DNA from: Octopus sinensis
Lineage: Eukaryota
Length of the DNA: 64,000 nucleotides
Assembly (NCBI RefSeq): GCF_006345805.1
Contig: NC_043023.1
Span: 5,270,001-5,334,000 of the forward strand
Reading direction: 5' to 3'
The notes beneath the pieces were generated by a model. It saw only the letters and a program-made list of their open reading frames with translations. It ran no database searches and was not told the DNA's origin. Every line of letters starts with the position of its first letter. Positions within the stretch are counted from its first letter, which is position 1. Below, in pieces: positions 1-64,000 of the stretch. The translations under genes were made by a program, and so were the position numbers.

Positions 1-1701
1 TGAACTCAGAACCTAAAGACAAACGAAATACTGCTAAGCATTTTGCCCGGCGTGCTAACGTTTCTGCCAGCTATATTATTAACAGAGCAGATTTACACAG
101 TGTACAAAAGACACAGAAAACTATATATATATATATATATATATGTGTGGGTGTCTTTGTGTCTGTGTTTGTCTCCTAACACTGCTTGACAACTGGTGTT
201 GGTTTGTTTACATCCCTAGAGCTTTCAGAAAAAGAGACTGATAAAATAAATATGAGGCTTTAAAAAATAAATCTGGGGGCTCTGAATTATGTAATAATGT
301 TAGCAGATGCAGTTTGCAAAAATTCAAGAATCTGCGACCGGTGGCAGATGCATATAAACATTAGGTAAATCTGGCCTCTGATTTCAGGGTAGAAAATCTT
401 TTACACATAGTCACAGGTGTGGCTGTGTATTAAGAAGCTTGCTTCCTAACCACATGGTTCTGGGTTCAGTCCCACTGTGTGGAACCTTGGACAAGTGTCT
501 TCTACTATGGTCTTGGGCCAATTGGGCCTTATGAGTGGATTTGGTAGACAGAAATTGAAAGAAGACCGTCATGTCATCAGCATCAACATTGTTTAACGTC
601 TGCCTTCTATGCTGGTATGGGTCGGGTGATTAGACAGGAGCTGGCCAGGTAGAAAACTACACCAGGCTACTGTGTCTGTTTTGGCAGGGTTTTTATGGCT
701 GGATGCCCTTCCTAACACCAATCACTCTGCAGAGTCAACTGAGTGCTTCTTGCATGGCACCAGCACAAGTGAAGTCAGTTTTGGCATGGTTGTTACAGTT
801 GGATATTTATGCATACGTACTTACATGTGTGTCTGTGTCCCCCAACCTTCTGACAACCAATATCAGTGTGTTTTATATCTCTGTTACTTAGCAGTTCAGC
901 AAAAGTGACCGATAGAATAAGTACTAGGCTTACAAAGAATAAATCCTGGGTTTGGTTTCTTGAACTAAAACCCTTTAAGTTGGAGCTCCAGCATGGCTTA
1001 AGTCTAATGATTGAAACAAGTAACAGAATAACAGAATAACAAACATCAGCAAAAGTTCTTGAATGGCTTTCATGTTGTTTGATATCATTCACAGCAATGA
1101 ATCTCAAATATTTCCAATAGCATTTATAATGTGAATTTCCCACTGAACTCATTTAGCATTCATAGCATCTTGTATTACACGATCAACAGTGATCTTGATA
1201 TAATTAACGTTGAACACAGCAATTACCCTGTTGCAAAAATTATCTTCGTAAGACACAGGGATTGGCTGTGTGGTAAAAGAGTTTGCTTCCCAACCACATG
1301 GCTCTGGGTCCAGTCCCACTGCATGGTATCTTGGGCAAGTGTCTACTATAGCCTTGAGCTGATTAAAGCCTCATGAGCAGATTTATTAGATGGCAACTGA
1401 AAGGAGCTCGTTTATATATATATATATATATATAATATATATATATATGTAAACATAATAAAATAAGGTAATAATAGATTATTATTACCAGTGGCCTAGC
1501 ACAAAAAACGAATTAGTCATTAGACTATATATTATTCACATAGAAATACAATAAGAGGCTTCCAAATAGGAAAGCGTTGTGCTAGAAAGAGCAGTAGAAA
1601 TCTCAAGACCACAAAAAAAAAGTGAATTTATTCTTTTTTATGTGGTCTTGAGATTTCTACTGCTCTTTCTAGCACAACGCTTTTCTATTTGGAAGCCTCT
1701 T

Positions 1702-1742
<41 letters not shown>

Positions 1743-1994
1743 TTGTGTGTGTGTGTGTGTATACTATATATATGTAGGTGGGTGTCTTTGTGTCTGTGTT
1801 TGTCTCCTAACACTGCTTGACAACTGGTGTTGGTTTGTTTACATCCCTATAGCTTTCAGAAAAAGAGACTGATAAAATAAATATGAGGCTTTAAAAAATA
1901 AATCCTGTGGTTGATTCATTCAACTATAAATTCTTCAAGGTGGTGCCCCAGCATGGCTGCAGTCTAAAGACTAGAACAAATAAGAGGTAAAAGA

Positions 1995-2600
1995 TACATG
2001 TACATTTCTATGACCAATGTGTGACCCTCTCCAGACAAGGCACAATGGTCAGGTGTTAACAGATGATGGATACAATGTAAGCATTCACTACCCCCACTTG
2101 ACCCTTCAGGGATTTTTGCTTCTTAGCCAGTTTTTAGGTGAGATCAGCCACCCAGCTTGTCACCTTTTCCCAGTTCTTATTTCTTTATTGCCCACAAGGG
2201 GCTAAACACAGAGGGGACAAATGGATTAAGTCGATTACATTGACCCCAGTGCGTAACTGGTACTTAATTTATCGCATCCGAAAGGATGAAAGGCAAAGTC
2301 GACCTCGGCGGAATTTGAACTCACAACGTAACGGCAGACGAAATACCACTAAGCATTTTGCCTGGCGTGCTAATGTTTCTGCCAGCTCGCCACCTTATTT
2401 TTTCATTTTTTTTTTTTTGCCGGATAGGTGCCCTCACTTTGGACAACTAGAAATACCTTTGGACACCTTTTCCCAGTTCTTGTCTACGTAGAAGTCTGGC
2501 CCAAACCAAGCCCCAAGAATTTAACTAGTATGTTTGTCCAGTGCCCCATGACACTATTGGACAGCACAGACCTACCTCACCAGATGCCAAACTGCAGGCC
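1995..2600 (-). mobile_element. Tx1/L1-like LINE RT fragment, split by a SINE insertion
   Basis: KFLG.WFGPDFYVDKNWEKV...SLKGQVGVVNAYIVSII..LTIVPC across the insertion. Confidence 0.65.
2179..2463 (-). mobile_element. tRNA-derived SINE (family B) plus ~65 nt of extra 5' sequence, with an 18-bp TSD
   Basis: caccttttcccagttctt at 2161-2178 and 2464-2481. SINE head ggtggcgagctggcagaaac. Confidence 0.85.
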
Positions 2601-3039
2601 AAGTCACTTATAGCAGGAGCACAACCAAGAGAGTTATTGAAGAGCAACAAAGCTTTAAAACTGAGGTTATTTTACACAATATTTTATTCCATTTTGGGGT
2701 TGAAATAAATCTTGAAAATGGGACTTCATCACTCAGGCTTTTTTCTGTCAGCATCAGATATCTGACAGCACTTTCTGATTTTATTCCCTAGGTGAGCTAC
2801 AAATTTGTGTATGGTTGATTAGCATTTGCTTTATCTTGATATCACCATCATCACTTAACATTTATTTTCCATGTTGGCATGGGTTGGATTGTTTGACAGG
2901 CCCTGGAGAGCTGCAGGGCTGTGCTACACACCAGTATCTGCTTTAGCATGGTTTCTATGGCTTGGATACCCTTCTTAATACCAATGTATACTGGGTGCTT
3001 TTTACATGTCACTAGCATTAGTGAGGTTGCCAAGTAATT

Positions 3040-3700
3040 TGCATCATCATCATCATCATCATTTAGAGTCTGCTTTTCATGCTGGCATATGTTGGGCAGT
3101 TGGACTGAAAACTAGTAAGCTGGGGAGCTGCACCAGGTTCCAATCTGATTTGGCAGTGTTTCTACAGCTGGATGCCCTTCCTAATGCCAACTACTCCGTG
3201 AGTGTAGTGGGTGCTTTTTACATGTCACTGGCATGGGTGCCAGCTGGCATCAGCCATAATCATGATCTCACTTGGTTTGACAGGTCTTCTCAAGCACAGT
3301 ATATCACCAAAGGTCTTGGTCACTTGTCACTACCTCTGTGAAGCCCACCTTTCAAAGGGTGCTTTTTATGGGCCAGTTATGCGACCGGCATTGGCCATGA
3401 CTGCGATTTCACTTGGCTTGATGGGTCTTCTCAAACGTGGGACATCACCCAACGTCTGAAGGGTGCTTTTTATGTGCCATTTACACAACACTGGCATCAG
3501 CCATGACTATGATTTCACTTGGCCTGAAAGATCTTCTCGAGCAAGGCATATTGCCAAAAGTCTCAGTCGCTAGTCATTGCTTCCATGAGCCCCAACATTT
3601 GAAGATCATGCTTCACCACCTCATCCCATGTCTTCCTTAATCTACCACTGCCATGGTTAGAAATCAACACTTCTTTACACAGCTGTCCTTGTCCATACGA
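3040..3700 (-). mobile_element. RTE-type LINE 3' fragment (similar 3' ends at ~575-790, 2870-3030, 14455-14880, 15745-15925, 19700-19860, 23040-23340)
   Basis: GRLRKTWDEVVKHDLQMLGLMEAMTSD C-terminus. Shared ggatgcccttcctaacgccaacc 3' UTR and (gat)n tail. Confidence 0.8.
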
Positions 3701-4230
3701 ATCACATGACCCTAACAGTGCAATCATCTCTTTTGCATACCACATCTGAAGCCTCTTATGCCCAGCTTTTTCCTCAAGACACTCACACTCTGTTGTGCAT
3801 GCAGACTGACATTGCACTTCCAGTGAAGCATATTAACTTCAGGGATAAAAATAGTGATTCTGTCTTTTGGTACTTTATAGTCAGAAACAGTTTGTTCTTC
3901 TTTAGCAAGGAAAATTTTTGTGGGTTCATGCTTCCAAAATAAGCAGCATCATAAATTGTGAAAATCTGCCTCTTACAGTTTTCTTCTATAAGCCTTTAAA
4001 ATTCTATTCTAAATTTTTCTGTAGCTTTCAAAGGTACAGGAATTGCTGTGTTATTAACTCTAAAAATGTATTGTATAAGCTTTTAACAGTGAAATAAAAA
4101 AAAATTAATAAAGCCAAAAATTGTAAATTTGCTTTATACATTGCAAGTTAATGACTTCCTTGTGCCTGATGAGATCTCATTTTATGTTAATAATCATTAC
4201 TAGTCTTATCATGTATAATATAGTACTATA

Positions 4231-4640
4231 GGCGTAGGAGTGGCTGTGTGGTAAGTAGCTTGCTTACCAACCACATGGTTCCGAGTTCAGTCCCACTACG
4301 TGGCACCTTGGGCAAGTGTCTTCTACTATAGCCTCGAGCCGACCAAAGCCTTGTGAGTGGATTTGGTAGAGGGAAACTGAAAGAAGCCCATCGTATATAT
4401 GTATATATATATATGTGTGTGTGCGTGTTTGTGTGTCTGTGTTTGTCCCCCCAACATCGTTTGACAACCGATGCTGGTGTGCTTACGTCCCCGTAACTTG
4501 GCGGTTCGGCAAAAAAGAGACTGATAAAATAAGCACTTGGCTTACAAAGAATAAGTCCTGGGGTCGATTTGATCGACTAAAGGCGGTGCTCCAGCATGGC
4601 CACAGTCACATGACTGAAACAAGTAAAAGAGTCAAAGAGA
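4231..4640 (+). mobile_element. Full-length abundant tRNA-derived SINE (family A) with internal (TA)n/(TG)n tract
   Basis: A-box-like tggctgtgtggta, B-box-like ggttcagtccc, 3' tail ...aatgactgaaacaagtaaaagag. About 20 full or partial copies occur on both strands in the window. Confidence 0.9.
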
Positions 4641-5412
4641 GAGTATAGGTAAAATTTAGTATGCTAATTATATTACTTCACTGCTCCCTAAAACTTAACA
4701 CCCCTTGGGAGCAGTACTGCCCACATTGAGAACCTCTAAGTAAACCCTTCAAGGCAGTACCCCAGCATGGCCACAGTTGTATGACTGAAACAAGTAAAAG
4801 GCATGTCTTTAATCCATGTCAATAATAAGTGTTCTATTTCAATTATCATCTCATTTCAATTTCTAGTTTATTAAATTGCTGTTGAAGATGAAACCATTGT
4901 AGTGGGAATATTCAGTTATCACCTGATGTCACAATTTGCTAGAATATTACCCATGTGATCGACAAAATCTGACCAATCATAATTTTGCATGGAAGAGGCT
5001 CCAGTGACTATTTCAGCTTTTCACATGCTTTTTCCGAGCCTCTCAATTAGTATAAAATCAACACAATGCAACTACCAGACAAAGCTTTGGGATGTAGCAG
5101 AGAGAGCATGAAATATGACAGATGGACAGCGAACAGATGCGGACAGTGGCTGAACCAAGCTGACATCAACATAATGAACTAACAGCAACACAGCAATTAA
5201 CAGTTAACTTTTTGAATACTATTACAGTTATACCAAGAATAATAACATCCAGACTCTCTTGTGTATGAAAAGAATAGAAGTTTGTTTATCTTTTATCTTT
5301 TACTTGTTTCAATCATTAGACTGTGGCCATGCTGGGGCACTGCCTTGAAGAATTTTTAGTCACATGAATCTACCCCAGTAGATATATTTTAAAGCCTGGT
5401 ACTTATTCTATC

Positions 5413-5645
5413 AAGGTGGAGAGTTGGCAGAAATGTTAGCATGTCGCGTGAAATGCTTGGCGGTATTTCGTCTGCCGTTACGTTGTGAGTTCAAATTCTG
5501 CTGAGGTCAACTTTACCTTTCATCCTTTCGGAGTCGATAAATTAAGTACCAGTTACGCACTGGGGTCGATGTAATCGACTTAATACCTATGTCTGTCCTT
5601 GTTTGTCCCTTCTATGTTTAGCCCCTTGTGGGTAATAAAGAAATA
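5413..5645 (+). mobile_element. SINE family B inserted into a minus-strand family A copy
   Basis: TSD ggtacttatt(c/t)tatc at 5398-5412 and 5646-5660. Confidence 0.85.
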
Positions 5646-6489
5646 GGTACTTATTTTATCAACTTCTTTGCTGAACAGCTAAGTTACAGGTATGTAAACA
5701 CACTAACACTGGTTATTAAGCAATGATGGGGGAAAAAACACGCACACAAATAAATGATAGGCTTCTTATAGTTTCCATCTACCAAATCCACTCACAAGGC
5801 TTTGGTTGGCCTGAGGCTATTGTAGAAGACACCTGCCTAAGGTGCCACACAGTGAGACTGAACCTGGAACCATGTGGTTGGGAAGCAAGCTTCTTACCAC
5901 ATACCACACCTGTGTCAAAAATCTCAACAATTTTCGCCATCTTCTATATACAGCTCTTGACCTCTGACACTAGAAACAGCAGCTCCAGCACTAGACATAA
6001 TACACCATCTTTCCTTTTTTGTCTTATAATCTTCTGCTTGCTTCAAAATGGTGTGTATAGTCGTTTCATTCAATCCAAATGAGAAGGCAATCTCTGATGA
6101 CCCACTACTGTTATTAGAACTTTTAAATATTCTAAATTTCTTCTTTGAAGTAGAAGCTATCCACTTTTTGTTAATGCAATTATTCTTACTTAGATTTTTT
6201 TTTGCTCTTATCCATTACTAATGGGAGAAAATATTCTAAATACAAAGGAAACTTAAGCAATGTAATGAGGGGAAAAAGAAAGAAGAAGAAACTGAAGTAA
6301 TGAGTGCTTCCACCGCTGGCCACCAGCTGCTACCATGGCAACAGAATACACTTGCTATGAGATTAAAAAAATTTCTTTTTACGTAGGACTGAGTTGTATG
6401 AAATTTATCTGATGTTAAATATAAACAGATTAGAATTAGTAAACTAAGTAAACAAAATAAAACCTGTTAAGTAAATCAACTTGTTGGGT

Positions 6490-7065
6490 TCCTATGAGAG
6501 AAAAACTGGGTGTACGAAGCATCAGATATAGTGTGCAACAGAGAAGGCTGTACAGGTATGGCCATGTAATGTGCATGAATGAGGACAGTTGCATCAAGAG
6601 CTGCCAAGTTCTAACTGTAGAGGGAACATGTGAAAGGGGTAGACCCAGGAAAATGTGGGACGAAGTGGTGTGAAAGGATCTATAAATATTGTGATTCACA
6701 GAGGGGATGGCAGGGGACCATGTGAAAGCATGGTTGCCCAAGGCTCATCCTTTGCAATCCTCTCCAGGTGAGCCTCCCTAATCTTGTGGGTTCAGAAGTA
6801 CTGGTGCCTTGTAAAAAGCACCCATACCTATTTCTTTATTATCCACAAGGGGCTAAACATAGAGGGAAAGCACCCGTACCGGTGCTGCGTAGAGGTACCC
6901 AGTGCACTCTGTAAAGTGGTTGGCATTAGGAAGGGAATCTAGTCATAGAAACTATGCCACGGCAAACATAGAGTCTGAACAACCCTTCAGCAGATCAGCT
7001 GCTGCTAATCCGTCCAACCCATGCCAGCATAGAAAATGGATGTTAAATCATGATGATGATGAGCC
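6490..7065 (+). mobile_element. RTE LINE 3' end carrying a 38-nt SINE-B stub
   Basis: RRLYRYGHVM..DSCIK.C..LTVEGTCERGRPRKMWDEVV and a (gat)n tail. Confidence 0.8.
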
Positions 7066-7402
7066 AACGATTCTAGTCAACGCACAAGACAGCTATTATG
7101 TTCCCACACACAAAACAACACCACGTGGACTCTGTTGAGACTAGTAAGAAATAATTATGAACTTTTCTTTTATTACACTTAACTTTTAAAAATATATATT
7201 TTTGATAAGGTTCGTTTTTTCAAGAAGAACTGAAACATGTAAAATCTCTCAGAAAATTAAAATTTATCTTATATAGTGGCATTTTCAAACTACTTTTTAT
7301 ATATATACATACATACATACATATATATATATATACATACATATATATATATATACATACATACATATATATATATACATACATACATATATATATATAT
7401 AT

Positions 7403-9984
7403 TTAATCAATATAGGGTGGCAAAAAAAAAAAATTTTGTAGAATTTTTTTGCCACCAGCGGCCTAGTGGGAAAAAATTAAATAGTCATAGACCATTTTTA
7501 AGTTCAACATCAACAATCAAGGAACGGCCATAATAGGCCATTCACCCACTAGAAATAACAGCCAAAGCTTCAACCGCAAATAAAAATTAATTCCGTAAAC
7601 CAGGAGAAAATTTAAAAGACATTTACCCTGTAATTTCTTATACGATGCACCGTTTCATCTGCTGTTTAATGGTAAACTAACCTGATTAAATTAAATCAAG
7701 CCAATCTTCCATAGGCCCTCAGATTCTTCAGTAAGAAATAGCCAAGTCGGAACAGATATTTTCACGAGGCATTTCCGACCCTGCCAAGTAATATCTGACC
7801 TAAAAATTTCAAATCGTCGCACTCGCGCCAAATTTATCGGCAGCAAATAAATATAAGCCGTCGATTCCATTACGGAATAACCAGAAAATTCATAATTAAT
7901 CATATAGGGTGGCAAAAAAAAATTTTGTAGAATTTTTTTGCCACCAGCGGCCTAGTGGGAAAAAATTAAATAGTCATAGACCATTTTTAAGTTCAACATC
8001 AACAATCAAGGAACGGCCATAATAGGCCATTCACCCACTAGAAATAACAGCCAAAGCTTCAACCGCAAATAAAAATTAATTCCGTAAACCAGGAGAAAAT
8101 TTAAAAAACATTTACCCTGCAATTTCTTATACGATGCACCGTTTCATCTGCTGTTTTATGGTAAACTAACCTGATTAAATTAAATCAAGCCAATCTTCCA
8201 TAGGCCCTCAGATCTTCAGTAAGAAATAGCCCAAGTCGGAACAGATATTTTCACGAGGCATTCCGACCCTGCCAAGGTAATATCTGACCTAAAATTTTCA
8301 AATCGTCGCACTCGCGCCAAATTTATCGGCAGCAAATAAATATAAGCCGTCGATTCCATTACGGAATTAACCAGAAAATTCATAATTAATCAATATAGGG
8401 TGGTTTACGGAATTAATTTTTATTTGCGGTTGAAGCTTTGGCTGTTATTTCTAGTGGGTGAATGGCCTATTATGGCCGTTCTTGATTGTTGATGTGAACT
8501 TAAAAATGGTCTATGACTATTTAATTTTTTCCCACTAGGCCGCTGGTGGCAAAAAAATTCTACAAAATTTTTTTTTTTTTTTTGCCACCCTATATTGATT
8601 AATTATGAATTTTCTGGTTAATTCCGTAATGGAATCGACGGCTTATATTTATTTGCTGCCGATAAATTTGGCGCGAGTGCGACGATTTGAAAATTTTAGG
8701 TCAGATATTCCCTGGCAGGGTCGGAAATGCCTCGTGAAAATATCTGTTCCGACTTGGGCTATTTCTTACTGAAGAATCTGAGGGCCTATGGAAGATTGGC
8801 TTGATTTAATTTAATCAGGTTAGTTTACCATTAAACAGCAGATGAAACGGTGCATCGTATAAGAATTACAGGGTAAATGTTTTTTAAATTTTCTCCTGGT
8901 TTACGGAATTAATTTTTATTTGCGGTTGAAGCTTTGGCCTGTTATTTCTAGTGGGTGAATGGCCTATTATGGCCGTTCCTTGATTGTTGATGTTGAACTT
9001 AAAATGGTCTATGACTATTTAATTTTTTCCCACTAGGCCGCTGGTGGCAAAAAAATTCTACAAAATTTTTTTTTTTTTTTTGCCACCCTATATTGATTAA
9101 TTATGAATTTTCTGGTTAATTCCGTAATGGAATCGACGGCTTATATTTATTTGCTGCCGATAAATTTGGCGCGAGTGCGACGATTTGAAAATTTTAGGTC
9201 AGATATTACCTTGGCAGGGTCGGAAATGCCTCGTGAAAATATCTGTTCCGACTTGGGCTATTTCTTACTGAAGAATCTGAGGGCCTATGGAAGATTGGCT
9301 TGATTTAATTTAATCAGGTTAGTTTACCATTAAACAGCAGATGAAACGGTGCATCGTATAAGAAATTACAGGGTAAATGTCTTTTAAATTTTCTCCTGGT
9401 TTACGGAATTAATTTTTATTTGCGGTTGAAGCTTTGGCTGTTATTTCTAGTGGGTGAATGGCCTATTATGGCCGTTCCTTGATTGTTGATGTTGAACTTA
9501 AAAATGGTCTATGACTATTTAATTTTTTCCCACTAGGCCGCTGGTGGCAAAAAAATTCTACAAAATTTTTTTTTTTTTTTGCCACCCTATATTGATTAAT
9601 TATGAATTTTCTGGTTAATTCCGTAATGGAATCGACGGCTTATATTTATTTGCTGCCGATAAATTTGGCGCGAGTGCGACGATTTGAAAATTTTAGGTCA
9701 GATATTACCTTGGCAGGGTCGGAAATGCCTCGTGAAAATATCTGTTCCGACTTGGACTATTTCTTACTGAAGAATCTGAGGGCCTATGGAAGATTGGCTT
9801 GATTTAATTTAATCAGGTTAGTTTACCATTAAACAGCAGATGAAACGGTGCATCGTATAAGAATTACAGGGTAAATGTTTTTTAATTTTCTCCTGGTTTA
9901 CGGAATTAATTTTTATTTGCGTTGAAGCTTTGGCTGTTATTTCTAGTGGGTGAATGGCCTATTATGGCCGTTCCTTGATTGTTG

Positions 9985-9986
<2 letters not shown>
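7403..9986. repeat. Inverted tandem array of a ~499-bp unit (2 copies one way, ~3.2 the other) embedded in (TA)n
   Basis: Identical ORFs start at 9103 and 9602 (period 499). Orientation switches at 8401-8403. Confidence 0.95.
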
Positions 9987-10021
<35 letters not shown>

Positions 10022-10092
10022 ATATATATATACATACATATATATATATCATCATCATCATCGTTAACGTCCGTTTTCGTGTTAGCACAGGT

Positions 10093-10149
<57 letters not shown>

Positions 10150-10565
10150 TATATATATATGATCTAATTATTAAGGTATAGGAAGAAAGTCAGCTTTAAG
10201 TAACCCATTGTAAATATAAAAAAACAACTTTCAGGAACAATAACAGTTTATTGAGGCAGAAGGTTGTGGATTTTTTTATATCAAAGTATGATAAGCTGAA
10301 AAAAATTGTTTTATATTTCACAGTAGGGAATCAGGGTTGCCAGGTATGCAAATAAGAATATAAGAGTTAAGGAATGGAGTAGATAAGATCTGGGCTACAT
10401 GTATTTCATAGTGAGCGGAACCTTGAAAGTGGTAAATATCAAAGTGAGGTGTCACCTTGCTTGGATATTTACCACTTCTGAATTTCTGCTCAGTATGAAA
10501 CATATGAAGCCCAGATCTTATCTACTCCATTCCTTAACTCTTGCATGTGTGTGTGTGTATATATA

Positions 10566-11515
10566 CAGATGTTGGACAAAATAATGGTAACACCTAGCAT
10601 CATAAATTTGAAAAGCTTGCTTATTTTTATGTTTTTTGATTTATTATTAGTGTTGCTTAATATGTTTTGCTAAAATTGCTGTTTCTTTTCAGATATCATC
10701 AAAAAAAAGTTAATTAAAATTCATTAAAATGACAGATCTATTGGACTTTCAAAGAGGTCAAATTGTTGGTGCTCGTATGGCAGGTGCTAGCATAATGAAA
10801 ACAGCTGAAATGTTTGGTGTATCAAGAAGTACTGTCTTGAAAGTAATAACAACCTTAGAGAAAGAGAGAAAAACCTCCTCATCAAAACAAAACTCTGGAA
10901 GAAGACCAAAACTTTCAGATAGGGATCTTCGGACTCTTACGCAAATTGTTAGAAAAGATCACAAAAGTACAGCTCCCAAAATTACTGCAGAGCTTAATGA
11001 CTACCTTGAGAACCCAGTTTCCACAAAAACTGTTCGCTGGGAGTAGCACAAAGCCAGATTTCACGGGAGGGCTGCAATCAGAAAACCACTACTTTAAAAA
11101 ACAAACATTGCAAAGCATTTAGAGTGGAGTAAAAACCTACAGAATTGGTCCCTAGAGCAGTGAAAAAATGTTATTTTCTTGGATGAGTCATCCTTTACCT
11201 TGTTTCCAACCACTGGCTGAGTATACATGTGGAGACAGCCAAAAAAGGCATTTGACCCAGACTGCCTTATTCCAACTGTTAAACATGGAGGAGGATCTGT
11301 GATGATCTAGGGGACTACATCTTGGAAATCTGCCGACCCAATGGTTTCCCTTCATAGCAGAATAGTCAAAGCTATTTAAGCATTTTATCTGATTAAATTC
11401 ATCCTATGGTTGCAAAACTGTTTCCAGAGGGAAATGCAATCTTTCAGGATGATAATGCACCAATTCACACAGCTAAAGTTGTTACTGAATTGCACGAGGA
11501 ACATTCAGGTGAAGC
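10566..11515 (+). mobile_element. Tc1-like transposon, decayed and 3'-truncated
   Basis: TA + cagatgttggacaaaataatgg terminus. ORF MTDLLDFQRGQIVGARMAGAS... is followed by stops. VIFLDESSFTLF, TVKHGGGSVMI and QDDNAP-like motifs are present. Confidence 0.9.
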
Positions 11516-11689
11516 TCACTGACTTAACCAATTAACTAACAACAAAGAAAAGGAGTGGAATTGAACCAAAGTGTTTTAATTATATTGGTATAATGACTCT
11601 CCCTAACCACTAAACCATTCACCTTCACACAGTTAAACATAACAACCAAATATCCCTTAAATCAAAATTTACCAACTTAAATCAGTAGT

Positions 11690-12180
11690 GTAAGGTCATG
11701 AGCTTGATTTTCAGTGGCATGTTGTGTCTCTTGAACAATTTACTCTATTTCATGTTGCCTCAGTCTACTCAGCTGGCAGGAATGAGTTGTCACATTCTAT
11801 ATCATGCTGAATCTCACTGAGAACTACATTAAGGGTATGTATATCTGTGGAATACTCAGCCACTTGCATGCTGATTTCATGAGCAGGCTGTTTGGTTGAT
11901 CAGATCTACTGGAAACCTTGTCGTTATAACTAGATGGAGTGCCAATTTTTGTGCGTCCTTGAGCAAGATACTTTATTTCATGTTGCCCCAGTCCACTCAG
12001 CTGGCAAAAATTAGTTGTACCTGTATTTCAAAGGGCCAGCCTTGTCACATTCTGGGTCATGCTGAATCTCCTTGAGAACTACATTAAGGGTACACATGTC
12101 TGTGGAGTACTCAACTACTTGCATCATTAATTTCACTGACTGGGACAATTGGAACCCTTGCCATTGTAACTGGTGGATTG
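11690..12180 (+). mobile_element. Two adjacent partial copies of a third tRNA-SINE family (full copy at ~18285-18600)
   Basis: Shared gtgtccttgagcaagacactttatttc...cagtccactcagctgg core. Confidence 0.75.
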
Positions 12181-12785
12181 CCAGTTGCAGTTGCATATAT
12201 AACAGCAGCATCAGACCTAATGCAGTGAATCAATGATTAAAAATGCTGCATCTGTAACCAGCTTATCTTTGGCAACGTTACTATCAGTCTGAATATGCTT
12301 GATGTATGTTTGAAATGGGGAACAAGCTACTCACTGCATTTTGTCACGGAGAGTATATCTTGCAGCACGACCTACCTAGATTGTGAGATGCTAGCATTTC
12401 ATAGTAGTTATCTCCTCATTGGTCACAGACACCAGGCAGACAACGCTATGAGCTGAATTAAGAGATTACCTCTCTTATGCTTTTCTAGTCACCATACAAT
12501 GACTGGTAGTGCTATATGGTGGCTCACTGTAAGTAAATGACAAAAGGGGAGCACAAAGCAGTGATAAGTGAAATTGCAATGTTATTATCAGTCTGAATAA
12601 GCTTGATGCACATTTGGACTGAGGAGCAAACTAACTACTCACTGTGTTTTGTCATGGAGAATATATCTTGCTTGTTGACAAATGGTGTGCATACACCTAG
12701 ATCAGTTTGCCACACCATTTGTGAGATGCTAGCATTTCAGAGTAGTTATTTCCTCATCAGTTACAGACACCAGGCAGACGACACT

Positions 12786-13128
12786 TTTTTGTGGACCCCT
12801 TTGGTCATGACACTGACCATGGGCTTGCACCTAGAAAGTTACCCTCCCAAGCACAAGTCTGGGCAAGGTTGTTTATGGAAGGCCAGCAGTCGCCCATGCA
12901 TACCAGCCTCCCCTCTCCACACCACTGATGTTATCTAAAGAAAAGGCAAAGGGGCCGATACAGCTTGGCACCTGTGACATCACAACTCATTTCTACAGCT
13001 GAGTGAACTGGAGCAATGTGAAATAAAGTGTCTTGCTCAAGAACACAACACACAGCCCAGTCCAGGATTCAAGCTCAAAACCTCACGATCGTAAGCTTGA
13101 TGCTCTAACCACTGAGCCATGTGCCTTC
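12786..13128 (-). mobile_element. tRNA-derived SINE with 8-bp TSD acgacact
   Basis: TSD at 12778-12785 and 13129-13136. Head gtgaaggcacatggctcagtggttagagc on the minus strand. The empty site is visible in the neighbouring repeat copy. Confidence 0.85.
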
Positions 13129-13339
13129 ACGACACTATGAGCTGAATTAAGAGACTAGCTCTCTTATGCTTTTCCAGTCAGCATACAATGACTGGTAGTG
13201 CTATAAGGTGACTCACTGTAAGTAAATTACAAAACGGAAGCACTAAGCTGTGATAAGTGAAATTGCAATGTTATTATCAGTCCAAATATGCTTGATGCAC
13301 ATTCGAACTGAGGAACAAGCTACTCACAGTGTTTTGTCT

Positions 13340-13690
13340 TTTATTCAGACATAGTGCATCTAGGAGTACATTATCTAATGTATAGCAGTTAGTGTTAGTG
13401 CTTGTAGTTGTTATTGTTTAGCTCCAGGTTAGTTTTGATCCAGTAGACCTATGATCAAAGGCTTCCAACTGTGACCATCCCATCTTATATTCAGATATAA
13501 TGTATCTAGGACTAGATTATCTAAGGTATAGTACGGTGTTAGTACTATAGGCTATATTTGTTGTTGTTTAGCCCCAGGCCAGTCCTGATTCAACAGACTT
13601 ATGATCAAAGATGTTCCAGCTGTGACCATTCCATGGTTTGTGACATAGTGCATCTAGGACTACATTATCTAATGTATAGCAGTTAGTATT
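13340..13690 (+). repeat. ~150-bp dispersed/tandem repeat family (also ~14170-14380, 18830-19130, 20480-20560, 40060-40320, 40740-40880, 51000-51170, 51600-51720)
   Basis: Recurrent gttgtttagccccaggtcag...gacctatgatcaaag...gtgaccatcccatcttttattcagacatagtg.atctagg. Confidence 0.8.
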
Positions 13691-13739
13691 AGTGGTGTAG
13701 CATACACTTGAGTGAAATTCTTCTCCTCTCTATTATATA

Positions 13740-14045
13740 TGTGGAGGCACATGGCCTAGTAGTTAGAGCAGCGGACTCGTGGTTGAGGGATCACGGGTTC
13801 GAATTTCAGACCGGGCAATGTGTGTGTTTATGAGCGAAACACCTAAGCTCCACACGGCTCCGACAGAAGGTAATGGTGAACTTCTGCTGACTGTTTTGCC
13901 ACAACTTTCTCTCACTCTTTCCTCCTGCATCTTGCAGCTCACCTGTGACGAACCAGCGTCCCATCCAGGTGGGGAACCTATATGTCAAGGAAACCAGGAA
14001 ACTGGCCCTATATGCCAAGGAAACCAGGAAACTGGCTTGAGAAGG
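13740..14045 (+). mobile_element. tRNA-derived SINE with V-domain-like motif and 28-bp terminal duplication (related copy ~19230-19440)
   Basis: Head ggaggcacatggcctagtagttagagc and motif ccagcgtcccatccagg. Confidence 0.65.
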
Positions 14046-14927
14046 AACAAACAACTGTTATATATACATATATACGAATGCAGTAGATAACAGCTAGCCT
14101 TTGGCTGCATTTTGGACCCTGTTGTGTCCACTACTCTGATTGATTGGTATTGGTACAATTTGTCTTATATTTGTTGTTTAGTACTACATTAGTTCTTATC
14201 CAACAGACCTATAATCAAGATGTCATGTCAGTGACCATTCTGCCTTTTATTCAGACATAGTGTATCTAGGGATACATTACCTGGTAGTAAGTAAGCATTA
14301 CTCAACAGTAAGTATTAGCAGTTACAGTTGTTATTTAACCCCAGATCAGACCTGATCCAGCAAGCATATAATCCATCTTATATTCATAAACTCCTTCATT
14401 GGGTTTATAATATACTGTTTTGTATTACAGTTCCAAGATCACATCCACTTGTAGACATCATCATCACCATAATCATCAATAACATTTAACAATCGTTTTC
14501 TAAGGTGCCATGGGTTGGACAGCTTGACAAAAACTGGCCAGGCCAGGGGCTGCACCAGGTTCCATAGTCTGTTTTGGCTTGGTTTCTATGGATGGATGCT
14601 CTTCCTAACACCAACCACTCCACAGAATGTACTGGGTGCTTTTTACATGGCACCATCACCAGAGCTTTTTATGCAGCGCCTTCAGTTTTAGGATTTCAAT
14701 TCTGTTGTGGTGGGCAGGTCTTTTTGAGTACAGCTATTTGCTACATATCACAGCCCTCTGCTATCTCCTTCTTAAGTTCTTTGAGATCAGTCTTCAATAT
14801 TTCCTCCCATGTCTTCCTGGGTTTCCTGCCACAACTTCCCTTGCTCTCACTGTAGTGCTTTTCCATTTCAATCCCACCACACCAAAGCAGACAAAACAGA
14901 AACGATAAATGATATGCTTCCACTTAC

Positions 14928-15001
14928 TTGGTTAGCAATGAAATCCAGAACCAGAGTTGTTAGCGGATCAGATTTGGCAAGATTTAACAACTTCAAGCAG
15001 A
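14928..15001 (-). CDS. MEI1: MEI1-like coding exon 3 (74 nt, phase 1-0): (V)CLKLLNLAKSDPLTTLVLDFIANQ
   Basis: Acceptor cctttccttttacaaatatttccag and donor gtaagt. Phase matches exon 2. Aligns to MEI1 [25 protein letters not shown] as recalled. Confidence 0.72.
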
Positions 15002-15959
15002 CTGGAAATATTTGTAAAAGGAAAGGTAGAATTTCAGGAATTTGAGATTGAAATAGTTTAGACTAATATTTGGCATAAAGAGCAAACAGGCCCACTAACA
15101 GGGCTTAAATCATATACCTATCACTTGTTGAGTATGTGTGTGCACGTGTAAATTACATATATATATATATATATTTATAATTTAGGGTATCTAAGAGATA
15201 CCTCCACGCTGGAAATAGAAGCCAAAACTTGACTCTCTTGGTGCTGTATGAACATTTAATGTGGTTTTAGAGTCAAGTTTTGGCTGCTATTTCCAGTGTG
15301 GAAGTATCTCTTAGATACCCTAAATCATAATTTGAATAATAATGATTACCTTTGAAGGTTTTTATTCCCATGCTGGCCACTTGATAAGATCAATAATTAA
15401 ATTAATGATCTTATCATTATATATATATATATGTATGTATGTATGAAAGAAGGTTTGAAAATGCAATTTTAAAAGATGTTTATTCACTTGACTGATTTCA
15501 CTTTTTTAGAAAAAGATTGTCAAAAGTAACATGTAAAAGCTTTGTTGTGTTAGGTACTGGTTGTCACAAAAAATTACAATACATATATACATTCTTTGAT
15601 AATAAGAAAATGTTAAAAACAGTTTACAAGGAAAAATCTTAAAATATTAGGATTTCATTAAAAATCATGTTTGTTTGGAAGTATCTATATATATACACAG
15701 AAAATTATAAGTTCAAAAAGGTCATATTTTGGTGGTATATATATCATCATCATCATCATCATCGTTTAGTGTCCGCTTTCCATGGGTTGGACGGTGCAAC
15801 TGGGGTCTGGGAAGCCAGAAGGCTGCACCAGGCCCAGTCTAATCTGGCAATGTTTCTACGGCTGGATGCCCTTCCTAACGCCAACCACTCCATGAGTGTA
15901 GTGGGTGCTTTTTACGTGCCACACACAGAGGGAGATATATTTAGGAGTTTACAAAGAAT

Positions 15960-18085
15960 TTGAGATGGACTGACTTGTTTCACCATTTTATTGTAAATGG
16001 CTATTTTCTATTTTAAGGGAGTGTGGGAGGTTGGTTTGGGTGGGGAAAGGAAGAACAATTTGGATTTGAAAGGAATTTTTTGTTTCTCTTTCAAGGTTCA
16101 GTGGTTTGGGGGATTGGTCTTTAGAGGTCAGAATGGTGTGAGTGTGTGTGTGTCTGTGTATGTGTGTATATACATGTGTTTGTGCTTGTGTGTGTTTGGG
16201 CCGTTTTTGATTGGTCCCAGGGTTTATTGTGGTGCATGTAAATGTGTCTGTGTGTGTTTAATATTTGGTAGGATGGTGTGTGTATATGTGTGCACGTTTG
16301 TGTGTGTGTGTGATTAATTCGTTAGGGTTTGTGTGTGTGCAAGTGTGTGTATGTGTGTGTTTGTGAGCAATCGTATGTGTGTGTGATTGTCTTGGTGTTG
16401 TGTATGTGTGTGTGACTGTCTTGGTGTTGTGCATGTGTGTGTATTTATGTGCGTGATTAGTATTTGTCATGGTGTTGTGTGTGCGCATGTGTGTGTATAT
16501 GTGCATCTGTATGTGTGTGCGTGTATGTTTGTGTGTTTTTGTGTTAGTGGGGATGTTATGTGAGTGTGTGTGTTGTGTCTGTCTTAGTATGTTTGTGTTT
16601 TAATTGTCCATGTGGTGTGTGTGGATATGAACAACCGTATGTGTGTGTGAGGGTGCATATGTATGTGTGTGGGTATGTATGAATTTGTATATGTGTGTAA
16701 GTGTATTGTATTTATCAGGGGTTCTGTGTGTCCATGTGTGTTGGGTTTATCTGGGTGGTGTGTATGTGTGTGCATATACATTTTGTGTGTGTTGGTATTG
16801 AGTATGCGTTTGTGAGTGTGTGCATATATGTGGGTATGGTTTATGTAGTTTCTGGGTGTGTGTATGTGTGTGTTGCATTTGTGAGTGATTTGTTTTGTTT
16901 GTATTGTTAGTGAAGTGTATGTGTATACGTGTAGGTGTGTTTGTGTGGGTATCTCTATGTGTCTTGTATTTGTCGGAGAGGTGTGTGTCATTGTGTGTGT
17001 GTGCATGTTTGTGTGTATGTATGTTTGTGAGTGTTTGTTGTGATTGTATTGTGCGTGTATGTGTGTTTTTTTTCTTTTGAGTGTGTGTGTGTACAGGTGT
17101 GCATAAATGCGTATGTGTTAGTGTGAGTTGTATTGTAGTTGCATGTTTGTTTATGTATCTGTGTATGTGTGGGTGTGTTTGTGTGAATGTGATTTGTAAT
17201 TTCGGGGTGGTGTGTGTAGGTGTGTGCATGTCTGTGTTCACATATGTGTGTATGTGTGTGTAAGTGTTGGTTATGGTTGCTAGAATCATGTTGCAAGTGT
17301 ATATATGTATGTGCTTTTTTCTTGGGATGTGTGGGTTTGTGCTCTAGTGTGAGGATATTGTGTATGTGCATGTGTTGGAGGTTGGCATTGATTTTGTGTG
17401 TGCGTGATTCTGTATACCTGTATGTGTTTCTGTGTGTGTTTGTTTTGGATGTGTACCTGGGGTGTATGTTAGAGTATGTTGAGTTGTGGTCTATATTTTT
17501 GAATAAGATTATTTTCCCTATTTATTTGTGTTTGGTCAGTGGTGTTGTCCAGGCATTGGTATAGTGGGAAAACTAAGAATTTGGGGGACTTGTTGTGTGC
17601 ACAGAGGTCTAAATGCCCACTAAGTGGTATCTGTCTTGTGGTGGGATCTCTCAGTTGTTGGTGGTGAACTGTTATCCTTTCTCTGAGGGTAAAGCTCGTT
17701 TGCCCTATGTAATCTTTGTGGCACCCTTCACACCTTATGACATAGAGTAAATTTTTTGATGTGCAGGTAAAGTTATTTTTTATGACAAAAGTGTGTCCTG
17801 ACTGGAATTTGTACATTGTTCCTTCAATGTGGTGGATGCAAGTCCTGCAGTTGGAACGACCACATTTTTTGACAGTGGGCGGTGGGTAATTTTGCATTGG
17901 TGAGTAGGTTTTTTAGGGATTTGGGTTGTCTTCATTATTTTATGGGTTGCGAGTACTTTTTTTAGATGTGGGTCGTGATTCAGCTTTGGAATGTTGTTGT
18001 ATATAATTGTGTAAAGAAAAAACACACATACACACACAATACAATCACAACAAACACTCAGAAACATACATACATAGAAGCATTT
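15960..18085 (-). mobile_element. 5'-truncated Penelope-like element: GIY-YIG endonuclease (17469-~18010) + CA-rich 3' repeat + inverted partial repeat copy
   Basis: ORF 17469-17897 has CxxxxCxxC...FTC.SKNLLYVIRC..C...YIGQT...LRER...H...E...I..Y.PQLN. A frameshifted linker lies upstream. 18012-18080 is an inverted copy of ~17010-17078. Confidence 0.85.
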
Positions 18086-18128
18086 ATACACAAAAATTTA
18101 TGGCACGTAAGTAAAGAAATAGGTTTAC

Positions 18129-18176
18129 CTTCAATGACTAATGCCAGAAAATTCTCTTCAGTCACTTCTAATAAAT
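18129..18176 (-). CDS. MEI1: MEI1-like coding exon 2 (48 nt, phase 1-1): (D)LLEVTEENFLALVIE
   Basis: Acceptor tttctcttgtcttatttgaattctag and donor gtaaac. Frame and phase continue exon 1. Aligns to MEI1 LLCSMED..VTDLCIE as recalled. Confidence 0.72.
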
Positions 18177-20142
18177 CTAGAATTCAAATAAGACAAGAGA
18201 AATTTGTAATAATGGTTACAGTTGTTGTTCAATTCAATATTTGTGAGATGAGGGTATTTATATTATGTATATTGTTTATATACTGTGAAGGCATATGGCT
18301 TTGTGGTTAGGGCATTCGGATCATGACTGTAAGGTCATGAGTTCCATTCCTGGCGACGCGTTGTGTCCTTGAGCAAGACACTTTATTTCACATTGCTCCA
18401 GTCCACTCAGCTGCCAAAAATGAGTTGTACATGTATTCAAAGGGCCAGCCTTGTCACACTCTGTGTCACACTGAATCTCCCCGAGAACTACATTAGGGGT
18501 ACATGTGTCTGTGGATTGCTCAGTCACTTGCACATTAATTTCATGAGCAAGCTGTTCTGTTGATTGTATCAGCTGGGACCCTTGTCGTCGTAACCAACAG
18601 AGTGCTCCGCTGTTTATATTAATCAGACTGGTATCCTCATATCAATTGTTGCTTTTACCATGCTTCAGCTGTTGTGCACTCCAGCTTTATTCAGGTGGTT
18701 TGTGTTGAAAGCAGTTGTATCTGAAACAACAACTGAGTTAATCACAAGACACCTGAGGAAGGCCAGAGTGTACAACAGTCAAAATGGGGACATCAGTTTG
18801 ACTAATATAAACAGTATACACTGTTGTTGTTGTTGTTTAGCAATAGGTCAGTATTGATCCTGCAGACCTATAATCAAAGATGTAACCACCCCATCTCTTT
18901 ATTCAGACACAGTGCATCTAGGATTACATTATCTAATTTATAGTAGTTAATATTGATGTTTACAGTTGCTGTAACCATCCAGCAGACCTATGATCAAATA
19001 TGTTCCAACCACGACCATTCCATCCTGTTTAGGTGTAGTGTACGTAGGACAACATAATACATTGCCCTTACTTTTTAAAAGTAAGTTTGCTGAGATTTGA
19101 AGAAGACTTGGCTGCTATTGTTAGCAGGTTGAGTAACTGCAGATCAGACTTCTTGTGTTGAGCTGAATTTGAAGAGGAGTGGATCAATCAATTTTGAGGG
19201 TATTCAATCAGTCATTAGTACTAACTATTGTGGAGGCACATGGCTTAGTGGTTAGGGTGTTGGACTCATGATTGTAAGACTGTGGTTTCAATTCCTGGAC
19301 CAGGCAATACATTGTGTTCTTGAGCAAGACACTTCATTTCATGTTGCTCCAGCTGGCAAAAATGAGTAATCCTCCAATGGACTGGTGTCCCATCCAGGTA
19401 GGAAATATATACACTATGAAACTGAGAAACTAGCTCTTATTAATTGGGATAACTCAAGAAGGTAACCTTACCATTTTTTTCTTTAAATACTGACTACAGA
19501 CCTTACTATACATTAGATAAAGTAGTCCTAGATACACTATGTCTGAATAAAAGATGGGACAGTGATAGCTGGAGATGAGACAGTAATAGCTGGAGCTAAG
19601 CACATGTATACACACACACACACACAATCTCTCCCTTTCTCTCTCTCTCATGTACACTAGCACACATACATATATGCACTCTCATACACATACTATCACA
19701 TGTACACGTATGCATGCACATCATCCTTTTTATGCTGGGTGGTTGGTGTTTGGAAAGGCATCCAACCTTAAAAACCATATCAAAACAGACACAGAAGTCT
19801 GGTGCAGCTCTTGCCAAACTGTCCAACCCATGAAGGAAGATGTTAAATGACGATGATGACGTACAAAGCCTGAAAAGTGAGAGCTTGTCGATTACATCAA
19901 CCCCAGTGATCAGCTGGTACTTATTTCATGAACCCCATAAGGATAAAAGGCAAAACTGACCGTGGCAGAATTTGAACCCAGAACATAAAGACAAATGAAA
20001 CGCTGCTAAGAATTTTGTTCAGTGTGCTAACCATTCTGCCAGCTTGCCTTCTTAGTACATACACACAGATACAACACACACACATACATACAAATGTTCA
20101 CATATACACACACACTACAAACATATAAATCACCACAGAAAC

Positions 20143-20418
20143 CTATAAGAATGATGACTGTGTTCTTGAGAACATCGTAGTTGTGTGTGATAAGCAATGG
20201 CAGCTGGTCGCAATTCTGTAGGAGTCGGAGAAATTCACTAAGAACCAATTTCTTCTTGACAATCAAATAACTTGGTTCTTCAAGCAGTTCCACCAAACAG
20301 GCCACACAACTTGTTGATGTTTTCGTGGTGAGGACATCATCAAAGTTCTTGCATTTAATAGTCCAGATGCTGCTGTGTCTTGGATGGTTGCTTGTTTTGA
20401 ACACGTTCTGTTCCATCA
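20143..20418 (-). CDS. MEI1: MEI1-like (meiosis inhibitor 1) first coding exon; ATG at 20416
   Basis: Pyrimidine-rich acceptor (ctctcttattgtttcag), then TG+ATG, 91 open codons MEQNVFKTSNHPRHSSIW...SCVACLVELLEEPSYLIVKKKLVLSEFLRLL...VIILI+G, and donor gtttct (phase 1). The RH..W, C.AC..ELL..P and V.KK..LS.F motifs match the vertebrate MEI1 N-terminus as recalled. Confidence 0.8.
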
Positions 20419-22483
20419 CTGAAACAATAAGAGAGGGCAGAGAAGAATTTTTAATGACTGTGAATACAATGTTGCTGTTGTTGTTGATGTAGTAGTTATT
20501 TAGCCCTAGGTTAGTCTTGGCCTAACAGATCTATGATTAAAAATGTTACATCTGTAACCATCACTTACTCTTTTATTTGTTTCAGTCATTTGACTGTGGT
20601 CATGCTGGAGCACTGCCTTTAGTCGAGGAAATAGACCCCAGGATTTATTCTCTGCAAGCCTAGTACTTATTCTATCATTTTCTCTTGCCGCACCACTAAA
20701 TTATGGGGACGTAAACACATCAGCATTGGTTGTCAAGCAATGTTGAGGGGACAAACACAGACACACACACATATACGATGGGCTTCTTTCAGTTTCCGTC
20801 TACCAAATCCACTCACAAGGCTTTGGTCAGCCCAAGGCTATAGTAGAAGACACTTGCCCAAGGTGCCACGGAGTGGGACTGAACCTGGAACCACGTGGTT
20901 GGTAAGCAAGCTACTTACCACACAGCCACTTCTGCGCCTTGTTAAGATTATCTCTACAGATAAAGTGTTTAATAAACTTTGTAGCATATTATGGTTGCAT
21001 ATTATGGTGCAGGCATGGCTGTGCAGTAAGAAGCTTGGTTCCCAACCACATGGTTCCCAACCACATGGTTCCAAGTTCAGTCCCACCATGTGGCACCTTG
21101 GGCAAGTGTCTTCTACTATAGCCTCGGGCTGACCAAAACCTTGTGAGTGGATTTGGTAGATGGAAACTAAAAGAAGCCTTCATATATGTGTGAGTTTGTG
21201 TGTCTGTATTTGTCCACCCATCAATGCTTGACAACCAGTGTTGGTGTGGTTACATCCCTGTGACTTAGCAGTTCAGCAAAGGAGACTGATAGAATAACTA
21301 TTAGACTTTAAAAAATATGTCCTAAGGTCGATTTGTTTGACTAAAGTCCTTCAAGGTGATGCTCCAGTATGGCCACAGTCAACTGACTGAAACAAGAAAA
21401 AAAATAAAAGAATCCCATTTTCTATTCAGATACCACGAACCTAGGCCACAGCGTAATGAGTGAAACAAGTAAAAAGAGATTCTAAGTTACAACAAAACTT
21501 GCTGCTGTCACCAGGAAATGATCTACACATGGTTGTTGAAGGCAACCAATCAAAACCTTTATAAGGTCTTTCAGAAATGAAAACATAAACAATGAAAGCA
21601 GCCAACAATCAGTAGCACATGGGCCTCACATCAGCAACCTTTCAACAACCAGCTGTTGAACCTGACACATATGAAGACCTGACACATATGAAGAACAATC
21701 TGTGACAAAGCCTATTATTATGAAAGGAACTTTTATTTCCCTTTCCTGCCTCTCTGGCACACAATTCTGTTTGATGCTCATCTTATTCATTTATTGTTTT
21801 ATTTGTTTCAGTCATATGATTGTGGCCATGCTGGAGCACCAACTTTAGTCAAACAAATCAACACCAGGACTTTTTTTAAAGCCTAGTACTTATTCTATTG
21901 GTTCTTTTTGCCAAACTGCTAAGTTACAGGAACGTAAACACACCAACATCAGTTGTCAAGCAACGGTGTGGGGACAAACAGACACACACATGGGCTTCTT
22001 TCAGTTTCTGTCTACCAAATCCACTCACAAGGTTTCGGTCAGCCTGAGGCTATAGTAGAAGACATTTATTTGCCCAAGGTGCCATGGAGTGGGACTGAAT
22101 CCAGAACCATGTGCTTAGGAAGCAAGCTTCTTACCATATGGCCACTCCTGTGACTAATAGATACATATTAGTAAATTGTAGGGACACCTACACTGAGTTC
22201 TGCTTCCATTTGTTCCACCATATCTAGACAGCCAGCCAGAGACAGTCAGACAGGAGGACAGATAGATACATAGGCTAATAGAGAAGGAAAACAGACAGAC
22301 AGATTGACATACGGACTGACTGACAAACAGATGGACAGACAAACAGACAGATAGATAAGCTGATAGAAAGACAGATGATTAGATGGATGGACAGACAGAC
22401 AGATAGATAAGCTAATAGAAAAGGAAGATAGACAGACAGACTGGCAGATAAGCTAGAGAAGGAAGACAGACAGACAGTTGGAC

Positions 22484-22558
<75 letters not shown>

Positions 22559-23359
22559 TAGACAGACAGATAGATAGAAATAGATAGATAGACCAATACA
22601 GAAGGAACACAGGCAGACAGATGGATGGATAGACAGACACAGACAGGCAGGCTAATAGAGAAGGAAGACAGATGGACAGTTGGATAGACAGACAGAGAGA
22701 CAGAGAGACAGATAGGCTAAAAGAGAAGAAAGACTTTGGATGTGAGAGAAGAGTTGCCAGTAAAAGCAAGCATGAAATAAATTCTTTCAAAAGCCTGAAA
22801 GTACCTCAGAACTGACTGACATCTTCAGTTACCTAGGGGACCTAATTAGCAGTGGAGTGGGAGTGTTCTGAAAGCATAGTAGCCAGAGTAAGAACACAGA
22901 AGAAATAAGTTTAGGGAGCTAGCTGCAAGGGATTCTCTCTTCAGGTTAAGAGTAGATTGGATGGCATTACATGGTAATAGAAAAGAGGGACCAAATATGA
23001 AGATAGGAAAACAACCATGAAAGCAGGAAAAAAACAAATGAAACATGCTCTGTTGAATGTCTAATGTTAGGGTGGATGAGAAAAGCTGGGTATAAAAGGA
23101 ATCGGGTATTGTGTGCAAGAGGGAAGATTGCATTGGTACAAGAATGCGATACATATGAAGAGTAACGTTTGGGGAAAGAAGTGCCCTGGTAGACGGAACC
23201 TGTAGAAGAGAAAGACTGGGGGTTATACAGGTGAAAAGAATGAAAGTTGATCTCTGGATATGATTACAGATCATTAAAAGTGAAAGGGGGACACAGTGGT
23301 GGAGAAGACCTATCCAACCCATACAAGAATGGGAAAATGTGGAGATAAAATGATGATAA

Positions 23360-23415
<56 letters not shown>

Positions 23416-24398
23416 GTGTGTGTGTGTGTGTGTGTGTGTGTGAGTATGCGTGTGTGTGTATGTGTGTGTGAGTATGTGTGTGTGAGTATGTGTGTGTGAG
23501 TATGTGTGTGTATGTGAGTGTGTGTGTGTGAGTACATGTGTGTGTATGTGTGTGAGTATGTATGTGTGTAAGTATGTGTTTGTGTGAGTGTGTGTGTGAG
23601 TGTGTGTGAGTGTGTTAGTATGTGTGTGTATGTGTGTGTCTGTATGTGTATGTGTGTGTATATATACACACACACACACAGGTGTGGCTATGTTATAAGA
23701 AGTTTGTTTCTCAACCACATGATTCCAGGGTCAGTTCCACTGCATGCCACCTACTAGAGCTTCAAGGCAATCAAACCCTTGTGAATGGATTTGGTTGACA
23801 AAACCAGAAAGCAGCCCACTGGATATATATATATATACACTATATATATGTATGTGTATCTGTATACACACATACATACATTTACACACACACAAGTGTG
23901 GATGTGTGGTAAGAAGCTTGTTTCTCAACCACATGGTTCCAGTTTCAATCCCGCTGCATGTCACCTTGGGCAAATGTCTTCTACTATAGCCTCGGAGTGA
24001 CCAAACCCTTGTGAGTGGATTTGGCAGATGGAAACTGAAAGAAGCCTGTTGTGTGTGTGACATTGTGTCTGTGTTTGTCCCCTCCACCACTTGACAACTG
24101 GTGTTGGTGTGTTTATGTCTTCATAACTTAGGGGTTTGGCAAAAGGGCCAAACTTACAAAAAAAAAGAAAAGAAAAAAAGAAATGGGATCAATTCATTCA
24201 GCTAAGAATTCTTCAAGGCAGTGCTCCAGCATGGCTGCAGTCTAATGACTGAAACAAATAAAAGATATTTGGAAAAAAGATTTTCTTAAAATGAAGTTAC
24301 ATAAAAAAAAATCATCAGAAAAAAGCAGATTAATGCAGCCCTGATGGGAGTAGATTTTCATGTAAACACCTTTGGCTGTTTTTAGCGTTTTAAACATA

Positions 24399-25599
24399 TT
24401 GGGTCATTCCATAGAGAATGCAGTTTTTTCAATTGCATGAACTAAAAATCAGAGGGGGATGGGATAAACTACCTGCATCAACTTGCTATAAAAGCAGGTA
24501 GTAATTTTACCTTGTACTTATCCTTAGTTCAAGTTTTGAAGAGTGCAGTTCGATTTTAAGAGTTATTTTTTCAAAGCTATAATGGAAGGAGCATATTCGG
24601 AGGAGCATATTCGGCATATTTTGCTTTATGAGTTCAATAAAGGCAACAACACAATGGAAAATGTGAGGAATACTAATGCAGTATAAGGGGATTGGATGAT
24701 AATCATAAGCCAGTGGTTCCAGAAATTCTGAGCTGGAAACTACAGCCAAGAAAATGAGTCTCATCCTGGAAGATCTGTAGAGCTTGATGAGAATGTCCTG
24801 CAAACCTTGGTGGAACAAAATCCCATTGTAACTGTTGAGAAACTAGCAGAGAAGATTGGATTTGGTCATTCAACCATTCATTGATACATGCGTGCCATTG
24901 GAAAAGTCTAATTGTGTGCAGAGAGTGAATGTGTGCTCTGCTTTGCTGTCACATCTCACAAATGAACCTTTTTTGAACCAAATAGTGACTGGTGACAAGA
25001 AATGGGTCCTCTATAAAGTGTCAAGCGCTGAAGAAGACAGTGGGTAAGGAAAGAAGCAACACCGACACCCCAGGCTAAAGAAGGTCTTCACCCCCATAAG
25101 GTGTTATTATCTGTTTTGGTGGGATAGGAAAAGTTTAGTCCACTTTGAACTTTTAAACCCAAACCAAACAATAACAAAGGAGATCTGAGAGCAGCTTGAG
25201 TGGCTTAAGTCAGCGCTAGAAGAAAAACGACCATCTTCGGTTTCACGACAGTGAGGATGACATTCAATTCCAAAGGCTGGAGCAGTTTGAATGGGAAATG
25301 ATGCCCTACCGACCATAATCGCTGGGCATTGCCCCATCTGATTATCATTTATTCCACAGTCTTCAAAATCATTTGTACAGAAAAAATATAAATTCTGTAG
25401 ATGAGGTCAGAACAGTACTGGAGAATTTTTCATCGTGGACAAGTGAATTTTGGAAGAGGAGCTTTGCAAGTCTACCAGATAGATGGAAGAGCATTGTAGA
25501 AAATGAAGGAGAGTATTTTTTAGATTAAAAAAGAACTTTATCTTAATTTTGAAAAATAAAAGAAGTATCAGAAACTGCATTATTTATGGGATGACCCAA
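24399..25599 (+). mobile_element. Near full-length decayed mariner element
   Basis: TIRs ttgggtcattccata..gaatgcagttt and aaactgcattatttatgggatgacccaa. Fragments EHIRHILLYEFNKG, FLNQIVTGDKKWVLY and PSDYHLF.SLQNHL. Confidence 0.9.
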
Positions 25600-26084
25600 T
25601 TATATAGAAAAGGTATAGGACTGCTTCTGTATGGTTTACCTTGAATCACATATAAGGTCCATGTTAATCTTTTTTTTCTGAAGTTTTTGTTACAAAATAA
25701 ATCATTTTTACATTTATGAATTTGTTTTGGAAGATTCTTGTTGTGAAATCAAGTGTTGAAACAGATATTATATTTTGGGATGATCAAATTTTTTTTCCAA
25801 ATAAACAAAATAAGAGGATACACATTGATGACGTAGTTGCTGAAGAGGTCACAGATGTGTGACGACAGGTTTCAGATGTGTGAGGAAAGATTTCCAGAGA
25901 CTGGATATAAGATAAAATAAGAACAAAAATAAAGGAGTGAAGAACAAATATATAGTGCATGTGTTTATTTGGCAAATAAAATAAACAACAAAATCATATC
26001 TAGTTTAAGAAACTGTTTCTTGCAAATACTGTGACTTAATTATATTTTATCTTTTATTTGTTTCAGTCATTCAACTATGGCCAT

Positions 26085-26565
26085 GAGATTTCCCTGAAAC
26101 CCTAGGAGCAAGTGCCCTCTCTGATTCCTTCTCTCTGACTCAAAGGTCTACACATAGAGAAGTACCATCCACTCTCGCCATTTTCGCAACTTTCACCTAC
26201 CTTTCAATAAACTCACTCAAGGACAGCACTTCCCTCTGCACTTTCTCAATTACCTTTTCAAGTAAAACTCGAAGGAATCAATGAGAGATCTGCCAAAGGG
26301 GAATGCATCTGTCCTCATGCCTTTCAGCCTTGTCTACCAAACAACTTCTTTCAGCACAGCCACCAGACAAAGGAAAACTGCCTTGCCTGTCTGGTTGAAG
26401 GAGGGCGGTGGTGCGATCATTACTAGACTCAGTTGATAGACAGACCATCCCACACATGACAGCAGCTGTTGAACATAACCCCACAAGTCAGCAGTGCCCG
26501 GACACTGAACAAGGGCATGCAGAATGGTTTCATCACTCTGCGCACACCTCGGACAAATCTGTCAT
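26085..26565 (-). mobile_element. Tx1/L1-like LINE C-terminal CCHC zinc-finger fragment
   Basis: ICPRCAQSDETILHALVQCPGTADLW...KAVFLCLVAVLKEVVW. Confidence 0.8.
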
Positions 26566-26645
26566 AATAACAATATAGTATAAACAAAATGCTTTGGTGT
26601 GTGACTTCTGGCCCAGCCTCTGTGTGTATGTGTGTGTATGTACAG

Positions 26646-26676
<31 letters not shown>

Positions 26677-26701
26677 TATATAAATATATATATATATATA
26701 C

Positions 26702-26850
26702 ACTAGCGAAGCTAGAGTGTATGCTGCCTAAGGGCAGCCCTTCCGTTTTCCACTCCTGAACTCCACAAAAAGCACATATTGCCTACAGTAGACCCAAAAG
26801 TGGTGTCTGTTTAAAAGTGCTGCCCCTCCCACCCCCGCCTAGCTATGCTA
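26702..26850. mobile_element. Small MITE-like insert in (TA)n
   Basis: Imperfect terminal inverted repeat ctagcgaagctag / ctagctatgctag. Confidence 0.4.
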
Positions 26851-26852
26851 GA

Positions 26853-26903
<51 letters not shown>

Positions 26904-27807
26904 TATACATATGTATGTGTGCGTTAGCATATATGTGAAGGTGTATATTTTTATATATGTGCATAGATATGTATATATAGATGCTTGTGTTTATGATACA
27001 CACACACACACACACATATTCTCAGATACATACAAATATATACATTTTACACTAACATATGTATGTGCACACACACATAATCACAGAGTCCCGTAAAAGT
27101 GTACACCCACACAAGTACGTGTACACTCATACACACACACACACGCACACACACACTCACACACCAGTATCAAGAGAATACCTTGCTATAATTAGCAACC
27201 ATCTCGATACCGTATTACAAGAAGCAGAAACATCTTCCACTCTGGCATCCAGTAAGTAAAGATATATATATATATATTTATACATACATCTATACATACA
27301 TACGTATATGTGTGTATATGTATATATGTATATATATATATATAAAACTTATCTAAACCTAATATGCCTACAACATCTAAGACACCACTAATCTTAGAAG
27401 TTAGCAAGAACAGCAGAAGGCACATCAACATCACCATTATCACAACTGGGAGAGAGGATGAAATATGTGAGGAGATGCTGGCTGAGAAAGGATGCGCCGA
27501 AAGTGTGAGCCAGGGTGTAGTCTTAGGTCAGGTTTTGAATGTGGTAGTGGTAGCTGTGACTTGTGTTAGTGTAGCACGGAGCAGGAAAAAAGAGAACAAG
27601 AGAGTAAGAAAGCTATCAGCCTACTCAGGTTACACTGAGGAATATAGGTAGGCTGTCAGGTAGGTAGGTAAGGTGAGGAAATTTAGGTAAGAGTAATGCA
27701 GTACTGTAAAACCATGCAAAGCTGTAGTATCAGCCCAAGCTAGCAAAGGGATTTTTCAGGGTAGTTCTCCTAGCAGATGTAAAGTGAGAACACCTGGAGA
27801 TTTATTT

Positions 27808-27839
<32 letters not shown>

Positions 27840-27869
27840 TATACAAGCATACTTTTAACTGAGAAATAG

Positions 27870-28345
27870 GTGGGGAGGTGGGAAAGGTGATTGAGGTAGT
27901 CCACATAAGTGTGTGATAGGAAATTTATGCTAAGTAGTACAACAACTATTCGGCAATTATTTCTGTCTGTATTCCTCAACCAGGACTGCCAGATAAACAA
28001 AATGATTGATTTTTATGATGCCATTTTGCAAACAAGCTCAATGACAAATGACAGTGATCTTATCTTCATGGCTGGTGACTTCCATGCCATGTTTCACAGT
28101 ATCTAGGTGGCTTCCATAGTGCGCACGGAGGGTATGAAGTTGTTTCATGAAATGAAGTGCGAACAAGGCTACTGGAGTTCTGCAATGCAAATGACCTAAT
28201 GATCTGCATCACCAACTTTAGTAAACCAGCCTTTCACCTGATCACCCATCAATCTAGTTGCCACACAAACCAGGTTGACTATATTCTCACCAGAAAACAG
28301 GATAAGAGGTGAAGAATATAATCCTCAACATAAGTTTCTTATGAT
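27870..28345 (+). mobile_element. RTE LINE AP-endonuclease remnant
   Basis: LIFMAGDFHA...RLLEFCNANDLMIC.TNFSKPAFHLIT.Q....QVDYILTRKQD. Confidence 0.8.
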
Positions 28346-28399
28346 TTAGCTGTGTGGGTATAGAGTCTCCCTTGGTTTTACTACAGAATCTTGCTTACC

Positions 28400-28635
28400 T
28401 ATTTCTTTACTACCCACAAGGGGCTAAACACAGAAGGGACAAACAAGGACAGACATACGGATTAAGTCAATTATATCGACCCCAGTGCGTAACTGGTACT
28501 TATTTGATCAACCCCGAAAGGATGAAAGGCAAAGTCGACCTCGGCGGAACTTGAACTCAGAACGTAACGGCAGATGAAATACGGCTACACATTTCGCCCG
28601 GTGTGCTAACGTTTCTGCCAGCTTGCCGCCTTGCT
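28400..28635 (-). mobile_element. SINE family B, near-consensus copy (others at 1-75, ~19870-20050, 41070-41295, 41400-41560, 45030-45235, 48990-49200, 54770-54970, 58010-58160)
   Basis: Head ggcggcaagctggcagaaacgttagc and tail gccccttgtgggtagtaaagaaatagg. Confidence 0.85.
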
Positions 28636-28965
28636 TGTTACATATTCACTCGTGGAAATAAAATAAGAAACAAACTAAAAATAACAGTGAGACTTTATTC
28701 CTCTGCTAAATAATACAATGGACAAAATAAACACATCACAGATTCTGGTGGTTATAGTTCATCCATCATTTGGATAATTCAGCCCTGGCCATCATTGGTT
28801 ACATGTGCTTCATTATAAAGGCACAAAAATAACATAATTTGCCTTCATGAAAATTGCACACCCCTTTGTCATAGATGATTTTGTTAACTCAATATATATG
28901 CGGAGGTAGGATCCAGTGTAGATTCAGGTTAGTTTTAGAATGTATTACATACAATATACAATGTG

Positions 28966-29112
28966 ATTGGATTCTTGATCCAGTCCTGCACAATACTCAA
29001 CCAATCAAAGTATAGGACTCAACCAATGTTCCAAACACAAATGATAGGTCAAACGACCACTCAATGTGTGGAGCCTATAAAAGGCTAATCGACTCCAATA
29101 TGCCATAATAGG
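28966..29112 (+). promoter_or_regulatory. Putative promoter-like cluster: 3 CCAAT, TATAAAA, CArG
   Basis: attgg 28966, ccaat 29001 and 29023, TATAAAA 29076-29082, CCATAATAGG 29103-29112. Motif evidence only. Confidence 0.3.
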
Positions 29113-29670
29113 AATTGGTCACACTACAGTGACTTCAGACTTTGGACTAGAAGGATTTCAAGAAGCAAACCTGCCTGGAAAAGGAATATTTCATCATTTG
29201 AATAGTCAGATATTAGGAACTTTGCAAACAGAACAGAGGTGTAGCTAGGTTCTAAAGTTTGGGGGAGTAAGCACATTAGTAAAAAAAGGGTTCCACAACA
29301 CATAACAAAAAATTTTTAACTCATTTTTCTTACATTATTGACATTTGACAGATATTTGTCCTCATCTTGTTTGTTGTTAGCACATCAAAACAAGACGAGA
29401 ACAAATATCCGTCAAATGTAAATAATGTACATAATTCCTCATCTCATAAATATAGAACTGTCATTTTCCTTATATTACGCAAAATATTTCATCAGTTATA
29501 ATATATGTAACTGTATTCTACAGTCATTAATTTTATGTTTCAGTTACAATGTCATTATGTGTAAAACTTACAACTCCTGATGGAGGTGTGACATGACAAA
29601 AGATGAAACTCTACAATATCATCCAATGCTGAGATGTTATGACGTCAGGGTTTGTTTTGGTTCTTCAAAT

Positions 29671-30863
29671 GTAGGAGTGGCTGTGTGGCAAGTAGCTTGC
29701 TTACCAACCACATGGTTACGGGTTCAGTCCCACTGCGTGGCATCTTGGGCAAGTGTCTTCTACTATAGCCTCAGGCCGACCAAAGCCTTGTGAGTGGATT
29801 TGGTAGACGGAAACTGAAAGAAGCCCGTCATATATATGTATATATATATATATATATCATCGTCATCATCATCGTCGTTTAACGTCCGTTCTCCATGCTA
29901 GCATGGGTTGGACGGTTCGACGGGGTTCTGGGAAGCCAGAAGGCTGCACCAGGCTCAGTCTAATTTGGCAATGTTTCTACAGCTGGATGCCCTTCCTAAC
30001 GCCAACCACTCCGTGAGTGTAGTGGGTGCTTTTTACGTGCCACCTGCACAGGTGCCAGGCGGGGCTGGCAACGGCCACGGTCAGATTGGTGTATTTATGT
30101 GCCACCGGCACGGAAGCCAGACGGGCGGTGCTGGCATCGGCCACGAGTTGGATAGTGCTTTTTACGTACCAGTGCTTTTTACGTACCACCAGACCAGGGA
30201 TCCTGGCTGGTTCAATTCGATTTCGATTTCGCTTGCCCCAACTGTCTTCACAAGCAAGGGGGTTGGCAAGGGTGCCTGTCGTACGGTCGCATTGGAGTAT
30301 TTTACGTGCCACGGCCACGAGTCGGATAGTGCTTTTTACGTACCACCAGACCAGGGATCCTGGCTGGTTCAATTCGATTTCGATTTCGCTTGCCCCAACA
30401 TGTCTTCACAAGCAAAGGAGGTTGGCATGGGTGCCTGTCGTACGGTCGCATTGGAGTATTTTACGTGCCACGGCCATGAGTCGGATAGTGCTTTTTACGT
30501 ACCACCAGGCCAGGGATCCTGGCTGGTTCAATTCGGTTTCGATTTCGATTTCGCTTGCCCCAACATGTCTTCGCAAGCATGGGGGGTTGGCATGGGTGTC
30601 TGTCGTCGGATGGTGTGTGTGTGTGTGTGTATGTTTGTGTGTGTGTGTGAGTGTATGTTTGTGTGTCTGTGTTTGTCCTCCAAACATCACTTGACAACTG
30701 ATGCTGGTGTGTTTATGCCTCCATAGCTTAGCGGTTCGGCAAAAGAACCGATAGAATAAGTTCTAGGCTTACAAAGAATAAGTCCTGGGGTTGATTTGCT
30801 CGACTAAAGGCAGTGCTCCAGTATGACCACAATCAAATGACTGAAACAAGTAAAAGAGTAAAA
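29671..30863 (+). mobile_element. SINE family A with an RTE-3'-derived insert containing a 159-bp x ~3 minisatellite (30141-~30610)
   Basis: SINE head and tail flank the insert. tttacgtgcc recurs at 30301 and 30460. Confidence 0.8.
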
Positions 30864-31167
30864 GGGCTACCAACACATGACAGGAGATTGAGCAGACAGT
30901 TCAAAAACACGAGAAGTTGGTCAAATAATGTAATGATTCCAGAAAGTTCTTCCAAAGCTATGTGAGTAACAAAAGAGAGGGAGAGAGAGAAACAGAGAAC
31001 TGACTTTTATTATACAAGTGAAATAAAGAATTAAAAAGTATTGTTGAAAAGGGCTCAATTTTGAAAAATGTGCTTGGTGGGGAGCATTTGCTCCTATTAC
31101 TACCCTATTATCTATGCCACTGATGGGGGATTCTGCTTGCTCCTGAACAAAGGTCTTCACAAGATTT

Positions 31168-31591
31168 GGATCTTTTCGGTTTGAACGGCAGTTTTTTCTA
31201 GCGGTGTCATATGAAATTGTCACCCATAATTATGACCCTAGTATCGAGCTATTGCATTTCAATCTGTTTTAGGGTTAGGGTTAGTTAGGGTTAGGGGTGG
31301 GGGAAGGGTATCTTTTTTTTCTTCACAAATGTAAATAAACCCAATCTGTTTCTTAAACGAGGGACATATTCATATGGCACAGAATGTTTTCACCTCAATA
31401 GACGTCATTGATTGGTTGAAATTGCAGAAATTGAAGAAAAAACACAAATATTTTACAAACTATAGAATTTTCTCTATAAAGCCTAGAGAAAAAGATGTCT
31501 TATAAACACATTCTACCAGGATTCGAAGTTTAAAATTTTTTAGTTACGGGGAAATTATTTTAAAAAACTGCCGTTCAAACCAAAAAGATCC
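31168..31591. mobile_element. 424-bp non-autonomous DNA transposon with 8-bp TSD and internal TTAGGG-like repeats
   Basis: TIR ggatcttttcggtttgaacggcagtttt / aaaactgccgttcaaaccaaaaagatcc. TSD caagattt at 31160-31167 and 31592-31599. Confidence 0.88.
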
Positions 31592-31949
31592 CAAGATTTT
31601 CATGAGTGCTCCCAAGCTGCCAACTTCTATGAAAGAGAAAAACTCTAGCCATCAATAGAACCATGTTCTATACATGGAATAGTCAGCTGGAAATTATGCT
31701 ATACCATTCTGGGTATAGAGCAGTGGAGTTAGGCCAATCCAAATATTTTCAATTTGCTTTGCAATCATTTTGACATCTGGTGTGGGCCACTTCATGTACC
31801 AATATAGGCAATGTCGATTTGATTTGAGGGAGTTGATATAAAGAAAGATATAATTACTATAAACAAATTATCTGTTATTGTTGTTCACTGTCGTTTACAA
31901 CAAATTTTACACACACACACACAATAGATACGCACACACACAGGCGTAT

Positions 31950-32410
31950 ACAAATACGTACGTGCATACATACTAACATACATACATACGTACGTACATA
32001 CATACATGCATACATACGTACGTACGTACATACATACATACGTACGTACATACATACGTACGTACGTACATATATACATACATACATACATACATACGTA
32101 CGTACGTACGTACATACATACGTACGTACATACATACATTACATACATACATAAATACATGCATGCATACATACATACATGCATACATACATTACATACA
32201 TGCATGCATGCATGCATGCGTATATACATACATACATACAAACATACATACATACACACATACATTCACTCATACATTCACTCATACATACATACATACA
32301 TTCACTCATACATACATACATTCACTCATACATACATACATTCACTCATACATACATACATACATACATACATACATACATACATACATACATACATACT
32401 AACATACATA
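31950..32410. repeat. (TACA/TACG/TGCA)n tetranucleotide tract (other long SSRs: AGAT/AGAC 22260-22740, TG 23360-23680, TA tracts 45300-61170, AAT 62210-62940 and 63660-63815)
   Basis: Seen directly in the sequence. Confidence 0.95.
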
Positions 32411-32479
32411 CAGTCGTCCAATAATTTTTATAAGGTGAAAAAAAGACATCAACTGGGTGTTACGAGACAAAAATATTAT

Positions 32480-33087
32480 ACATAAACATTTATTTAGATG
32501 AAAGAAAATTACCAGAGAACTTCTAATTCTTCCAAATTTTTCTGTTAAAACTGTATTGAAACCATTTTGTCACAGCAACTGGTCGCACACCGCAAGGTTT
32601 AAAGGAACCCACTGAAGCAAGCCATCACGGGCGATGGCGAGACTAGGCTTTGGGAAATCCAAGCGCCCCCACGGGAGCAACACCTGACACCTCGGTGAGG
32701 TGAGATGCCAATGTTGACAAGAAGTCCGCAGTTAGTGAAAACCCTGAAGCATCGGGACCTGACAGTACTATCTCTGTGGCGTTTAAGGGGTACGGAGGGA
32801 CCGGGCCACTAACCGCGAAGTTCTTGCCAACATTGGCAGCCCACCTCACCGAGGTGGTCAGGTGTTGCTCCCGTGGGGGCGCTTGGCTTTCCCGACGCCT
32901 TAGTCTCGCCATCGCCCGTGGTAATGTTGCGACCGTGATAGCTTGCTTCAGTGGGTTCCGTTAAACCTTGAGGTGTGCGACCAGTTGCTGTGACAAAATG
33001 CTTACAATACAGTTTTAACAGAAAAATTTGGAAGAATTAGAAGAAAGTTCTCCGGTAATTTTCTTTCATCTAAATAAATGTTTATGT
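32480..33087. mobile_element. Palindromic pair of CRE-like LINE 3' ends
   Basis: AFKGYGGTGPLTAKFLPTLAAHL...WLSRRLSLAIARGNVATVIACF on plus. An inverted copy occupies 32480-32737. Confidence 0.8.
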
Positions 33088-33298
33088 TAATTTAGGAATT
33101 TGCCAGCAAAATCTTATAAAAAGGCAATGTTCTAAAAGAGGGATATGTCTATATGTGATATATAAAAATAAAAGTCTGTTAAATTAAAAAAATAATAAAT
33201 TTCATGAAAACTAAATTCAGACGAAATACTTCAGCTGGCAAGATGATGATTCGAACCATTTCATTGAAATTCTTTCGTTGATGAAAGTGAATATTATT

Positions 33299-33435
33299 AG
33301 GTTGTCCCAAAAGTTCGTAAACACTTGCGAAAATTGAATTTTTACTCGCCAAGTACTAACAAAAACAACAAAAATTATTCCTCAAAATAAAGACCATTAT
33401 TTTCCAAGACTTTCTACGAACTTTTGGGACAACCT
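33299..33435. mobile_element. Mariner-type MITE
   Basis: Perfect 21-bp TIR aggttgtcccaaaagttcgta / tacgaacttttgggacaacct in TA context. Confidence 0.8.
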
Positions 33436-34137
33436 TATATTTATATCTGAAAGCCATTAAACAAATAACGAAGATTTAAGAAATAGTGAACATTTATTAA
33501 CGAAGATTCCAATGAAAGGAAGAAAGAATTTGAGGAACAGACGATTGATTTAATACAGGCAAAAAATGATCAAATATTCAGGAAATTGTCCGAGACGTGT
33601 TAAATAATTAAATGAATAATTCAGGTTTTTCTTTTTTACGGAAGATATATCAACCTCAATGAATATTTCAGACAAAATTTCAACGAAAATGCTTCGTCTT
33701 TATCCAACGAGTATTCAAAATTGTTTCATAAAAATGATTGATTTCCATTAAAATATAACTTCGTTTTATATTTCAATGAAATATAAATATTATAAACATG
33801 TTAAACTTGAACAAAATGACTGATATCAGACAAATAATTATATTATACCGGGAATGATTGATGATTTCCTTCGTCTTGTTCAATGAGAAGATTTTCTCCA
33901 AATGTCAGACGACTTCTGTTGACGAAATGACGGACTTTTTTCCGCGAACGTTTTTTTCCGAGTTTTTTTTTAAATTTTATTTTAATCGTTTTTGTTTTAC
34001 CTTTAAATAATTATCAAAATTATAAAAATCGACTATCTTTTTGTTTCGTATATCAATAACAAAAATATATATTGAAAAACAATGAATGGATTTAGTACGT
34101 GGAAACTGATAGAAGCCGTGGTGTGTGTGTGTGTGTA

Positions 34138-34172
<35 letters not shown>

Positions 34173-34389
34173 ACGAGGGTGTCGAAAAGTTCCTGGCTTT
34201 GGGTGAAAGAAAATATAGGTGTGTCACTTAATTATGATTTTATTCAACAGATTCACAGGCTTATTGCAACATCACGTTTACACACACACACACACACACA
34301 CACATTTTATTACATGTATAACACGTATGTATGTGATACTTATGACAAAACAAAGAAAAAGGGAGAAAGTAAAATAAGCAAAAAAGCCT

Positions 34390-35495
34390 CAATGCAGCAC
34401 CAAGTTCTTCAATTGGTCACACACCACAATGTTCAACAAAACCTGCTGAAGCAAACCAGCATTACCAAGAGTGATGGCGAGACTAAGGCATTGGAAAAGC
34501 CAAGCACCCTCACAGGTATCACCTGACACCTTGGCAAGGTGAGCTGCTAACGATGACAAGAACTTCACCATTAGTGGTACAGTCCCACCAAATGTCTCAA
34601 ACGCCACAAGCTGGAAGAGATAGTTCATTGCCAGTTCCCAATACTTCAGGGTTTTGATCTGGACTAATTCCAACAGGGAGATGGATGAAGTTCTGTTACA
34701 GTGGATAGAGCTGGGTTTGTCAGTTCCTGTTACAGTTGAAGATTGACGGAAGCAGAGAGTATGGGACAATCTGCATCCAGGTGCCCCTTTCAATTCTCTC
34801 CTTGATCAATCTGATCAATTTTCAAGATGTTGCCTACTTTCTGCTAGTACAAAATTCTCAGAGGACTGGATCGATGCCCTGCCTGGGGCCAACATTGGAG
34901 GTCTACTTAGTCTTGTTAAGCTCCACATTTCCATCACACTCAGAATGGGAACTGATCTCTGTGGGGTTCTGAGATGTCACTGTTGCAGCCTCTTGACTGC
35001 ACAGGTCTTCACAGTCTGTCTTGCCACCCAAATGTCAGTCATTTTGCTCATCAGATTGAGCTAAACTTAATCATTAAGAGGGCTCTGGCTTGGATTAATA
35101 TCTCCTCAGTTTTGGAGCAAGCAGGATTATCCAGAAGTGATGGGAATGGTCTTACCCTCTGTCCCTTATCTGAGATACCAAAGTCTGCAACTCTTTTGCT
35201 CCCTCCCATATCCTGGATGCAGCGGTAAATGGAAGGGTTACTGCTTCTGTGGTCAAATGGAACAAAACCCTGGGGTATCAGGACCTGACAGTGAAATATC
35301 TCTTCCAAGCTGTGGTGTTTGAGATGTTTGGAGAGACTGGGCCACTAACAGTGAAGTTCTTGTCATTATTGGCAGCTCACCTAACCAAGGTGCCAAGTGA
35401 TGCCTGTGTGGGTGCATGCCTTTTCCAACATCTTAGCCTCACCATTGCCCGTGATAATGATGTGAGCATGCTGGCTTGCTTCAGTAGGTGTTTTT
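34390..35495. mobile_element. Older CRE-like LINE fragment (+, ~34745-35495) with an inverted 3'-end copy (-, ~34390-34745)
   Basis: ELNLIIKRALAWINISSVLEQAGLSRSDG. VFEMFGETGPLTVKFLSLLAAHL...FQHLSLTIARDN. Mirrored VAFETFGGTVPLMVKFL...FQCLSLAITLGNA. Confidence 0.8.
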
Positions 35496-35529
35496 GAACC
35501 TTGTATATACACAGTGGATATCCTGAATA

Positions 35530-36051
35530 CCGTAAATCCTCAAGTATAATCTACATTTTTTCTCAAAATTTAAAGGTCAAAATCCCTAGTACGTACTATA
35601 TACGAGGTTAAAAATGAAAAATATTTTCTAAGCAATGTCCGAGTCTCTATTTGCTGTCTGGCAATGTTTATTCAGATGCATTTTGTGATGTCAGGCGTGA
35701 AAATACCTTAAGCTAAGCCCAAAAGAAATTAAATCATAAAAGAATCATCCATAACTTGCAGTAAACAACATTTATTAAAATAAAAGTATTCAGAACACAG
35801 AATAACATGTAAAAAAAAACAATTTGCAAGCATATTTACATTCCCATATAATAGTTAAGAACATCACCATTATTGTATTACGCATGCGCGGAATTGTTTG
35901 TTCAACTAGGTACTGCTGGCTTAATTATGCACGACTCAAGTTAGAGAAGAGGTGCGTATTATACACAAGGTTTAGGTTTTTCAGAATTACAGCCCCCTAA
36001 AAATCTCCTGCGTATTATACTCAAGGGTGAACTATACTCGAAGATTTACGG
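35530..36051. mobile_element. 522-bp Tc1/mariner-superfamily (pogo-like) MITE
   Basis: TA|ccgtaaatcctcaagtata ... tatactcgaagatttacgg|TA. Confidence 0.85.
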
Positions 36052-36339
36052 TAACCAAAATGAAGTAAATGCTATATTATCATATAAAGATTGTTATTTT
36101 AGATTAATGCTTCCATTTTTTAGCACCATCATTTTGTTCACTTATTAAGTTAGCATTAGTGAAAAAATGACTTTCTTTATTAAAGGGAAAATATAACTCT
36201 TATTTCAAAATACGTTTTACAGAAAAAGTTCTTAGAAAATAAATTTATGAATAAAGACACATTTTTATCTTCATGCTAGCAATATAGATATAAACTTATA
36301 AGCAAGAGGGCATTTTGCTCCAAAACCTAATATGAGAGT

Positions 36340-36815
36340 TTCTCTCATGGTATCAACTGCAGTATAGTGTGTTCTAACTGGGCTGAGGGAATTGTCTGAC
36401 AGCTATGACTGGGTTCTGCTCCTTGTGTGACATGGTGCAGAATCCTGTTGTCAGACATAGGGTCTCCCAGCAGCCACCCTCTTGACCCTGGGAAGCACTA
36501 CTTCCTCCAGGCACTTGATGTATGCCTCCGTGTTGAATGTGAGGCCGTGTGAGAAGATGAATGGAGGCATAATGTCACTATCACTAGTGATCACTCCAAG
36601 CACCATGATATTGACTTGATGTTTGATTTTTATCATTTTCGGTACATGTCCTCAGATTGCACTGTCCTTAGATTGACACCCAAACACTCTGAAATGTTTG
36701 TATTGGAGCTTCCAGCACAAATGCCATGCAGTGTAGCATGTCATTTCCAAATTTCTGGCAGAGTGAATTGTGTCATGGTGCTGTTTTTCTCACAGATGGT
36801 GCCCAACTGACCTTA
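36340..36815 (-). mobile_element. DD37D/maT-like transposase fragment
   Basis: KHQVNIMVLGVITSDSDIMPPFIFSHGLTFNTEAYIKCLEEVVLPRVKRVAAGRPYV*QQDSAPCH. Confidence 0.8.
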
Positions 36816-36982
36816 CAATACTATGTAATGGGCAAAATCAAAAACAAACTATATGCATGTTCAAAATTAAAAGTATAACAAGGTGACAATTTACCCATCG
36901 TACTCTGTGTGTGTGTGAGTGTTTGCGTGTGTGTGTGTGTGTGTGTGTGTGTGAGTGTGTGTATGTGAGCATGTATGTGTGT

Positions 36983-37046
<64 letters not shown>

Positions 37047-37428
37047 TGCTGTGTGGTAAGTAGCTTGCTAACCAACCACATGGTTCTGGGTTCAGTCCCA
37101 CTGCGTGGCATCTTGGCAAGTGTCTTCTGCTATAGCCCCGGGCCGACCAATGCCTTGTGAGTTGATTTGGTAGACGGAACTGAAAGAAGCCTGTCGTATA
37201 TATGTATATATATATTGTGTGGTGTGTTTGTGTTCTCTGTTTGTCCCCCTAGCATTGCTTGACAACCGATGCTGGTGGTGTTTATGTCCACGTCACTTAG
37301 CGGTTCGGCAAAAGAGACCGATAAAATAAGTACTGGGCTTACAAAGTATAAGTCCCGGGGTCGATTTACTCAACTAAAGGCGGTGCTCCAGCATGGCCAC
37401 AGTCAAATGACTGAAACAAGTAAAAGAG

Positions 37429-37463
<35 letters not shown>

Positions 37464-37720
37464 CGTAACGCGGAGTAGACAAAACAGGGGACAACTGAAG
37501 AAGGGGAATGTCCCTTGTGTTGTATGTCTTGTACTCTGTTTTTTCGTTGTTTGAAAAAAAAGTTCGTTTCCTTGATTTTGTTTTTATGTTTTCGTTTCTC
37601 ATTGTGTTCAACGTTTTTTTGGTGTCATGTACCCATATATGCATGTATATATACATCTAGATGTAGGTATGTACATATATGTATATATGCATATGTTTTA
37701 TATATTATGTTATTATATAT

Positions 37721-39186
37721 TTATCATTAATGTGAACACATATTCTTAATAATTGGTACGACTCTCTGTTTGTCTCTCTCTCTCTCTCATTTTTACTTTC
37801 TCTCTATTCATCTTCTCTTCCTCTGATCCTTTGGTCTAGTCTTCCACTACCCTCCTATTTCTTTGTCTCGCTCTGCACTCAAGGTCATTCTTCGACACCC
37901 ATCCCTTCTCCTCTCTGATTCCTTCTTTTCTCTCTTCTCTCTCTTTGTTGCGTTTTGTCCCCCTTTTCTCTCTCTCTTCTCTGTCACGTGACTGTTGGCC
38001 GAAATCTGCCTTTCAGCTCCTGACCCTCGTCGTGTTAACATCGTTGTTCTTCGTCCGCCGCTATAAAGGCTTTTTCCATGCGCCAGAGAAAAAATTTGTT
38101 TGCTTGTTATCAGTCGTATAAGACACTTGGTGTTCTCACCGTTATGCTTCTGTATTTCATGTTTCTGTATTCCATTGTGTTTTTTCTATATCTGTCCCTT
38201 TTGCTGTCCTGGTGTTCGTATGCATTCGATCCTTTTCCAGGAAATCTACGCTTCCAGTTAGTTTCTTGGAGGGGCCGGCCGTGATCTAGTAATCTCAAGA
38301 TTAATCAGCCGAAATTACTACGATGATCCGGGGTCTTGACTGAAGACTGAGGGGTTCGAATGTCCTGTCCATGTTATTGTATCGTCTTCTATGAGTTATA
38401 GTTTTGTCCATGTTGTATTTTTCTACATACCTTAACATATATTCCAGGCGCCCCGTACCCCCTTTATCATTAATGTGAACACATATTCTTAATAATTGGT
38501 ACGACTCTCTGTTTGTCTTCTCTTCTCTCTCATTTTTACTTTCTCTCTATTCATCTTCTCTTTCCTCTGATCCTTGGTCTAGTCTTCCCTACCCTCCTAT
38601 TTCTTTGTCTCGCTCTGCACTCACAGGTCATTCTTCGACACCCATCCCTCTCTCCTCTGATTCCTTCTTTCTCTCTCTTCTCTCTCTTTGTTGCGTTTTG
38701 TCCCCCTTTTCTCTCTCTCTCTTCTCTGTCACGTGACTGTTGGCCGAAATCTGCCTTCAGCTCCTGAACCCTCGGCGTCGTGTTAACATCGTTGTTCTTC
38801 GTCCGCCGCTATAAAGGCTTTTTCCAATGCGCCAGAGAAAAAAATTGTTTGCTTGTTATCAGTCGTAAGACACTTGTTGTTCTCACCGTTAATGCTTCTG
38901 TATTTCATGTTTCTGTATTCCATTATTGTTTTTTCTATATTGTCCCTTTTGCTGTCCTGGTGTTCGTATGCATTCGATCTTCTTCCAGGAAATCTACGCT
39001 TCCAGCTTAGTTTTTCTTGGAGGCTGGCCGTGATCTAGTAATCTCAAGATTAATCAGCCGAAATTACTACGATGATCCGGTTCTTGACTGAAGACTGAGG
39101 GGTTCGAATGTCCTGGTCCATGTTTATTGTATCGTCTTCTATGAGTTATACTTTCTTGTCCATGTTGTTTTTCTACATACCTTAAT
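37721..39186 (+). repeat. 743-bp direct tandem duplication (about 2 copies) in (TA)n, CpG-rich
   Basis: ttatcattaatgtgaacac at 37721 and 38464. The copies differ mostly by single-base indels. Confidence 0.9.
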
Positions 39187-41604
39187 ATATATATATATGT
39201 ATGTATGTACATACATATATGACAGGCTGCTTTCAGTTTACCAACTCCACTCACAAAGCTTTGGTTGGCCCAAGGCTATGGTAGAAGAGACTTACCTAAG
39301 GTGCCTTGCATGGGTCTGAACATGGGAACTTTTGGTTGGGAAACAAACTTCTTACTACACTGCCACGCCTACTATTAAGTGGTTAGCATACATATACATG
39401 TACTCACATACATGCACATTCATATATACATACAAGCATATGCACATGTATACATGTTGTGTACAGGCGTCTGTATATACATATATAATATATATATATA
39501 TATATATGTAATATATAATATATATATATATATATATGTATATAGATATATATATATATATATATAATATATATATATAATATACATATATATATATATA
39601 TATATAATATGACTGAATGTGTGTGTATGCATAAAATTCACACACAAACCACATACATGCACACACACACACACACATGTATGCAAATATGAACATGTTT
39701 ACTCTTAAATATATATAGCCATATGCATAATTAGACCAACATTCCACAAAGCAGACACTGTTGCCGGGTGTGTCCGTGGCAACAGATATTGTACAATGCG
39801 TTGCTTCCATTGAACACAGAGAATTTTTACAAACCATTCTTTAAAATTTTGGCACGAGAAGGACGAAGGAACTGAAGCTGTTGTTTCATGCTTTTTCTAC
39901 AGACATTCTGGCACAGATTCAGTGAAGTTTGCTTTGTTATTGTTGCTGTTGTGGCTGCTGTTGTTGTTAATAACGATGTTATTGTTTCTGTTGTTCTTGT
40001 TGATGATGATGATAACGATGATGATAATGATCTTGGTAGTATTGTTGCAGCTATTGTTATTTAGCCCCAGGCCAATCCTGATCCAGACAAACCCTTCATT
40101 GAAAATGTTCTAGTTGCAGCTATAGCAGTTTTTATTCAGACACAGTGTATCTAGAACTACATTTTCCAATGTATAGTATATACATTGTATATAGCTAATA
40201 TTAGTGGGTATAGTAGTTGTTGTTGTTGTTGTTGTTGTTGTTTAACCTCAGGTCAGTCCTCACCCAGCAGATCTATGATCAAAGATGTTCCATCTCTGAC
40301 CTTTTCAACTTTTATTCAGATATTTAGGCACAGGAGTGGCTGTGTGGTAAGTAGATTGCTTACCAACCACATGGTTCCGGGTTCAGTCCCACTGCATGGC
40401 ACCTTGGGCAAGTGTCTTCTACTGTAGCCTTGGGCTGACCAAAGCCTTGTGAGTGGATTTGGTAGACAGAAACTGAAAGAAGCTCATTGTATATATGTGT
40501 ATATATATATGTGTGTTTGTGTGTATGTTTATTTGTCTGTGTTTGTCCCCTCAACATCGCTAGACAACCGATGCTGGTGTGTTTACATCCCCGTAACTTA
40601 GTGGTTCGTCAAAAGAGACCGATAGAATAAATACTAGGCTTACAAAGAATAAGTCCTAGGGTCGATTTGCTCGACTAAAGGTGGTGCTCCAGCATGGCCA
40701 CAGTCAAATGACTGAAACAAGTAAAAGAGTAAAACAGTATACACAGTGTATCCAAGTCTATATGGTCTAATGTATAGTATTAGTTAGTTTTCGTAGCTAT
40801 AGTTGTTGATTACCCCAAGTCTGTAAAGCTCCAGCTGACCTGTGTCCAAAGACGTTCCAGCTGTGACTATCCCAACTTTTATTCATTTAAAAACATAATT
40901 TTGATCAAGTTTCAGTTTAGGTATTCCATACCTCATAGAAAATGAAAAAGTTACTGAAATGTTGGCTGAGGGAAATGCAAACAGAAAACTGAAATTTTCG
41001 AAATTTCTGATTTGTAGTAAATGCAACCAACTCCGAATGAGAAGGAACATGAAATTCAAGTTTCTTATTTCTTTATTGCCCACAAGGGGCTAAACATAGA
41101 GGGAACAAACAAGGACAGACAAACGGATTAAGACGATTACATCGACTGCAGTGCGTAACTGGTACTTAATTTATTGACCTCGAAAGGATGGAAGGCAAAG
41201 TTGACCTTAGCAGAACTTGAACTCAGAACATAAGAGCAGATGAAATACTGCTAAGCATTTCGCCCAGCGTACTAACGTTTCTGCCAGCTCGCCGAATTCC
41301 AAGTTACTAGACGGGTAGTACCAGTTGTAGTTATTTTTCAGTATTATACTTTTTGCTGTTTGAAACACAAGAATACTTTTAAAAGAATTTACTTTCAAAT
41401 TTTGGCACAAGGCCAGCAAGTTTGAGGGAAGGAGTAAGTCAATAACATCAATTCTAGTCCTTGATTAGTACTTATTTTATTGATACCCCACCCCCCAAAG
41501 GATGAATGACATAGTCCACCTTGCAGAATTTGAACTCTGAATGTAAAGATGGATTGCCTGGCATGTTAATGATTCTGTGGCCCTACTTTAAAAAAAATAT
41601 CATA

Positions 41605-42022
41605 GGTGTAGGAGTGGCTGTGTGGTAAGTAGCTTGCTTACCAACCACATGGTTCCGGGTTCAGTCCCACTGCGTGGCACTTTGGGCAAGTGTCTTCTAC
41701 TATAGCCTTGGGTTGACCAAAGCCTTGTGAGTGGATTTGGTAGACGGAAACTGAAAGAAGCCCGTCGTATATATGTATATATATGTATATGTGTGTGTGC
41801 GTGTATGTTTGTGTTTGTCCCCCTAGCATTGCTTGACAACCGATGCTGGTGTGTTTATGTCCCCGCCACTTAGCGGTTCGGCAAAAGAGACCAATAGAAT
41901 AAGTACTGGGCTTACAAAGAATAAGTCCTGGGGTTGAGTTGCTTGATTAAAGGCGGTGCTCCAGCATGGCTGCAGTCAAATGACTGAAACAAGTAAAAGA
42001 GTAAAGGAGAGAGAGTAAAGAG
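41605..42022 (+). mobile_element. SINE family A, full-length (others + 37044-37430, 40327-40737, 42105-42700, 43878-44287, 51195-51600, 21006-21410, 23895-24270; - 20575-20939, 21800-22155)
   Basis: Same head, internal microsatellite and tail as 4231-4640. Confidence 0.9.
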
Positions 42023-42094
42023 TCCTCGATAGTATAGTGATAAATATCCCCGCCTGTCATGCGGGAGACCTGGGTTCGATTTCCCACCGGGGAG
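42023..42094 (+). pseudogene. tRNA-Asp(GTC) pseudogene
   Basis: 72-nt match to the metazoan tRNA-Asp cloverleaf with an intact anticodon stem (cccgc/gcggg, loop ctgtcat). The D-loop GG is lost, there are mismatches in the T and acceptor stems, and no T-run terminator follows directly. Confidence 0.8.
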
Positions 42095-42296
42095 GCCAAT
42101 GTTTCACGGCTGCAGGAGTGGCTGTGTGGTAAGTAGCTTGCTACCCAACCACATGGTTCCAGGTTCAGTCCCACTGCGTGGCAAGGGCAAGTGTCTTCTA
42201 CTATAGCCTTGGGCCAACCAAAGCCTTGTGAGTGGATTTGGTAGACAGAAACTGAAAGAAGCCCATCACATATATATATATATGTATATATATATA

Positions 42297-42497
42297 GTTA
42301 ATCCAAACAAGAAAGCACAAAAAAACACAACAACGCGAGGACGTGGAACAAATATAGTATTATTGGACACTCAGGAAAGAAGGAAGAGGAGGATGTTCCG
42401 TTTTCGAGCAGAGCTCTTCGTCGGAAACATAGGAGAAGGAAAAATCCAGAGAAGGAAAGACAGAGGAAAAAAATCGCCAACTGTACACATGAGGTCA
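42297..42497 (-). mobile_element. ~200-bp insert with a degenerate minimal hammerhead-like motif (42393-42430), probably a Penelope pLTR derivative
   Basis: Minus strand reads ATGTTT-CCGACGA-A-GAGC-TCT-GCTC-GAAA-ACG-GAACAT. It sits in the microsatellite of a SINE A copy. Confidence 0.55.
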
Positions 42498-42699
42498 CGT
42501 GTGTGTGTGTGTATGTATATGTTTGTGTGTCTGTGTTTGTCCCACCAACATCGCTTGACAACTGATGCTGGTGTGTTTACGTCCCCTAACTTAGCAGTTC
42601 GGCAAGAGAGACGATAGACTAAGTACTAGGCTTGCAAAGAATAAGTCTTGGGGTCGATTTGCTCGACTAAACACGGTGCTCCAGCATGGGCACAGTCCA

Positions 42700-43484
42700 C
42701 AACCGCTGCCGCCGCCGCCACCACTGCTGCTGCCACCACCATCACCACCACCACACCATTGTCGCCACTGCCACCACAGCCACCACCACCATCACCACCA
42801 CCACCACAACCACCACCACCATCATAACAACCACCATCACTACAACCACCACTACCACCACCACAACTATGATTACAATCAGCACTGCGACAACTACAAC
42901 CATCACAACTACCACCACTATCACAACCACCATCATCAGCATCACAACCACCATTATAACCACAACCATTACAACCAGCAATACTACCACTATCACCAGA
43001 ACCACCACCATATACTACTACTAACATGACCGTGACCGCCACGCCCACCACAACCTCCAGCTCCACCACAATTACTATGACTACTATTACCATGACTATC
43101 ACCACGCCCAACACCACCTCCAACACCTCCTTCAATACCACCACTACTACCATCACAACTACAACCATCACTACACCCATCACCACCTCCAACACCACCG
43201 AAACTATCACCACAGCTATGGCCACCATCATCACAACCATCACCACCACAACTACAACCATTACTACAACCATTACTACAACCATCAGTGCCTCCAACAC
43301 CACCAGAACTACAACCATCACTGCCACAACTACGACCATCATCATCACAACCACCACCACCACCACCACAACAACCACAAACACCACCTCCAACACTACC
43401 ACAACTACAGCCACCGCAAATTCCACCACCACCACCACCATCACCACCACCACTACACTTAGAACCAGCAACAACAATAATGCA
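42700..43484. repeat. Degenerate (ACC/ACT/ACA)n low-complexity tract running into the gap
   Basis: Trinucleotide composition. It produces the poly-Thr, poly-His and poly-Val ORFs. Confidence 0.9.
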
Positions 43485-43584
43485 NNNNNNNNNNNNNNNN
43501 NNNNNNNNNNNNNNNNNNNNNNNNNNNNNNNNNNNNNNNNNNNNNNNNNNNNNNNNNNNNNNNNNNNNNNNNNNNNNNNNNNNN
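43485..43584. other. Assembly gap (100 N)
   Basis: Exactly 100 N, typical of a placeholder for a gap of unknown size. Confidence 1.
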
Positions 43585-45376
43585 ACACTAGAAGATATGT
43601 ATTTCTCATCTGTGTATATACATATCTGTTTCTTGTTTCAATCATTAGACTGTGGCCATGCTGCAGCACCACCTTGAAGAATTTTTAGTGCAAGGAATTC
43701 AGCCCAGGGCATATTTTTTAAAGCCCGGTACTAGTTCTGTCAGTCTCCTTTGCTGAAGCACGATGTTACAAGGATGTAAATGAACTGACATTGGTTGTCA
43801 AGTGGTCACGGCAGGGGACAATTACAGATACAAAGACACACACACATAGATATATCCATACATAATATATATATATAGGTGCAGGAGTGGCTGTGTGGTA
43901 AGCAGCTTGTTTACCAACCACATGGTTCCGGGTTCAGTCCCACTGCGTGGCACCTTGGGCAAGTGTCTTCTACTATAGCCTCGGGCCAACCAAAGCTTTG
44001 TGAGTGGATATGGTAGACGGAAACTGAAAGAAGCCTGTCGTATATATATATATATGTATATATATATGTGTGTGTGTGTGTGTGTTTGTGTGTCTGTGTT
44101 TGTCTCCCCAACATCGCTTGACAACCGATGCTGGTGTGTTTACGTCCCCGTTACTTAGCGGTTCGGCAAAAGAGACCGATAGGATAAGTACTAGGCTTAC
44201 AAAGAATAAGTCCTGGGGTTGTTTGCTCGACTAAAAGGCAGTGCTCCAGCATGGCCACAGTCAAATGACTGAAAGAAGTAAAAGAGTATATATATATGTA
44301 TACATTGATCTTATACGATGGGCTTCTTTCAGTTTCCATCCACTAGATCCACTCACATCTTTGGAATATCATAGCTATAAGATAATACATGATCAATTCC
44401 ATGTGTATAAAATGTATAAAATAAGCATTACATTTGACAGGGGTAACCTGAATACTAAAGGGTCAATTCAGCAAAGTGGGTCTACTGAGGGAGAAATAAA
44501 GAAAATAAAAAAAACTACAACTACAACAACCACCACACAACAACTTCACCTTCTTTGCTACCATCACAACCACCACCATTCTGATAATAATACTTCTAAT
44601 TTTAACCAAATTCCTAAATTCATTAGATAAGCAGTATGATAGTACCCCCTCCGCTACACCCACCCACCCTCCACAACCCTTCCACTACCACTACGACTGC
44701 AACTACCATCAACCCCACCACCGTATGGCCTGTACTTAGTCAGTTGCCCAAGATGAAATAGCAGCTAGAATTCTCTTCAAGCCACACTTTACTGAAATGA
44801 ACAGCATCCTGGTATTGCGGCATCTTCAATGTTATCAGATAAAGAATTAGACAGTAAGCTTTGTACGCTACGCCCACATATACACACAAATTATCAGTGG
44901 CACCAGTAAAATCAGTGCTCAAAACCACCACTGCTACAACAACCACTATCACAATCAGCTCACTATTTCTCAAAGATTTTATCTTTACTCAAACTGAAGC
45001 AACTAAAATTAACAATAAACCTTTCTACTAAAGGCACAAGGCCTGAAATTTGCAGGGAGAGGGCAAGTCGATTACATCAACCCCAGTGTTTCACTGGTAC
45101 TTAATTTATGAACCCTGAAAGGCTGAAAGGCAAGGTTGACCTCAGTAAAATTTGAACTTAGAATGTGAAGATGGACGAGGTGCCACTAAGCATTTTGCCC
45201 GGTGTGCCATCATTTCTGCCATCTTGCCCCCTTTATAATAATAGTAACTCTGATTTATATTGCTCCCATATTTGTGGGTTACTTTACTTAATATAACATA
45301 TATATATATATGTATATATATATATAATATATATATATAATATTTGTGGGTTACTTTACTTAATATAATACATATG

Positions 45377-45415
<39 letters not shown>

Positions 45416-45482
45416 TATATATTTGTGGGTTACTTTCCTTCATATATCATATATATATATATACATATAAATATATATATAC

Positions 45483-45524
<42 letters not shown>

Positions 45525-46135
45525 TATATATATATAGATATATATATTAATATATATATATACTACATACATATACATACATATATATAAATAACACACA
45601 TACATATATCTATTCCATTTGCAGTTCCTCATTTTTTTGCCCATAAGACAATTACCAGGTTGTTCAGTGCTACTTTATCATGCATAACTGTTGATTTATC
45701 TTCGCTGCCTCAAAAACTTTTCCCAAAATGCCACAAAGGAAAACACTGTTCTTCATTTTTTTTCCATGATTCACTCAGCAAGTATCAAGCAGACAGTTTT
45801 GTAATAGCATCGCTGCTATTTTGGTAAAGCAAGGCTCATGAGACAGGGTGGTAGGGGTAATTATTTTTGTTGGAAATAGAAAGTGGTTTGATTAAACAGT
45901 TTACTTTGCAATCGTTTTCTGCTGGCCTTGTTGCCACTGTGAAAGCATTTTGAGTCTGCTGTCTTCTTCCATATCTTCTTGGGTCATACAGAAGCCATTT
46001 GAAGGAAGCCTGCTAGATAGAAACTACACAAAAGCCCTTCCACACATCTGTCCTCTATCTGCCTCTCTCTCTCTCTATATATATATTATATATATGTATA
46101 TATATATATATATATATTATATATTTGTATGTATA

Positions 46136-46180
<45 letters not shown>

Positions 46181-46750
46181 GTTTTTTTTATTTGTTGTGT
46201 ATATATATATATATATATTATATATATAACACACAGAGTCTGATGATGCCTTAACTGACTGAAACTTTAAGGCACTGTGTTCCCATTTGGCTAAAATTTT
46301 TTAAAAACTGGGCATCTGCAAGTATATGATAGGATCTCAGACTGACAGCTCATAACTTTCTCTCTCTCACCCTCTCTCTCTCCCCCCTCTCTGTCTCTCT
46401 CCTTGACGAATCTTGAGACATATGCAGTTACATCCTTACATCATCATTTCATATCACATTTGTGAATAATTTTCTCCCTTAATCCCTTCCATTCTGTACT
46501 ATATTATTGTTATGTCCCCATTTCAACCCTTTGTATGCAATAAAAAAAAAATTCAATTATTAACCAACTGAATATCAATAAAATATAATACCAATCAATT
46601 TCTAGAGACAATATAATCACTGGTCCCCTTCCCTCAAATTTCTGTCCTTATTCCTGCATAAAATATTATTATTATTATTATTACTGTTATTGTTGTTGTT
46701 GTTATTACTATTATTATCATTTGTTTCTTTCCTTTCCAATCTTCTTACAG

Positions 46751-46907
46751 ACCTACTCAGGTCTCTTCTGTGTGGCTATCAATCCCTACAGACGTCTCCC
46801 CATTTATGGTCAAAACCTTGTTGACAAGTACAGGGGCAAAAGGAAAGCTGAAATGCCTCCCCATTTGTTCTCCGTTGCTGACAATGCCTACCAGTACATG
46901 TTGCAAG
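46751..46907 (+). CDS. Mhc: Muscle myosin II heavy chain exon: [52 protein letters not shown]
   Basis: Acceptor cttcttacag, donor gtaagc, 157 nt (phase 0-1). Clear myosin motor-domain motif. Confidence 0.97.
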
Positions 46908-47562
46908 GTAAGCTATGCCACTTTTGCTTTTCTAATGAATTTGAGCTTTTTATTTTGTCCAAGTCTCTGATTGACAAAGTGAATGTGATTTTACAATGAA
47001 AAATACATAACATTCTGTCTGCTTACTTTGAACAAAACAACAACAGTATTTGAACAAGTTATTCATCATTTGGCAGGCATACACCTTATTGATTATTTTT
47101 CTGAGAAACTGACCACTTTGCTCGGTTAAATTTGATGCTATCAATGTTTTACTGATATAAGCTAACACTTATCTCCACAAATATCTCACCTGTTTCACAT
47201 GGAATTTATAAGCCATTCAGATGCCCTGAACAGGTACAAATATTCCACTTCTAATATAGGGAAATGAAGTGTTATATTTCAACTTGATCTTCATGACAAG
47301 AATTGCCCTACAAGACCTAACATTGAATATGTTTTACATATATGGTGCACTACGCACCTGTACCATATGCAGGAATGGCACAGGTATGGTGGTGTGGTAA
47401 GAAGTTTGCTTCTTAACCACATGGTTCCACATTCAGCCCCACCATGTGGCACCTTGGGCAGGTGTCTTCTACTGTTGTCTTGGGCCAACCAAAGCCTTGT
47501 GAGTGTTTTTGGTAGATAGAATCTAAAAGAAGCCAATTGTACATGCATACATACATACATGT

Positions 47563-47605
<43 letters not shown>

Positions 47606-47952
47606 CCTTATACATTTTTACTGATCTCTTATATTGTTATAGTTACTCTTCTAGCAACAGTAAAGAAATTGTTATAATTCAGCTCAGTTGAGTCGAGTTC
47701 AAATTCCAACAAGGTCAACTTAGCAATACAATTCTCTGGAATCAATAAAATAAAGTACCAGTCATATACTGGGATAAATCAAACCTTAACCTGAAAATTT
47801 GTGTCCTTAGGGACATATCATAACATATGGTTATTCTAAGCAATCTTATGATATGTCTAAGCAATCTTATGATATGTCTTAGGGACATATCATAACATAT
47901 GGTCATTCTAAGCAATCTTATGAGTTTTCTTTTTCTTCTTTTCTACTCACAG

Positions 47953-47980
47953 ATCGTGAAAACCAGTCCATGTTGATCAC
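47953..47980 (+). CDS. Mhc: Myosin heavy chain 28-nt micro-exon: (D)RENQSMLI(T)
   Basis: Pyrimidine tract + cacag acceptor, donor gtgagt, phase 1-2. Matches the conserved DRENQS.LIT myosin-II exon. Confidence 0.96.
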
Positions 47981-50123
47981 GTGAGTATTCCCTCTTTGAT
48001 AACATTACCATTCTCAGACAGAACGTTGCATGTTCAATCCACAGGCTTTTATGAAAATCAAATACCCTTCCGCATTTCCGTAAAGTTGGTTTCAAAACTA
48101 TCATAGTAATATTTTTGGCTGCTCCATAGAACCTACCTCATTGCCATTGTGGTAACTATACAGAACATCCTTCACTGGTTCATGTAGTCCCTATTTTACA
48201 AACATTAACAAATTTGTGAATAAGGATCTTTGGCTATTACATGTAGCAAAGTCAACTGACTACACAAGGAGCTTCTCACTGGATCATGTGGTCTCTATCT
48301 TACATACTTCAGGAAGTTTATTGTGCAAGTTTATTTTGCAAGTTTATTGTGCAAGTTCTTCTTCAAAAATGGTTCAAATATAATTGAACTTTCAAATTAC
48401 ACACAGCTTAATTGATTTGTGTGTGAGAGGCAAGTAATAAATACACCAGGCCACCATCTGCATGAAGTAACTTAGTGTTAATATAGTTAATGTAATAAGC
48501 CAGGAAAGTAAGTCAGTATCTTCACACTGATTCAACTATTTGTGCTTTGATACAGAAGTCAAATCCTGTATTTTCTATTATTTTTTATCAATTCAAATAT
48601 TGAGGTTATCTCCCATGAATTAATCATTAAGCTTTTAGCTTACTTTTTATCCTTATTACTGGTGTAGTTTTCTAAATTAGAATTTCTTGGCTCATTACAT
48701 TAATTATGTTCTCACTCATTCAATTATGTTATTACACATAACTCAACATTGTGGATTTGCGGATGGGTAGCTTGCTGAGAAATGGCAGCCAATCAGCTTC
48801 CTGTTTTGTATAATGACCTCTTCTTGTTACAGGTGACATAAGACAAGGGGGAAATGGTATGGTGGTGAGTGACATAATCGGTAGAGTGTCACATCAGGCA
48901 CAAGAACAATGTGCTCTGTTCATTTAGGTCCCTTGAAATCTCAACATGTGTTGTTTGAGATTACAGGGCCAGTGACAAAGTTAGAAATTGATGGATTTGC
49001 AGAATCAGTAGAGCATCCTTCAAAATGCCCTGTGGTATTTATTTTGGGTCTTTGCATCCTCCTGAAGTCAACTTTGCCTTTCATCCTGCCAGGGTTGATG
49101 AAATAAATATCAATCAAAATATCATCAGCAACTGAATCGACCAACCCATTCCAATACATACACAAAAATTAATTTTCTGGCCTATAATTGTACTAATAAG
49201 AATTTCTGGGATTGACAAAATAAAGTACAATGTACTGGAATGGATAGAATAAAATAATTCCATACCTAAAAATTATTATTATTATTTTGTTTAACACAGC
49301 AACTCTGCTGGGGAACGTAACAAAGTGTCACCTGGCCACAACCAGTGGACCAGAGTAACATGCTTCATTCATATTCCAAGAACTCTGCATGGGACTCCAA
49401 CAGTTTCAAGCAACACAACACTGTTTCCTGTAGATGCTCCCTCTTCACATATACCCCTATCTTTCCAACCCAGTATCCAGAGGGGGCAGTATAATTGACT
49501 TCTTTGCCTTTTACCTTCCTGGTGGTCATTTCAAGAAAATAAACTCTACTGATTTATGCACTAGAGAGAAAGGGATCAACGATTCAATCAACGAAATGTC
49601 CTTCTCATCAACTCTTTGTCCATCACCACCACCTACCACAAAAAACTGCTTATGGTAGTCTATGTTGTTACAGATGTTCAGCTGAAAATGTGTCTTTTCC
49701 AGTGCAATGCATGCTAGGAATGCAGCATTGTTACATAGCTGCATTGCTGAGTTGTTGCATATGTTAGCTATCACATGATTGCTTTGGGCTGAAGCAGATG
49801 AAGCAGCGGGTAAAGAAAAAAGAAGCAAAAAACGAAAAAAATATAAATAAAAATAAAATATAATGAAACAATGGTTATGTGATGCTGCATGTTGCAGTCT
49901 GCAAAAAATATTGGACAGGCTTGATCAGTGAGCAATGTGGTTTTCAGATGTTGCAAATGGCTATGATTGGGGTTATAGAATGAAAACAGGGAGCAGAAGC
50001 CTCTATGGCCAGGCACACACACAAATACACTTAGAAACCAGGCATGTGAAAGCATGAATTGAATGATGGAATGAACCATCAAACACTTGAATGAAATATG
50101 TATCCATGAATATACATACCTAC

Positions 50124-50170
<47 letters not shown>

Positions 50171-50499
50171 CATATATCTATATATATTATATATATATAT
50201 ATATATAATATATATATATATATAGTATATATAGTATATGTATTATATATATATAATATATATAATATATATATATATATATTATATATATTATATATAT
50301 ATATATATATACAACACATACATATATACATACATATATGTATATAGTTGCATAAAATCACTACAACTCATATATCCATATCACACGATACAATTAAATG
50401 TGCTTTCAAATCAAAATGTCTGCTATACAATTTCATCATCAGCTTGCCAACACTCAATGAAAAACGTGTGTGTGTGTTTCCTATATATATATATATATC

Positions 50500-50568
<69 letters not shown>

Positions 50569-50588
50569 TATATATATATATATATATC

Positions 50589-50626
<38 letters not shown>

Positions 50627-52129
50627 TGTATATACACACACAAACATATATATACATACACAACACACATGTATACATATATTTACATATACGTATATGT
50701 ATATATACATATACTTACATATATGTACATGTATATATGTATATATATCTTGACACCTCCAAGTGACACTTATCGGTAAACATCTTATGCTTTAAGTCAT
50801 GCATGTCACGAAGCATGCTGTATAGCTACATTATACATACATGCCACATGCTTGAGTGTAGAAACACAACATCCAAAAGCATCGTCTCTTTGATATATAT
50901 ATATATATATTCCAGTTTGAGATTGTACTGCCAGCCCCCATTATATGTTGTTGTTCTTGTGTATATATTCTGTTCATGACTATACCCCCTTATTCTGAGA
51001 CATAGTATATTTAGTCCTACATTAGTTAATATTCTTAATACAGTAGTTAGTATTAATTAGTAGTAGTAGTTGTTGTTGTTGTTGTTAATGAGCCACCAGG
51101 TCAGTCCTGACCCAGTAAACCTATGATCAATGATGTTCCAGCTGTGACCATCCCATCTTTTATTCAAACAGTTTATGAAGGATTATCAAATGTATTATTG
51201 TGGCTGTGTGGTAAGAAGCTTGCTTCCCAACCACATGACTTAGGGTTCAGTCCCACTGTGTGACACCTTGGGCAAGTGCCTTTTTCTACAACCTCAGGCT
51301 GACCAAAACCTTGAAAGTAGATTTGGTAGACAAACTGAATGTAGCCCTTTGTGTGTGTGCATACACACACACACACACATATAATATCTATGTGTGTGTG
51401 TGTGTCCCATCACCACTTAACAACCAGTGTTGATGTGTTTATGGCCCTGTAAACTTAGCAGTTCAGCAAAAAAGACTTGACAGAATAAGTACTAGGCTTA
51501 AAAATATAAGCCCTGCGGTCAATTTGTTGGACTAAAACCCTTCAAGGTGGTGCCCCAGCATGACCACAGTCAAATGACAGAAACAAAAAAAAAAGATAAA
51601 AGTGACTATAGTAGTTGTTTAGCCCCAGGTCAGTTCTGACCCAGCAGGCTCATGATTGAGGATGTTCCAGCTATGGCCATCCCTTCTTTCATTCAGAATT
51701 AGCATGTCTAGGAATACTTTATGTAATCAATGATTTCCAGTAACAGAGGTTGCAATCGAAGACATTTTGCCAAAATGTCTCGCAGTAAGTTCAGGTCCAG
51801 AAACGAACCACCTATGCTTTAAGCAATGCTCAAAGGCAAAACAAAAGGGGCCAACTATATGCATGGCTATGGACCTTGTATTCCTCATTTAAATCTAGGC
51901 TTGTCTGTCAATATCTAAATGAAGGGATTTTCAATGCATTGTCCCCTGAGACCCAAAAACTTTTAATCTAGATAAGATAAATGTCCCCTGTAATCCTTTA
52001 ATTTCATTGTAGTTTCTTCCCCCATGTTAAATATGTTATTATGTAATATTACCCCACATTTTATCTCACTTGTCTATGTATGTATCTGTTCCTGTAGTTG
52101 AATGGTGTGTTGTGCTAATATATAAACAT

Positions 52130-52213
<84 letters not shown>

Positions 52214-53328
52214 TACATATATATATGTGTATATATATATAATACATATATATACATATATATATGTATATATATATATACATATATATATACTCATGTA
52301 TATACACATATATATATACACACATATATATATATATATAAATACACATACTGGATCATTATATAATACTTGGGCAATTTTAATTTGCATAACTTCAGTT
52401 TTATATACAATAGAATTAATCAGTAAAAAGGAGAATAACAAGAAAACCTTACATAGTTAAACAGATATATCATGGACATTATAAATTGTCGATATGTCTG
52501 CCATCATTACATATACAAACTGTGATGTAATGCTGTAGTTTTAGGGATATGTTTTGCAGTCGAATTTTTCAGTAATACCCTGATTAATCAAAGACTGCAA
52601 ATCATTAATAAAACAAGGTTAGGGAAATAATCAGTGATCTTTAGCCTTTCACTGTTTGTCTCTTCAGATCCTCATAAAATAAGGTTTAAGTCCATCAACA
52701 AATATATTGATGTGTCTTCATCGTCGACGATAAAATAGATGCATTGGGTCTCTAAATGTGAATTTAGGATTAATTCTATCATATAAAAATGAAGTTAAAT
52801 TTAAAATTGTACCAGGACACTGTAATAATTCAGTATATGTATGTGTATGTATATATATATGTATATATATATATATATATGTATGTATCTATATGTGTAC
52901 ATGTATGTATATATATATGTGTGTGTGTGTGTGTGTAGGTGTATGTCTGTCTGTCCATGTCTTCTTGTTTCTACATGCTCCTCTGTCTACATAACTGAAT
53001 ATTTCTCCTGTCTCTAACTTATTCCTTCTCTGTCTTTCTATCTATCTATCTATATATATATATATATATTATATATATATATATATATATATCTGTCGAT
53101 CTCTCTCTCTCTCTTCCCTCTCCCTAACCTTTGTGAACCCAGTGTTTCTGTTTTTTTACACTTTTTCCTTTACACACACACTCATACATGTGCGCGCACA
53201 CATACAACAATATATATGTATATATGTCATATATATATATATATATATACATATCTATATATATATATATATATATAATATATATATATAAATATATATT
53301 ATATATATATATATATATAGTATATATA

Positions 53329-53381
<53 letters not shown>

Positions 53382-53535
53382 CATACATATATATAATAAT
53401 ATATATTCCATTTACATATACATATATGTTATATATACTCAGAGATTTACAACTATGCAATATGTCCAGCCATACATGCACAGACATTGATAAAACTCAG
53501 AGTTGGCGCTCAGACATATAGACCTCCTTCTGTAA

Positions 53536-53568
<33 letters not shown>

Positions 53569-53611
53569 CGTATAAATCTATAATCGAGATATGATTCTTT
53601 TGAGAATGTAG

Positions 53612-53723
53612 TGGAGAATCTGGGGCAGGCAAAACTGAAAGTACCAAGAAAGTGATAATGTATTTTGCCGAAGTTGCTGCCACACAGGAAAAAAAGCGAG
53701 AGAAGGCTGACGGCACAAGAGCT
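53612..53723 (+). CDS. Mhc: Myosin heavy chain alternative P-loop/loop-1 exon A: [37 protein letters not shown]
   Basis: tag acceptor (weak pyrimidine tract), 112 nt, phase 2-0, donor gtaagt. Open frame containing the P-loop. Confidence 0.88.
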
Positions 53724-53850
53724 GTAAGTGTCTTACACATCAGCAATATTTGGCTCTCAAAAATGTGCAATGTTTGTTCTGTGTAGCTTTTTTTAAGGCC
53801 AAATCAATTGTTTTCATCTTGCTAATGTGTGCTTGTATGTCTATATATCT

Positions 53851-53916
<66 letters not shown>

Positions 53917-54073
53917 ATATACGTGGGGAATGGGAAAAATGCCATTATCTGAAAAATTATTTATGTTGAAAAGAAATTTATTTGTGGGAAAAAAGAAAAC
54001 AAAACAGAACAAAAGAAAATAATGAAAATAAAAACTGAAATACAAAGAAAGAAAAGGGAACATTTGCTTATAG

Positions 54074-54115
54074 GCACCCAACATGAGTGCACTGCATCTA
54101 GCAGCAGAAACAGCT
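54074..54115 (+). CDS. Candidate 42-nt in-frame loop-1 micro-exon (APNMSALHLAAETA)
   Basis: ttatag acceptor, 14 open codons, donor GCT|gtaagt, phase 0-0. Upstream tract is purine-rich and no homology was recognised. Confidence 0.3.
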
Positions 54116-54176
54116 GTAAGTCGATGGAGTTTATAATGTAACCATTTTACCTCTGTCATCTCATTTTCTTTTATAT

Positions 54177-54219
<43 letters not shown>

Positions 54220-55807
54220 AATGTGAATATAAAATTAGGTTTGTAAAATCTTAAATGGTAAGCAGAAGTAAACATGAGCTTCTGAAATTTAGAAGCATGT
54301 CACATGAAAAGACAAATGAATGTTTAGGTGATTCACTGTTCCTTTTTTGTCTTTGTCTTTCTATATTTTTCTTTTCATTATTTTATTTTTCATTTTGTTT
54401 TCTCACCAAAAAAAAAAAAAATTGATAACTATTCAATATATATCAAAACCTTTGAAGAACATGTGCTGAATGGGAATTGCTTGTTTAAAAGGTAGTGATG
54501 TTAAATCTATTAATAACAATTGATGGAAAAAGTAAAGTTTGGCAATTACATATAAAAAAGTATACATACATACATATATACAAACAGATCTATAATAGCA
54601 TAAAATACAATTATAATTAAGGGCATAGAGGGTTCCATTCCTGTAGGCATAGAACCCTCTATGCCCTTTTAAGCCTCTATATATGAATTCACCTTAATAG
54701 GTCTCTTTTATATGTTGGTCACTGATAAAATTTTTAGCGATTTTATCCTTTATTATATATACATAAAAAAGGCAGAATTGTGAGCACATGAAGCAAATTG
54801 CTTAATAGTGTTTTACCCATTTTTACATTCTGAATTCAAATTCTACTGTAGTTGGCTTTGCCTTTCACCTTTTTGGGGTTGATAAAATAAGGACCAATTG
54901 AGCAGTTGGGTCGATGTAATTGACTAACCCCAATCCCCAGAATTGCTGGCTTTTTACCCAAAATTTCAAACCAATATGCTAATACACAACAAATGTACAA
55001 ATCTTCATTCAAACTACATATTTCTACCAAGAAAATTCTTCATATCCAAACAATTTCATTATAGATGGTAATGCATATTTATAAAGATGCCTTAATGAAA
55101 AAGCGAACCCTCTTCCATCTTGTTGACAGTTAGAAAAAATAGAAAGACTATTTGATTGTCAAGCAATTTCATATTTGACGCATTTCAGTCTAGCTGTCTC
55201 ACTCTCTTTCTTTCTTTCTTTTTTCCTCTCTCTCTCTCTTTCTATATATACATATATTGGTGTTGATATGAATATTGATGTTATTAATGGTGTATGAAAT
55301 TGTTATTATTATTATTATTGTGGCTGCAAATCTTACAATTATTGTTTTTATTGTTGTAGAAGGAATATTTTGCAACTGTTTATTTTTTTGTCTTTCACAA
55401 AACTATTAATGCCTTACTCTCTCTTCTGCCATGCAACTGTATATATTGTCTCATACATATATATTTCATGAATTCACAACTTAAACTCACAATTTAACTA
55501 CTTAAAAATTCTCATCTCCAAGTATCAAAAGGAAAGAGAAGTGTTAAAATTAAGTAGTGAAAATGTGATTAAGTTGTAAGTAAAATTCATATTCCACAAA
55601 TATTTGTTGTGGTCTCACTTTCTCAATTAACGTGTCACCACTATACATACATATACATATACATATGTGTGCGTATATATCTGACACTCTAATACTCTGT
55701 CACACACAATCAGTTGCAATCACTCACCATCACTCACACATTCTCTCTCTCTTTCTCTCTCTCTCCCTCTTTGTATACACTTTGTACAACCCTCCACATC
55801 ACTACAG

Positions 55808-55919
55808 TGGCGAGTCTGGTGCTGGTAAAACTGAGAACACGAAAAAGGTCATCCAGTACTTTGCCCTCGTTGCTGCTACTCTTGATGGCAAGAAAAAGAA
55901 GGATGATGAAGAGAAGAAG
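55808..55919 (+). CDS. Mhc: Myosin heavy chain alternative P-loop/loop-1 exon B: [37 protein letters not shown]
   Basis: ctacag acceptor, 112 nt, phase 2-0, donor gtagct. Joins the 62029 exon to give [15 protein letters not shown], as recalled for squid muscle myosin. Confidence 0.93.
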
Positions 55920-57386
55920 GTAGCTTTACGGAGCGAAATATTTCAGCATGATGCTCTTGTGTGGTTCCCCCAACTTATTTTCCTACTCAAGATTTTTCCT
56001 ACCTTTCTTTCGATCTACTTTTTATTTTAATATAAACTGTTTTTATATCACATTATGTATCTATGTATGTATGTGCGAATGAAGATTATCTATTTTTATA
56101 TTAATGTTCAACTCTGGATCAATCAACTAGCATCTCTGGAATGACCCTTATGGGCTTTGCATTTGTCTCACTTTTTCAAAAAAGGAGAGACTTTGCCCTT
56201 TTCCTATTTTACATTATTCATCCACACAGATATATATATATATATATATCATTAAATTTCAAATTGATTGAGGTTTCTGTTATGAGAGGCAATTAATATA
56301 ACTTGTTCAACCTCTCTTTTAGTTACCATTAGCTACTATCTATTTTGATAATGCAGAAGGCTTTTCTGAGCAATTTAGTCTTTGAATATTTCTGGAATTT
56401 CACCAACCCTTGTATATAATATTCTGCATATATTTATTGATTTTACTATCAATAATTGAGCTTTTACAGTGAAATCTATGATTCTCTGATGAAGTCCAGA
56501 AAGGCTGAAATATGCCTGGAGTTGTCTCCTATATTTGCTATCAAGGAAAAAAAAGTAGGGAAATCTCTCTCTCAAATTCCCCCCTTACTTTCTTTAATAA
56601 TTGAAGGAGGGATGTGAATATTTAATTTGATGTAATCCTTAAATTTGAAATGGCAAATATTTTAGATTTACATCTTCATTGTCTTTGATATAGGACTGGT
56701 GTGTCATGGGGATGACCTAAGGGTTAAACAACAACAACAGCAACACAACTATGGTGGCAATGTAGATAAATGGGCCCAAATCTTTAGCTAAGGTTTGAAA
56801 TAAGGAATAGGTGGCTGGTTCTAGTCAGTTGGAATCGAAGGGGGAGTAGTTGGCTCGATAGTAGTGGAAGGGAAAAAACAGCCACAAGGGTGATAGTTTG
56901 GTTGTGGGTTTATAGAAAAGGGATTATTATGAGAGGAACAGCCACTCTTGTTTTTTGATGCAGTTGTTGTTATTGCTATTTAGCCCACAGAGATTCACTT
57001 TGATGAATCAGCCCTATATTTAAAGACAATCGAATCATGACCATCTCACCTTATTTATTTTTAAGGCATTGTGTATCCTACACAAGCTATACCATACAGT
57101 TTGTCCCAGTTGTATTAAAAGTCAATGGGGTTATTTGTAGCATATATATATTGTATATACATATATATATTATACTCACATTATATATATATATTATATA
57201 CATGTACATATATATATATATATATATTATGCACACATATATATTAATACATATATTATATATCTATTATACACATATATTATTATCATATATATACATA
57301 TTATATACATATATTATATATATATTATATACATATATTATATATATATTATATATTATATTTATACATATATTATATACCTATAC

Positions 57387-57423
<37 letters not shown>

Positions 57424-58275
57424 TACATATATATATAGTCAGGTGCAGGTGTATGATAGTGTAAGAATGTGTAGCGATTTGTTTTGTTTCAAACCTTGAT
57501 GTTAAACATCTACATTTGTTCATCATTCAAGGTTCAACTTTCTTTTTCCCTCCGACTAACTGTTTTCTAGTTTTTACAGATTTCCCAAATAATAAATTAA
57601 TCGTAACAACAATAATAATAATCATTGTAATATTAACTTTCCCTTAAGAACCAAAACTTTTCTTTTCCTTTTGCTAACCCCATTCTCCTGTTTGTCTTTC
57701 ATTCCTTTCTTTCTTTTCCCTTTCCCCTTTGTTTTGTAGACATCTTCAGTATACTCACAACTGGAAAGACTACGAGAGTTAACTATATATATATCTGCAT
57801 ATTGTCTCCATATCATTTGATCTCAATAATGGACCTGTAATCTTGGTTTGATCAAGGCCTTGTGGGTTCAGTTTTGTAGATAGAAAAATATATACCCAAC
57901 TGAATGATGGGACCACTCAAATATACCGGACAATACTCACCAATGCTTTAAGATCTGAGATTTTGAGCCACAATTATTAGAGCATTTGACAAAAAGGACT
58001 TTGCAGTAAATTTTCTAAACCTTAATGCTTTGAGTTCAAATCATATGAAGGTGGACTTTATCTGCCATTCCTCTGGACCAATGAAATAAGGTAGCAATCA
58101 AAAACTGGAGTCAATGTTATCAAGTAAATATTCTCCTCAAAATTGCTGTCCTTGTACCTAAATCAGAAAACATTATAATTATTATCATGTGTTTCAGTAA
58201 AGACAGTAAGGCTGAATTATATAATTATATAAACCTAGTCTGACATGAAAATTACATGCTCACTTCGTCAGAGTT

Positions 58276-58373
<98 letters not shown>

Positions 58374-59136
58374 CATATATATGTGTTTATATATGCAATA
58401 TGTCTTATTGCTGGATATACACATACTACATAGAGTCACGCCTACCTAGACTCTGTCATTTCTAAAGTTATTCTATTGGCCACTGATGCATTATAAATGC
58501 TTCAGTTCATCTGAAAACATTTTAATTCTGGCCATGCTGGAGCACAATATGCAGATTTTTAATTTCTAGACATACCGTGTGATTCTAATCTCTCATTTGT
58601 TTCTAATAACAAAATTTATACATCTAAAATACATATTAACCTGTTTTTTCCCATTTTAACTTATCTTTGTATTTTGAATATAATTTTCTTTTCTTCAATT
58701 ATTATTTTCACATTTCATATTTTTTGAATTTCAAAATTGTATTTATATATATATAAAAAAACAAGAATATATACATATATTTAGAAGCTGTAAGATCTAG
58801 TTATGCCCTTTGCCCTTTCACAATCGTCTACTTATTAGACATGTGTTCTCTTAGACCAGGAAATTAATACAAACCCAATAAAGGCAAAGAAAAAATTTCC
58901 AACACTATGTCAAATGTTGGTTATCCTGTTTATGTACATAAGGTAGCCAACCACCTACGTGAGTGAATAGCCAGCAAACCACATGTATCTATAATAAAAA
59001 TTATAAAAAATTATCTTGTAGAAATCCTTTCCCATATCTAGATTACTTAAATGTGATAACAGCTCCTTGATTTTTTTTCTACCACAACTTACAGTTTCTA
59101 TAATGAATACATATATGCATATACATACATACATAT

Positions 59137-59231
<95 letters not shown>

Positions 59232-59553
59232 ATGTATATATGTGTATATGCATATATGCATATACATATATGCATATATATATATGTATATATGCATGCA
59301 TATATGTTTGTATGTGTGAGTGTTTGTGTGTGTATATATATATATATATTCTTGTTACTCTTCATATGTATTGTATCTTTATTATTATGTATGCTATGTT
59401 GTAATATTATATTTTATTGAATACATTGTATATATTAATGTATGCATATATATTTATGTGTGTCTATGTGTTGTATACACACATACACATGTACACTTGG
59501 ATTTATGCACTGTACAGCAGAAACGCTTAAACCACATGCCTAATTGTCTATAC

Positions 59554-59761
59554 CAGTGGTTTTCAACCAGGGTTCCGCGGAACCTTAGGGTTCCGCCAGT
59601 ACAGTCCACGGGTTCCGCAAGAAGTTACAAAACTGCTAAAATCAGCAGTAATTTTTAATTCTCCTGCGCAGATATGTGTGCATAAGACTATTAAATTATT
59701 CCTCGAGCCAGTGGAATGTTTCCTTGGGGTTCCACTCCAGCAAAAAGTTTGAAAAGCACTG
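59554..59761. mobile_element. 208-bp hAT (Charlie-like) MITE in a myosin intron
   Basis: TIR cagtggttttcaa / ttgaaaagcactg. Perfect 8-bp TSD gtctatac at 59546-59553 and 59762-59769. Confidence 0.88.
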
Positions 59762-61057
59762 GTCTATACTTCCTCTGACAAATAATAACAATTGGCCTAT
59801 ACATTCTACAGGCCTATCAATCTATCTGGCTACTTCAAGTTTCATAATATCGGCTTTTAACGCTGAATATCAATCATCAAACATATATGAGATGTATATC
59901 AAATGAAATATTTATTTCTTCATAAATCTTTAGACAAACTGAAAACTGTGGTTTAATGCTTTTCAGCTTCTATTTGAAATTAGACTAGGAATATTGCATT
60001 CAATAATTTTCTTTTGTATTCTATTGTAATGAGCAATTATTTCTATTTAGAAATGCAGTAATTTCACATAATAGTCATATTATTTGTAATATTAGTATTA
60101 AATTTGTCATTTGATATTTTGTTATATTTTATGTATATTTATTTTTGTATTTTGGAAGTTTTGTTGTTTTCGTCATTGTTTGTTGTTGTTATTGTTGTGA
60201 TTGTTTTTGTTGTTGTAGCTGTGTTTATCATTGTTACAATGGAAAACGAAAATTAAAAACCAAAACACTGTACATATCCAAAGTATGCAGAAACATGTTC
60301 AGTTGTGCAAGGAAATCATGCAATAATATTAAGACTATCAAATTAATGATAATAATAATAATAATAATAAAATTTTGCATTCTACAAGCAGAACAAATAC
60401 ACTAACACTTTCCTTGATGCACACACACACACACAGAGAGGCAGATAACCAGATGGATATATTATATATATATATATATATTCTGTCAGTTCACAATCCT
60501 GAAACAAGTGAACAATATGCCTTCATTTCAAAGCAATAGTCTGCAGCGGCCACTTCCAGCAGTGTTATAAGGTGCAGTGTTATATCTATGGAATCATTCA
60601 AGCATTCACATTATGTGCATAGCTGATACTCCTAGGTAGGGAGTTAAGGTTTCTTAACATCAGAAAATGTATTTGAACGGTATTGGGAAATATCACAAGT
60701 AAGGGTGTAATTAACATAAGGGGTGGGGTGAATATAACTGAATAGAAAATAGCTAATCTAACTGCTCTAAAACTAACTGAAATACTAATGCTTATTAATG
60801 CATGTTTATAAGGGTTGAGTTCAGTTATGGGCATAATTCTTGTGAAAGGAAGGATGACATTGATATTAATACAAAACACCTTATAAATAGCATTTGAAGA
60901 TGGCCATAAGTGCAATCAACTGTTTAGGTTTTTTTCCCCGACATTTCTATTTTGTAGGGATATTTCTCCCTACATATGGATATCATTCTTAGGTATGAAT
61001 TCACAAAGTAAAATAGAAAACGATCTCCATATATACACAGCTCATATATGTATATAT

Positions 61058-61170
<113 letters not shown>

Positions 61171-61263
61171 TCATCACCAAACTGTTTAATTAAATAAAAA
61201 GAAAATACTCAAAATCAATCTAACTTGTTAACAGAAATAAAATGAACCTACTGTTCAATATAT

Positions 61264-61305
<42 letters not shown>

Positions 61306-62028
61306 TATGTATATACATACACATTATGAATAGTGGTAGTGATTTCAGAGTTTTGCCAAAGAAGACTCTTCATACATGCATAAATATATATTAAGACACA
61401 AGTTGTTTGTGCTGTGATGTTTGACTACAAATGTATGTGAGTATATGTATATATGAATATATGTATCTATAATTATGTACCATACTTGTGATTAGAAATG
61501 TATATTTATTTAAACTCAGAGTTAACTGTGTAATCTTTATATGTTTGTGTCAATTGTTATTATTATTCATTTTATTTTTTTGCTTTATTACAATCTTTAA
61601 AAATTCACTTGTACAAATTTTCACATTATTTTCTTTGCTTTCTTTTATCATTCTTTCTCTGCCTGCCTTTCTCTCACTATCTTTCTCCCTGTCTCCTTCA
61701 AAAATTCCCCAACACAAAAAATTATTCTAAACAAAATTCATTATCTTATTTAAAAATCTTTTATTCAACATCAACAAATGAAATGAATTCCGACTCATTT
61801 CCTCTAAAACTCAAAACTTATCAAACGTACTCTTTAAACTTCCTTCAAAAATAACAACACAAAACTTTAAAATAAAATACTAATGATAAAAATAATAATA
61901 ATAATAACAATAAACTAAACTAAACTAAAATTAAAACCAACAATACAAAATTATTACTCAACCCCTCTAAAAACTCATCTCTCAATCCATCTGAAAAACC
62001 CCGAAACTTCCCATTCACAAAATTCTAG

Positions 62029-62136
62029 AAAGACGAGAAGAAGGGTACCCTTGAGGATCAGATTGTCCAGTGTAACCCCGTACTGGAGGCATATGGTAAT
62101 GCCAAAACTACCCGTAACAACAACTCTTCCCGCTTC
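62029..62136 (+). CDS. Mhc: Myosin heavy chain exon: [36 protein letters not shown] (switch I)
   Basis: ttctag acceptor, 108 nt, phase 0-0, donor gtaagt. Contains the LEDQI..NPVLEA.GNAKT.RN.NSSRF motif. Confidence 0.96.
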
Positions 62137-62218
62137 GTAAGTACACAGTGATTGTGGTCCACCCAAGTGGATTTGCCACACTGGCAACCTGAAACTAATA
62201 TGCAAGAAAAAAAGAAGA

Positions 62219-62260
<42 letters not shown>

Positions 62261-62351
62261 TAATAATAATAATAATAAATAACAATGATGGTGATGATGA
62301 CAATAATGATGATAATAATGATAAGAAAAAGAATAATAACAACATGTTAAT

Positions 62352-62383
<32 letters not shown>

Positions 62384-62650
62384 ACCACAGCAAATACAGC
62401 TGTCAAGACAATAACTCTGACTTTTTCCTATAATAATAATTCCCTCCTAAAACAACAACTATATCACATCCAATAATAATAATAACAATAATAATAATAA
62501 TAACAATAATAATAATAATAATAATAATAAGGATGATGATAATAACAATGATATTAATTATAATAATAATGGTATAAGGGTGATGATGACAATAATAATA
62601 CCAATTATAATAATAATAACAAAAAATAATGAATTTAATAATAATAATAA

Positions 62651-62695
<45 letters not shown>

Positions 62696-62833
62696 CAACT
62701 ATAACCGTGGATGGTAACCTCGGTTATAATTTTTATCGCTTTATAACCCCTATATATCTTCTCAACTCAGAAATCTGAACTTCATAACATATATCTACCC
62801 ACAAACTGTGTTAACCAACCAAACAACAACAGC

Positions 62834-62892
<59 letters not shown>

Positions 62893-63688
62893 CAATAACA
62901 ACAACAACAATAATAACAACTACTACTATTACTACTACAAACAGCAAATTGTATGATTCTCCAAAATAAGTAACCACTTTTTTTAAAACTACATATATAT
63001 ATAAAACACACACACACACATGCATATTCGCTTTTAAAACTCTCTTCAAAACTGACAAAATATAAAATACCTGTAATTTATAACACTGCTAATATATTTA
63101 TGAAAGCACTACATGCATGTATGTATGCATACATGCATGAACCTGTATATATATTCGATATAGATGCTATAGTGCACTTGCAACTTTTGTATCTAATCTG
63201 ATACCATCTCTGACATTAAAAACATGAAAAGACAAAGATAATATTAAGATTACGCAGAGTGTCAATTTACACTCTTTTTCTTGCATCACTTGGAAAATAT
63301 GAAGATAATGAAACATGAACAATTATTAGTTATTTCCAAGTTTATATTGTTGTTAAATTTACCATTTTACACATTTTTATTACTTTATGAATTATATTAC
63401 ATAAGTTTATCTTCTCTACACATCCAGTGAAGGTTTCACTCTCAAATTTGTCACAAAAAGATGACAATATTCAAGAATACATATATACATCATATATATA
63501 AAAATACACACATATACACACACACGTTTCTGTGTATGTGTGATAGTTGTAGTAGCAATATCCATGTTCATCTATATCAAAATATAATTAGTGGAACACA
63601 AGGTACAAGAACACATGAAAAGGTATGATTTTTTGCATCTAAGATACATCAACTGAGAATAAATAATAACAACACCAACATAAATATC

Positions 63689-63719
<31 letters not shown>

Positions 63720-63755
63720 ATAAATTTAATAACAAAAAATAATAAATTTAATAAC

Positions 63756-63814
<59 letters not shown>

Positions 63815-64000
63815 TTTCTTACAGATAACCTTGTATATATATATATATATATTTATGTATATATATTTATATATATATAGTGTGTCACTCTCCTACCCCT
63901 CTCCCATTCAACCTTGTTTCTTTCTCTCTCTATCTTCCTCTCAATCTCTCACTCTCTATTTCACAGTGTTATCACATAAAAGAATGTTATCTCTATACAT

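What the first reader, a model, noticed from the sequence alone, without database searches (positions are those of the whole stretch)
53612..55919. Mutually exclusive duplicated exons swap the myosin P-loop, following helix and loop 1
Seen: two 112-nt, phase 2-0 exons each encode GESGAGKT. Including both or neither shifts the frame, so exclusivity is enforced by frame. Exon A gives ESTKKVIMYFAEVAATQEKKREKADGTRA and exon B gives [29 protein letters not shown]. Established (from recall): molluscan muscle myosin genes make striated and catch/smooth isoforms by alternative splicing around loop 1, which tunes ADP release, and the ESTKKVIMYF type resembles the scallop catch form. Inference: this octopus keeps a catch-like variant although cephalopods are not known for catch muscle. 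Exon A has a weak acceptor preceded by a (CA)n tract, so it may be the regulated minor form.
Basis: partly seen in the sequence, partly recalled or inferred. Interest (0 to 1): 0.72.

Follow-up and report, generated by a model that had tools for sequence, protein, structure and literature searches.

The report
Alternative P-loop exon pair in cephalopod muscle myosin
A cephalopod muscle myosin gene carries two tandem, interchangeable copies of the exon for the ATP-binding P-loop and loop 1, which is an ancient arrangement already described in scallops, snails and water fleas, so the finding is real but of a known kind.

Summary
On the + strand of a muscle myosin II heavy-chain gene, two 112-nt exons each encode GESGAGKT, the following helix and the first part of loop 1. 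They lie at 53612-53723 (A) and 55808-55919 (B). Both have AG/GT splice sites and the same phases, 2 then 0. Using both, or neither, breaks the reading frame.

The copies are old. Synonymous sites are saturated (pS 0.90), while the P-loop and helix stay conserved (pN 0.10). Exon A is therefore a maintained coding exon, not a relic.

Exon A carries the "EST" signature of a Placopecten isoform, PDB 2os8. That isoform differs from the striated form in exactly the two exons reported for the scallop catch isoform. Exon B matches squid "MHC isoform A". Two unrelated animal contigs show the same order, with the EST-type exon 5' and the ENT-type exon 3'.

This is "MXE cluster-2" of Kollmar & Hatje (2014), described there in scallops, oyster, gastropods and Daphnia. 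The "catch" reading is over-stretched, because animals without catch muscle keep this cluster. Expression, tissue use and the "minor form" idea could not be tested. It is a new member of a known kind, of modest interest.

The parts
46751..46907 (+). Constitutive myosin head exon ([52 protein letters not shown], ends in phase 1)
   Evidence: 57/62 residues of this exon plus the next are identical to squid S1 3i5f.
47953..47980 (+). 28-nt micro-exon encoding (D)RENQSMLI(T). Its donor CAC|gtgagt leaves two bases of the Thr codon, giving a phase-2 intron. It is the common 5' splice partner for exon A or exon B.
   Evidence: A nearly identical micro-exon (27/28 nt) lies upstream of the exon pair in locus L006.
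53537..53566 (+). (CA)15 microsatellite 46-75 nt upstream of the exon A acceptor
   Evidence: It is one of 14 (CA)>=6 tracts in the window, and no specific role is shown.
53612..53723 (+). Exon A: the 5' alternative exon of Mhc MXE cluster-2, 'EST' type, resembling the scallop 2os8 catch-pattern isoform. It encodes the P-loop, the following helix and the first 13 residues of loop 1. It has a pyrimidine-poor acceptor and a consensus GTAAGT donor.
53724..55807 (+). 2084-nt intron between the two alternative exons. It is far too long for steric exclusion. It contains (TA)n tracts and a 17-bp-stem hairpin at 54619-54668.
55808..55919 (+). Exon B: the 3' alternative exon of cluster-2, 'ENT' type, matching squid 'MHC isoform A' (3i5f). 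It has a C/T-rich upstream tract and a weak GTAGCT donor.
62029..62136 (+). Next exon ([36 protein letters not shown]), covering the end of loop 1 to switch-1. This is the position of MXE cluster-3 in other molluscs. Only one copy lies inside the window, which ends 1.9 kb further on.
   Evidence: 36/36 residues are identical to squid 3i5f.

Best explanation
The window holds part of the single striated-type muscle myosin II heavy-chain gene of a coleoid cephalopod.

Exons A and B are the two members of the ancient mutually exclusive exon cluster that encodes the P-loop, the helix after it and the N-terminal half of loop 1. This is 'MXE cluster-2' in the nomenclature of Kollmar & Hatje.

One of the two exons is spliced between the 28-nt micro-exon (47953-47980) and the exon at 62029. 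Each is 112 nt (3n+1), so double inclusion or double skipping shifts the frame. Such transcripts would be non-productive and presumably removed by nonsense-mediated decay (inferred).

The choice replaces Asn by Ser two residues after the P-loop Thr. It also changes two helix residues (Q/M and L/E) and rewrites 13 loop-1 residues without changing loop length. By analogy with scallop isoforms and loop-1 swap experiments, this should change ADP affinity and release, and so ATPase rate and shortening speed (inferred).

Exon B is the generic form, identical in type to the squid myosin that was crystallised. Exon A is the counterpart of the 5' exon (2a) that Kollmar & Hatje assign to the scallop catch isoform. 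It most likely gives a slower, more tonic motor in a subset of cells or at low level (inferred).

Exon choice is probably set by splice-site strength plus trans-acting factors. A has a poor acceptor and a perfect donor, while B has a good acceptor and a poor donor (inferred, not shown).
For: 1. Gene identity. Pfam Myosin_head scores E = 1e-60. The best PDB relatives are squid and scallop muscle S1.
2. Anatomy and frame logic.
3. Long-term purifying selection on both copies. In the 24 P-loop and helix codons there are 15.5 synonymous against 5.5 non-synonymous differences (pS 0.90, pN 0.10). A dead exon would not keep this pattern.
4. Paralogue types. All six 5'/2os8-type exons have Ser at position 10 and all six 3'/striated-type exons have Asn. 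Exon A is 22/24 identical to 2os8. Exon B is 23/24 identical to squid 3i5f.
5. Conserved order. The EST-type exon is 5' of the ENT-type exon, with the same intron phases, in L001 and in L006, which also has the micro-exon.
6. 2os8 differs from striated scallop myosin in this exon and the next one. This matches the published catch combination 2a,3b.
7. The literature describes cluster-2 as P-loop, helix and loop-1, alternatively spliced in scallops and present in Crassostrea, Aplysia, Biomphalaria, Lottia and Daphnia. It also reports that loop 1 affects ADP release (PMC3912159).
8. Splice-site asymmetry. All five EST-type exons have a GTAAGT donor. The ENT-type donors are GTAGCT, GTAGAC and GTTGTC.
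Against: No transcript evidence could be obtained. The protein collections hold no sequence from this animal: the best hit to the spliced A form was 72-75% identical, and an exon-A-only query found a single foreign fragment.

Orthology of A with the scallop exon rests on one fully diagnostic residue plus gene order.

Kollmar & Hatje read the published squid isoforms A and B as differing in the next exon (cluster-3), not in this one. Use of a cluster-2a exon in a cephalopod is therefore not documented in the papers I could read.

Shaffer & Kier, as summarised in PMC4757648, found all cephalopod MHC isoforms in all muscles sampled. That argues against sharp tissue specificity.

Loop-1 length is the same in A and B, so the simple rule that a longer loop gives faster ADP release does not predict which form is slower.

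That 2os8 is the catch-muscle protein is my recollection plus the 2a/3b pattern. No tool output states it.
Confidence: 0.8

Rival explanations
1. Exon A is a silent relic. It would be an old tandem duplicate that cephalopods no longer splice in, with only exon B used.
For: Exon A has the weakest acceptor of the five in the window (py 0.45). Squid muscle myosin that was purified and crystallised carries the B type. Squid isoform A makes up 90-95% of transcripts. No cephalopod transcript with an EST-type exon was found in the databases or papers reachable here.
Against: The frame is open, with intact AG and a perfect GTAAGT donor. The P-loop is invariant and the helix nearly so, despite saturated synonymous change. 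The lineage-wide EST signature is retained. Loss of use would have to be very recent to leave no trace. An equally pyrimidine-poor acceptor (0.45) occurs in the L001 5' exon.
Confidence: 0.1
2. Both exons are used, but the choice is not tissue-regulated. A is a constant low-level by-product in every muscle, and contractile speed is tuned by ultrastructure, which is the Kier/Shaffer view.
For: The review PMC4757648 reports that all three squid, four cuttlefish and six Octopus bimaculoides MHC isoforms were found in every muscle sampled. It also reports that the minor squid isoform did not differ between arm and tentacle.
Against: Those studies sampled bulk locomotor and buccal muscle. They did not sample smooth-like tissues such as the skin papillae core, vessels or viscera. 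Smooth muscle with catch-like holding is reported in cuttlefish papillae. Strong purifying selection on a distinct paralogue over a very long time is easier to explain if it has its own role. In scallops the corresponding exons are muscle-type specific.
Confidence: 0.3
3. Exclusivity is enforced by competing intronic RNA pairing, in the docking-site and selector style of Dscam, 14-3-3xi and Drosophila Mhc, rather than only by frame and decay.
For: A TG-rich element about 435 nt downstream of the micro-exon (48413-48429, TGATTTGTGTGTGAGAG) is complementary to the (CA)15 tract upstream of A. It is also complementary to CTGTCACACACAATCA about 100 nt upstream of B.
Against: These matches are low-complexity and not significant (E 0.3-4). 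TG/CA decamers occur 507 times in the window. Inverted repeats in the introns are dominated by (TA)n. No orthologous cephalopod intron sequence was available to test conservation or covariation.
Confidence: 0.05

Closest known systems
Mhc MXE cluster-2 of protostome muscle myosin heavy-chain genes (Kollmar & Hatje 2014, PMC3912159). [quoted passage not shown]
   Same: It is the same gene family and covers the same protein segment: P-loop, following helix and loop 1. It consists of tandem homologous exons. The 5' exon is of the type the paper assigns to the scallop catch isoform, and the 3' exon is of the generic/striated type. Intron phases and the upstream micro-exon are shared with the related loci L001 and L006.
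   Different: Here the two exons are equal in length (112 nt), so loop-1 length does not change. In relatives the EST-type exon ranges from 103 to 136 nt. The neighbouring cluster-3 exon is single within the window, whereas L001 has three copies. A cephalopod example of cluster-2 is not described in the papers I could read.
Squid (Doryteuthis pealeii) MHC isoforms A, B and C (Matulef 1998; Shaffer & Kier 2012, as summarised in PMC4757648 and PMC3912159)
   Same: Both are cephalopod muscle MHCs from one gene, with alternative splicing that alters loop 1 near the ATP site. Exon B here is the counterpart of the squid isoform A sequence in PDB 3i5f, with 23/24 identity in the P-loop and helix and the same loop length.
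   Different: According to Kollmar & Hatje, the squid A/B difference lies in the next exon (cluster-3), not in the P-loop exon. An EST-type exon has not been reported for squid in what I could read.
Drosophila Mhc alternative exon sets (exons 3, 7, 9, 11, 15)
   Same: A single muscle myosin gene is diversified by mutually exclusive tandem exons in the motor domain.
   Different: The paper's Drosophila account describes other motor-domain clusters; among arthropods it reports cluster-2 only in Daphnia. No evidence was found here for the intronic RNA pairing that I recall being proposed for insect MXE clusters.

Membership tests
Mhc MXE cluster-2 (P-loop / helix / loop-1 alternative exons) | The host gene is a striated-type muscle myosin II heavy chain | tested here: met
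   Pfam Myosin_head scores E = 1e-60. The top PDB matches are squid and scallop muscle S1, at E = 1e-73 to 1e-80.
Mhc MXE cluster-2 (P-loop / helix / loop-1 alternative exons) | The exon begins one base before the Gly codon of GESGAGKT (phase-2 intron) and ends inside loop 1 (phase 0) | tested here: met
   The same boundaries are seen in L001, L006, L007 and L008.
Mhc MXE cluster-2 (P-loop / helix / loop-1 alternative exons) | Two or more tandem homologous exons with the same phases, canonical splice sites and open frames | tested here: met
   A and B are both 112 nt with AG...GT. They share 25/38 aa and are the only two copies in the window.
Mhc MXE cluster-2 (P-loop / helix / loop-1 alternative exons) | Exactly one exon of the cluster is present in mature mRNA | not testable with these tools
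   No transcript data for this animal could be reached. Frame logic shows that only single inclusion keeps the reading frame.
Scallop catch-type exon 2a (orthology of exon A) | It is the 5' member of the pair and shares sequence signatures with the catch isoform | tested here: met
   Exon A is the 5' exon. It is 22/24 identical to Placopecten 2os8 and has the Ser-for-Asn signature shared by all six 5'-type exons. The signal is thin, with one fully diagnostic site.
Catch / smooth-muscle myosin isoform (functional class) | It is co-spliced with the 3b and 11b exons and expressed in catch or smooth muscle | not testable with these tools
   The only cluster-3 exon in the window is of the 3a-like type, with EAY and KTTR. 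Any 3b copy, the rod hinge exons and all expression data lie outside the window.
Catch / smooth-muscle myosin isoform (functional class) | It has lower ATPase and higher ADP affinity than the alternative form | not testable with these tools
   This needs expressed S1 and transient kinetics. Loop length is equal in A and B, so sequence alone does not predict the direction.
MXE enforced by steric hindrance (intron too short for two spliceosomes) | The intron between the alternative exons is shorter than roughly 60-80 nt | tested here: not met
   The intron is 2084 nt.
MXE enforced by U2/U12 spliceosome incompatibility | One flanking intron has U12-type splice sites (donor /RTATCCTT) | tested here: not met
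   The donors are GTGAGT, GTAAGT and GTAGCT, and all acceptors are AG with U2-type context.
MXE controlled by competing RNA secondary structure (docking site and selectors) | A unique intronic docking site is complementary to a selector next to each variant exon and conserved in relatives | tested here: inconclusive
   Only low-complexity TG/CA complementarity was found, and it is not significant. No orthologous introns were available.

The most novel reading that the evidence does not exclude
Cephalopods may deploy the EST-type (scallop catch-pattern) P-loop/loop-1 exon specifically in smooth-like, tone-holding muscle cells that bulk-muscle cDNA surveys did not sample. Candidates are the skin papillae core, sucker or vessel and visceral muscle. 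Exon A junction reads would then be a molecular marker of such cells. They would also give a handle on the catch-like holding reported in cuttlefish papillae.
Probability: 0.25. Interest if true: 0.5.

Novelty: new member of a known kind. Interest (0 to 1): 0.3.

Why it matters
The finding shows that a coleoid cephalopod retains, under selection, both members of an exon pair that predates the bivalve-cephalopod split. One member is of the type reported for scallop catch-muscle myosin. This bears on an open argument in cephalopod muscle biology: whether contraction speed and tone are tuned only by ultrastructure, or also by myosin isoforms.

It also gives exact junctions to count in RNA-seq: 47980>53612 and 53723>62029, against 47980>55808 and 55919>62029. 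Otherwise the finding is confirmatory. The exon cluster, its position in the motor and its likely kinetic role were described in other molluscs from 1994 to 2014.

Tried and rejected
1. Finding transcripts or orthologues from cephalopods.
- A spliced A-form query against the 5.8-billion-protein collection gave only fragments from other animals at 75% identity or less. None of the top 120 was EST-type.
- An exon-A-only query found one foreign fragment.
- Exact look-ups of the window's own ORFs found nothing.
- Species identity and expression therefore stay untested.

2. Primary cephalopod isoform papers. PMC3244340 and PMC4795958, and my guessed PMC id for the 1994 scallop paper, are not held. 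I relied on two secondary accounts.

3. Intronic RNA pairing. Inverted-repeat output is swamped by (TA)n. Targeted complement searches gave only TG/CA low-complexity matches. This is rejected as evidence.

4. The (CA)n tract as a regulatory signal. It is a common microsatellite here, so I give it no weight.

5. A third copy of the P-loop exon, or a second copy of the next exon, inside the window. None was found.

6. N-terminal myosin exons upstream. None was found in 1-46750 on either strand. The preceding intron exceeds 46 kb or is interrupted by the N gap.

7. "VIMY" as a catch marker. This is rejected because striated scallop myosin has it too.

8. Confirming from the literature that 2os8 is the catch protein. 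No held paper links the two terms. The assignment rests on the 2a+3b pattern and on my recollection.

Full report
**Observation**

The + strand between 46.7 kb and 62.1 kb carries five exons of a myosin head:
- 46751-46907 encodes TYSGLF...AYQYMLQ.
- 47953-47980 is a 28-nt micro-exon encoding DRENQSMLI-T.
- Exon A is 53612-53723.
- Exon B is 55808-55919.
- 62029-62136 encodes [36 protein letters not shown].

A and B are each 112 nt. Each starts with the third base of a Thr codon followed by GESGAGKT, and each ends on a codon boundary. Both have AG acceptors and GT donors.

Joining the micro-exon to A or to B and then to 62029 gives an uninterrupted myosin sequence. A plus B gives stop codons ten codons into B. 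Skipping both shifts the frame of the next exon.

The two exons share 70/112 nt and 25/38 aa. tblastn finds only these two copies in the 64 kb.

**What the gene is**

The spliced peptide is a Myosin_head domain (E = 1e-60). Its closest solved relatives are squid (Doryteuthis pealeii) muscle S1 3i5f, then scallop S1.

The shared exons differ from squid at 5 of 62 residues upstream and 0 of 36 downstream. The animal is therefore a coleoid cephalopod other than that squid. Whether it is an octopus could not be checked. The protein collections hold nothing from this genome.

No N-terminal myosin exon is present in the 46.7 kb upstream on either strand. The preceding intron is therefore very long, or it is interrupted by the N gap at 43485-43584.

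**Is exon A a living exon?**

Between A and B, the 24 codons for the P-loop and helix carry 15.5 synonymous and 5.5 non-synonymous differences (pS 0.90, pN 0.10). Synonymous sites are saturated, yet the P-loop is invariant and the helix nearly so. The 13 loop-1 codons are free to vary (pN 0.49).

This is the pattern of two old paralogues, each held by protein-level selection. It is not the pattern of a decaying duplicate.

**Which paralogue is which?**

Queried alone, exon A's best PDB match is Placopecten 2os8 ([25 protein letters not shown]...), identical over the first 20 residues.

2os8 differs from striated scallop myosin (2ec6, 1b7t) in this exon and also in the next one. It has [23 protein letters not shown] where the striated form has [23 protein letters not shown]. 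That is the "2a,3b" combination Kollmar & Hatje give for the catch isoform, against "2b,3a" for the striated form. That 2os8 is the catch-muscle protein is also my recollection of the PDB entry. No tool states it.

Exon B is 23/24 identical to squid "MHC isoform A", with the same loop length.

An exhaustive HMMER search with exon A found four more EST-type exons among short genomic fragments from unidentified animals. Two of their contigs are informative:
- L001 has an EST-type exon, 377 nt of intron and an ENT-type exon. Three copies of the next exon and then the GKFIRIHFG exon follow.
- L006 has the same 28-nt micro-exon (27/28 nt identical), then an EST-type exon, then an ENT-type exon 3.3 kb later.

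Across twelve exons, Ser versus Asn two residues after the P-loop Thr separates the 5'/2os8 type from the 3'/striated type perfectly.

Exon A is therefore best read as the cephalopod counterpart of molluscan exon 2a, and exon B as exon 2b. The sequence signal is thin, with one diagnostic site, but gene order agrees in all three loci.

**Known context**

[quoted passage not shown] They report the following:
- It is an alternative exon in Argopecten and Placopecten.
- It occurs as genomic MXEs in Crassostrea Mhc2, Aplysia, Biomphalaria, Lottia Mhc6 and Daphnia.
- It dates to the protostome ancestor.
- Loop 1 influences ADP release and sliding velocity.

For cephalopods, alternative splicing near the ATP-binding loop is known from squid. 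Isoform A makes up 90-95% of transcripts. Six MHC isoforms were reported in Octopus bimaculoides, all present in all muscles sampled (PMC4757648).

Kollmar & Hatje assign the squid A/B difference to the next exon, cluster-3. A cluster-2 pair in a cephalopod is thus not explicit in the papers I could read. The primary papers were not available, and genome annotations may well already list both forms.

**Mechanism**

What is shown is that only single inclusion preserves the frame. Several enforcement mechanisms were checked:
- Steric exclusion is excluded, because the intron between A and B is 2084 nt.
- A U12-type intron is excluded by the splice-site sequences.
- RNA docking-and-selector pairing is unsupported. 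Only TG/CA low-complexity complementarity was found, in a window with 507 such decamers.

The most likely scheme, which is inferred, is regulated choice with non-productive products removed by nonsense-mediated decay.

Splice sites are asymmetric. A has the poorest pyrimidine tract of the five acceptors (0.45) but a consensus GTAAGT donor. B has a C/T-rich upstream tract and a weak GTAGCT donor. The donor asymmetry recurs in relatives: all five EST-type exons have GTAAGT, while the ENT-type exons have GTAGCT, GTAGAC and GTTGTC. The weak acceptor recurs in only one of the four related EST-type exons.

The (CA)15 tract is one of 14 in the window, and 2.6% of positions have one within 100 nt upstream. 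It carries little weight.

**Protein consequence (inferred)**

The exon choice makes these changes:
- N to S next to the P-loop.
- Q to M and L to E in the helix.
- A loop-1 segment of equal length but different make-up. A is QEKKREKADGTRA, with 8 of 13 residues charged. B is [13 protein letters not shown], with 11 of 13 charged.

By analogy with scallop S1 isoforms, this should shift ADP affinity and ATPase. The direction cannot be read from the sequence.

**The "catch" inference**

Retaining the exon type is real, but it does not imply catch muscle. Animals without catch muscle keep cluster-2. The catch state is attributed to twitchin rather than to cross-bridge cycling.

The same paper does report smooth muscle with catch-like holding in cuttlefish skin papillae. 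That tissue was not covered by the bulk-muscle isoform surveys, so a specialised use of exon A remains possible but is untested.

**Verdict**

This is a genuine, correctly described pair of alternative P-loop/loop-1 exons. It is a new cephalopod member of a well-described, ancient exon cluster. Interest is modest, and the useful output is a precise set of junctions to count.

Noticed in passing
window 42023-42094 (+): A tRNA-Asp (GTC) gene or tRNA-derived element lies inside the long intron upstream of the myosin exons. Rfam scores it at 37 bits and ARAGORN agrees.
   Followed up: no
window 17469-17897 (-): A 142-aa ORF has a GIY-YIG nuclease domain (Pfam E = 1e-6). It is probably a fragment of a Penelope-like or other mobile element in the intron.
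   Followed up: partly
window 54619-54668 (+): A 17-bp-stem hairpin (AGGGCATAGAGGGTTC...GAACCCTCTATGCCCT) sits in the intron between exons A and B. Its energy is -33.6 kcal/mol with z = -5.2. The arm is not repeated elsewhere in the window, and there is no Rfam match.
   Followed up: partly
window 1-46750 and 43485-43584: No N-terminal myosin exon was found in the 46.7 kb upstream on either strand. A 100-N assembly gap lies at 43485-43584.
   Followed up: partly
window, whole: Microsatellite load is very high. There are 91 (TA)>=6 tracts covering 3% of the window, plus 14 (CA) and 17 (TG) tracts. They dominate every repeat and inverted-repeat search.
   Followed up: yes
L001 1820-3963: In an unidentified animal (Logan SRR34434942), the exon after the P-loop pair is present in three tandem copies: [48 protein letters not shown] and [24 protein letters not shown]. 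The third resembles the exon used in Placopecten 2os8.
   Followed up: partly
P0122, P0123 (protein-representative hits): These are genomic ORFs from other, unidentified animals that read straight through two tandem ENT-type P-loop exons. They show further instances of duplicated P-loop exons with short intervening introns.
   Followed up: no
window 53724-53729 / 55920-55925; L001, L006, L007, L008: All five EST-type exons end with a consensus GTAAGT donor. The three ENT-type exons have weak donors: GTAGCT, GTAGAC and GTTGTC. This may be a conserved feature of how the pair is regulated.
   Followed up: partly
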